A stretch of 64,000 bases of DNA from Squalus acanthias (Eukaryota). Below the pieces are notes generated by a model. It was not told where the DNA came from, ran no database searches, and saw nothing but the letters and a program-made list of their open reading frames with translations. This document shows positions 1-64,000 of this stretch, one piece after another. The position numbers were made by a program, and so were the translations under genes. The DNA lies in contig CM059432.1 in the NCBI GenBank assembly GCA_030390025.1, forward strand, positions 4,216,001-4,280,000, written 5' to 3'. How positions within the stretch are numbered: the first letter of the stretch is position 1; the number at the start of each line of letters is the position of its first letter.

Positions 1-410
1 AGCCTTTATTTGGCTGCAGATACATCCTGCGCTCTCTGACACTCATAACTCACCTTTGGAACGGAAGTTCCTTGACAGCTGGGGCGCATCCCTTTAAGTA
101 GCACCGCGCCAGCCGCCAACCGGCTGGTTCACACCTCCGCTCCCTGGCGCTGTCGGCACGAGGCGGTAAGGCGGGGGGCGCTACTGAAGTTTGCAGATCG
201 GGCACCCAGCGAGCGTTGCACACTCACTGACGTCATGATCTGCATGGCGAAAGGTGTCGAGGTGCTAACTGTTATCGCCGGCGCTACGGGGCCGGCGAAT
301 TTGCTGTGCAGCATGGGATTCGCCTCGCCGCGGCGCTACTGCCTGAGCGCCCCGATATTGTCCCCCGCCAGGCGCTAACTGGGGGCGCTCATGTGTCGAA
401 TTCCTCCCCC
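1..410. mobile_element. Right end of a Harbinger-type element or MITE (left part outside the window)
   Basis: Ends in AATTCCTCCCCC, matching the GGGGGRGAAATT-type TIR of 48634-52588. Subterminal sequence resembles 52360-52588 and 42720-43005 (CCCTTTAAG, CTGACGTCAYGATCTG). Confidence 0.75.
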
Positions 411-1160
411 TCAGATCCTGTAATACATGCAAGCACATCGCAGTCTCACAACCTCCGTCTTTGCTCCCTGCTGCCTTCCATTCCAAGAATCCCGACTGCT
501 TGTGACTGCAGGATCTGGAGGCATTAGCAGACAGATAACACCTACAGGAGAAGACAGCACCCATATTATGCTGGGGCACCTTCTCCATCACAAATTCCGA
601 GCCCCATGAAGGCGCAATTCCCAATTTATGCCATCCCCCTAACTCAGGAAATTCGGGACTTAAGTGTTCACTAATTTCCTTCCGTACTAAGAACTCAAAA
701 GGTTTCCCCTCAATTCAGAGAAGACTAACTGCCCTATAAGTTCCTGGTTGATTAATTTCCTTTTTTTCAATAGCAGACCTTGCCCTCCTTTCAGCATCAT
801 TTTGCTTTTCAATAATTTTTAGAAAATTGTGGTTAGTGTCCACAATTAATTTTCCCCAAACCTACTCAATAATCAGGAACACAAACCATCTGTGCCTGGT
901 GACATTTCTACTCTTCGACTCATTAAATGTTTTAATGCAGTTTTCTTTTGGGTATTATCTACACTCGTGGCTATTCTACACAATCCTCAAGTGCTTTTAC
1001 AATCCTACTTTCATCATCATTTTAAAAGCTGAGGTGAAATACTTATTAAGCAGCTTCCACCATCCTTTTCTCTCGACTACAAGATGGCTGCCTTTGTCTT
1101 TAAGTAGTCTCATCCATTCTTTGACTATTCTTTCACCATATGTGCTTATTAAAGTCCTTG

Positions 1161-1600
1161 GGGGGTGAAATTCGGTTGCTTTGTGCCTCCCGTTAGCGCC
1201 CCTCGGGGGCGCAAAGCTCCTAGCGCCCAGGCGCGGAGCCGCTGACGCGTCCCGTGAATTTCAGTGGGAGGTTAGTGGCGGCGGTAGCCAGTAGCGCCCT
1301 GCCGCGCTGCGCCGCTGGCGATGACGTCATCGCCGTGCGCAGCGCCCCGCTCGCGCCCCGGCCGCAAACTTGGCTCGCGCCCCCTGACCTATCACCGGAC
1401 GCTATGTTCGACAGGGTCAGGGTGGCGTTTTTGCAGCCGTGGCGGCACTAGTTAAAGGGCAGGTGTCGGGCGGCCATATTTTTGGGGGCCGACCGCCAGC
1501 ACCTGCCCCCTTCCCCTATTTTCTTCGGGGAGTGATCGCTCTGCCCGGCGCTCCTCTTGAAGTTAGCGGCCCAAAGGGGGCACCATCAAATTTCTCCCCC
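1161..1600. mobile_element. Harbinger-type MITE
   Basis: TIRs GGGGGTGAAATT / AATTTCTCCCCC. GC/CpG-rich interior with repeated TAGCGCC motifs and no coding capacity. Confidence 0.8.
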
Positions 1601-1679
1601 ATGATATTTCCTTTTGTGTTGACTGTCCCATTCTCCCTTTTTTAATCTCTTTTTTTGTTTTCCTGTTATATTTATTATA

Positions 1680-2097
1680 TTAAATAAAAACAGAAAATGC
1701 TGGAAATACTCAGCAGGTGGGGCAGCATCTGTAGAGAGAGAAACAGAGAGAGACGTTTCAGGTCGATGACCCTTCGTCAGACCTGGGAAAGGTTAGAGAA
1801 GTAACAGGTTGTCGGCAACTACAGTGGGCAGGGAAAGGGGAGAGGGGAGGAAAGAACAAAAGGGAAGGTCTGTGATAGGGTGGAAGGCGGGAGAGATTAA
1901 ATGACAAAAGGGATGATGGTGCGAGGCAAAAGGAGATGGTAATGGGACAAGTACAGAAACGAAAGATGGGTCTAGAGGAGGTGTCAGTGGGAATGGCAGA
2001 ATCATCAACAGCTGCTGTCCGAAAAATTGGGGGCAGAGGTTCTAATCTGAAATTGTTGAACTCGATGTTGAGTCCGGAAGGCTGTAAATTGCCTATT
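1680..2097 (-). mobile_element. Penelope-like element 3' fragment / terminal repeat (family A)
   Basis: Homologous to 5075-5490 and 41000-41360, which adjoin GIY-YIG coding sequence. Contains the CTGACGA...GAAAC motif. Confidence 0.8.
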
Positions 2098-2214
2098 TAT
2101 TATATTTATCAGTTTACTTCTGTAATATTCCCCCATATTGATCACAGGCCTCTCTGTTAGACCTCGTTTTATCTCTAACCTTTCCATTTATCCATGGAGC
2201 CTCAGCCTTTGAGA

Positions 2215-2920
2215 CAACAACAACTTGTATTTATACAGCGCCTTTAATGTAGTAAAACGTCCAAAGGCGCTTCACAGGAGCGATTATCAAACAAAAATTT
2301 AACACCGAGCCACATAAGGAGATATTAGGGCAGGTGACCAAAAGCTTGGTCAAAGAGGGAGGTTTTAAGGAGCATCTTAAAGAGGAGAGAGAGGCGGAGA
2401 GGCGGAGCGGTTTAGGGAGGGAATTCCAGAGCTTAGGGCCCCGGCAGCTGAAGGTACGGCCGCCAATGGTGGAGCGATGGAAATCGGGGATGCGCAAGAA
2501 GCCAGAATTGGAGGAGTGCGGAGATCTCAGAGGGTTGTAGGGCTGGAGGATGCTAGGGAGATGGCGAGGTCACGGAGGATTTTGAACACAAGGATGAGAA
2601 TTTTAAAATTGAGGCGTTGCCGGACCGGGAGCCAATGTAGAAGAACAGGGGTGATGAGTCAACGGGACTTGGTGCGAGTTTAGGATGCGGGCAGCAGGCT
2701 TTTAGATGAGCTCAAGATTACAGAGAGTGCAAGGTGGGAGACCAGCCAGGAGACCATTGCAATAGTCGAGTCTGGAGATAACAAAAGCACAGATGAGGGT
2801 TTCAGCAGCAGATGGGCTGAGGCGGGGGCAGAGACGGGCGATGTTTCGGAGGTGGAAGTAGGCGGTCTTGGTGATGGAGAAGATGTGGGGTCAGAAGCTC
2901 AGCTCAGGGTCAAATAGGAT
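2215..2920 (-). mobile_element. L2-type LINE 3' end
   Basis: Minus-strand translation IGGRTFSCRGPKLWNSLPKPLR is typical of an L2 ORF2 C-terminus. (TTG)n tail. Confidence 0.8.
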
Positions 2921-3326
2921 AATATGGGCAACAAGTCCACAGAAGAATAATCATAGCGATGAAAAGAAAAAATTGCATGGCTATGCAGAAAGAGCGGTGG
3001 AGTGGGAGGAACAGGATTGCTCTTTGAAAGAGCTGGCACAGACTTGATGGGGCCGAATGGCCTGCATTCTTCGACCCAGCTGAAATATGATAATCTGTCT
3101 TTCCTTTTTACAGATACAGACTGAGCCACTTTCTCTTTTGGGTATCGAATAATCAGATATGGACTCTGAAAGGAGCAGGTTTTATGGGAAGAATGGGCTA
3201 TCTCATTCTGGGCTGCTTTTTTTATTTTAATGAGGCATTAACCCATTAATTTTAAATGAGTTAGTGTCTGTGTAAAAATCGCAGATAAAGGACTATCCAC
3301 CAGTACTAACTTGAGCCATTTCTAAT

Positions 3327-3804
3327 AGAAAGAAAGAAAGACTTGCATTTCTATAGCACATTCACGACCACCGGATGTCTCAAAGCGCTTTACAGCCAAT
3401 GAAGTACTTTTTGAAGTGTAGTCACTGTTGTAATGTAGGAAACACGGCAGCCAATTTGCTCACAGCAAGCTCCCACAAACAGCAATGTGATAATGACCAG
3501 ATAATCTGTTTTTTAGTGATGTTGGTTGAGGATAAATATTGGTCCCAGGACATCGGGGATAACTCCCCTGCTCTTCTTCGAAATAGTGGCCGTGGGATCT
3601 TTTACATCCACCTGAGAGAGCAGACGGGGCCTCGGTTTAACATCTCATCCGAAAGACGGCCCCTCCGACAGTGCAGCACTCCCTCAGCACTGCACTGGGA
3701 GTGTCAGCCCAGCTTTATGTGCTCAAGTCCCTGGAGTGGGACTTTGAACCCACAACCTTCTGACTCGAGAGGCGAGTGTGCTACCCACTGAGCCACAGCT
3801 GACA
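3327..3804 (-). mobile_element. tRNA-derived SINE, DeuSINE/SacSINE1-like, full length
   Basis: Minus strand has a tRNA-like head (TGGCTCAGTGG A-box, GGTTCAAAGTCC B-box-like), a conserved body, an L2-like 3' end and a (TTTC)n tail. More than 10 copies or fragments occur in the window. Family name is from recall. Confidence 0.8.
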
Positions 3805-4659
3805 CAACCTTCGCGACCTCAGGTCATCCCAAAGGCTGTAAAGTGTGAAATAGTGGCCATGGGATCTTTTACGTCCACCTGAGATGGCAGACGGGGCCTC
3901 GGTTTAACATCTTATCTGAAAGACATGACAATGAAAGAAGTGTGCTTCTGTAAAATGGAAATATCGAATCGAAATAGCGTTCTTTGTAGTTAGATCGTGT
4001 TTATTTTAGCCTGAAACCATTTGATAAAATCGCACAGCTAGGTATATTAGTCATAAATAATGGCTTATTCAGCAGAACCAGCAATGCCTTTTTGTGTTCC
4101 ACATTACCGATTCCAATTTGTGTGCACTAACATGCATAAAGTTCTGCAATAATATTTCAGGAAAGGTCATTTATACTTCAAAACATCTCATTCTGAAAAG
4201 GTCAACCAATTAATTCGCAGTCACACCAGAGCTCAGATGTGGTATGCAAGAGATTAAATGTGACTTTTATGGGTCGCCGGGGATTTGAATAAAAGAGGAT
4301 GACACCTGTCCGTATGGTGACATATCCCAAATGAGCTACAAGTTTGAAGCAACAAAGGATTCGCTGAACTTAAGTGTCTTGTTTTATGGCTGTAACTGTA
4401 ATGACTGTCAATGTCTCTCACTGGTGTTCAGTGCCGAGCTTGTAGAGAATGTGACAAGTGCTGGGTTGAAAGTTATATCTGCTTGGACTATATAACACTA
4501 TCGTTAAATGAATCTTTATGATGGTACGTCCCTGGTAACCACTGTCTCTTTCTTCGGGAGTTGTGGTAAGATGTGAAGAGTAAGAATTATTTGAGGAATC
4601 TCACTGAAGAAGAGGGAGTTTCATTGTGCTGTCGTAATAGGTTACTCAATAAATATTTG

Positions 4660-4980
4660 CGTCTTTCAGATGAGACGTTAAATCGAGGCCCCGCCTGCCC
4701 TCTCAGGTGGATGTAAAAGATCCCGCGGCCACTATTTCGAAGAAGAGCAGGGGGGGAGTTCTCCCCGGTGTCCTGGGGCCAATATTTATCCCTCAATCAG
4801 CATCACGAAAACGGATTACCTGGCCATTATCACATTGCTGTTTGCGGGATCTTGCTGTGCGCAATGTGGCTGCTGTGTTTCCTACATTACAACAGTGACT
4901 ACACTTCTAAAAGTACTTCATTAGCTGTAAAGTGCTTTGGGACATCCTGAGGTTGTGAAAGGCGCTATAGAAATATGACT
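4660..4980 (+). mobile_element. DeuSINE-type SINE, 5'-truncated
   Basis: Same body and tail as 3327-3804. Confidence 0.8.
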
Positions 4981-5074
4981 TTTCTATGTTTATAATATAA
5001 CATTCTTCCTTCTGGTCTGTGACAATCAATGCCATCTTGATAATTGTACCATTGAACCGTTTTTTATAGTACGG

Positions 5075-6198
5075 TAATGAAAACAGAAAATGCTGGAAAC
5101 ACTCAGCAGGTCAGGCAGCATCTGCGGAGAGATAAACAGAGTTAAAGTTTCAGGTCGATGACCCTTCGTCAGAACTGGAAAACGTTGGAGATGTAACAGG
5201 TTTTTAAGCAAGTGTAGGGGCAGGGAAAGGGGGGAGGGAGGAAAGAACAAAAGGGAAGGTCTGTGATAGGGTGGAAGGCAGGAAAGATTAAGAGACAAAA
5301 GGGATGATGGTGCGAGGCAAAAGGAGATGGTAATGGGACAAGTTAAGAAACAAAAGATGACTCTAGATGAGGTGTAAACGGGAATGGCAGAATGATCAAC
5401 AGCTGCCGCGTGAAAAAAGAGGGGCAGAGGTTATGGTCTGAAATTGTTGAACTCGATGTCAAGTCCAGAAGGCTGTAAAGTGCCTAATGGAAAGATGTGG
5501 TGCTGCTCCTCGAGCTACGTTGAGCTTCGTTGGAACAGTGTAAGAGGCCGAGGACGGAGAGGTCAGAGTGGGAGTGGAGCGGAGAATTAAAGTGACAGAC
5601 GACCAGAAGCTCGGGATCACACTTACGGACTGAACGAAGGTGTTCTGCAAAGCGGTCACCCAATCTGCGTTTGGTCTCCCCAATGTAGAGGAGACCGCAT
5701 CATCAGCAGCGAATACAGTATACTAAATTGCAAGAAGTACAAGTAAATCGCTGTTTCACCTGGAAGGAGTGTTTGGGGCCCTGGACAGTGGGAAGGGAGG
5801 AGGTAAAAGGGCAGGTGTTGCATCTCCTGCGCTTGCACGGAAGGTGCCGGGCGAAGGGGAAGGGGTGTTGGGGGTGATTGAGGAGTGGACCAGGGTGTCG
5901 CAGAGGGAGCGGTCCCTACGGAATGCTGAAAGGGGGGGTGGAGGGGAAGACATGTTTGGTGGTGGGATCACGTTGGAGGTGGCGGAAATGACGGAGGATG
6001 AATGTGGAGGCTGGTGGGGTGAAAGGTGAGGACAAGGGGAACCCTATCGTGTTTCTGGGAAGGAGGGGAAGGGGTGAGAGCAGGAGTGCGGGAAATAGAA
6101 CGGACATGGTCGAGGGCCGTGTCAACCACGGTAGAGGGGAATCCTCGGTTGAGGAAAAAGGAAGACATATCGGAAGCACTAGTATGAAAGGTGGCATC
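5075..6198 (-). mobile_element. Penelope-like retroelement 3' part (decayed GIY-YIG endonuclease region plus terminal repeat)
   Basis: Minus-strand frames give SSFFLNRGFP...PLVLTFHP...AFRRDRSL...LVYCIRC...LYIGETKRRLGDRFAEHL, with frameshifts. Confidence 0.88.
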
Positions 6199-7222
6199 TT
6201 TATATTACTGTATTACATTATATTTCCCTACATTACACCAGTGACTACACTTCAAAAAAATTCGTCATTGACTGTAAAGCACCTTGGGGATGTCCTGAGG
6301 TCATGAAATGCGCTATATAAATGCAAGCTTTCTATAACATACCCTGCTAACCTTGAGAGAATCTTTTAGTACTAATTGTCTCTGACAACAATCATGCGTG
6401 TGTTGTTTTGTACATCGTGTACAGACTGAGAAATAGGGAACAAAAGGCGTATTTTCCTCTGTCCAAAAAAAAGCAAGGGAAATGCTTGTTTTTTTTGCTC
6501 TTTCTAGTTTCTAACTTATGAACAAGATCGCAGGAACATGCAGTTTTTGAAATGACATCTCTGAAATCTGATTCCGGGAGTGGGAATGGAAAACAAAGAA
6601 ACCGATCAGAACATACCCGCAACATTAATCTCTTAATGCTTCTCCTCCAGTTGATAAGCCATTTAATGAGTGTAAATACTGAAAGGTTTATTAATCAGAC
6701 AATGGAGCATGCATGAAATAACAACAGAAAATGCTGGAGACGCTCAGCAGGTCAGGTCGCATCGCGGAGAGAGAGAAACGGAGTCAATGTCTCGGGTCGA
6801 TGACCCTGGAGCCTGCATTATCGTTATCAACTGTCTGAATGGCAAATTACTAAAAATCACAATTTACCCACGAGGTCTTACATGTCCGTCTTTCGGATGA
6901 GACGTTAAACTGGGGCCCCACCTGCTCCCTCAGGTGAACATAAAAGATCCCGTGGGCACTATTTCGAAGAAGAGCGGGGGAGTTCTCCCCCCGGTGTCCT
7001 GGGGCCAATATTTATCCCGCATCAACATCACTAAAAACAGATTATCTGGTCATCATCACATTGCTGTTTGTGGCATTTTGCAAATTGTGTGCAAATTGGC
7101 TGCTGCCTTTCCTACATTACAATCTATATAAATGACCTAGATGAAGGGACCGAGTGTAATGTATCCAAGTTTGCTGATGATACAAAGCTAGGTGGGACAG
7201 TAAGCTGTGAGGAGAACACAAA

Positions 7223-8067
7223 GAGCTGGATTTTCCAAGCCCCGAGGAGGCGGGTATGGAGGCGGGACTGCCGGTAAAGTAGCAGAAAGTGGGGGCGGAT
7301 GGCAAACCCGCCCCCAGCCCGCCTCCGTGCCCTTTTGCCAGGAGGCGGGAAGATGTGCTGCTTCGGGTCCCGTCTCCTGGGGGCGGGAAAGGCATTAAAT
7401 CCTTTTAACTGCCTGTTAACAGGTAGTTAACAGGCAGGATAAAGGATTAGTGACATTTTGCCTTCTCAGGTGAAGGCTTCCCGACCTCGGAGAACCCCGC
7501 CGGGTTGGAGGAGACGTGGAGGAGGTCTGCGGTGGTCGGAGGCACCTGGAAGTAAGATGTAGGGGTGAGTGATGGGTGCAAGTGTGGAGTGGTAAGTATG
7601 TACGGTGAGTGATAAGTGTTAAAAAATGTTCACTTACCTTGTTTTCTGCCTACAGCCTTCATCCACCCTGGATCGGGAGACTCGACATCTTCCTTGTCGA
7701 TTTCACAGACTGGCTGTTGGATCCTCCGAACTAACAGCCATCTGAAATCGACAAAGTTGAAAGGTTTGATGAGTCCTAAACATAAGGTCTCATCAAACTA
7801 CAGAGAATGTCAGTGTTTGACAGCTTCACAGAGCTGTCAAACGCTGACATTTCTTCTTTCAAGAAGTCTTGACAGATGACACGTCAGATGTTGACGTGAT
7901 CTGTCAGTGACTTCCTCCCTAATTGGCCTGCTGAGCCCCAGGGCGGGCTTAACAAGGTCAATCAGGGGAAAATCCCTCTGGTTGGTCAAACGATGATGGA
8001 GGCGGGACATTGACATGACAAGCAGCAGTCCCGCCTCCAACTCATCTCCATTGAGAAAATCCAGCCC
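7223..8067. mobile_element. Non-autonomous TIR element (Harbinger-type MITE)
   Basis: TIRs GAGCTGGATTTTC / GAAAATCCAGCCC. Interrupts contiguous CR1 RT sequence. TSD not clean. Confidence 0.75.
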
Positions 8068-8161
8068 TCAGAGTCTGCAAAGGGATATAGATAGACTAAG
8101 TGAGTGGGCAGTAAGGTGGCAGATGGAGTATAATGTAGGGAAATGTGAGGTTATTCACTTT

Positions 8162-9131
8162 AACATAAGAACATAAGACGTAGGAGCAGGAGTAGGTCAT
8201 TTGGCCCCCTCGAGCCTGCACCGCCATTCAATAAGATCATGGCTGATCTGATCTTGGCCTCAACTCCACTTCCCTGCCCGCTCCCCATAATCCTTGACTC
8301 CCTTATCGTTCAAAAATCTGTCTATCTCCACCTTAAATATATTCAATGACCCAGCCTCCACAGCTCTCTGGGGAAGAGAATTCCAAAGATTCACGACCCT
8401 CTGAGAGAATAAATTCCTCCTCATTTCCAATTTAAAAGGGTGCCCCCTTATTCTGAAATTATGCCCCCTAGTTCTAGATTCCCCCACGAGGGGAAACATC
8501 CTCTCTGCATCTACCCTGTCGAGCCCCTTCAGAATCTTATATGTTTCAATAAGATCCCCTCTCATTCTTCTAAACTCCAATGAGTATAGGCCCAACCTGC
8601 TCAACCTTTCTTCATAAGACAACCCCTTCATCTCCGGCATCAACCTCGTGAACCTTCTCTGAACTGCCTCCAATGCAAGTATATCCTTCCTTAAATAAGG
8701 AGACCAAAACTGTGCGCAGTACTCCTGGTGTGGTCTCACTAATGCCCTGTACAGTTATAACAGGACTTCCCTACTTTTATACTCCATTCCCTTTGCAATA
8801 AAGGCCAACATTCCATTTCCCTTCCTAATTACTTGTTGTACCTGCATGCTAACTTTTTGTGAAGTTACTCAGGACCCCCAGATCCCTCTGTACCTCAGCA
8901 TTTTCTAATCTCTCCCCACTTAAATAATAATTTGCTTTTTTATTTTTCCTACCAAAGTGGATAACCTTGCATTTTCCCCATATTAAACTCCATCTGCCAG
9001 ATTTTTGCCCATTCACATAGCCTATCTATATCCCTTTGGAGATTCTTTGCGTCCTCCACACAATTTGCTTTCCCACCTATCTTTGTATCATCAGCAAATT
9101 TGGCTACATTACACTCAGTCCCTTCATCCAA
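8162..9131 (-). mobile_element. CR1 LINE 3' fragment nested antisense
   Basis: ORFs 8260-8739 and 8949-9197 (KFADDTKIGG; RPHQEYCAQFWSP). Tail reads (TAAGAACA)n on the + strand. Confidence 0.9.
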
Positions 9132-10296
9132 ATTCTTCCTACATTGGTCAGAAGAATAGAAAAACAGAATATTTTTTAAATGGTGAGAAACTTTCAAATG
9201 TTGGTGTTCAGAGAGATTTGGGTGTCATCGTGCAAGAAGCACAGAAAGCTAGCATACAGGTACAGCAAGCAATAAGGAAGGCAAATGGCATGTAGGCCTT
9301 TATTGCAAGGGGGTTGGAGTATAAGAGTAAGGAAGTCTTGCTACAATTGTACAGGGCCTTGGTGAGACCACACCTGGAGTACTGTGCACACTTTTGGTCT
9401 CCTTATCTAAGGAAGGATATACTTGCCTTGGAGGCGGTGCAACGAAGGTTCACTAGATTGATTCCTGCGATGAGAGGGCTGTCCTATGATGAGAGATTGT
9501 GTAGGTTGGGCCTATACTCTCTGGACTTTAGAAGAATGAGAGGTGATCTCATTCAAACATAAAAGATTATGAGGGGGATTGACAGGGTAGATGCTGAGAG
9601 GTTGTTTCCCCTGGCTCGAGTGTCTAGAACTAGGGGGCATAGTCTCAGGATAAGGGGTCGGCCTTTTAGGACTGAGATGAGGAGGAATTTCTTCACTCAG
9701 AGGGTTGTGAATCTTTGGAATTCTCTGCCCCAGAGGGCCTGTGGATGCTGAGTCTTTGAGTATATTCAAGGCTGAGATCGATAGATTTTTGGACTCTAGG
9801 GGAATCAAGGGATATGGAGATCGGGCAGGAAAGTGGAGTTGAGGTCGAAGATCAGCCATGATCTTATTGAATGGCGGAGCAGGCTCGAGGGGCCGGATGG
9901 CCGACTCCTGCTCTTATTTCTTATGTTCTTGCACAAGTGACCACACTTCAAAAGTACTTAATTGGCTGTAAAGCACTTTGGGACGTCTTGAGGTGGTGAA
10001 AGGTGCCGTAGAAATGCAAGTCTTTCTTTTTTTTACAACACTTATGCAATTCATCTTACAACAGAGAATAAGTGATCTTCGAGTTCAGCCGATTTAACAT
10101 CGAGTTGAGGTCGATGATCAGCCGTGATCTTACTGAATGGTGGAGCAGGCTCGAGGGGCCGTATGGCCGACTCCTGCTCCTATTTCTTATATTCTTTTGC
10201 TCTTAAAGGAGCATAAAATGATCGCAGCCCTAAAATTTAAAGGGGCCAGTCACAACAGTATTGTGCCACGTAGCTTTCTGCTCGCTGATGCTCTAA

Positions 10297-10985
10297 AAGA
10301 AAGACTTGCATTTCTACAGCGCCTTTCACGACCTCAGGATGTCCCAAAGCGCTTTACAGCCAATGAAGTACTTTTTGAAGTGTAGTCACTGTTGTAATGT
10401 TGGAAACACTGCAGTCAATTTGCGCACAGCAAGCTCACACAAACAGCAATTTGATAATGACCGGTTAATCTGTTTTAGTGATTGACGTAAGAAAACTACT
10501 AGGCACTTGGTCTAAGCGTTAAACAAAGCTTTAATCAACTGTTTTACAACATGGAGATCTAATTGTGTCCTGCACTAGTTCCTGATAAAGAATGTCCTGA
10601 GCAAGCTGGGCCCATGCCCGAGTATTTATATTCTCCCTGGACAGCGCCACCAGCAGGCCACCCAGTATTACTTCATAAGTCATTTCCACATGAATGACAA
10701 GATTCATGTCAGTGATGTTGGTTGAGGGATAAATATTGGCCCCAGGACACCGGGGAGAACTCCCCTGCTCTTCTTCGAAATAGTGCCGTGGGATCTTTTA
10801 CATCCACCTGAGAGAGCAGACGGGGCCTCGGCTTAACAGCTCATCTGACAGTGCGGAACCCCCTCAGTACTGCACTGGGAGTGTCAGCCTGGATTTTTGC
10901 GCTCAAGTCTCTGGAGTGGGGACTATGAACCCACAACCTTCTGACTCAGAGGAGAGGGTGCTGCCCACTGAGCCATGGCTGACAA
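10297..10985 (-). mobile_element. DeuSINE-type SINE carrying a solo-LTR insertion
   Basis: Collinear with 3327-3804 on both sides of 10483-10711. Confidence 0.8.
10483..10711 (-). mobile_element. Solo LTR (229 bp)
   Basis: TG...CA termini (TGACG.../...TGTCA) and a perfect 5-bp TSD GTGAT (10478-10482, 10712-10716). The minus strand has TATAAATA followed downstream by ATTAAA. Confidence 0.8.
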
Positions 10986-11412
10986 GTTGCGGTGTTGACC
11001 CAACCAGCGTTTACACGATCAGCTCATTTAAACACTCATTGGTGTTTATCGAACACAAATCCCACGTGAAGAGTACGGTGCTGGAGGCGTGTGGAAATAA
11101 GAGAGCAGCATTCCAACGGCCAAGCCAAGCTGAAGGGTGCAGCGGTGATAGGAGCAATGGGTACGTAGGAGAGTAGTGGTTGCTGCACTCGATGCCTCAT
11201 TTGTGATTTTGTCTCGCTTTTAAGGAATCTCTGCCACTGGAGGATCTGACATAGAATTACACAGAATATACAGCACAGAAACAGGCCATTCGACCCAACT
11301 GGTCCATGATTCTTCTTTTCAAATCCCACCATGACCTCGCCCCTCCCTATCTCTGTAATCTCCTTCAGCCCCACGACCCCCCGAGATATCTGCGCTCCTC
11401 GAATTCTGCCCT

Positions 11413-12070
11413 CTGCAAATGGTATGTTGGCCTTCATAGCGAAAGGGTTTGAGTATAGGAACAGGGATGTCCTGCTGCAGTTGTACAGGGCCTTGGTGAG
11501 ACCACACCTTGAGTATTGTGTGCAGTTTTGGTCGCCTTATCTGAGGAAGGATGTTCTTGCCATGGAAGGAGTTCAGCGAAGATTCACAAGGCTGATACCT
11601 GGGATGGCAGGAATGACGTATGAGGAGAGATTGGGTCGATTGGGCTTATACTCGCTGGAGTATAGAAGAATGAGAGGGGATCTCCTCGAAACATATAAAA
11701 TTCTGACAGGTCTGGACAAACTAGATGCAGGAAGAATGTTCCCGATGGTCGGAGAGTCCAGAACCAGGGGTCATAATCTAAGGATAAGGGGTATGCTATT
11801 TAGGACAGAAATGAGGAAGAATTTCTTCACCCAGAGAGTGGTGAACCTGTGGAATTCTCTACCACAGAAGGTAGTTGAGGCCAATTCATTAAATATATTC
11901 AAGAATGAGTTAGATATATTTCTTAAAGCTAAAGGTATCAAGGGATATGGGGAAAAGGCAGGTACAGGATACTGAGTTTGGATGATCAGCCATGATCTCA
12001 TCGAATGGCAGAGCAGGCTCGAGGGGCCGAATGGCCTACTCCTGCTCCTATCTTCTATGTTTCTATGTTT
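11413..12070 (+). mobile_element. CR1 LINE 3' fragment inserted in an L2 3' end (L2 parts about 11315-11412 and 12071-12335)
   Basis: Open frame ANGMLAFIAKGFEY...KGYGEKAGTGY and a (TTCTATGT)n tail. L2 sequence resumes after the tail. Confidence 0.9.
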
Positions 12071-12379
12071 CTATCCCCGATTTTAATCACTCCACCATTG
12101 GCGGCCGTGCCTTCAGCTGCCTGGGCCCCGAGCTCTGGAATTCCCTCCCTAAACCTCTCCGCCTCTCTACCTCTCTTTCTTCCTTTAAGACCCTCCTTAA
12201 AACTTACCTCTTTGACCAAGTCTGCCCTAATTTCTCCTTATGTGGCTCGGTGTCAAATTTTGTTTTATAACGTTCCTGTGAAGCGCCCTGGGACGTTTCA
12301 CTACGTTAAAGGCGCTGTATAAATACAAGTTGTTGCTACTCCACACCAGCCTCCTCCCACCCCCCTTCATCAACCCTGA

Positions 12380-12680
12380 CAGAGGACGCCAAAGACAGGA
12401 GAAGAACACGCAGTTTCAATGACACTCGCCTCCAAATCCTACAGGACGGGATTGAGGAGAAAGAGAGAGAGAGCATGTGAGAGATAGAGAAAGAGAGAGA
12501 GAAAGAAAGAGAGCGACCAAGACTGATGGGTCTCCATGGGAGGACTTTGCAAAAAAAAACATGCATCTCGTGCCTTGTGAAGGGGAGTGACAGTGGCACT
12601 GAATGCCACCTCGCTCACTCCCAGAACTACAGACCAGTGCCGCAAGAAGTTCAATGACCTAATGAGAGCAGGCAAGGGAA
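12380..12680 (+). pseudogene. Decayed Myb/SANT-like (trihelix) exon of a Harbinger-type transposon
   Basis: RRRTRSFNDTRLQILQDGIEEK...VALNATSLTPRTTDQCRKKFNDLMRAGK, matching the motif at 49174-49236 (PRTHTQCRKKFND). Interrupted by a GA-rich repeat. Confidence 0.7.
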
Positions 12681-12964
12681 CACACCAGCCATTCTCGCGT
12701 AGGAGTACTCGAGTAGGCAAGAGAGAACTTAAGATGGGAGACTGAGGCTTACACTAATCTGAAGGAGGCAGTATAAATTAATCTCCTGCAAATGTTTGCC
12801 TCGTTAATTTTTTATGCTAGTTCTCAGCAGTTCCATCATTCCCGTCATATTATTGCTTTTCAGAGCCTGGATTTACATAGAAGTTACAACACAGAAACGG
12901 GTCATTCGGCACAATCAGTTTCCCATGGTGCTTATCCACCAGAGGAGCAGTATTCCAAATCAAG

Positions 12965-13930
12965 AACAACAACAACAACTTGCATTTCTATAGCGCCTTT
13001 AACGTAGTAAAAACATCCCAAGGCGCTTCACAGGATCATTATCATACAAATCTACAAGGCACAAGTCAGGAGTGTGATGAAATACTTTTCATTTGCCTGG
13101 ATGAGTTGCAGCTCCAACAACACTCAAGAAGCTCAACACCATCCAGGACAAAGCAGCCCGCTTGATTAGCACCCCATCCACCACCTTAAACATTCACTCC
13201 CTCCACCACCGGCGCACCGTGGCTGCAGTGTGTACCATCTACAAGATGCACTGCAGCAACTCGCCAAGGCTTCTTCGGCAGCATCTCCCAAACCCGCCAC
13301 CTCTTCCACCTAGAAGGACAAGGGCAGCAGGCGCATGGGAACACTACCACCTCCAAGTTCCCCTCCAAGTCACACACCATCCTAACTTGGAAATATATCG
13401 CCGTTCCTTGATCGTCGCTGGATCAAAATCCTGGAACTCCCTCCCTAACAGCACTGTGGGAGTACCTTCACCACACGGACTGCAGCGGTTCAAGATGGCA
13501 GCTCACCACCACCTTCTCAAGGGCAATTAGGGGTGGGCAATAAATGCTGGCCTTGCCAGCGACGCCCACATCCCAGGAACGAATAAAAAAGAATATTTGA
13601 CACTGAGCCACATAAAGAGATATTCGGACAGGTGACCAAAAGCTTGGTCAAAGAGGTATGTTTTAAGGAGCGACTTAAAGGAGGAAAGAGAGGCGGAGAG
13701 GTTTAGGGAGGGAATTCCAGAACTTAGGTCCCAGGCAGCTGAAGGCACGGCCGCCAATGGTGGAGCGATGAAAAATCAGGTATGTGCAAGAGGCCAGAAT
13801 TGGAGGAACGCAGAGATCACGGAGGTGTTGTGGGGCTGGAGGAGGTTACAGAGATAGGGAGGGGGCGAGGCCATGGACTGATTTGAACACAAGGATGAAC
13901 ATTTTTTAATCGAGGCGTTGCCAGCCTGTG
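12965..13930 (-). mobile_element. L2 3' end (-) split by a LINE-B 3' fragment (+, about 13050-13590)
   Basis: L2 sequence resumes at about 13591 after the LINE-B A-rich tail. LINE-B reads NIHSLHHRRTVAAVCTIYKMHC. Confidence 0.8.
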
Positions 13931-14247
13931 TAGGTCAGCAAGCTACACGGACCTACCCTGTTCCCATATCCCACTATTCCCCTTTCCATCAACCACCTAT
14001 CTAACCTATTCTTACATTTTGATGTGGCCTCTGCCTCAATCACTAATTCTCCTGTTCTCTGTCCTAAGTTTCTTGCATTTAATCTTGCACCCATGGTCCT
14101 CTCGTTCTAAACTCCTCAACCACTGGAAACTGCCTGTTGCTATCTACTCTGACCCTTCCCTTTGTAATTTTAAACACCTCTATTCAATCACACATAATCT
14201 CTTCTATTCCAATGAAAACAGCCCCCATTTCTCATCAAGAACATAAG

Positions 14248-14991
14248 GGGCCGAAAATTGATCCCGGGACGCGAGAGTACGCACTGCGTACTCTCGCGTA
14301 TTCCCACTCCAATTGCCAGTTTTCTGCATGCCCTGCGCATGCGCTGAAAACCGGCAATTGCTCTTCTGAAAAGGGGGCGGGGCCTGGGTGCATCGCGTGC
14401 GCGCTACAGGCTGCGCGCACGCTGTGCACTTCATGCTTTGGACGCGCAGGTAAGTAGGGAAGATTTTGGAAATGTAAAAAGGAGGAGTAAGACCCGCTTT
14501 TAAGAAGGTAAGTAGTGAATTAAGTATTTTTTTGAATTTTTTTTTACAGGTATATCTTTTTTAGAGACTTTAAAGACAGGTAAGTTTATTTTTATAACTT
14601 TTTAAAAGATTTTAAATTTTTTCAAAAATTTAATTTTTTATTTAAAATGGTTAATTTAATTAACTATACTTATTTTATTAATGTGATGGTTTTTTTTTTT
14701 AATTTAATTGAGGTTTAGCTGTTATTTTGGGGGGGTGTAAGATTCATAGATTTCACAGCCATGCTGTGAGACTTATGAATGGAAGATGGTGTGCTGCCAT
14801 TGGCTCTAACTGAGTCACGTGATCCCACAGCTCGCACGAATTCACTACGCCGCTGGGATACGCAAGCACTGCCCAGCTGATGTCTGGAACATCAAGTTCG
14901 TGCGAGCTGGATCTGAAAAAGCATAAGCGAGGTGAGACATCGCGGGGAAGGCTTACCCCCGCGGGAACAGAGCGAGATCAATTTCTGGGCC
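14248..14991. mobile_element. MITE with 3-bp TSD (Harbinger-type)
   Basis: TIRs GGGCCGAAAATTGATC / GATCAATTTCTGGGCC and perfect TSD AAG. Inserted in a CR1 (TAAGAACA)n tail. GC-rich ends, AT-rich core. Confidence 0.85.
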
Positions 14992-15434
14992 AAGAACATA
15001 AGAAAAAGGTGCAGGAGTCGGCCATTCGGCCCCTCGAGCCTGCTCCGTCATTCAATAAGATCATGGCTGATCTTCGACCTCAACTCCACTTCCCTGCCCG
15101 CTCCCCATAACCCTTGACTCCCATAATATTCAAAAATCATGTCCCTTCCAGAAGTTACTATATTTTTAAGTGAGACTCCTTTGGACAATAATGACGGTGT
15201 AAAATTATGAAATATGATGCACGTGAAATGAGTCAGGGCCACAGGATAATCTCTGACAACTTTAGCCATTGGTTCCCATCCTCTCCAGCTGCTTCCTAAC
15301 CTACTGTATGGGCTTGTGCATCTCATAGAATCCTACAGCACAGAAGCAGGCCATTCAGCCCATCGTGCCTGTGCCGGCTCTTTGAAAGAGCTCTCCAATT
15401 AGTCGCACTTCCCCCCCCACCCTTTCCCCTATAG

Positions 15435-16218
15435 AGTCATGAGTCATAGAGTCATAACGGCACAGAAGGAGGCCATTTGGCCCATCGAGTCTGCGCCAGC
15501 TCTCTGTCGAGCAATCCAGTCAGTCCCAGTCTCCCGCTCTATCCCTGTAGCCCTGCAAGTTTATTTCCTCAAGTGCCTATCCAGTCTCCCCTTGAAAACA
15601 TCGAGTGTCTCCGCTTCCACCACTTCCGTCGGCAGCGAGTTCTAGGTCCTCACCACTCGCTGCGTCCTTCTCTGTCTGGCGGTCACCCATTCCCTCTCTG
15701 CCTGCACATTCTGAGGCTGCGGGGTGACCACTTCTAGAAACGTGCTTTCCAAGTATTTCTCAGCCTCGCGGATGCACTGTAGTGACTCCAGCTGCCGCTC
15801 AGGCTCCGAAACCCGGAGCTCGAGTTGCTGCAGTTGGCGACACTTCCTGCACATGTGGTCGTCCAAGCCGCAAGAAGCATCCAGGATTTCCCACATGGCA
15901 CAGGGTGCGCAAATCACGGGACTGAGCTGCCCTGCCATGCCTCTATTTACCAGACTATGGAGGTCATTTAGCAGAAATAAACTTAACAAGAAACATTCAA
16001 CAGCTACCCACCAATCAGCACCTCCCTCTATTCGATAGGCTATGAACTACTTAGCAGAAATATACTGAAAACAGAACAAATTTTTTTTTACCACACATAC
16101 TCACCCGATGCTCACCTCTCAGCTCCCTTGTGCTAGCGACACCTTTGAATTCTGTCGCCACTCCTTCGTTGTGTCGCTTGCCGACTGTTTCCCTCGCAGG
16201 TAGTCCCCTCGCTCAGAC
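15435..16218 (-). mobile_element. Internally deleted CR1 derivative (5' UTR + ORF1 N-terminus fused to 3' end)
   Basis: 10-bp direct repeat TCCCCTATAG at 15425-15434 and 16219-16228. ORF1 Cys-rich/leucine-zipper segment CAPCAMWE...CRKCRQLQQLELRV is joined near 15660 to a CR1 3' end with an 8-bp tail. Confidence 0.78.
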
Positions 16219-16884
16219 TCCCCTATAGCCCTGTAAATTTCTCCTTTTCAAGTATTTATCCAATTCCCCTTTTGAAAGTTACTATTGAATCTGCTTCCCT
16301 TTCATCCCATCTGTGGCAATACTTCAGAATCTTCCCCGTCATTGAAGTTATTAACGCTAAGCTTGACCTGGAGTAAGATGCTCACTTTTTAGTTTGACTG
16401 TTCACCTGGAGGCCTTAGCAAGCAAAAAAAAATTGACTTTTTAATTGTCTTTTTATGAATGTTCATTGATCCAGTTTTGGAGAGGGTAGAACTGCTTCGA
16501 TCAGTGCTAAACGTGAATGAATAATTCATTAGTCTTTCTTCCCTTTCATAATGGTGGTGCTTATCCTACTCATTGAAAAGCCTACCCTTGACCCCCTTTA
16601 GTCTTCACCAACCGGCCTTTCTTCTCTAAGGTCTGGAATGTGTGGTCACCACACAGATCTGTGCCCAACCTTCTCCGTTCAAAGCCCTTCAGTCTTAACG
16701 TACGTCCCATCCACTGACACACTTAATCTTCTGCTTTTATTGAGAGTTGGATCAGGAAGCTTCACCTCACTGGGCACCTCCTCTATATTTGATTCTGCAC
16801 ACATTTTGTTCCATCGCTTGAAAATTGTGAATGAAATTTTTTTTTTCGGCTTCAAGTCTTCTTGCGCCCTGCCACAAATATAAG

Positions 16885-17292
16885 TCTTGGAGCGCTGCGT
16901 ACGGTTCTGGTCACCATATTATAAAAAGGGTATAGAGGCACTGGAGAGGGTGCAGAGAAGATTTACAAGGATGATACCAGAAATGCGAGGGTATACATAT
17001 CAGGAAAGGATGAACAGGCTGGGGCTCTTTTCTCTTGAAAAGAGAAGGCTGAGGGGTGACCTAATAGGGGTCTTAAAATTATGAAAGGGTTTGATAAAGT
17101 AGATACAGAGAGAATGTTTCCACTTGTGGGGAAGAGCAAAACTAGAGGCCATCAATATAAGATAGTCACCAAGAAATCCAATAAGGAATTCAGAAGAAAC
17201 TTCTTTACTCAAGAGTGGTGAGAATGTGGAACTCGCTACCACAGGGAGCGGTTGAAGCAAACAGTATAGAGACAGGGAGGCTAGATAAGCAT
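16885..17292 (+). mobile_element. CR1 LINE 3' fragment
   Basis: ERCVRFWSPYYKK...RRLRGDL. Confidence 0.85.
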
Positions 17293-18828
17293 AGAATCAT
17301 AAAATCATAGAATGGTTACAGCAAAGAAGGAGGCCATACTGCCCATTGAGCCCGTGCCAGCTCTCTGCAAGAGCACTTCAGCCAGTCCCACTCCCCCGCC
17401 CTTTCCCCGTAGCCCTGCAAATTCTTTTCCTTCAGGTATTTATCCAACTCCCTTTTGAAAGCCACGATTGAATCTGCCTCCACTACCCTTTCAGGCATTC
17501 CAGATCCTAACCACTCGCTGAGTAAAAGAGTTTTTCCTCATGTCGCCTTTGGTTCTTCTGCCAATCACCTTAAATCTGTGTCCTCTGGTTCGCGACCCTT
17601 CTGCCAATGGGAACAGTTTCTCTCTATCTGCTCTGTCTAGACCCCTCATGATTTTGAACACCTCCATCAAATCTCCTCTCAACCTTCTCTGCTCCAAGGA
17701 GAACAACCCCAGCTTCTCCAGTCTATCCACGTAACTGAAGTCCCTCATCCCTGGAATCATTCTCGGAAATCTTTTCTGCACCCTCTCTTAGGCCTTCACA
17801 TCCTTCCTAAAGTGCGGTTCCCAGAATTGGACACAATACTCCAGTTGAGGCCAAACCAGTGTTTTATAAAGGTTCATCATAACTTCCTTGCTTTTGTACT
17901 CTATGCCTCTATTCATGAAGCCCAGGATTCTGTATGCTTTGTTAACTGCTTTCTCAACCTGCCCTGCCACCTTCAACGATTTGTGCACATATACCCCCAG
18001 GTCTCTCTGTTCATGCACCCACTTTAGGATTCTCCCACCAAAATGTATCACTTCGCACTTTTCTGCGTTAAATTTCATCTGCCACGTGTCTGCCCATTCC
18101 ACCAGCCTGTCTATGTCCTCTTGAAGTCTATCACTATCCTCCTGTTCACTATACTTCCAAGTTTTGTGTCAGCTGAAAATTTTGAAATTGTTCTCTGTAC
18201 ACCCAAGTCCAAGTCATTAATATATATCAAGAAAAGCAGTGGTCCTAGTACCGACCCCTGGGGAACACCACTGTATACCTTCCTCCAGTCCGGAAAACAA
18301 CCTTTCACCACTACTCTCTGTTTCCTGTCCCATAGCCAATTTTGTATCCATGCTGCCACTGTCCCTTTTATTCCATGGGCTTCAACCTTGCTGGCAAGCC
18401 TATTACGTGGCACTTTATCAAACACCTTTTGAAAGTCCATGTACACCACGTCAACCGCATTGCCCTCATCAACCCTCTCTGTTACCTCATCAAAAAACTC
18501 GATCAAGTTGGTTAAACACGATTTGCCTTTAACAACTCCGTGCTGGCTTTCCTGAATTAATCCACACTGTCCAAGTGATTGGTAATTTTGTCCCCGATTA
18601 TCGTTTCTAAAAGCTTCCCCACCACCGAGGTTAAACTGACTGGCCTGTAGTTGCTGGGTTTATCTTACACCCTTTTTGGAACAAGGATGTAACATTTGTA
18701 ATTCTCTAGTCCTCTGGCACCACCCCTGTATCTAAGGAGGATTGGAATATTATGGCCAATACCTCCGCGATTTCCACCTTAAATTCCCTCAGCATCCCAG
18801 GATGCATCCCATCCAGTCCTAGTGACTT
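17292..18828 (-). mobile_element. CR1 LINE RT fragment
   Basis: VDVVYMDFQKVFDKVP...GVPQGSVLGPLLFLIYINDL...; (ATAGAATC)n tail. Confidence 0.92.
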
Positions 18829-19645
18829 AAGAACATAAGAACATAAGAATTAGGAGCAGGAGTCGGCCATACGGCCCCTCGAGCCTGCTCCATCATTCAA
18901 TAAGATCATGACTGATCATCGACCTCAACTCCACTTTCCCACCCGATCTCCATATCCCTTGATTCCTCTAGAGTCCAAAAATCTATCTATCTCAGCCTTG
19001 AATATACTCAAAGAGTCAGCATTCACAGCCCTTTGCGGTAGAGAATTCCAAAGATTCACAACCCTCTGAGTGAAGAAATTCCTCCTCATCTCAGTCTTAA
19101 TTGGCCGACCCCTTATCCTGAGACTATGACCCTAGTTCTAGACTCTCCAGCCAGGGGGAAACAACCTCTCAGCATCTACCCTGTCAATCCCACTCAGAAT
19201 CTTTTATGTTTCAATGAGCCCATTCTTCCAAACTCCAGAGAGTATCGGCTCATTCTACACAATCTCTCCTCATAGGACAGCCCTCTCATCCCGGGGATAA
19301 ATTTAGTGAACCTTCGTTGCACCGCCTCCAAGGCAAGTATATCCTTCCTTAGATAAGGAGACCAAAACTGTACACAGTAATCCAGGTGTGGTCTCACCAA
19401 AGCCCTGTACAATTGTAGCAAGACTTGCTTACTCTTATACTCCAACCCCCTTGCAATAAAGGCCAACATGCCATTCGCCTTCCTTATTGCTTGCTGTACC
19501 TGCATGCTAGCTTTTTGTGTTTCTTGCACGAGGACACCCAAATCTCTCTGAACACCAACATTTGAAAGTTTCTCACCATTTAAAAATATTCTGTTTTTCT
19601 ATTCTTCCCACCAAAGTGAATAACCTCACATTTCTCTACATTATA
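18829..19645 (-). mobile_element. CR1 LINE 3' fragment
   Basis: ORF 19194-19541 and a (TAAGAACA)n tail. Confidence 0.9.
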
Positions 19646-20132
19646 GGCCACCTTAAAGGGAAGGGCCATCGCTGCAGGCTCTGCAATATAAAAAGTGCCT
19701 ACCTGGACCACCAAGGCAGCCGCGATCCCGCGCGATCAGCAGAGCACCGGGCTGATCGATCGCGGGCAGGAACCCGCAAAAAAAACTGGAACAAGAAAAG
19801 TTTAGTTTTTTCTTTACGTAGCTCGGCCACCTCGCCTTTAATCATCGCCCCCTGAAGCGGCCGGCCGCCCGATGCGCGCCTCTTGCAGCTGTCGGTGTTT
19901 TTGACCGGCGCTGATGGAAGGGGGCGAAAGTCAATTTCGGGTCCGGGGCGATGCGCACGGCGATGATGTCACGATCTCTGGGCGAAGGAGATTGGGGCGT
20001 AACGCCGTAGCGCCGCCACAAAGCTCCCGCCGAATAAGGTGGGAGGCGATGTCAGCGCCGTGCCCACTCGCCAAGCCTTTTGGGCCCCGTTAGCGCCCCC
20101 CAGGGGCGCAAAGGCACCTAGTTTCACCCCCC
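19645..20132. mobile_element. Harbinger-type MITE fragment (one TIR visible)
   Basis: Ends in TTTCACCCCCC. Subterminal TTAGCGCCCC...GGGGCGCAAA as in 1161-1600 and 42112-43005. Confidence 0.7.
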
Positions 20133-20224
20133 TATGTTTTGCAAGTGTCGAAACTTTAGAAGGAAGTCCCAGAGTAGATTTGCCGCTGTTCCATGCCTAG
20201 TCGACCTGGCTCCTTCTGGCATTA

Positions 20225-21280
20225 AAACATAAGAACATAAGAAATGGGAGCAGGAGTAGGCCATTTGGCCCCTCGAGCCTGCTCCGCCATTCAATAAGAT
20301 CATGGCTGATCTGATCTTGGCCTCAACTCCACTTTCCTGCCCGCTCCCCATAACCCTTGATTCCCCTGTTTTTGAAAAATCTGTCTATCTCCACCTTAAG
20401 GGGATTTGAGTACAGGAGTAGGGAGGTGATGCTACAGTTGTACAGGGCCTTGGTGAGGCCACACCTGGAGTATTGTGTGCAGTTTTGGTCTCCTAACTTG
20501 AGGAAGGACATTCTTGCTATTGAGGGAGTGCAACGAAGGTTCACTGGATTGATTCCTGGGATGGCCAGACTGACATATCAAGAAAGATTGGATCAACTGA
20601 ACTTGTATCCTCTGGAGTTCAGAAGAATGAGGGGGGATCTTATAGAGACGTTTAAAATCCTGACTGGTTTAGACAAATTAGATGCGGGCAGAATGTTTCC
20701 AATGTTAGGGGAAACTAAAACCAGGGGTCACAGTCTAAGGATAAAGGGGAAGCCATTTAAGACTGAGATGAGGAGGAACTTCTTCACCCAGAGAGTGGTG
20801 AATCTGTGGAATTCTCTACCACAGAAGGTTGTTGAGGCCAGTTCGCTAAATATATTCAAAAGGGAGTTAGATATAATACTCACAACTAGGGGGATCAAGG
20901 GGTATGGCGAGACAGCAGGAATGGGGTACTGAGGTAGCATGTTCAGCCATGAACGCATTGAATGGCGGTGCAGGCTCGAAGGACCGAATGGTCTACTCCT
21001 GCACCTATTTTCTATGTTTCTATGTTTCTATGTTAAATATATTCATTGACCCAGCCTCCACAGCTCTCTGGGGTAGGGAATTCCAAAGATTCACGACCCT
21101 CTGAGAGAAGAAATTCCTCCTCATCTCCGTTTTAAATGGGCGACCCCCTTATTCTGAAACTGTGCCCCCGAGTTCTAGATTCCCCCATGAGGGGAAACAT
21201 CCTCCCTGCATCTACCCTGTCCAGCCCCTTCACAATCTTATACATTTCGATAAGATCCCCTCTCATTCCTCTAAACTCCA
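20225..21280. mobile_element. CR1 (-) 3' end split by a CR1 (+) fragment at about 20398-21032
   Basis: Outer copy stops at CTCCACCTTAA and resumes at TTAAATATATTC. Inner ORF 20357-20932 is the CR1 ORF2 C-terminus. Confidence 0.88.
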
Positions 21281-21534
21281 ACAGCTTGCAGGCTCGGGGG
21301 AACCCATGGTTGAAATCGCTGTCGTGGTTGGGGATCCCGTTACCATTTATCATCTCATGAACAGTGCCCAGACATAACCTATCTTGAACTGTGCTTTGAG
21401 TAGAATCTTGTCTAAAAGTGGTTCACTGCTTCCAGACAGTCCCTGTGTTGAATTGTCAATCCAATGGCAGTGGAAAGATGCTTTAAATGCATGACGGGCT
21501 TTCAGCTTGCCTGTTCCCCAAACAATGCCCGTTT

Positions 21535-22020
21535 GACTTGCATTTCTACAGTGCCTTTCATGACCACCGGATGTCCCAAAGTACTTCACAGCCAACAAAG
21601 TACTTTTTTGCTTGAAGTGTAGTCACTGTTGTAACATAGGAATCGCAGCAGCCAATTTGCGCACAGCAAGCTCCCACAAACAGCAATGTGATAATGACCA
21701 GATAATCTGTTTTAGTGATGGAGGGATAAATATTGGTCAGGGAGAACTCCCCTGCTCTTTTTTCAAACAGCACCATAGGATCTTTTACATCCACCTGAGA
21801 GCGCAGACGGGGCCTCGGTTTAACGTCCCATCCGAAAGATGGCACCTCCGACAGTGCAGCACTCCCTCAGTACTGCCCCACTGACAGTGCAGCGCTCCCT
21901 CAGTACTGGCACTGGAGTGTCAGCCTAGATTTGTGTACTACCAGTCTCTGGAGTGGGACTATGAACCTACAACCTTCTACGACCCAAAGGCGAGGGTGCT
22001 ACCCACTGAGCCACAGCCAA
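21535..22020 (-). mobile_element. DeuSINE-type SINE
   Basis: Collinear with 3327-3804, with an internal tandem duplication of GACAGTGCAGCRCTCCCTCAGTACTG. Confidence 0.82.
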
Positions 22021-22211
22021 CACCCAGACAGACGTCTTTGATCTCTGCAAGTCTTTGAAGAGAAGTGTTTTTTTAAGTTTCAACACAGCTACCAAAAGAT
22101 GGTAAAGCAACAGAAGTGAAAATCTGGAGAGACGTATACGGGCAGAGCTGAATCGATATCGGCAGACTGCCTTCTCACCAATGAGTGCATGAGCAAATGT
22201 ATTGGGTGTTG

Positions 22212-22630
22212 TATACTCTCTGGAGTTTAGGAGAAAGAGGTGATCTCATTGAAACATAAGATTCTGAAGGGGATTGACGGGGTAGATGCTGAGAGGTTGT
22301 TTCTCCCTGGCTGGAGAGTCTAGAACTTCGGGTCATAGTCTCAGGATAAGGGGTCGACCATTTAGGACTGAGATGAGGAGAAATTTCTTCACTCAGAGGG
22401 TTGTGAATCTTTGGATTTCTCTGCCTCAGAGGGTTGTGGATGCTCAGTCATTGAGTATATTCAAGGCTGAGATAGATAGATTTTTGGACACTAGGGGAAT
22501 TAAGGGATATGGGGATCAGGCGGGAAAGTGGAGTTGAGGTGGAAGATCAGCCATGATCTTATTGAATGGCGGAGCAGGCTCGAGGGGCCGTATGGCCGAC
22601 TCCTGCTCCTAATTCTTATGTTCCTATGTA
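22212..22630 (+). mobile_element. CR1 LINE 3' end
   Basis: GHSLRIRGRPFRTEMRRNFFTQRVVNLW plus the CR1 3' UTR. Confidence 0.88.
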
Positions 22631-22814
22631 TACCGAGCCATACAGACTAGGAAGTCTGCAGGTTGATCCATTGGTCTGATGCTTAATGAGCGGATTTCAG
22701 TCAGAAGGGAGGAAACGGCGAGGATACTAAAATTGGCCTCAGCAATCCTAGCTGAAGGAGGACAAAAATTTGCCAAGATTTCTGCTTTTCATTGATATTC
22801 CGTGACATCCGCAC

Positions 22815-23178
22815 GGTAGCCAATTTATGCACAGCAAGATGTCAGACAATCTGTTTTAGTGATGTTGGTTGAGGGATGAATATTTTCCAGGACACCGGGG
22901 AGAACTCCCCTGCTCTTCTTCAAAATAGCAAAATGGGATCTTTTACGCCCCCTGTGAGAGCGCAGACGAGGCCTCAGTTTAATAACTCATCCGACAGACG
23001 GCACCTCCGACAGTGCAGCACTCCCTCAGTACTGCACCTTTGACAGTGCAGCACTCCCTCAGTACTGGCACTGGAGTGTCAGCCCAGATTTTGCGCTCAA
23101 GTCTCTGGAGTGGAACGATGAACCCATGACCTTCTGACTCAGAGGTGATAGCGCTACCCCACTGAGCCACAGCTGACA
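22815..23178 (-). mobile_element. DeuSINE-type SINE
   Basis: tRNA-like head at about 23100-23178 and the same internal duplication as 21535-22020. Confidence 0.8.
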
Positions 23179-23851
23179 TTTACAGGAGAATCCTGCCTAT
23201 TACGTTATTGTAAAGCTTGAACTGCCTTCAGCAGGATAGGGTCGGTCCTAAAGATGTTCTGTTGGCATAGATTCAAAAGGCAATCGTAATGAGTGGTGAT
23301 CCCTGTCTCCTCACATCAATAATGCAGCCTGCTACACCAGTGGGTACTCAAGGATTGCCTCTGCTGATTGTTATTAATGGTATCAGAAACGGTCAGCTTG
23401 ACCTCTAAGGCGCACAATCGACAGGGTTATGCTGGTGTGCCCAAGAGGGTCAGATTTCTGCCCAACTCTTGAAGTATTTTTGAAGACATTTTGTGCAAAG
23501 AATATTTTTCAGTTTTAGGTAAACTTAATTCTAATGTCTGTGCTAACAGCACTTAGATCTTAGGTTTCCATGTAGCTTGAACAATGGAAACGTGCATCAA
23601 ATATTTGATGATCAAACTGAGCTTAGACTTGAGCAGATGATCTGGTCATTATCACATTGCTGCTTGCGGGATCTTGCTGTGGAAAAATTGGCTGCCACGT
23701 TTCCTATTTTACAACAGTGGCTGCACTTCACAAAGTATTTCATTGGCTGTAAAACACTTTGGGACGTCCTGAGATCGTGAAAGGTGCTATAGAAATGCAA
23801 GTCTTTCTTTCTTTCTTTGAGTTAGATAGTACAAGATCAAGTAGAATCTAG

Positions 23852-26800
23852 TCCCATGCACCTGCTGCCCTTGTCCTTCTAGGTGGTAGAGGTTGCGGGT
23901 TTGGGAGGTGCTGTTGAAGAAGCCTTGGCGAGTTGCTGCAGTGCATCTTGTCGATGGTACACACTGCAGCCACGGTGCGCCGGTGGTGGAGGGAGTGAAT
24001 GTTTAAGGTGGTGGATGGGGTGACAATCAAGTGGGCTACTTTGTCTTGGATGGTGTCGAGCTTCTTGAGTATTGTTGGAGCTGCACTCATCCAGGCAACT
24101 GGAGGGTAGTCCATCACACTCCTGACTTGTGCCTTGTAGATGGTAGAAAGGCTTTGGGGAGTCAAGAGGCGAGACACTCGCTGCAGAATACCTAGCCTCT
24201 GACCTGCTCTTGTTGCCACAGTATTTATGTGGCTGGCCCAGTTAAGTTTCTGGTAAATGGTGACCCCTAGGATGTTGATGGTGGGAGATTTGGCGATGGT
24301 AATGCTGTTGAATGTCAAGGGGCGGTGGTTAGACTGTCGCTTATTGGAGATAGTCATTGCCTGGCACCTGTGTGGCACGATTGTTACTTGCTACTTATTA
24401 GCCCAAGCCTGAATGTTGTTCAGGTCTTGTTGCATTCAGGCATGGACGGCTTCATTATCTGAGGAGTTGCGAATGGCACTGAACACTGTGCAATCATCAG
24501 CGAACATCCCCACTTCTGACCTTATGATGGAGGGAAGGTCATTGATGAAGCAACTGAAGATGGTTGGGCCTAGGACACTGCCTTGAGGAACTCCTGCAGC
24601 GATGTCTGGGGCAGAGATGATTGACCTCCAACAACCACAACCATCTTCCTTTGTGCTAGGTGTGTGAAGAGAAAAAGATTGGTGAAGTCAAGCGTAGGTC
24701 CCTTGCAGTCAGAATCAGGGGAAATTATAATGGGGAACAAAGAAATGGCAGACCAATTAAATACATACGTTGGCTCTGTCTTCACAAAGGAGAACACAAA
24801 TAACCTCCCAGAGATGTCGGGGAACATAGGGTCTAATGAGAGCGAGGAGCTGAATGAAATCAGTATTTGTAGGGAAATGAGGTCAGGGAAATTGGCGGGA
24901 TTGAAGGCCGATAAATCCCCAGGGCCTGATAATCTACATCCTAGGGTACTTAAGGAAGTGGCCCTAGAAATAGTAGATGCATTGCTGGTCATCTTCCAAA
25001 ATTCTATAGACTCTGGAATAGTTCCCATGGATTGGAGGGTAGCTAATGTTACCCCACTGTTCAAAAAAGGTGGTAAAGAAAAAACGGGGAATTATAGACC
25101 GGTAAGCCTGACATCGGTTGTGGGGAAAATGCTAGAGTCCATTATAAAGGATGTAATAGCAGAGCACTTGAAAAACAGTGACAGGATTGGACAAAGTCAA
25201 CATGGATTTACAAAAGGTAAATCGTGCTTGATTAATCTACTGGAATTTTTTGAGGATGTAACTGATAGAATAGATAAGGGAGAACCAGTGGATGTGGTGT
25301 ATTTGGACTTTCAGAAGGCTTTCGATAAGGTCCCGCATAAGAGATTAGCGTGTAAAGTTAACGCACATGGGATTGGGGGCAAGGTACTGACTTGGATAGA
25401 GAACTGGTTGGCAGACAGGAAGCAAAGAGTTGGAATAAACGGGTCTTTTTCCGAGTGGCAGGCAGTGACTAGTGGGTTTCCGCAGGGATCGGTCCTAGGA
25501 CCCCAGCTATTCACTATATATATTAATGTTCTAGATGAGGGAACTAAATGTAATATCTCCAGGTTTGCAGATGACACAAAGCTGGGTGGGCGTGTGTGCT
25601 GCAAGGAGGATGCCGAGAAACTCCAGTATGATTTGGACAGGTTGGGTGAGTGGGCAGAAGCATGGCAGATGCAATATAATGTGGATAAATGCGAGGTTAT
25701 CCACTTTGATGGCAAAAACAGAAAGGCAGATTATTATCTGAACAGCAATAGATTGGGAGAAGGGGAAGTGCAATGAGACCTGGGTGTCCTTGTGCACCAG
25801 TCGCTGAAGATAAGCATGCAGGTGCAGCAGGCGGTTAAGAAGGCAAATGGTATGTTGGCCTTCGTAGCGAGAGGGTTTGAGTACAGGAACAAGGATGTCT
25901 TGCTGCAGCTGTACAGGGCCTTGGTGAGACCACACCTTGAGTATTGTGTGCAGTTTTGGTCGCCTTATCTGAGGAAGGATGTTCTTGCCATGGAGGGTGT
26001 GCAGCGAAGATTAACCAGACTGATACCTGGGATGGCAGGAATGACGTATGAGGAGAGATTGGGTCGATTGGGCTTATACTCGCTGGAGTTTAGAAGAATG
26101 AGAGGAGATCTCATTGAAACTTATAACATTCTAACAAGGCTAGACAGACTAGATGCAGGAAGGATGTTCCCGATGGCGGGGGAGTTCAGAACCAGGGGTC
26201 ACAGTCTAAAGATAAGGGGTAAGCCATTTAGGACAGAGATGAGGAGGAATTTCTTCACCCAGAGAGTGGTGAACCTGTGGAATTCTCTACCACAGAAGGC
26301 AGTTGAGGTCAAGTCACTAAATATATTCAAGAAGGAGTTAGATATATTTCTTAAGGCTAAAGGTATCAAGGGATATGGGGAGAAGGCAGGGACAGGGTAC
26401 TGAATTTGGATGATCAGCCATGATCTCATCGAATGGCGGAGCAGGCTCGAGGGGCCGAATGGCCGACTCCTGCTCCTATCTTCTATGTTTCTATGTTTCT
26501 ATGTCTCCAGTCAGTGGAGAGTTTTTCCTCTGATTCCCACTGACTTCAATTTTACTAGGGCTTCTTGATGCCACACTCGGTGAAATTCTGCCTTGATGTC
26601 AAGGGCAGTCACTCTCACCTCACCTCTGGAATTCAGCTCTTTTGTCCATGTTTGGACCAAGGCTGTAATGAGGTCGGGAGCTGAGTGTTCCTGGCGGAAC
26701 CCAAACTGGGCATCAGTGAGCAGATTATTGGTGAGTAAGTGCCGCTTGATAGCACTGTCGACGACACCTTCCATCACTTTGCTGATAATTGAGAGTAGAC

Positions 26801-27120
26801 TGATGGGGTGGTAATTGGCCAGATTGAATTTGTCCTGCTTTTTGTGGACAGGATATACATAGGCAGTTTTCCACATTGTCGGGTAGATGCCAGTGATGTA
26901 GCTGTACTGGAACAGCTTGGCTAGACTGGTTTCTGTGATGGTGGGGACCTCAGGAGGAGGCTGATATGGATCATCCACTCGGCACTTCTGGCTGAAGATG
27001 GTTGCAAACGCTTCAGCCTTGTCTTTTGCACTCACGTGCTGGGCTCCGCCATCATTGAGGATGGGGATATTCATGGAGCCTCCTCCTCCCGTTAGTTGTT
27101 CAATTGTCCACCACCATTCA
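23852..27120 (-). mobile_element. LINE-B (CR1/L2-group non-LTR) RT region split by a CR1
   Basis: ORFs 26511-27074 (QFGFRQEHSAPDL...ALDIKAEFHRVWH) and 23848-24378 are collinear across the CR1 at 24663-26503. Confidence 0.88.
24663..26503 (+). mobile_element. CR1 LINE ORF2 RT fragment
   Basis: 370-aa and 203-aa ORFs in one frame separated by a stop: NYRPVSLTS, QHGF, YLDFQKAFDKV, PQGSVLGP, FADDTKL. Confidence 0.95.
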
Positions 27121-27857
27121 TAGAATCATAGAATTATAGAATCATTACGGCACAGTAGGAGGCTATTCGAGTCTGAGGTACAGTATTTAGTTCAAGCAAA
27201 GAGATATGAATAGAACTGCAGTGAATTAATATTTCGATTCATAAGAAATTTTACATTTTATCTTTTTATATGAATTTGTAGTCACCTTCTCCAGCCCAAC
27301 AACCCTCCGAGATCTCTGCCTTCCTCCAACTCCGGCCTCTTGGGCATTCCCGATTTCCATCGCTCCACCATTGGCGGCCGTGCCTTCAGCTGCCTGGGGC
27401 CCTAAGCTCTGGGATTCAATCCCTACAACTCTCCGCCTCCATCTCCTCCCTTGAGAACCTCCTTAAACCTTATCTGTTTGACCAAGCCTGATAGGGCGAG
27501 ATGAAGTAGGGGTGGGAGGAGGCTCGTGTGGACCAGCTGGGCCGAATGCCGTGCTTCTGTGCTGTCCATTCTAGGCAATTGCTCCTTCTTTGTCTCGGTG
27601 TTGATTTTTTTGTCAGATTGTCGTTTCTTGGGATGTTTTAGTACGTTGAAGACGCTATACGAATGCAAGTTGTTGTTGGGCCAAGTAGTGTAGGAGGTTT
27701 AACATTCGTCTTGTGTTAGCAGCACTCTGGAGGGAATTCTTTTGTCTTTGTGCGCAAGGGGAGGTGAGGAGCAGACAAATCCTGTCTTGAGTTAGGAGCC
27801 AGCTTCAATAGGTATTCAACTCACTTCCGCTAATTAGATTACCCTCAGATAGTACTT

Positions 27858-28438
27858 ATGATGCGGAGATGCCGGTATCGGACTGGGGTGGACAAAAGTG
27901 AGAAGTCGCACAACAGCAGGTTATAGTCCAACAGTTTTATTTGAAATCACAAGCTTTCGGAGCTGCTGCCCCTTCGTCAGGTGAAGTGAAGGAATACGAA
28001 TCAGCAAAGCATATATAGACAGAGAACAATGCCTGTGTAGCGTACAATGTCAGACGACTACAGTTAATCCTCCTGACTGCCTTTCATCACACCTCGGCAG
28101 AGAAACAATCAGGTCAGCCAGGAAGGCACCACATCAAAGACATAGCAAGATACAACTGAGACAATGAGGTGGGGTCACAGGGGGTCTAATGTGTCAAATG
28201 CTGCAGTCTGTATGGAAAACCATAAACTTTAAAATTTTTACTTTTACCATAAAAGGCAGTCAGAAAGATTAACTGTAGCCGTCTGACATTGTACGCTACA
28301 CAGGCATTGTTCTCTGTCTATATATGCTTTGCTGATTCGTATTCCTTCACTTCACCTGACGAAGGGGCAGCAGCTCCGAAAGCTTGTGATTTCAAATAAA
28401 ACTGTTGGACTATAACCTGGTGTTGTGCGACTTCTCAC
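27858..28438. mobile_element. Foldback non-autonomous Penelope-type element (family B) with inverted arms
   Basis: About 187-bp near-perfect inverted repeats (27898-28084 / 28252-28438). Flanking direct repeat AGATAGTRCTT (27847-27857, 28439-28449). Hammerhead-like motif in each arm. Confidence 0.8.
28352..28389 (+). ncRNA. Minimal hammerhead ribozyme motif (mirror copy on - strand at 27947-27984)
   Basis: UCAC-CUGACGA-A-GGGGC-AGCA-GCUCC-GAAAG-CUU-GUGA: stem I UCAC/GUGA, stem II GGGGC/GCUCC, palindromic AAGCUU in place of stem III. Confidence 0.72.
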
Positions 28439-28776
28439 AGATAGTGCTTGGGCAGGACAAAATGATTTGTTTCTTCAGGCAATGCGTGTGATTTTTCCTC
28501 GCTGTCAGAATCAGAGCTGTTATCTGTAGGGGATGCTGCACCAGGCAGCCTTCCCAACAGCAACACTCTTGCCTATTGAGGCAGCTTTCTCAGTCCTGGG
28601 AAGTGTAAGAATCTGAAATCTGGTTTCTGAGTGGCAGCCCTAATATCTTTGAAGCCGGGTTTGATCGACGGCTCTGGATCCGAAGGCTGGGAATAAATAT
28701 TACAGCTGCTGCCGATTGCTTGAGTTGATGTGCTTCAACCATTTAGCTCCATGTCACAATTATGTAAAACTTTCCA

Positions 28777-30232
28777 AAAGCAAAACACTGCGGGTGCTGG
28801 AAATCTGTAATAAAAACAGAAGATGCTGGAAATGCTCAGCAGGTCAGGCCGCAACTGTGGAGAAAAAAAGAAAAAGAAAGACTTGCATTTCTATAGCGCC
28901 TTTCACGACCACCGGACATCTCAAAGCGCTTCACAGCCAATGAAGTACTTTTTGAAGTGTAGTCACTGTTGTAATGTGGGAAACGCAGCAGCCAATTCGC
29001 ACACAGCAAGCTCCCACAAACAGCAATGTGATAATGACCCAGATAATCTGTTTTTTGGTGATGTTGATTGAGGGATAAATATTGGCCCCAGGACACCGGG
29101 GATAACTCCCCTGCTCTTCTTCGAAATAGTTGCCGTGGGATCTTTTACGTCCACCTGAGAGAGCAGACGGGGCCTCGGTTTAACGTCTCATCCGAAAGAC
29201 GGCACCTCTGACAGTGCAGCGCTCCCTCAGCACTGCACTGGGAAGGTCAGCCTAGATGTTTATGCTCAAGTCTCGGGAGTGGGACTTGAACCCACAACCT
29301 TCTAGACTCAGAAGGCGAGAGTGCTGCCCACTGAGCCACGGCTGACAGTGAGAGCGAAACATAGTTAACAGCTGGAATTTTCTGAGGTGAGAACGGATGG
29401 GTTGGAGGCGTGGGGCGGTGGGGGGGGGGAAGTGAAAGTTGAAAAAATGTGAACCCCGACTCCACGCCGCCCACGTTCAGATGGGATGGGGGGGCGGGCA
29501 GCCAACCCGCTGCCAGGAGGCGGGTTGGCAATTCACATATGATAATGAGGCCTGAAGACTCTGCTTTAACCTGGTTTACAGGTTTGGCTGCGGCGACCGG
29601 GGATCCCGGTGGCTGCAGTGAGGCTGCCTCAGCCTCGGGGAGCAAAGCTTGTGGGCCGGGAGGAGCAGCAGAGTTTCCTCCCGGCCCACCAAGCTCCCCC
29701 ACCGTCAGCCTGGTATCCCTGAGGTCGGTGCTCCGATCTCCCCCCCCACCCAACCCCCGCCCCTCCAGGGATCAGACCCCTCCTGGGCCTGGAACACCAC
29801 CCCCGCCACCCCCCCCCCCACCCCACCTCCCCGGATCGCAACCCTCCCCTCCTCCCCCCCGCCAACCCCGGGAACAGGGATCAGATCCCCCGCCCGGAAT
29901 GACGACTCCACTCGTAGCAGCCCGCCCCCCCACCCCACCAACCAACCCCCCAGGCTTGGACCCGCACACCCAACATCCTGGGCCCAGCACTAACCAGGTC
30001 CTGTGGCCTCCTTCTCCGCGGTCCAAACACGACTGGACGCCAGCTGGTCAATTAGGCTGACGTCCAGGCGGGGAACCCGGCCCTGAGTTAACTCCACAGC
30101 ATGCCTTCCGGGTTTCCCACCATCTCCCGGGTCCTCCAGCACCGTGCAGGTGGGACATGGGAAAATCCAGCACGACGTTTCAGGTCGGAGGCCTTACGTC
30201 AGAACTGGAAAAGGTTAGAGCTGTAACAGGTT
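28777..30232 (-). mobile_element. Penelope family A terminal repeat split by a DeuSINE (about 28868-29347) and a MITE (29370-30173)
   Basis: Pieces 28777-28865, 29348-29369 and 30174-30232 reassemble the sequence seen at 5075-5200. Confidence 0.78.
29370..30173. mobile_element. Harbinger-type MITE
   Basis: Imperfect TIRs AGCTGGAATTTTC / GAAAATCCAGCAC, 3-bp flanks AAC / GAC, C-run-rich interior. Confidence 0.72.
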
Positions 30233-30235
30233 ATA

Positions 30236-31290
30236 TATAAGAACATAAGAACGTAACAATTAGGAATGAGTTGGCCATAAGTCCCCTCGAGCCTGCTCCG
30301 CCATTCAATAAGATCACGGCTGGTCTTCGACCTCAACACCACCTTCTTGCCCGATCCCCATATCCCTTGATTCCCCTAGAGTCCAAAAATCTATCGATCT
30401 CAGCCTTGAATATACTCAACGATTCAGCATTCACAGCCCTCTGGGGTAGAGAATTCCAAAGATTCACAACCCTCTGAGTGAAGAAATTCCTCCTCATCTC
30501 AGTCTTAAATGGACGACCCCTTATCCTGAGACTGTGACCCCTAGTTGTAGACTCTCCAGCCAGGGGAAACATCCTCTCAGCATCTACCCTGTCAATCCCC
30601 CTCAGAATCTTATATGTTTCAATGAGATCACCTCTCATAATTCTAAATTCCAATGAGTATAGGCCCAATCTACTCAATCTCTCCTCATAGGACAACCCTC
30701 TCATCCCAGGGATTAGTCTAGTGAACCTTTGTTGAACCCCCTCTAAGGCAAATATATCCTTCCTTAGATAAGGAGACCAAATCTGTGCACAGTACTCCAG
30801 GTGTGGTCTCACCAAAGCCCTGTACAATTGTAGCAAGACTTCCTTACTCTTGTGCTCTAACACCCTAGCAATAAAGGCCAACATACCATTTGCCTTCCTA
30901 ATTGTTGGCTGTACCTGCATACTAACTCTCTGTGTTTTCTGTACGAGGACACCCAAATCTCTCTGAACACCAACATTTGAAAGTTTCTCACCATTTAAAA
31001 AATATTCTGTTTTTCTATTCTTCCTACCAAAGTGAATAACCTCACATTTTCCCACATTATACTCCATCTGCCACCTTATTGCCCACTCACTTAACCTGTC
31101 TTTCTCCCTTCGCAGGCTCTTTGTGTCCTCCTCACAGCTTACTGTCCCACCTAGCTTTGTATCGTCAGCAAACTTGGATACATGCACACTCGGTCCCTTC
31201 ATCTAGGTCACTAGTATTGATTGTAAATAGCTGAGGCCCCAGGCACTGCTCCTGCAGCACCCCACTAGTTACAGCCTGCCAACCTGAAAA
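30236..31290 (-). mobile_element. CR1 LINE RT / 3' fragment
   Basis: 289-aa ORF 30333-31202 (SKFADDTKLGG...). Confidence 0.93.
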
Positions 31291-31464
31291 TGGCCTTACC
31301 CAGTCTGGGCCTAAATGTGACTCCAGACCCACAGCAAGGTGGTTGACTCTTGACTGCCCTCTGAAATGGTCCAGCAAGCCACTCACCTTCTCAAGGGTGA
31401 TTAGGGACGGGCAATAAATGCTGACCTTGCCGGCGATGCCCACATCCCGTAAATAAAAAAAACA

Positions 31465-31644
31465 CGCATATGTAAAGAAGGACCCTGCTGGTTCCGGGTG
31501 CGTCTCCTCGCTGCCTGCTCAGGAGAGCAGGTTAAAAACGCAGACGTCGCGATCATGGCGGCTTTCGCACAGGTAAGAGCCGGGGCGACTTTAACTGCCC
31601 GCCCGCCAGGTTTCTGCTGAGCGAGTAGGGTTAAAATTCACCCC
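31465..31644. mobile_element. TIR-element end fragment abutting a Penelope family A repeat
   Basis: Ends in AAAATTCACCCC, followed directly by AACTCTGTTTCTCTCT. Confidence 0.55.
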
Positions 31645-31920
31645 AACTCTGTTTCTCTCTTGACAGATGCTGCGTGACCAGCAGCTTTTATACGTTTTCA
31701 TATGTGATTCACGTGAGATTTGGGAACAAAACATGGATATCTTTGATGTATATTAATGACCTGGACGTGGGTATAGGGTCAGGAGGAGGTGTGTTGGTTT
31801 GAGTCAGTCTAGCACGCGCCTACACACCACGGGCAAATCTCGGGGGCCCGTCAGAACAAGGGAGGGAAGGGAGAAGTGTGATGGACTTTCAACACCCTTC
31901 TGAATGGCGTCACGTGGGAC

Positions 31921-34900
31921 AGAATCATAGAATCATAGAATGATTACAGTACGGAAGGCGGCCATTCGGCCCATCGAGCCCGTGCCGACTCTCAGCTAGT
32001 CCCGCTCCCCCGCCCTTTCCCCGTAGCCCTGCCACAATGTTTTCCTTCAGGTACTTATCAAACTTCCTTTTGAAAGATAAGATTGAATCTGCCTCCACCA
32101 CCCTTTCAGGCAGTGCATTCCAGATCCTAACCACTCGCTGCGTAAAATTTTTTTCCTCATGTCGCCTTTGGTTCTTCTGCCAATCACCTTAAATCTGTGT
32201 CCTCTGGTTCTCGACCCTTCTGCCAATGGGAACAGTTTCTCTCTATCTACTCTGTCCAGACTCCTCATGATTTTGAACACCTCTATCAAATCTCTTCTCA
32301 ATCTTCCCTGCTCCAAGGAGAAAAATCCCAGCTTCTCCAGTCTGTCAACGTAACTGAAGTCCTTCATTCCTGGAATCATTCTTGTAAATCTTTTCTGCAC
32401 CCTCTCTAAGGCCGTCACATCCTTCCTAAAGTGTGGTGCCCAGAATTGGACACAATACTCCAGTTGGGGGCCGAACCAGTGTTTTATACAGGTTCATCAT
32501 AACTTCCACACTTTTGTACTCTATACCTCTATTCATGAAGCCCAGGATCCCGTAATCCTGTTTAACTGCTTTCTCAACCTGCCCTGCCACCTTCAACGAT
32601 TTGTGCACACATACCCCCAGGTCTCTTTGTTCGAGCACCCCCTTTAGGATTGTACCATTTAGTTTATATTTCCTCTCCTCATTCTTTCTACCAAAATGTA
32701 TCACTTCACACTTTTCTGCATTAAATTTCATCTGCCACGTGTCCGCCCATTTCACCAGCCTGTCTATGTCTTCCTGAAGTCTATCACAATCCTCCTCACT
32801 GTTCACTATACTTCCAAGTTTTGTGTCATCTGCAAATTTTGAAATTGTGCCCTGTACACCCACGTCCAAGTCATTGATATATATCAAGAAAAGCAGTAGT
32901 CCTAGAACCGACCCCTGGGGAACACCACTGTATACCTTCCTCCAGTCCGAAAAACAACTGTTCACCACTACTCTCTGTTTCCTGTCACTTAGCCAATTCC
33001 GTATCCATGCTGCCACTGTCCCTTTTATTCCATGGGCTTCAACTTTGCTGGCAAGTCAATTATGTGGCACTTTGTCGAACGCCTTTTGGAAATCCATGTA
33101 CATTACGTCAACCGCATTGCCCTCATCAACCCTCTCGATGAAGTTGGTTAAACACGATTTGCCTTTAACAAATCTGTGCTGGCTTTCCTTAATTAATCCA
33201 CACCTATCCAAGTGACAGTTAATTTTGTCCCTGATTACTGTTTGTAAAAGCTTCCCCACTACAGAGGTTAAACTGACTGGCCTGTAGATGCTGGGTTTAT
33301 CTTTACACCCTTTTTTGAACAATGGTGTAACATTTGCAATTCTCCAGTCATAGAGTCATAGTCATAGAGTCATAACGGCACAGAAGGAGGCCATTCGACC
33401 CATCGAGTTCGTGCCGGGACCACCCCCTGTATCTAAGGAGGATTGGAATATTATGGCCAGTACATCCGTGATTTCCACCCGCAATTCCCTCAGCATCCTA
33501 GGATGCATCCCATCCGCTCCTGGTGATTTATCTACTTTAAGTACAGCCAGCCTTTCTAATAACTCTTCTTTATCAATTTTTATACTATCAAGTGTCTCCA
33601 CTACCTCCTCCTTCACTATGTCTATGGCAGCATCCTCTTCCTTGGTGAAGACAGATGCAAAGTACTCATTTAGCACCTCAGCCATACCCTCTGCCTCCAT
33701 GCGTAGGTCTCCTTTTTGGACCCTAATTGGCCCATCCCTCCTCTTACTACTCGTTTTCTATTTATCTGCCTACAGAAGACTTTTGGATTACCTTTTATAT
33801 TGGCTGCCATTCTATTCTCATACCCTCTCTTTGTCCCTCTTATTTTCTTTTTCACTACTCCTCTGATCTTTCTATATTTAGCCTGATTCTCAGATGTAGT
33901 TGCAACCTGACATCTGCCATACCTGCTCTTTTTCTGCTTCATCATATTCTCTATCCCTTTCATCATCCAGGGAGCTCTGACTTTAGTTGCCCTGCCTTTC
34001 CTCCTAGTGGGAATATACCTCGACTGTACCTGAACTATTTCCTCTTTAAAGGCAGCCCATTGTTCCATTACAGTTTTGCCTGCCAATCTTTGATTCCAGT
34101 TTACCCGGGCCAGATCCGTTCTCATCCCACTGAAATTGGCTTTCCCCCAGTTAAACATTTTTACTCTAGATTGCTCCCTGTCCTTTTTTGTAGCTAATCT
34201 AAACCTTATGATACTATGATCACTGTTCCCTAAATGTTCACCTACTGACACTTGCTCCACTTGACCCACCTCATTCCCCAGAACAAGATCCAGCAATGCC
34301 TCCTCCCTCATCGGGCCGGAAACATACTGATCAAGAAAGTTCTCCTAAACACACTTCAGAAATTCTTCCCCTTCTCTGCCATTAACACTGTTACGATCCC
34401 AGTCTATATTAGGATAGTTGAAGTCCCCCATTATCACTACTCTATAGTTCTTGCACCTCTCTGTAATTTCTCTGCAAATTTGCTCCTCCATATCTTTCCC
34501 ACCGGGGAGTTATCCCTGGTGTTCTGGCCAATATTTATCCCTCAACCAACATAACAAAAACAGATTATCAGATCATTATCATATTGCTGTTTGTGGGATC
34601 TTGCTGTGCGCAAATTGGCTGCCACGTTTCCCACATTACAACAGTGACTACACTCCAATAGTATTTCATTGGTTGTAAAGCGCTTTGAGACGTCCGGTGG
34701 TCGTGAAAGGCGCTATAGAAATGCAAGATTTTCTTTCTTTTCCTATTTGGTGGCCTATAGAATACACCTAGTAGTGTAATGGCACCTCTATTATTTCTTA
34801 ACTCTTGCCATATAGATTCTGTCCTTGACCCCTCCAGGACATCCTCCCTCTCCAGCACTGTAATATTCTCCTTGACCAATACTGCCACACCACCTCCTAT

Positions 34901-35870
34901 CTTTCCTTCCCTATCTTTCCTGAACACCTTATAACCAGGAATATTGAATACCCAATCCTGCCCTTTTTTGAGCTAGGTCTCAGTTATTGCCACAACATCA
35001 TATTCCCATGTGGCTATTTGTGCCTGCAGCTCACTTACCTTGTTTACTACGCTTCGTGCGTTCACATATATACATTGTAAACCCATCTTAGACCATCCTG
35101 TATTCTCTCTTAGTTTGACCCCCTCTAATACCTTACTAATTCTTACTTTAGTGCTCTCTGCTTCTCCCAATCCTTTGAGCACTTTATTTCCCCTTTCTAA
35201 TGTTACATCCTGGTGCCCATCCCCCTGCCAAATTAGTTTAGACCCTCCCCAACAGCACTAGCAAACCTCCCCGCGAGGATATTGGTTCCGGCCCTGTTGA
35301 GGTGCAACTCGTCCGGCCTGTACAGGGCCCACCTCCCCCAGAACCGGTCCCAATGCATCAAGAATCTGAAGCCCTCCCTCCTGCACCATCTCTCCAGCAA
35401 TACATTCATCTGCTCTATCCTCCTATTTCTATACTCACTCACGCGTGGCACCAGGAGTAATCCGGAGATTACTACATTTGAGGTCCTGCTTTTTAATCTC
35501 TTTCCTATCTCCCTAAAATCTGCCTGCAGGACCTCATCCCTCTTTCTAACGGAATCCAGGGATATGGGGATAGTGCAGGTAAGTGGAGATGAGGTGGAAG
35601 ATCATCCATGATCTTATTGAATGGCGGAGCAGGCTCGAAGGGCTAAATGGCCGACTCCTGCTCCTATTTCTTATGTTCTTATGTTTCTACCTATGTCGTT
35701 GGTACCAATATGGGCCAAGACCTCTGGCTGTTCACCCTCCCCCCTCAGAATGCTCTGCAGCCGCTCAGAGACATCCTTAACCCTGGCACCAGGGAGGCAA
35801 CATACCATCCTGGAGTCACGTCTGCGGCCGCAGAAACGCCTGTCTGCTCCCCTAACTATCGAATCGCCTA
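31921..35870 (-). mobile_element. Near-full-length decayed CR1 LINE (ORF1 SGNH/GDSL esterase + ORF2 APE-RT)
   Basis: ORF1: VVGDSIVRG...CCLPGARV...HIGTNDIG...DELHLN. ORF2: CIYVNARS...VAITET...GGGVA...YRPP...SDH...RT motifs. Contains a SINE (about 34503-34740) and short CR1 3' ends (about 33350-33418, 35549-35688). Confidence 0.93.
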
Positions 35871-36306
35871 CCACATTGTCCACATGCCCGATACGAGACT
35901 CCCAAAACAAGCGCTCTACTCAGAGCTCCGGCACGGCAAGAGAGCCCCAGGTGGGCAGAGGAAACGCTTCAAGGACACCATCAAAGCCTCCTTGAAAAAG
36001 TGCAACATCCCCACCGACACCTGGGAATCCCTGGCCCAAGACCGTACAAAGTGGAGGAGAAGCATCCGGGAAGGCGCCGAACACCTCGAGTCTCTTCGCC
36101 GGGAGCAAGCGGAAGCCAAGCGCAGGCAGCGCAAGGAGCGCACGTCAACCCAAGCACCCCACCCACCCGCCCCTTCAATCACCGACTGCCCCACCTGTGA
36201 CAGAGACTGTAGGTCCCGCATTGGACTCATCAGTCACCTGAGAACTCATTTTTAATGTGGGAGCAAGTCATCCTCGGTTCCGAGGGACTGCCTAAGAAGA
36301 AGAAGA
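35871..36306 (+). mobile_element. RTE-clade LINE 3' end
   Basis: MPDTRLPKQALYSEL...GGQRKRFKD...WESLAQDRTKWR...CPTCDRDCRSRIGLISHLRTH (C-terminal C2H2-like finger) and an (AAG)n tail. Confidence 0.9.
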
Positions 36307-36631
36307 GGAAGGTAGACAGGGGTGGAACCAGTTGGGATGTGAACAATGCCTTGTTAACTCTGATGGCCTTCGATGGCTTTAACTTTGTCAACTGTTATCA
36401 AATTATCAATTGCTTGCTCTGACCATTGATTAGAGGGAATTTACACCTAATTCAGGCAAACAAGGACACATAGCCTGTGTGAGAGAATGGCTGGTTGAAA
36501 CTAGATGGGGTGGAGCCAGTGGTCTAGAAATTTATTGGGGGCGGTGGCTCACACAGGGCAGTATCGGATAGGATCGGCCGCCTGTTATACGCAGCCCCTG
36601 ATTTTCAGCTCCATTGACTGCAGGCAGTTAT

Positions 36632-37041
36632 TTCTTCTTCTTAGGCAGTCCCTCGGAACCGAGGATGACTTGCTTCCACACTAAAAATGAGTTCTCAGGT
36701 GACTGATGAGTCCAATGCGGGACCTACAGTCTCTGTCACAGGTGGGGCAGACGGTGGTTGAAGGGGCGGGTGGGTGGGGTGCTTGGGTTGACGTGCGCTC
36801 CTTCCGCTGTTTGCGCTTGGCTTCCACTTGCTCCCGGCGAAGAGACTCGAGGTGTTCGGCGCCTTCCCGGATGCTTCTCCTCCACTTTGTGCGGTCTTGG
36901 GCCAGGGATTCCCAGGTGTCAGTGGGGATGCTGCGCTTTTTCAAGGAGGCTTTGAGGGTGTCCTTGAAGCGTTTCCTCTGCCCACCTGGGGCTCTCTTGC
37001 TGTGTCGGAGCTCCGAGTAGAGCGCTTGTTTTGGGAGTCTC
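36632..37041 (-). mobile_element. RTE-clade LINE 3' end, inverted relative to 35871-36306
   Basis: ORF 36681-37046 is nearly the same peptide. Tail reads (CTT)n on the + strand. Confidence 0.9.
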
Positions 37042-37883
37042 ATCATCTACGTTCCCTGAAACTGTTGAATATATTGCAGCAGAGAATTATACTAGAACGA
37101 TGGGGCCCTGCTGTAAGGCCTGAATACCAGCTACTAACTAATCTGCTCCATTTTGATGAATAATCAGGCTGCAGCTCACCTGACAATTCATTCTTGGACT
37201 GTCTGCTAGTGTTAAAAGCTCTATTTAATAAGACACAAATGGAGTGCTCAGGCAGTGCTTGGATCATTCATTTGCAGAGTGGTAGCGTTTTGTTATACAG
37301 TTTAAGTGAACCCTGAAAGCATTAGCACCAACTAATTGGTTTGATTTGATATGTACAATGGACTCTCGATTGCCTAAGACTTCATCTTTAGATCTCCATG
37401 TCCTCCCAAAATGGCTATTTAACCAGACGCACTTGTAATATTCAATCAAGCATGGGAACTTTCCTCTTGCAGATCCTTCAACTCGGACAAAAGTGTTCTA
37501 TCATCGCCTTAAATATCATTCCCCCACCCTCGCCTTGCTCTGCTGCCTGTCACTTACCCTGTGGTTTAACAATGTCAAGTTCCCATCTTTATGCAGAGAG
37601 GAGGTCAAAGAATTCAAGTTGAGTTGTAGCCCTGCAGAAGTTACAAACCCCATCATTGCTGTCTTCAACAAGGGGAAGCTGGATAGGCACATGAGGGAGA
37701 AAGGAACAGAATGAGAGGATGAGATGAAAAGGAGTGGGAGGAGGCTTGTGTGGAGCATAAACACCAGTGTAGATCTCCCCTTTCAGCATTCCAAAAGGAC
37801 CGCTCCCCTCCGCGACACCCTGGTCCACTCCTCAATCACCCCCAACAGCCCTTCCCCTTCGCCCGGCACCTTCCCGTGCAAGC

Positions 37884-40648
37884 AGGGTATTTGACAATTC
37901 AGAAGGATAGAAAGAAAGGAAAGGGAGGTGGGGTGGCTTTGTTGGGAAAGGATGGGATCAGTGCAGTGGTGAGAAGTGATATTGGCTTACAAGATCAAGA
38001 TGTAGAATCGGTTTGGGTGGAGATAAAAAATAATATGGGGAAAAAGTCTCTGGTGGACGTAGTCTACAGGCCCCCGAACAGTAGCAATGCTGTTGGACAG
38101 AGTATAAATCAACAAATAATGGAGGACTGTAAAAAATGTACGGTAATAATCATGGGTGATTTTAATCTCCATATTGATTGGACAAATCAAATTGGCCATG
38201 GTAGCCTTGAGGAGGAGTTCATAGAGTGCATCCGGGATCGTTTCCTAGAACAGTATGTAATGGAACCAACCAGGGAGCAGGCTATCTGGGATCTGGTACT
38301 GTGTAATGAGACAGAATTAATAAATGATCTCATAGTAAAGGAGCCTCTAGGAAAGAGTGATCATAGCATGGTTGAATTTCAAATTCAGTTGGAGGGTGAG
38401 AAAGTTGTATCCCAAACCAGTGTCCTGATCTTAAACAAAGGCAATTATAATGGCATGAGGGCAGAACTGGCTAAAGTGAACCGGAAAAATAAATTAGAGG
38501 GTAAGAAAGTTGAAATGCAGTGGCGGACATTTAAGGAGATATTTCATAACTCTCAACAAAAATATATTCCAGTGAGAAAGAAAGATTTTAAGAGAAGGGA
38601 GCACCATCCGTGGCTAACTAAGGAAGTAAAGGATGGTATCAAATTGAAAACAAAGGCATACAATGTTGCCAAGATTGGTGGGAGACCAGAGGATTGGGAA
38701 ATTTTTAAAAACCAGCAAAAGATGACTAAAAAAATAATAAAGAGAGAGAAGATGAATTATGAGAGTAAACTGGCAAGAAACATTAAAACAGATAGTAAGA
38801 GCTTCTACAGGTATATAAAAAGGAAGAGGGTTGCTAAAGTAAACGTTGGTCCCTCAGAGGATGAGACTGGGGAATTAATAATGGGGAACGGGGAAATGGC
38901 AGAAACTCTGAACAAATATTTTGTATCTGTCTTCATGGTAGAAGACACTAACAACATCCCAATAATGGATAATCAAGGGGCCACAGGGAGGGGGGAACTA
39001 AAAACAATCATTATCACTAAGGAAATAGTACTTGGTAAAATAATGGGACTAAAAGATAACAAGTCCCCTGGACCAGATGGCCTGCATCCCAGGTTCTTAA
39101 AAGAAGTGGCTGCAGAGATAGTGGATGCATTGGTTACAATATACCAAAATTCCCAGGACTCTGGAGAGGTCCCAGCAGATTGGAAAACCACAAATGTAAC
39201 ACCCCTATTTAAGAAAGGAGGGAGACAGAAAGCAGGAAACTATAGACCAGTTAGCCTAACATCTGTCGTTGGGAAAATGCTGGAGTCCTTCATTAAGGAA
39301 GCAGTAGCAGGGCATTTGGAAAATCATAATGCAGTCAAGCAGAGTCAGCATGGTTTTATGAAAGGGAAGTTATGTTTAACAAATTTGCTGGAGTTCTTTG
39401 AGGATGTAACAAGCAGGGTGGACAAGGGTGAGCCAGTGGATGTGGTGTATTTGGATTTCCAGAAGGCATTCGATAAGGTGCCACATGAAAGGTTACTGCA
39501 TAAGATAAGAGCTCACGGAGTTGGGGGTAATATATTAGCATGGATAGAGAATTGGCTAACTAACAGAAAGCAGAGAGTCGGGATAAATGGGTAATTTTCC
39601 GGTTGGCAAACAGTAACTAGTGGGGTGCCACAAGGATCGGTGCTGGGGCCCCAACTATTTACAATCTACATTAATGACTTGGATGAAGGGATCGAGTGTA
39701 ATGTAGCCAAGTTTGCGGATGATACAAAGATGGGTTGGAAAGCAAGTTGTGCAGAGGACTCAAAGAACCTGCAAAGGGATATAGACAGGCTAAGTGAGTG
39801 GGCAAACATTTGGCAGATGGAGTATAATGTGGGAAAGTGTGAGGTTATACACTTTGGCACGAAAAATAAAAAAAGCAAATTATTATTTAAATGGAGAGAG
39901 ATTACAAAATGCTACAGTTCAGAGGGACCTGGGTGTCCTTGTGCATGAAACACAAAAAGTTAGCATGCAGGTACAGCAAGTAATCAAAAAGGCAAATGGA
40001 ATGTTGGCCTTTATTTCAAAGGGGTTGGAGTATAAAAGCAGGGAAGTCCTGCTACAACTGTACAAGGTATTGGTGAGACCACACCTTGAGTACTGCGTAC
40101 AGTTTTGGTCACGTTATTTAAGGAAGGATATACTTGCATTGGAGGCAGTTCAGAGACGATTCACTAGGTTAATTCCAGAGATGAGGGGATTGACTTATGA
40201 GGAAAGGTTGAGCAGGCTGGGCCTATACTCATTGGAATTTAGAAGAATGAGAGGTGATCTTATTGAAACATATAAGATACTGAGGGGGCTCGACAAGGTA
40301 GATGCAGAGAGGGTGTTTCCCCTCGTGGGGAAATCTAGAACGCGGGGGGCACAGTTTTAGAATAAAGGGTCGCCCTTTTAGAACTGAGATGAGGAGGAAT
40401 TTCTTCTCTCAGAGGGTCGTAAATCTGTGGAATTCTCTGCCCCAGAGAGCTGTGGAGGCTGGGTCATTAAATACATTTAAGGTGGAGATAGACAGATTTT
40501 TGCAAGATAAGGGAATGAAGGGTTATGGGGAGCGGGCGGGGAAGTGGCTTTGAGCCCAAGATCAGCCATGATCTTATTGAATGACGGAGCAGGCTTGAGG
40601 GGCCAAGTGGCCTAATCCTGCTCCTATTTCTTATGTTCTTATGTTCTT
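37884..40648 (+). mobile_element. CR1 LINE ORF2 (partial APE + RT), 5'-truncated
   Basis: Long open frame to 39594 (GGGVA, YRPP, MGDFN, SDH, RT), then a stop and a frameshift. (TTATGTTC)n tail. AAGC on both flanks. Confidence 0.95.
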
Positions 40649-41229
40649 AAGCGCAGGAGAGGCAATGCCTGCCCTTTTACCACCTCCCTTCCCACTGTCC
40701 AGGGCCCCAAACACCCCTTTCAGGTGAAACAGCGAATTACTTGTACTTCTTGCAATTTAGTATACTGTATTCGCTGCTCACGATGGGGTCTCCTCTACAC
40801 TGGGGAGACCAAACGCAGATTGGGTGACCGCTTTGCGGAATACCTCCGTTCAGTCCGTAAGGGTGACCCTGAGCTTCCGGTCGCCTGTCACTTTAATTCT
40901 CCGCTTCACTCCCACTCTGACCTCTCTGTCCTCGGCCTCTTACACTGTTCCATAGATGTTCAACGTAAGCTCGAGGAACAGCATCTCATCTTTCGATTAG
41001 GCACTTTACAGCCTTCTGGACTCAACATCGAGTTCAACAATTTCAGACTATAACCCCTGCCCCCTTTTTTCAGCTGGCAGCTGTTGATTATTCTGCCATC
41101 CTCGTTTGAAACGTTTAATCTCCCCTGTCTTCCACCCTATCACAGACCTTCCCTTTAGTTCCTTCCTCCCCTCCCCCCTTTCCCTGCCTCTGCACCTGCT
41201 TAATACCTGTTACATCCCTAACTTTTTCC

Positions 41230-41266
41230 AGTCCTGACGAAGGGTCCCAGACCTGAAACGTTGACT
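41230..41266 (+). ncRNA. Minimal hammerhead ribozyme motif in the Penelope family A terminal repeat
   Basis: AGUC-CUGACGA-A-GGGUC-CCA-GACCU-GAAAC-GUU-GACU. Related copies at about 1752-1784 (-), 5140-5176 (-) and split copies at 61502-63613 and 29363-30206. Confidence 0.72.
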
Positions 41267-42111
41267 CGGTTTCTCTCTCCGCGGAAGCTGCCTGGCGTGC
41301 TGAGTGTTTCCAGCATTTTCTGTTGTTTTTTCAGATTTCCAGCATCCGCAGTATTTTACTATTGCACCAGCATAGACCTGTTGGGCTGAACGGCCTATTT
41401 TTTAAATTCGTTCATGGGATGTGGGCGTCGCTGGCAAGGCCGGCATTTATTGCCCATCCCTAATTGCCCTCGAGAAGGTGGTGGTGAGCCGCCTTCTTGA
41501 ACCGCTGCAGTCCGTGTGGTGAAGGTGCTCCCACAGTACTGTTAGGGAGGGAGTTCCAGGATTTTGACCCAGCGACGATGAAGGAACGGCCGATATATTT
41601 CCAAGTCAGGATGGTGTGTGACTTGGAGGGGAACTTGGAGGTGGTGGTGTTCCCATGCGCCTGCTGCCCCTGTCCTTCTAGGTGGAAGAGGTGGCGGGTT
41701 TGGAAGGTGTTGTCGAAGAAGCCTTGGCAAGTTGCTGCAGTGCATCTTGTAGATGGTACACACTGCGGCCACGGTGTGCCGGTGGTGGAGGGAGTGAATG
41801 TTTAAGGTGGTGGATGGGATGCCAATCAAGCGGGCTGCTTTGTCCTGGATGGTGTTGAGCTTCTTCAGTGTTGTTGGAGCTTTACTTATCCAGGCAAGTG
41901 GAGAGTATTCCATCACACTCCTGACTTGTGCCTTGTAGATGGTGGAAAGGCTTTGGGGCGTCAGGAGGTGAGACACTCGCTGCAGAATACCCAGCCTCTG
42001 ACCTGCTCTTGTAGCTACAGTATTTATGTGGCTGGTCCAGTTAAGTTTCTGGTCAATGGTGACCCCCCCAGGATGCTGATGGTGGGGTGATGGTAATGCT
42101 GTTGAATCATA

Positions 42112-43005
42112 GGGGGAGAAATTCAGTATCGCCCCATTTGGGGCGCAATTATCGGCCGGGCGCAAAGATTAGCGCCTGGCGCTAATTATCGCCACCGACT
42201 GCAAACTTGACTTTTATCGCCCCTGGAGGTGATTGGAGCGCTAAATCAGGCGCTTCACACCTGTCTTAAGGCGCAAAGGCCGAGGAGCGAGGCGCTGCCT
42301 CAGAGTGCTGGTGAAGCTCATGTGATGTCAGTCAGCAATGGAACACACACACAATGGCGCGGGCCAGTTCTTAAAGGGGAGGGTTGATCTTGCTTTCCAT
42401 CCACATCCTGCTCATTGCAGCCTTGAATCTCGGCCTGGAGAGACCTGCACATCAAATCTGCTGGAAAGAACAATGGAGAGTACCAGGCAAAGAGCTCAGA
42501 GTGCAGCCCCCACAGTCTCTTCTAAATCGTTACAAGGAAGGGCAAATCAAAATGAACCTGCAAAGTGCTGCTCAGTACCCAAAACTCCTTCACACAGCGT
42601 TGAATCTCTCCAGAAGTCTCTCTCTCTCTCTCTCTCAGAATGCATGGTTCAAAAATGTCACCAACAATAAAAGGCAGGAAGTGTTTGCCTTTAAATAGCG
42701 CTCCCCAGTCCCTTCCTGACGGCAAAACGCTCCCCTCAACCTGTCGTTGCTAGCGGCAGGCGGTAAGGCAGGGGGCGCCACTCAATATCCACTCCGGGGC
42801 GCTACCGGGGCGTTGCGCACTCGACTGACGTCACGATCTGCCGGCGCAGGAGATTGTGGCGGTAGTGTTTAGTGCCGCCGCAAAATGTCTAGTTAATATC
42901 GCGAGCGCCGCAAACATCGCCGCGCCCGGGTGCTAGTTGCTTTGCGCCCCATTAGCGCCCTCTTAAGGCGCTAACGGGAGGCGCAACCAACTGAATTTTT
43001 CCCCC
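42112..43005. mobile_element. Harbinger MITE related to 48634-52588
   Basis: TIRs GGGGGAGAAATTCAG / CTGAATTTTTCCCCC with flanks ATA / GTA. Sits in a CR1 (ATAGAATC)n tail. Left subterminal region resembles 48634-48900. Confidence 0.85.
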
Positions 43006-43006
43006 G

Positions 43007-43725
43007 TAGAATCATAGAATGGTTACAGCACAGAAGGAGGCCGTTCGGCCTGTCGAGCCCGTGCCGGCTCTCTGCAAGAGCACTTCAGCTCGTCCCACTC
43101 CCCCGCCCTTTCCTCGTAGCCCTGCAATTTATTTCATTCAGGTATTTATCCAATTCCCTTTTGAAAGCCACTTTTCTGCACCCTCTGTATGGTCTTCACA
43201 TCCTTCCTAAAGTGCGGCGCCCAGAATTGGACACAATACTCCAGTTGAGGCTGAACCAGTGTTTTTTAAAGGTTCATCATAACTTCTTTGCTTTTGTACT
43301 CTATGCTCTATTTATGAAGCCCAGTATTCCATATGCTTTTTAACCACTTTCTCAACCTGCCCTGCCACCTTCAATGATTTGTGCACATATACCCCCAGGT
43401 CTCTCTGTTCCTGCACCCCCTTTAGGATTGTACCCTTTAGTTTATATTGCCTCTCCTCGTTCTTCCTACCAAAATGTATCACTTCGCACTTTTCTGCGTT
43501 AAATTTCTTCTGCCACGTGTCCGCCCATTCCACCAGCCTGTCCATGTCCTCTTGAAGTCTATCACTATCCTCCTCACTGTTCACTATACTTCCAAGTTTT
43601 GTGTCATCTGCAAATTTTGAAATTGTGTCCTGTACACCCAAGTCATGTCATTAATATATACCAAGAAAAGCAGTTGTCCTAGTACCGTACCCTGGGGAGC
43701 ACCACTGTATACCTTCCTCCAGTCC
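43007..43725 (-). mobile_element. CR1 fragment with an internal deletion
   Basis: ORF 43312-43641 (KFADDTKLG). Jumps to the 3' UTR near 43170. Confidence 0.85.
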
Positions 43726-43807
43726 GGGGCAGTGGTTCGACTCTCGCTTGTTGGAGATCGTCATTACCTGGCACTTGTGTGGCGCGAATGTTATTTGCCA
43801 CTTATCA

Positions 43808-46042
43808 GGAGGAGCATGGAAAGTGCAGGGGTGAAATTAAAAAGGAAATTAGGAAAGCAAAGAGAAGCATGAAAAAATATTGGCAAGTAAAATCAAGGAA
43901 AACCCAAAGATGTTTCATAAATACATTAAGAGCAGGAGGATAACTAAAGTAAGAGTAGGGCCTATTAGGGACCATAAAGGTAACCTGTGCGTGGAGGCGG
44001 AAGACATGGGTATAGTTCTTAATGAATACTTTGCGTCTGTTTTCACAAAGGAGAGGGACGATGCAGATATTGCAATCAGGGAGGAGGAGTACAAAATAGT
44101 TGATGAAATAAACATAGTGAGAGAGGAAGTATTAAGGGGTTTAAGTCCAAAAATGTGCGGGTTAGGTTGATTTGGCTATGATAAATTGACCCTTCGTGTT
44201 AGGGGGGAATTAAATATGTGGGGTTACGGGGATAGGATAGGAAGGGATATGTAAGGGGGAATTAAATACGTGGGGTTACGGGGATAGGGTGGGATATGTG
44301 TCGGTGCAGGCTCGATGGGGATTCTGTGTGAGAAAGCAGGGACAGGGTACTGGATTTGGATGATCAGCCATGATCGTATTGAATGGTGGAGCAGGCTCGA
44401 CGGGCCGAATGGCCTACTCCTGCTCCTAGTTTCTATGTTTCTATGTTTCTATGTTTAGCAGCTTTGAAAGTGGATAAATCCCTAGGCCCGGATGAAATGT
44501 ATCCCAGACTGTTAAGAGAAGTAAGAGAGGAAATAGCAGAGGCTCTGACCATCATTTTCCAATCCTCTCTGGCTACAGGTGTGGTGCCAGAGGACTGGAG
44601 GACTGCTAACGTGGTATCATTGTTTAAAAGGGAGAAAGGGATAGACTGAGTAATTACAGGCCAGTCAGCCTAACCTCGGTGGTGGGAAAATTATTGGAAA
44701 AAATTCTGAGGGACAGGATAAATCTTCATTTAGAAAGACACGGATTAATCAGGGACAGTCAGCATGGATTTGTTAAGGGAAGGTCGTATCTGACTAAATT
44801 GATTGAATTTTTTGAAGAGATAACAAGGAAGGTCGATGAGGGCAGTGCGTTTGATGTAGTCTATATGGATTTTAGCAAGGCTTTTGATAAGGTCCCGCAT
44901 GGCAAACTGGTCACGAAAGTAAAAGCCCATGGGATGCAAGGCAAAGTGGCAAGTTGGATCCAAAATTGGTTCAGAGGCAGGAAACAAAGGGTAATGGTCG
45001 AAAGGTGTTTTTGTGACTGGAAGGCTGTTTCCAGTGGGGTTCCACAGGGCTCAGTACTGGGTCCTTGGCTTTTTGTGGTATATATCAATGATTTGGACTT
45101 GAATGTAGGAAGTATGATTAAGAAGTTTGCAGATGATACAAAAATTGGCCGTGTGGTTGATAATGAAGAAGAAAGCTGTAGACTGCAGGAAGATATCGAT
45201 GGACTGGTCAGGTGGGCAGAACAGTGGCAAATGGAATTCAATCCGGAGAAGTATGAGGTAATGCTTTTGGGGAGGGCTACAATATACAATAAATGGTAGG
45301 ACACTGAGCAGTGCAGAAGATCAGACGGACCTTGGAGTGCATGTCCACAGATCCCTGAAGGTAGCAGGACAGGTAGATAAGGTGGTTAAGAAGGTATACG
45401 GGATACTTGCCTTTATTAGCCGAGGCATAGAATATAAGAGCAGGGAGGTTATGCTTGAACTGTATAAAACGTTAGTTAGGCCACAGCTAGAATACTGCAT
45501 GCAGTTCTGGTCACCACATTACAGGAAGGATGTGATTGCACTAGAGAGGGTGCAGAGGAGATTTATGAGGATGTTGCCTGGGCTGGGGAATTTTAGCTAT
45601 GAGGAAAGATTGGATAGGCTGGGGTTGTTTTCTTTGGAACAGAGGAGGCTGAGGGGAGACCTAATTGAGGTGAATAAAATTATGAGGGGCCTAGATAGAG
45701 TGGACAGGAAGGACCCATTTCCCTTAGCAGAGGGGTCGATAACCAGGGGGCATAGATTTAAAGTAATTTGTAGGAGGTTTAGAGCGGATTTGAGGAGAAA
45801 TGTTTTCACCCAGAGGGTGGTGGGGGTCTGGAACTCACTGCCTGAAAGGGTGGTAGAGGCAGAAACCCTCATCACATTTAAAAAGTACTTGGATATGCAC
45901 TTGAAGAGCCGTAACCTACAGGGCCACGGACCAAGAGCTGGAAAGTGGGATTAGGCTGGAGTGCTCTTTGTCGGCCGGCACGGACAAGATGGACCGAATG
46001 GCCTCCTTCTGTGCTGTAAATTTCTACGATTCTATGATTCTA
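43808..46042 (+). mobile_element. CR1 LINE ORF2 RT fragment with an internal SINE/CR1-tail insert (about 44143-44452)
   Basis: ORFs 43880-44170, 44679-45299 and 45337-45954. The insert resembles the 3' part of the shark HE1-type SINE (from recall) followed by a CR1 tail. Confidence 0.9.
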
Positions 46043-47069
46043 TCAGCCCAAGCCTGAATGTCATCCAGGTCTTGCTACATTCGGGCATGGACTGCTCATT
46101 ATCTGAGCAGTTGTGAATGGAACTGAACACTGTGCAATCATCAGCGAACATTCCCACTTCTGACCTTATGATGGAGGGAAGGTCATTGATTGAAGCAGCT
46201 GAAGATGGTTGGGCCTAGGTCACTGCCCTGAGGAACTCCTGCAGCGATGTCCTGGGGCTGTGATGATTGACCTCCAACAACCACAACCATCTTCCTTTGT
46301 GCTAGGTACCACTCCAGCCACTGGAGAGTTTTCCTCCCGATTCCCATTGACTTCAATTTTACTAGGGCTCCTTGATGCCACACTCAGTCAAATGCTGCCT
46401 TGATGTCAAGGGCAGTCACTCTCCCCTCACCTCTGGAATTCAACTCTTTTGTCCATGTTTGGACCAAGGCTGGAATGAGGTCAGGAGCCGAGTGGTCCTG
46501 GCGGATCATGCTTTGTAATCATTTTCTGTAGGCTTTACTAACCAAATAACCACCAGAGCGGGATAGGAATGATGCAAATATACACTGAGTTGGTGGAGAG
46601 AGCTTTGGACTCATTTCCCACCTCTCTGAGGCAGAATGTGAAAGGTTCAAGGCCCACTCCAAACAACCCCGGTGAGTGGAGACTAGAATACGGTCTCTCA
46701 ATGCTGGGTTGGCATCCAGAGTGAGAGTGACCACTGGCTCAGGAGTAGCATTCCCGCCTCCGAGTCCGATGGGTTGGGTTCGAGCCTCACTCCAAACAGC
46801 TCTGAAGAGAAGAGAGCAGCGCGCCAGCTCTGAATACTGGGTTGGTGTTCAGCCAGGGTGCTTGCGTCCAATGGGCACGAGTGCCCTCCTCTTCATTGTA
46901 AAAGGGTAGATGGGGTTCCTTAACCTTGGTTGCAGCCCACCTTGGAGAAGCCAATAAGATGAAGGGCAGTCGCAGCAGGAAAATTTGAGATAATTTTGCT
47001 TTGTTTCAAATGTCAACAGCAAGAACTCACAGCTCCAGTAGTTACAGTTTAGAGAGCCCTTATATTGTA

Positions 47070-47445
47070 ACAACAGCCTGCATTTATATAGCGCCTTTAA
47101 CATCCCAGGGCACTTCACAGGAGCGTTATCAGACAAACTTTGACACCGAGCCACATAAGGAGAAATAGTACAGGTGACCAAAAGGCTTGGGTGAAGGAAG
47201 TGGGGATGCGCAAGAGGCAAGAACGCAAAGTTCTCGAAAGGTTGTAGGGTTGAAGGAGATTACAGAGATAGTGAGGGGGGGCGAGGGCCATGGAGGGATT
47301 TGAAAACAAGGATGAGAATTTTGAAATCGAGTCTTTACTGGACCGGGAGCCAATGTCGATCAGCGGGCACAGGGGTGATGGGTGAACGGGACTTGGTGCG
47401 AGTTAGGACACGGGCAGCCGAGTTTCAGATGAGTTGAAGTTTATC
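47070..47445 (-). mobile_element. L2 3' end
   Basis: Homologous to 2215-2720. Confidence 0.8.
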
Positions 47446-48992
47446 TTCTGTGCTCATGCCCCAACTTTTGGAAATCCACCCCTTCGTGTAAAAAAAAAAA
47501 TCAAGAACATTCTTCCTCACTTAGTTTATTCTTGCTACCTGTTGTTTAGATCAAGTTAACGGACAGTTTTTCAGTTGTGCATCCACGTCTACTGAAACTG
47601 GGTTAAGACGGCCCAATCGCGTTCCACTTGCAATCTTTAAGACATAACAAGGAAGAGGCATTCAATCGTAACATCTGGCCTGGACTCAAATCCTCAATGC
47701 TGAAAGGGCACTGTTCTGGCCAATCCAACACCCAGTCCACTACACGGTCTAATTAATGAGCTTCACGGATGAAAGTTGTCAATGTAGCCCCTTCCGTAGA
47801 GATTACTATCCACTTCATGCAATTCCAGAGGGCAGTGCCGGATTGTATAGAGCATTTGATCTGAACCGTGAAACCTTTCTTAATGCTTTGTCTATGGATT
47901 CTAATGAGAGGATTTGTTACAGGTTTAGCCATAGATTAGAAAGAAGTCTCGCAGGACCGAACCCGACCCTAGAGTGAAGACGTTGATGCTGGAGGAACAT
48001 TGATTGCTGAGACAAGGAGCCTTGGTCTAATCAAATTAGAGTAATATCAATCCATGACCTTTTCTTTCATTCGCGAATTCATACACGGTTTAATCCCCAA
48101 TTCCCTCTTCGCAGTGGCAAAATGCACTGCTTACAGCATAATTACTTTAAAATCTCATAATATTCATCACACATCATTGTGCACATGGTGATTTTCATTA
48201 CTTACAGTCTAAGGCTTTGGAAAGTTGTAGCAAAGATAACAGTAGGAGGCAACGATACATGTTACAGCAGCAACAATGGTTTGACTCTCCTCCGTGGCTT
48301 AAAGCAAAAACAGTAAGCGCACTAACCTACTCAACTTATGACCTGGGCACTCCCTTTTCTTTTATTCATTCGCGGGATGTGGGCGTCGCTGGCAAGGCCG
48401 GCATTTATCGCCCATCCCTAATTGCCCCTCGAGAAGGTGGTGCTGAGCCGTCTTCTTGAACCGCTGCAGTCCGTGAGGTGAAGGTTTTTTTTCCCTAGCG
48501 GTTTGATCCAACTGAGTGTCTCGCTGGGCCATTTCAGAGGGGCAGTTACGAGTCAACCACATTGCTATGGGTCTGGAGTCACATATAGACCAGACCAGGT
48601 AAGGACGGCAAATTTCCTTCCCTAAAGGGCGTTGGGGGAGAAATTCATTATAGCCCAGAAACGGGCGGTAACTTTTGAAAAGTTTGAGAATTAGCGCCAG
48701 GCGCTAATGCTTCAGACTGCACGCAAAATTCAGTCTCATTGCACAAAGAAGGGATTGGAGCGAGAAATCAAGCGCTAATGGCCGAGCTCAGTGGCGTTAA
48801 ACTCGAAGCGCTGACCAATATCAGGTGCAGTCTAATCACAAGTCATCATTGCAACAGGCTCTTTCCAGTTCTTAAAGGGGAGGTTCATTGATGCTGCAGA
48901 ACCTCATTTTCATAATTGCTGGCTGTGCAGTCGTCTCAGCCAGCAGCAGCAGGTCAAGGAGAAGGAGCCGGACGACTCAAGCAGCCATAATG

Positions 48993-50422
48993 ATGGCAGC
49001 TCCATGCCCCAGGGAGAGAGCCCGCAGATTCTGCGACCATGCATTGGAGGTGTAGGTGTCCGCTGTGGAGAGACGGAGGGTGGTGCTGTACCCGGAAAGT
49101 GGCAGGAGGCCCTCGCCACAAGTCTTCCGCACCATGTGGAGGGAGGTAGCCCAGCAGGTCTCGGGCAGCACTGGTGGTCCCCAGGACCCACACACAGTGC
49201 AGGAAGAAATTTAACGACCCCACTCGGGTGCTCAGGGTGAGTCAATGCTTCAACAAATGTTACATACCACCATCTGAACCACAGTCTGCACACACTGCCC
49301 AAAGCACCACACCCCCAGCACTCACCCACCAACAATCTCCACCTACCAACACTCACACCCACATCTCACACCTTGCCCACAATGACAGCTATTCAACTAT
49401 GGTAGGCACATCACCCAAACACATTGCTCCACACTCACTCACTCACTTTCCTTTCTCTTGCAGGCCAAGTGACTCACAACAGGAGGGAGCAGGAGCGCAC
49501 AGGCAAGGGACAAGCCGACACCCAACCACTGTCTGCGCTGGAGAATCGAGTGCTGCACATTATTGGGTGCCAGGTGCTGGGCGCCGTGGCCACTGGTGAC
49601 GTTGACCCCCTTGGGGACAACAACGGTATTTTCATCCCTACTCCTTCTTCTCATATCCCACTTCCCCTTCACCCCACAAGCCTTTCGCAATTTCCAGCTA
49701 ATCATGCTGTATGCATGCATTTCTCCCTTCCTGCCCCCCTCCCCTCACCTTAACCCGAATCTCGTGTCTTTATGCTTTCAGATCATGAGCAAACAGCTGA
49801 GCAGCCTGTCCCTGAGGGAACCATTGAGAGCGAGGCGGGAGAAGAGGAGGAGGAAGAACACACCGCGTCACTGCATGTCTCACCCGCAGGCATCCGCTCA
49901 GATACTGGCACTACGCGTTCTTTAGAGGCTAGTATAGTAGCGGAATCTGCACAGGATAATGCACTGGGGACAAGCGGGCTGCAGCAAGGCCTGGGGGAAA
50001 GGGTAGCTCGGGGGCCAGCTCCCCGGAGGGCGAGTTCGCGTGCAAGTTCTGCAGCACAGGACTCAGATGAGGACCTCGATGGGAAGGCCTTTAGAAGAAG
50101 GGTGATGGACATGCACACGGAGATGATAGGTGCAATGGCAAGGGTGCCCAAGAGACTCTCGGCAATGGTAAGGAGCGTGGAGAAGTCCGCCTCCAACATT
50201 GCACAGAGCTCTGCGCACACCATGGAGCCCATCATTTCCAATCTGCAAAGGATGGTAGACTCCCAGAGAGACCGTGGTGACCCAGACCTGATGCCGCGTG
50301 TGATGGGCGATCTGGCAGCTTCCATTGCAGCACATGTGGAAGCGACGCAACGTTTTAGTGCTACAATGCAGTCTATGCTTGGTGGCATCCAATCTCACTG
50401 CTCTCATGCCGTCTTAGCTTGA
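48993..50422 (+). pseudogene. Harbinger Myb/SANT-like DNA-binding gene, 3 exons (about 48993-49236, 49464-49625, 49782-50422)
   Basis: RERARRFCDHALEV*VSAVERRRVVLYP...WREVAQQV...PRTHTQCRKKFND. GT-AG introns (AGG|GTGAGT, TCTTGCAG|, ACG|GTATT, CTTTCAG|). In-frame TAG at 49053 and frameshifts. Confidence 0.85.
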
Positions 50423-50768
50423 TGCCACACAAGCTCTGACTGCTGCCATCATGGCTGGGTCTACCACCGTTGACCAGGGCTTTCACAGATTGCTAGGGAT
50501 GCCGAGGTGCTGCCCCGGGACTGGGCCAACACTTCATAGGAGCACTAGAGTAGGCAAAGGCACAATAACGAGAGGCACTAAGGGATTGCATAAAGGTGAA
50601 TAGTTAATATTGTTGTTGTAAATATGTGTTCACTGATTATTGATAAATTTATTAATTCAGTTTGGATTATTTTGTGATGTCTCTCATTTCAGCTTTGCGC
50701 TGTGATATGGCCTGCGACAGGGATGGAATGATGGGGATGTGGTGAGCAACGGGGATCTGGGGTTTAAT

Positions 50769-52182
50769 TTATTGGAACCGCAGTCTGATGAGGCGGTCAC
50801 GGATCAGGACAAAGCAGCCCACTTGATTGGCACCTCATCCACCACCTTAAACATTCACTCCCTCCACCACTGGCGTACCGTGGTTGCACTGTGGGAGTAC
50901 CATCACCACACGGACTGCAGCGGTTCAAGAAGGCAGCTCACCACCACCTTCTCAAGGGCAACTAGGGATGGGCAATAAATGCCGGCCTTGCCGGCGACGC
51001 CCACATCCCAGGAACGAATTTTTAAAAAGGACCATCATTCCAGAAGGCCGATTGATTTGCTGCCTCCTCCCTCGCTCCTGTTCCTCCTCCTCCTCCTCCT
51101 CCTCCTCCTCCTCGTCTTCCTCCTTTTCCTCCTCCACCTCCTCCTCTCCCTCTTCCTCCTCCTGAGGTAGTCCCACAATCCCTGGTGGCAAGGGCTGGGC
51201 CCTCATGATGGCCAAGTTGTGGAGCATGCAGCAGACCATCACGAAATGGGACCCCCGCTCAGCCGAGTACTGGAGGGCTCCTCCCGAGCGGTCAAGGCAG
51301 CGGAACCATTGCTTGAGCCCCCCCGATGGTCTGCTCGATGATGTTCCTGGTGGCGGCATTGCTCTCGTTTTATGATTGCTGGGCAGGAGTGTTAGGGTTG
51401 CGGAGAGGAGTCATGAGCCAGGTGGAGAGCGGATAACCCTTGTCTTCGACCAGCCAGCCGCTTGATGTGGTGGCCGGAAGAGTGCTGGCACACCACATCA
51501 AGCGGCTGGTGCAGGATGAAGGCATCGTGGCTGCTGCCAGGATAGCGGGCATTCACATTGAGGATTCGCTGTCTGTAGTCGCACACCAACTGCACATTAA
51601 GTGAGTGATAGCCTTTGCTGCTACGGAGACCTCAGGATTGTTATGCAGTGCCCGCAAAACCACATGGGTGCAGTCAATGGCGCCCTGCACCATGGGGAAT
51701 CACGCTATCCTGGCAAAGCCACATGCACGCTCGTCCTGCTTCTCTCTGGTGATGGGGAAGAAAATGTAGTCCCTTCTCCTACTGTAGAGAGCCTCTGTGA
51801 CCTCCCGGATGCAGTGACGGACAGCGAACTGCGAGATGTTCGCTATATCTCCTGTTGCAGACTGGAAGATCCGCTGGCGAAGAAATTGAGGGCGACGGTG
51901 ACCTTGACTGCCACTGAGGGAGCCGTGGTCGGCCTGATCTGAGGCTGGAGGTCTGGTTGCAGGAGGTGACTGAGTTCTGTGACCACCTCCTTGCTGAAGC
52001 GGAGAGCCTTCTAATACGCTGCTCCTCGCTCAATTAGAGGTAGGAGAAGTGCTCTCAGAATACCCACGGAGGGTAAAGGCTCCTGTTGAGAGCTCTCATG
52101 GCCCTTCTCCTCCCTCTGGCCACATGTTCTAATCTTTCTCGCTGCCTCCGCCGTAGATTCTGGAGGCCAGTACAGCCCCCAT
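50769..52182 (-). pseudogene. Harbinger (HARBI1-like) DDE transposase pseudogene
   Basis: Motifs [69 protein letters not shown] and an acidic tail. Has stops and frameshifts. LINE-B insert at about 50804-51028. Confidence 0.92.
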
Positions 52183-52699
52183 TAATGTAACCACGTCTAG
52201 CACTTCGAAATGTTGTGGGAATAAATGTAACTAATTGTTAGTAGCCACAACACCCCTGATACTCGACAACTTTAAGTGACTGAATTAAACTGTTGCAAAT
52301 GTCAAACTGACAAGGAAGCAGTGAAACAGCACTAACTTGACAGCTGCGACTCATTACTCATGATCCCTTTAAGCAGCACCCCTGTAGAGCCTCCTCTCCC
52401 TGTCGCTTTCGGGGCGAGGTGCTGAGGCAGGGGGCGAAAATTAATTTTGCAGATCGGGCTCCCAGTGAGCGTTGCACGCTCACTGACGTCACGATCTGCC
52501 TGGCGCTGAGGTCCCCGGCGGTAACTCATAGCGGTGGCGCTGTGGGGGGGCACTAACTGGAGGGACTAACCAACGGAATTTTTCCCCCATTAGGTTTTTA
52601 ACGACAATCTGGAAGTTTCTTGGCTTTTTAATTCCAGATTTATTATTTAATTAACTGAATTTAAATTCATTTCATTAGACCTCATTAGATCATGAAATG

Positions 52700-53055
52700 T
52701 TAGTACAAAGCCACACTCAGCCTCATCCTGCTGTGTCTCTCATCACATCCCCATCACTCTGCCACCCCTACCCTACTCCTGCACATCCTTACTCACACCA
52801 ACTTACCTTGCACCTCCACCCATCTCTCTCTATCTACATTATCCCATCCCCATCTCACTAGCCACCCCTCACACTCACCCTCATCCTAGTGCAATCATAC
52901 CAACTAACAACACACAAGGGTAGCCACTTGGGTGTTTTAAGCAATTTTTATGTAAAGTTTCTGTTCATGTGCTGTCAAACATTGAAATCTTTATTTTCAA
53001 CACTTTCTGGTCTTGGACAGATTTGTGTGCACCTTTGGAATTGGCTCAGTGAATA
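52700..53055 (+). mobile_element. Internal fragment of the 61536-63605 element family
   Basis: Alignable by eye to 61920-62195 (ACCAACTTACCTTG...CCCCATCTCACTAGCCACCCCTCACA...ACAACACACAAGGGTAG). Confidence 0.75.
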
Positions 53056-54207
53056 TAAGAACACAAGAACATAAGAATTAGGAGCAGGAGTAGGCTATTT
53101 GGCCCTTCAAGCCTGCTCCACCATTCAATAAGATCCTGGATGATATTCTACCTTTTTTTTATTCGTTTATGGGATGTGGGCGTCGCTGGCAAAGCCAGCA
53201 TTTATCGCCCATCCCTAGTTGCCCTTGAGAAGGTGGTGGTGAGCCGCCTTCTTGAACCGTTGCTGTCCGTGTGGTGAAGGTGCTCCCACAGTGCTGTTAG
53301 GGAGGGAGTTCCAGGATTTTGACCCAGCGACGATGAAGGAACGGCGATATACTTCCAAGTCAGGATGATGTGTGAATTGATGGTGAACTTGGAGGTGGTG
53401 GTGTTCCCATGCGCCTGCTGCCCTTGTCCTTCTAGGTGGAAGAGGTCGCGGGTTTGGAGGGTGCTGCTGAAGAAGCCTTGGTGAGTTGCTGCAGTGCATC
53501 TTGTAGATGGTACACACTGCAGCCACGGTATGCCGGTGGTGGAGGGAGTGAATGTTTAAGGTGGTGGATGGGGTGCTGATCAAGTGGGTTGCTTTGTCCT
53601 GGATGGTGTGGAGCTTCTTGAGTGTTGTTGGAGCTGCACTCATCCAGGCAAGTGGAGAGTATTCCATCACACTCCTTACTTGTGGTTTGTAGATGGTGGA
53701 AAGGCCTTGGTGAGGCAGGAGGTGAGACACACACCGCAGAATACGTAGCCTCTGATCTGCTCTTGTTGCCACAGTATTTATGTGGCTGGTCCAGTTAAGT
53801 TTCTGGTCAATGGTGAACCCCAAGATATTGATGGTGGGGGATTCGGCGATGGTAATGCCGTTGAATGTCAAGGGGCGGTGGTTAGACTCTCGCTTGTTGG
53901 AGGTAGTCATTGCCTGGCACTTGTGTGGCGCGAATGTTACCTGCCACTTATCAGCCCAAGCCTGAACGTCGTCCAGGTCTTGTTGCATGCAGACATGGAC
54001 TGCCTCATTATCTGAGGAGTTGTGAATGGCACTGAACACTGTGCAGTCATCAGCGAACATCCCCATTTCTGACCTTATGTTGGAGGGAAGGTCATTCATG
54101 AAGCAGCTGAAGAGGACACTGCCCTGAGGAACTCCTGCAGCAATGTCCTGGGGCTGTGATGATTGAGATCCAACAACCACAACCATCGTATGACTCCAGC
54201 CAGTGGA

Positions 54208-56970
54208 GAACATAAGAACATAAGAAATAGGAGCAAGAGTAGGACATTTGGCCCTTCGAGCCTGCTCCGCCATTTAATAAGATCATGGCTGATCTTCTAC
54301 CTCATCTCCACTTACCTGAACTATCTAGATATCCCTTGATTCCCTTAATATTCAAAAATCTATCGATCTCTGTCTTGAATATACTCAACGACTGAGCCTC
54401 CACAACCCTCTGGGGTAGAGAATTCCAAAGATACACCACCCTGAGTGAAGACATTTCTCCTCATCTCAGTCCTAAATGGCCGACCCCTTATTCTGAGACT
54501 GTGACCCCTGGTTCTAGACTCCCCAGCCAGGGGAAACATCCTCCCTGCATCTACCCTGTCAAGCCCTGTAAGAATTTTGAATGTTTCAATGAGATCACCT
54601 CTCATTCTTCTAAACTCTAGAGAATATAGGCCTAGTCTACTCAATCTCTCCTCATAGGACAATCCCCCCATCCCAGGAACCAGTCTGGTGAACCTTTGTT
54701 GCACTCCCTCTATGGCAAGTATATCCTTCCTTAGGTAAAGAGACCAAAACTGTACACAATACTCCAGGTGTGGTCTCACCAGGGCTCCATATAATTGCAG
54801 TAAGACGTCTTTACTCTTAAACTCAAATCCTCTTGTAATAAAGGCCAACATACCATTTGCTTTCCTAATTGCTTGCTGTACCTGCATGTTAACTTTCAGT
54901 GATTCGTGTACAAGGACAACCAGGTCCCTCTGAACACCAACATTTCCCAATCTCTCACCATTTAAAAAATACTCTGCTTTTCTATTTTTCCAACCAAAGT
55001 GGATAACTTCACATTTCTCCACATTATATTCCATTTGCCATGTTCTTGCCCACTCACTCAGCCTATCTATATCCCCTTGAAGCCTCCTTGCATCCTCCTC
55101 ACAACTTACATTCCCACCCAGCTTTATATCATCAGCAAACTTGGATATATTACATTTGGTCCCCTCATCCAAATCATTGATGTAGATTGTAAATAGCTGA
55201 GGCACAAGCACTGATCCTTGCGGTACCCCACTAGTTACAGCCTGCCAACCCGAAAACGACCTGTTTATTCCTACTCTCTGTTTTCTGTCCAATAACCAAT
55301 CCTCAATCCATGCTAGTATATTACCCCCAATCCCATGAGCCCCAATTTTATTTACTAACCTCTTGTGTGGCACCTTATTGAATGCCTTCTTAAAATCCAA
55401 ATACAGCACATCCACTGGTTCCCCCTTATCTATTCTGTTAGTTACAACCTCAAAAACCTCTAACAGATTCATCAAACATGATTTCCCTTTCATAAATCCG
55501 TCTTGACTCTGCCCAATCCTGTTATTATTTTCTAAGTGCCCTGTTACCACGTCCTTAATAATGGATTCTAGCATTTTCCCTACTACTGATCACAGAATCA
55601 CAGAATCACAGAATCCCCAAATGATGTCAGGCTAACTGGTCTGTAGTTCCTCGTTTTCACTCTCCCTCCTTCCTTAAATAGTGGGGTTACATTTGCTACC
55701 TTCCAATCTGTGGGAACCGTTCTAGAATGTTTAGAATTTTGGAAAATGACAACCAATGAATTCACTATCTCTATAGCCACCTCTTTCAAAACCCTAGGAT
55801 GTAGGCCATCAGGTCCAAAGGATTTATCGGCTTTCAGTCCCATTAATTTCTCCAGTGCTACTTTTTTACTAACACTAATTTCTTTCAGTTCCTCATTCTC
55901 GCTGGACCCTTGGTTCTCCACTATTTCCAGTAAGTTTTTTGCATCTTCTTCCATGAAGACAGACATAACGGGCTCGATTTTGCCCGGCCCGAGGAGGCGG
56001 GAATGGAGGCGTGTGGGGTGCTAAAATTGCAAAAAATGGTGGGCGGGCCCGACCCCACCTCCATCCCGCCTCCGAGCAATTTTCCCAAATGCGTGGTTTG
56101 TGATCCCGTCTCCGTCCCGCCTCCAAGAGGCGGGATAGGCCCTTAAGGCCCTTAACAACCACTTAATTGCCTCTATAATCCCATTTTGAGAGGCCGTTCT
56201 GATTTTAACACTTTTCCGATGTGATGCACGCCTCCTCTGAAACACGACGGTGAAACCTGACGGTAGCACACTTGGATTGCTGACTATCAGCTGCAGGTCC
56301 ACCATTAAGAAGGAGATTTGATCAATCATCATTCTGGGGGAACTTTTAGCAGTCATAACCATTGTTGTGGAACTTTGGAGCCTGGAGTAGTGGTGGTGGC
56401 GGTGGTGGTGGTGGTGGTGGTGAAAAAATCTGGGAGCAGACTTAGGTCTCCTGTTGCTCATTTTGCCTCCAGGTCCCTCTCACAGCAAAGGCCAAAAGCT
56501 TCCCAGTCTTTGCAGACCTTAAATGCAGCAGCAATGATGACATCATCAGAGGCGACTTTCAGACTGAAAAAACTAATTGGGTCATGGGTTCCCACATGCT
56601 GGAACTCAATTGCCCAATTAGGGGAAAATCGAATAATTCTCCCACATCCAATTGGAGTCGGGTGGCTAACACGAAAAGCGGATAACATGACCCCAGCCCG
56701 CCCCATGACAAAATCGAGCCCTATGTATTTGTTTAATTTCTCTGCCATTTCCTTATTCCCCATTATAAATTCTCCTGTCTCAGCCTGTAAGGGACCCACA
56801 TTTACTTTCACTAATCTTTTCCTTTTTACAGACCTATAGAAGCTTTTACAGTCTGTTTTTATGTCTCTCGCTAGTTTACTCTCATATTCTATTTTCCCTT
56901 TCTTTATCAGTTTCTTGGTCCTCCTTTGCTGAATTCGAAAATCCTCCCAATCCTCAGGCTTACTTCTTTT
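54208..56970 (-). mobile_element. CR1 LINE ORF2 fragment containing a MITE
   Basis: 404-aa RT ORF 54360-55574, with upstream parts 55598-55966 and 56722-56970. Confidence 0.93.
55970..56721. mobile_element. MITE with perfect 13-bp TIRs
   Basis: GGGCTCGATTTTG / CAAAATCGAGCCC. Interrupts CR1 between the NKY and SVF codons. Contains (GTG)n at about 56386-56422. Confidence 0.85.
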
Positions 56971-58035
56971 TTTTCCCCCGATTCCCATTGACTTCAGTTT
57001 TACTAGGGCTCCTTGATGCCACACTCGGTCAAATGCTGCCTTGTTGTCAAGGGCAGTCACTCTCACCTCACCTCTGGAATTCAGCTCCTTTGTCCATGTT
57101 TGGACCAAGGCTGTAATGAGGTCGGGAGCCGAGTGGTCTTGGCGGAACCCAAACTGGGCATCAGTGAGCAGGTTATTGGTGAGTAAGTGCCGCTTGATAG
57201 CACTGTCGATGACACCTTTCATCACTTTGCTGATGATTGAGAGTAGATTGATGGGGCTGTAATTGGCCGGATTGGATTTGTCCTGCTTTTTGTGGACAGG
57301 ACATACCTGGGCAGTTTTCCACACTGTCAGATAGATGCCAGTGTTGCAGCTGTACTGAAACAACTTGGCTAGAGGCACGGCTAGTTCTGGAGCATAAGTC
57401 TTCAGTATGACAGCCAGGATGTTGTCGGGGCCCATAGCCTTTGCTGTATCCAGTGCGCTCAGCCGTTTCTTGATATCACGTGGAGTGAATCGAATTGGCT
57501 GAAGACTGGCTTCTGTGATGGTGGGAACCTCAGGAGGAGGCTGATATGGATCATCCACTCGGCACTTCTGGCTGAAGATGGTTGCAAACGTTTCAGCCTT
57601 GTCTTTTGCACTCACGTGCTAGGCTCCACCATCATTGAGGATGGGGATATTCATGGAGCCTCCTCCTCCAGTTAGTTGTTTAATGGTCCACCAACATTCA
57701 CGACTGGATGTGGCAGGACTGCAGAGCTTTGATCTGATCCGTTGGTGTGGGATCTCTTAGCCCTGTCTATAGCATACTGCTTCCGCTGTTTAGCAAGCAT
57801 GTAGTCCTGTGTTGCAGCTTCCCTAGGTTGGCACCTCATATTTACGTACGCCTGGTGCTGCTCCTGGCATGCTCTTCTACACTCCTTATTGAACCAGGTT
57901 TGGTCACCTGGCTTGATGGTAATGGTAGAGTGAGGGATATGCCGGGCCATGAGGTTACAGATTGTGGTGGAAAACAATTCTGCGGCTGCTGATGGCCACA
58001 GCGCCTCATGGATGCCCAGATTTGAGCTGCTAGAT

Positions 58036-58365
58036 CTGTTCTGAATCTATCCCATCTCCACCTCATCTCCACTTTCCTGCACTATCCCCATATCCCTTGA
58101 TTCTCTTAATATTCAAAATCTATCGATCTCTGTCTTGAATATACTCAATGACTGAGCCTCCACAGCCCTCTGGGGTTGAGAATTCCAAAGATTCACCACC
58201 CTCTGAGTGAAGAAATTTCTCCTCATCTCAGTCCTAAATGGCCAACCCCTTATTCTGAGACTGTGACCCCTGGTTCTAGACTCCCCAGCCAGGGGAAACA
58301 TCCTCCCTGCATCTACCCTGTCAAGCCCTGTAAGAATTTTGTATGTTTCAATGAGATCACCTCCA
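58036..58365 (-). mobile_element. CR1 3' fragment
   Basis: GDLIETYKILTGLDRVDAGRMFP... Confidence 0.85.
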
Positions 58366-58907
58366 ATTCTGAGGACCAAGGTGAGAGAGTATAAAGGGCA
58401 CCCATGCTGATGGAATAGATGGCAGGTGAAGTAGAGATGACAGCAGCGATCTGTCAATGCCGAGAGAGGTAATGAGGTGAGGCTGGATGGAGATTTGTGG
58501 AAAGACTTGCAGCATGCTGAATCTGCTGTGGAAATGCAGTGAGGAAGAGCTTGTGGCTGAGGGAAGCGACCATCTGTCAGGTGGAAGCTTTTACTGTACA
58601 TTCGAAGCTGTCACGTAATCAGCTGGAGCAATGGCCACTGAACTCCCGCCTCAGGTTGACAGATTTGGTCACTGAACAGCGTGGTTCCCGTGGCCATGAA
58701 GTTAAAGTTAATAAGTAAGGTTACAAAGCCTCTCAAGGGTTTGGTAAGTACATTATAATGAGATTAATTGGGTCGCCCGCCGCTGCCTGTCGGGTCTGCT
58801 CAGCGCTGACAGACCCGACTCTGGGAAAGGCGCGTTGCGGCGGGTTGACAGTGGGTTCCCGACCCGCTGTCAAAAAGACCCACTTTCCCACCCAGAAAAT
58901 TCCGGCC
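58366..58907. mobile_element. Right end of a Harbinger-type element
   Basis: Ends CAGAAAATTCCGGCC followed by GTTAACTCTG. Interior is related to 63040-63605. Confidence 0.72.
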
Positions 58908-59017
58908 GTTAACTCTGTTTCTCTCTCCACAGATGCTGCCAGAGCTGCTGAGTACTTCCAGCATTTTCTATTTTTATTTCAGATATCCAGCATCCGCGGT
59001 ATTTTGTCTTTGTGCTT

Positions 59018-60160
59018 ATACACCAATAACCTGCTCACCGATGCTCAATTTGGGTTCCACCTGGACCACTCGGCTCCAGACTTTATTGCAGCCTTGGTCC
59101 AACAATGGACAAAGAAGCTGAACCCCAGAGGTGAGGTGAGAATGACTGACCTTGACATCAAGGCAGCATTTGACCGAGTGATGCATCAAGGAGCCCTAAT
59201 AAAACTGATGTCAATGGGAATCAGGGGGAAAACGCTCCACTGGCTGGAGTCATACCTAGCACAAAGGAAGATGGTTGTGGTTTTTGGAGGCCAATCATCT
59301 CATTGCCAGGACATCGCTGCAGGAGTTCCTCAGGGCAGTGTCCTAGACCCAACCATCTTCAGCTGCTTCATCAATGACCTTCCCTCCAACATAATGTCAG
59401 ATGTGGGGATGTTCACTGTTGATTGCACAGTGTTCAGTTCCATTCGCAACTCCTCAGATAATAAAGCAGTCCGTGCCCACATGCAACAAGACCTGGACAA
59501 CGTTCTGGACGACCTGGATACGGGGTAGGACATTTAGGACTGAGATGAGGAGAAATTTCTTCACTCAGAGGGTGGTGAACCTGTGGAATTCTCTATCACA
59601 GAAGGCTGTGGAGGCCAAGTCACTGAATATATTTAAGAAGGAGATAGATAGATTTCTGGACACAAAAGGAGTCAAGGGATATGGGGAGAGAGCGGGAATA
59701 TGGTATTGAGATAGAGGATCAGCATGATCATATTGAATGGCGGAGCAGGCTCGAAGGGCCGAATGGCCTACTCCTGCTCCTATTTTCTATGTTTCTATGT
59801 TTTTATGTTCAGGCATGGGCTGATAAGTGGCAGGTAACATTCGCGCCACACAAGTGCCAGGCAATGACTATCTCCAACAAGCGAGAGTCTAACCACTGCC
59901 CCTTGACTTTCAACAGCATTACCATCGCCGAATCCCCCACCATCAACATCCTGGGGGTCACCATTGACCGGAAACTTAACTGGACCAGCCACATAAATAC
60001 TGTAGCAACAAGAGCAGGTCAGAGGCTGTGTATTCTGTGGCGAGTGTCTCACCTCCTGACTCCCCAAAGCCTATCCACCACCTTCAAGGCACAAGTCAGG
60101 AGTGCGATGGAATACTCTCCACTTGCCTGGATGAGTGCAGCTCCAACAACACTCAAGAAA
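59018..60160 (+). mobile_element. LINE-B RT fragment with a CR1 3' insert (about 59525-59805)
   Basis: TNNLLTDAQFGF...DIKAAFDRV...GVPQGSVL; resumes at VQAWADKWQVTF. Confidence 0.87.
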
Positions 60161-60494
60161 CCCGAGAACTCCCCTGCTCTTCTTTGCAATAGTGCCATAG
60201 GAACTTTTACGTCCACCTGAGACGGCAGACGAGGCCTTGCTTTAACACTTCATCCTAAAGACAGATGATAGGGATCTGGGGGAGGCAGGAAATTTGACAG
60301 GTCCTCCCAGAAGCCAAGCCAAGAGTGGGACCTTCAAGGTACGGAGGGAGAAGTTGCAATCCCACAGGGTGGAGGCATAAAGTGAGTGGGAAGATTTTTT
60401 GTGGGTCTGATTATATTTGATTGCTTGCCAATTCTTGTGCAGGGCACCAGTATTTACACGTCACCATAGTCAACTTTAATGTATAAAAGCACAG

Positions 60495-60748
60495 CAAGAT
60501 CTCATGGCATTTTTTCAAAGAAGAGCATTGGGGGGGAGTTCTCCCCGGTGTCCTGGGGCCAATATTTATCCCTCAACCAACATCATTAAAAACAGATTAT
60601 CTGGTCATCATCACATTGCCGTTTGTGTGAGCTTGCTGTGCGCAAATCGGTCGCCGCGTTTCCTATATAGTAACAGTGGCTACACTTCATTGGCTGTAAA
60701 GCGCTGAGGACGTGAAAGGCGCTATAGAAATGCAAGTCTTTCTTTCTT
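60495..60748 (+). mobile_element. DeuSINE-type SINE 3' part
   Basis: Body and tail as in 3327-3804. Confidence 0.8.
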
Positions 60749-61069
60749 ATTTTGGATTCAGCCTAAACTATGCAGCCTCATCGCACTGGCGTGGAACAGT
60801 TTAGCTCCTTAGAAATGCTTAATTTGAAAAGCGCCGGAATTAAAAAGATCCGTTACTTCCCCACTGCAAACTAAGCCTATTCTATTAAGAACCTAATTTC
60901 GACCTGTCAAATGTACAATTAAAATGACTCCTCTCTGGAGGATCCGCTTTATTTGTAGCAATTACAAATTGGCAGGTGGTGAGCCAAGCGCTCCAGTTGG
61001 CTATGTTTAACTCTCCGAGCTCGACATGCCCAAGAGGGTTAACTCAATTGATGAGTCAAACTCAATCAA

Positions 61070-61350
61070 CTAGAATCATAGAACGGTACGGCACAGGAGG
61101 AGGCCGTTCGGCCCGTCGTGCCTGTGCCGGCTCTTTGAACGAGCTCTTCAATTAGTCCCACTCCCCCCTGCTCTTTCCCCATAGCCCTGCAAATTTTCCC
61201 CCTTCAAGTATTTATCCAATTCCCCTTTTGAAAGTTGCTATTGAATCTGCTCCCACCGCCCTTTCAGGCAGCGCATTCCAGATCACAACAACTCGCTGCG
61301 TAAAAATAAAATTCGCCTCCTCTCCTCCCCCTCTGGTTCTTTTGCCGATT
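61070..61350 (-). mobile_element. CR1 3' end
   Basis: Same 3' UTR as 17292-17560. Confidence 0.8.
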
Positions 61351-61535
61351 ACTAGAATCCAGCAATGGAAAAAATGGTGACGGGCGCTGTTTATTATTTA
61401 ATATCTCAGCTGCCTTCTTAATATTATGAAAAAATGGTCACACCTTGGCTTCCTCCTCCTGCATTATTCCAACTCCAATGTATCAAACTAGAATGTTTTA
61501 CGAGTTCTGACGAGAGTTCATCGACCAGAAACGTT

Positions 61536-63605
61536 GGCCGCCAATTTAATTGAGGAGGCGGGATGGGGGGCGGGTCAGCTGGTTTCCGAGTTCCGGGTTC
61601 CGGTCCTGCCCCCAGCTGCCTCCGCTCTGCAGACGTGATTTTCCCTTGATTGGCCTTGTTAAGCCCCGCCCAGCGGGCTTCTCGGCCAATTAACAGGAAG
61701 CGGGTCTGACGACGCCATTTGATGACACATCATCAGCCGGTTTCCTTAAAGGGACCACGTCCACATGGAGTTTGATAGTTGTTCTGTCAGTGTTTGACTG
61801 CACAAAGGTGAACGCTTGCACCCAGGCTCTCCAATGATCCCTCCATATGCTTATGGAGGGAGTCACAGCATGCAGGGAGGTTCTCTTCCCTTCCAAGGGT
61901 GGAAGAGACCTCCCCAGGACACCAACTTACCTTGAACCTCCACCCAACCCTCTCTATCTACTTTATCACTTCCCCATCTCACTAGCCACCCCTCACAATC
62001 ACCCTCATCCTACTGCAAGCATATCAACTAACAACACACAAGGGTAGGCACTTGAGAGGTTTAGCCAATGTCCATGTGAAGTTTCTGGTAATGTGTTGTC
62101 ATACAGTGAAATCTCTTTTTCCAAAAGTGCCCCTTATTGGACAGATCTGAGCGCACCTTGAGAAGTGTCTTACTGAGTTCCAGTGATTGTTCAGTCATAA
62201 GAACATAAGAACATAAGAAATAGGAGCAGGAGTAGACCAATCGGCCCCTCGAGCCTGCTCCGCCATTCAATGAGATCATGGCTGATCTGATCCAACCTCA
62301 ACTCTAAAGAACACAAGAAGTAGGAGCAGGACCAGGCCACTCGGCCCCTGGGCCCGCTCCGCCACCCACAGGGCCTTGACCGATCCGAACTCACTCATGT
62401 CCAATTTCCAGCCCGCTCCCTGCAACCCCTAATTCCCTTTACTTCTAGGAAACGGTCTATTTCTGTTTTAAATTTATTTAATGAAGTAGCTTCCACAGCT
62501 TCCTGGGGTAGCAAATTCCACAGACCCACTACCCTCTGAGTGAAAAACTTTCTCCTCATCTCAGCTTTGAAAGATCAGCCCCTTATTCTAAGATTATGTC
62601 CCCTAGTTCTAGTTTCACCCATCATTGGGAACATCCTCACCGCGTCCACCCGATCAAGCCCCTTCACAATCTTATATGTTTCAATCAGATCGCCTCTCAT
62701 TCTTCTGAACTCCAATGAGTAGAGTCCCAATCTACTCAACCTCCCCGCCCCCCCCCCCCCCCACCCCCGTTATAGTGGTGAGTGTGTATGGAATAGCTTG
62801 GACATTAAAGGGATGCTTCACCGTGTTGGTGTGGGATGGTGTCAACCTGGCGCATCATGTGGCAGCCAGGGTTTACAGCATCAACTGAAGTAAATCTGGC
62901 CATGGTGATGCCATTGCTGGCCTCCCGGGCTGCAATTTTATCAGGGACTGATGCCCTGTGTCCAGTGCAGCATCAGGTGATGGCGGAGAAGGTTGGTGAT
63001 GAGGTTGGCGATGTTGGTGTTGGGGCTGATCGTGGAAGGATTCGGAGGACCAAGGTCTGATTGTTTCATTGGCTCCGATGTTGCTGGAATAGATGGCAGC
63101 TGCAGGTGAGATGAAAGAAGTGATCTGTCACTGGTGAGAGAGGTTTTCCCAATGAGGTGGCACTGGACATACAGATGGATCTAAAAACTTGTAAGCTAAA
63201 GAAATCTCTATATGTATTAAAAATGCAGTAACCAACATTTTCTGTGCTCTGAAACTCACCATCTCCAACATGGCATCCTTGACACCACTTCTGCAGCTGT
63301 CAGCTTTTCACAAACATCAGAGCAGACTCAAAACACGCCAGCTTGAGCTGGCGTGTTCCCCGAACAGCAGGTAACCCGTGGGGGAGAAGGTAAAATTAGA
63401 AGTAAGCCTTAACAAGCCATTTAAGTAGCTGAATTGTCTCCCCTGCGCTTGGTGTCAGGTCAGATCTGTGCTGACAGACCCGACACCCGGGAGACTCGCG
63501 TGGAGGCGGGTTGACCTTGGGTTTCCTACCCGCTGTCAATCTTTGCTATTTTGACAGCGGACCCGCCTCCAAACCTGCCCCCTCAGTGCTATTAAATTTG
63601 CGGCC
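61536..63605. mobile_element. Non-autonomous Harbinger-type element with 3-bp TSD
   Basis: TIRs GGCCGCCAATTTAAT / ATTAAATTTGCGGCC and perfect TSD GTT. Myb/SANT-like remnant at about 61815-61910 (HMLMEGVTACREVLFP). CR1 insert at about 62196-62742. Confidence 0.85.
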
Positions 63606-63842
63606 GTTAACTCTGTTGCTCTCTCCACAGATGCTGCCTGACCTGCTGAGTGTTTCCAGCATTTTCTGTTTCTATAATGTTTTACATATCCTTGACTTTA
63701 TGACACTTGAAAACATTAATTAAAAAAAAACATATCTTATTATTACACCTTGCCATGGCACTTAGCAGGGTCTAGGGGGACCGTTTGTTGTAGTGATATT
63801 GCTCTCCAATAACAGTTTTGTTAGAATGTAAATTGCCTGCAG

Positions 63843-64000
63843 TAAGAACATAAGAATTAGGAGCAGGGGTAGGCCATTCGGCCCCTCGAGCCTGCTCCAC
63901 CATTCAATAAGATCATGGCCAGATCCGATTTTGGCCTCAGCTCCCCATAGCCCTTGATTCCCCTGTTTTTCAAATGTCTGTCTATCTCCGCCTTGAATAT
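63843..64000 (-). mobile_element. CR1 3' end running off the window
   Basis: TAAGAACATAAGAA tail and CR1 3' UTR. Confidence 0.85.

Follow-up and report, generated by a model that had tools for sequence, protein, structure and literature searches.

Base-exact Harbinger insertions at a predicted Penelope hammerhead in Squalus acanthias are probably explained by an ordinary preference for a degenerate palindrome

Features of the locus

A stretch of 64,000 nucleotides from the Squalus acanthias genome (contig CM059432.1, positions 4,216,001 to 4,280,000; hereafter the window) was analysed for Harbinger elements inserted in a Penelope repeat, and the junctions found were searched in the 3.71-Gb genome. 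The following features, in positions of the window, are used throughout.

5081..5700, minus strand: Penelope copy without an insert, in which the pseudo-LTR comes after a GIY-YIG remnant; the empty site is mutated here
7223..8067, unstranded: in-window control, Harbinger MITE of the same lineage in a LINE reverse-transcriptase hotspot
29370..30173, unstranded: E3, Harbinger MITE whose family has two unequal ends, one of type GGCCGGAATTTT and one of type GGGCTGGATTTT
30174..30232, minus strand: E3 host pseudo-LTR, left half, with a degenerate hammerhead core
31629..31644, unstranded: E4, lone TIR end of type GGGGTGAATTTTAACC, abutting the host right half without a triplet
31645..31682, plus strand: E4 host pseudo-LTR, right half, starting AACTCTG
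55970..56250, unstranded: in-window control, Harbinger end in another recurrent LINE site
58366..58907, unstranded: E2, second Harbinger MITE, right part, end type GGCCGGAATTTTCT
58908..59000, plus strand: host pseudo-LTR behind E2, GTT and right half
61492..61535, plus strand: E1 host pseudo-LTR, left half, with helix I 5' strand, CUGACGA box, degenerate helix II and GAAAC
61533..61535, plus strand: E1 left target duplication GTT, predicted hammerhead N-U-H triplet
61536..63605, unstranded: E1, non-autonomous Harbinger element (MITE) with 15-bp TIRs, 14/15 complementary
about 62196-62746: LINE fragment nested in E1
63606..63608, plus strand: E1 right target duplication GTT
63606..63671, plus strand: E1 host pseudo-LTR, right half, from the helix I 3' strand on; 95% identical to the copy at 5145-5081

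The three insertions described in the initial annotation were recovered at one and the same base of the repeat: both GTT triplets and both host halves are present around E1, GTT and the host right half stand directly behind the end at 58907, and the minus-strand flanks of E3 read GTT and GTC. Pieces of E1 are 80-95% identical to two MITEs at unrelated genomic sites with the duplications TAT and TAA (L104, L105), and a Myb remnant was detected within it at 61838-61918 (tblastn 0.001). E2 shares 71% identity with the right end of E1 across 260 bp; no left end of E2 was found in the window, and 52670-53052 may represent its left interior. Relatives of E3 (n=29, at 66-83%) were located in the hammerhead site once and elsewhere in 28 cases.

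The control MITE at 7223-8067 is inserted seven codons past the FADDTKLGG motif of the LINE, and its flanking triplets are unlike (AAA left, TCA right). Unlike triplets were also seen in 7/24 paired elements of the largest family, exceeding the expectation from 2% flank divergence. The LINE flank of the 55970 end recurs in two further loci (L095, L476). On the minus strand at 51000-52600 lies a decayed Harbinger transposase gene, about 35-47% identical to the transposase of L101, with a different end type near 52590. The output of an inverted-repeat scan of the window was dominated by LINE copies.

Identity of the inserting elements

The window elements are deletion derivatives, and full-length relatives share their end types. 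One such relative, which itself sits in the hammerhead site (L101), carries DDE_Tnp_4 (1e-28) and Myb_DNA-bind_5 (3e-9) on opposite strands; DDE_Tnp_4 was observed in further full-length relatives (L308, 2e-33; L306, 2e-32) and Myb_DNA-bind_5 in L102 (5e-10). Duplications are of 3 bp, with identical triplets in 5/6 and 17/24 paired elements. Short TIRs with a 3-bp duplication, a DDE_Tnp_4-type transposase and a Myb/SANT ORF, as in the PHIS/Harbinger superfamily, were all present, and the assignment of the inserts to Harbinger holds. The TWA duplication of the narrow PIF/Harbinger group is not the rule (TTA and TAA together 20/114 triplets, AAA, ATA, TAT and TTT being likewise common), and the CWG duplication of the NuwaI group was found in 0/114 triplets, with no CAG or CTG. 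Harbinger elements directly beside or within other Harbinger elements were noted at five loci (L322, L366, L091, L475, L478).

The Penelope host repeat and its predicted hammerhead

The exact empty site, an 18-mer, occurs 51,894 times genome-wide, and empty sites hold one triplet only. ORFs of 735 aa (L300) and 956 aa (L299) end about 360 bp before the site. The former matches RVT_1 (5e-6, residues 275-406) and GIY-YIG (6e-4, residues 655-690), under the Pfam curated cut-offs, and the latter GIY-YIG (9e-4, under the curated cut-off); the RVT_1 match was confined to L300. From this position behind GIY-YIG/RVT_1 ORFs the host repeat was identified as a Penelope pseudo-LTR, and L300 has the Penelope-like layout of reverse transcriptase and C-terminal GIY-YIG in one ORF followed by the pseudo-LTR. 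The frame of L299 starts within pseudo-LTR sequence downstream of the hammerhead. Head-to-head (fold-back) Penelope ends are common among host copies (L005, L007, L009, L038, L121, L133, L134), and a stub of this kind therefore offers two target sites.

Evaluation of the motif in 33 host copies, picked without regard to the site, showed conserved CUGANGA and GAAA boxes; 96% of 297 cells in helix I (4 bp) and helix II (5 bp) are paired; 12/500 shuffles were paired as highly, and both sides changed in just two cells, so that there is little covariation. With the palindromic 15.2-16.2 pair and the U-H step, these are the features of a minimal hammerhead, except that the 10.1-11.1 pair, G-C in the canonical motif, is G-U in 18 copies, A-U in 12, G-C in 2 and other in 1. 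We take GTT to be positions 16.2-16.1-17 of the minimal motif; position 17 is U in the host. An Rfam scan of the window gave four weak matches, no hammerhead among them. Box conservation and helix pairing across the 33 copies bear out the earlier proposal that the duplicated GTT is the predicted cleavage triplet, and an insertion there comes between the predicted core and the 3' strand of helix I. In PMC4209133, a single minimal hammerhead assayed as a monomer gave no cleavage.

Recurrence at one base

Junctions of the TIR families were collected genome-wide, and five Harbinger end types were found at the same GTT, in both orientations. The junction of CTGAAACGTT with GGCCGC occurred 95 times compared to once for the control, and ends of type GGSSYSRAWTTT gave 818 left junctions at the site with 0 for the control. 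For the largest family, 586 left junctions were counted where 0.56 would be expected under uniform insertion, an enrichment of about 1,000-fold. Three hits in a single window are a tail event: if the genome holds an assumed 1,500-6,000 insertions of this kind, triple hits are expected in 0.2-10 of 58,000 windows, and they are likelier where host copies are about three-fold denser, as they are here.

Several neighbouring structures were recorded during these searches. A further end type, GGCCCTGAAATT, was found at the +6 position of the Penelope repeat (L036, G000:C1:455801). Two loci (L501 and L502; G000:C2:78652407 and C2:112448102) combine the left flank of a tandem site upstream in the repeat with the right flank of the hammerhead site and lack the intervening host sequence, a structure left by recombination between two insertions or by an adjacent deletion. 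Identical GGGCTGGATTTT contexts at nine loci within G000:C1:0.2-4.4 Mb (L400, L402-L405, L416, L417, L425, L426), three of them 4,247 bp apart, are probably a multi-kb tandem or dispersed repeat and not transposon ends.

The lone end E4 does abut AACTCTG, as originally described, but the 3-bp shift read into this junction is likely a lost duplication. The E4 end type elsewhere uses the GTT base in 11/11 pattern matches. Ends directly abutting AACTCTG number 12 genome-wide; ten were fetched, of which five had a partner end, two with an ordinary GTT-site left flank and three with a trimmed flank. An AAC duplication was seen in 0/5 of these partnered ends, and the reading of the 31644 end as inserted 3 bp further on was rejected on this basis. 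E4, whose own left flank is gone, likely also inserted at the GTT site and had its duplication removed by a junction deletion.

Target motif and the LINE hotspot

Outside the hotspots, the flanks of the lineage show a palindromic bias with the consensus CAGACAC-WWW-GTGTCTG, worth 6.8 bits from 98 flanks and about 7 bits from 184. The first matrix kept 98/114 ends after removal of 5 site-linked and 11 LINE-hotspot ends, and the largest-family matrix kept 56/95 after removal of 10 duplicates, 12 LINE-hotspot and 17 look-alike ends. The target is a degenerate palindrome, RACAC-WWW-GTGTY, present at unrelated sites. The initial annotation had proposed a longer palindromic target, AACGTTAAC; the palindrome stands, while AACGTTAAC itself was rejected, as the flank consensus differs from it and ends lie at unrelated sites.

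A matrix built without Penelope flanks was scored on ten host copies collected by BLAST and ranked the GTT base first over 260 bp (weight 177 vs 32 at +6), with a score about 180-290 times background; the junctions at the two positions number 95 vs 9. In 25/33 paired sites each flank has a purine at +1 and a T at +4; the hammerhead site has all four.

A stronger hotspot lies in a LINE reverse-transcriptase frame. Its site has 3,363 exact empty copies and holds 733 left junctions of the largest family, where the matrix predicts 696 (357-1,231); with another end type, the site was seen in 40/49 strings among the matches listed. The LINE carrying the hotspot, presumably a CR1, is homologous to a window ORF with RVT_1 (6e-27). 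Hits per 1,000 exact empty sites come to at most 7.6 for GTT copies, 36 for ATT copies and 218 for the LINE site, about 29 times the GTT rate per copy, with half-sites as numerators and 18-mers as denominators, so that a more diverged host appears somewhat higher than its true rate.

GTT and ATT copies of the host

GTT is a disfavoured duplication in this lineage (1/114 outward triplets), and host copies in which the triplet reads ATT provide an internal comparison. There are 5,387 of these, and they take 193 of the 586 largest-family junctions, leaving GTT at most 393. Per copy, ATT sites are hit at least 4.7 times as often as GTT sites, where the matrix predicts 5.4 (3.4-10); the ATT rate is inflated by the longer exposure of these older copies. 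Paired duplications (n=31) were GTT/GTT in 17 cases, ATT/ATT in 10 and mixed in 4. Triplet contexts in the first 100 junctions among the matches listed were, by hand count, CGTT 51, CATT 34, TGTT 12 and TATT 3, so that TGTT, the other product of CpG decay, is much rarer at junctions than CATT (12 vs 34).

The concordant ATT/ATT pairs would record CpG decay of the host before insertion, a decay that breaks the predicted 15.2-16.2 pair. As decayed ATT copies are preferred and 10/31 pairs are ATT/ATT, the intact cleavage triplet is not what is sought. The repeat provides a natural gauge of the motif, in which a single-base change of the duplicated triplet from GTT to ATT lifts use about five-fold.

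Misfits of the additive matrix

For GTT copies the pooled matrix predicts 136 (48-277) hits where at most 393 were observed, and for ATT copies 75 (32-146) where at most 193 were, a 2-3-fold shortfall that stems in part from setting half-site numerators against 18-mer denominators. A second misfit concerns a tandem site of the Penelope repeat, 126-136 bp upstream of the hammerhead site, which had been set beforehand as a test of the additive matrix and went against it. The site scores nearly equally and has only 15 hits, about 7 times fewer than predicted and about 15-fold fewer per copy with a rough denominator (9 vs 23 half-sites in 0.93 Mb). The largest-family matrix alone even ranks it over GTT (224 vs 126), and the GTT base came top in 89, 163 and 149 of 200 bootstraps. 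Correction for later mutation removed neither the GTT/ATT shortfall nor the upstream over-prediction. The rule of R at +1 and T at +4 fits better than the additive matrix, two weak sites failing it; the upstream tandem site is without T at +4 on one side. In view of these misfits the additive matrix is accurate only to within about a factor of ten.

There may be a modest additional bias towards the hammerhead site. It might stem from non-additive recognition (intact half-site cores, overlapping palindromes or DNA shape), from shared compartments or from weaker selection in dead repeats, and it would be consistent with the shortfall at GTT and ATT copies alike and with the over-prediction of an upstream site that misses one T at +4. 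The shortfall is equal for both triplets, however, and so is not tied to the triplet, and the matrix comes from 184 flanks with wide intervals and rough denominators. We consider such a bias doubtful though deserving of attention; it would supplement the general preference and not replace it.

Share of insertions at the hammerhead site

Samples drawn from the transposon side, at the start of contigs C1 and C2, had 5/114, 0/30, 4/30 and 0/85 ends in the hammerhead site (9/259 in total), where one sample, that with 4/30, was read by eye and the 85 are distinct ends of the largest family. Whole-genome counts for four end types were 43/2,219, 11/431, 54/2,304 and 11/270 (sum 119/5,224), in which 43 and 54 are hand counts among the matches listed (55 and 76 strings); these counts rest on exact matches and are lower bounds, and flanks were verified at 30, 13 and 11 loci. 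One end type with 4/30 in the sample gave 11/270 genome-wide. The fifth and largest type has the 586 elements at the site among approximately 36,270. The site thus takes about 2-4% of the insertions of the lineage. Within the window itself, two more elements of the lineage (7223-8067 and 55970) are in LINE sites.

The initial annotation had regarded the high-copy retroelement as a safe haven. Dedicated targeting of this kind, in which the lineage would have become specialised on AACGTTAAC of the Penelope hammerhead, much as Dada transposons recognise small RNA genes, and would knock out the ribozyme, is in keeping with the roughly 1,000-fold enrichment over uniform insertion, with the use of one base by five end types and with the 2-3-fold excess over the matrix. 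It is largely refuted by the transposon-first samples, since about 96-98% of ends lie elsewhere and the LINE site takes 12/85 largest-family ends. The flank consensus also differs from AACGTTAAC, the per-copy rate is far higher at the LINE site, ATT copies are preferred, and 28/29 relatives of E3 are at other places. We regard dedicated targeting as very improbable.

Independence of the insertions

Inserts diverge immediately behind the TIR and belong to many families. The nearest neighbour was an end at another site for 37/61 site-linked ends. Label changes in element trees (excluding L246 and L011) numbered 21 vs 22.0 when shuffled and 17 vs 20.3 (P 0.044, mild clustering in one of four trees), and in subsets matched for end type 20 vs 19.6 and 10 vs 10.9. 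From the scattered labels and the occurrence in both orientations the insertions are independent, as the initial annotation had suggested.

Amplification of a few Penelope-Harbinger composites by retrotransposition or segmental duplication is visible at L010 and L011, which are near-identical in insert and flank and represent one duplicated locus, and some of 30 largest-family inserts have best matches of 96-99%, but as a source of the bulk it was rejected on the neighbour counts and tree labels of the insert-side trees and is hardly credible given the many insert families in both orientations, the division of 30 inserts of one end type into 7 clusters and the three window elements that are 71% alike or unrelated.

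Interpretation

With a probability of roughly 85%, an ordinary preference for the degenerate palindrome RACAC-WWW-GTGTY, combined with the high copy number of the Penelope repeat, explains the base-exact hits. A large Harbinger lineage with a DDE transposase, a Myb/SANT protein and 3-bp duplications inserts at this motif, and its transposase complex, by analogy with Harbinger3_DR, may directly read a half-site on each side of a staggered cut of 3 bp. In the more than 50,000 copies of the Penelope site, acceptable half-sites would be supplied by coincidence, one by GAAAC of the hammerhead core and the other by AACTC of helix I. An insertion would then leave the core and the helix I strand on opposite sides of the element; most of the copies hit were presumably dead, truncated stubs beforehand, in which case splitting of the hammerhead has little effect on the retroelement.

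The locus illustrates cleanly that targeting can be mimicked when a transposon with a loose target motif meets a high-copy repeat. A literature search gave no report of Harbinger insertion into Penelope hammerheads in the portions of the sources available. According to PMC9179366, no Harbinger was found in elephant shark and a check of other cartilaginous fish was called for; in the present shark genome, by contrast, Harbinger elements are abundant.

A wider proposal would be that GAAAC before the cleavage triplet, obligatory in minimal hammerheads, supplies one half-site in general, that Penelope pseudo-LTRs are a cross-species, base-exact Harbinger sink, and that the 2-3-fold extra preference is real here. 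We think this quite unlikely. If true, the extra preference could begin a Dada-like specialisation and active Penelope copies could be removed; the importance of the site would be greater only if the residual excess were real and conserved.

Comparison with known systems

The inserting elements resemble the PIF/Harbinger and NuwaI groups of the PHIS superfamily (PMC4482050) in having two ORFs, for a DDE transposase and a Myb/SANT protein, and in their short TIRs beginning with G or GGG, a length of about 4.2-4.8 kb and a 3-bp duplication. They differ in their duplicated triplets, which as a rule are neither TWA, as in PIF/Harbinger, nor CWG, as in NuwaI (PMC4482050).

The host motif resembles the minimal hammerheads of Penelope-like elements (PMC4209133), with a type I motif in the pseudo-LTR, a helix I of 4 bp, an extra base after position 9, a palindromic 15.2-16.2 pair and no helix III. 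The G-C pair at 10.1-11.1, highly conserved in those hammerheads (PMC4209133), is present in 2/33 copies here, and position 17 is U here.

Regarding the target, zebrafish Harbinger3_DR prefers AAACACCWGGTCTTT (PMC3016246), likewise a palindrome of about 15 bp around a 3-bp duplication, and its outward half-sites GTGTTT and GTCTTT (PMC3016246) resemble the GTGTCT found here. The central triplet of Harbinger3_DR is CWG (PMC3016246), whereas that of the present lineage is relaxed and A/T-rich, in a loose motif of about 7 bits. Dada (PMC3706591) is likewise a DNA transposon that sits base-exactly in a multicopy sequence encoding RNA, but its families are target-specific with 6-7-bp duplications (PMC3706591). 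For a Dada-type element most copies would be found at one site of one multicopy target, whereas here a few percent of insertions are at the site (9/259, 119/5,224 and 586/~36,270 in the three sets of counts). By these analogies, target choice in the shark lineage appears to work like that of Harbinger3_DR and unlike that of Dada.
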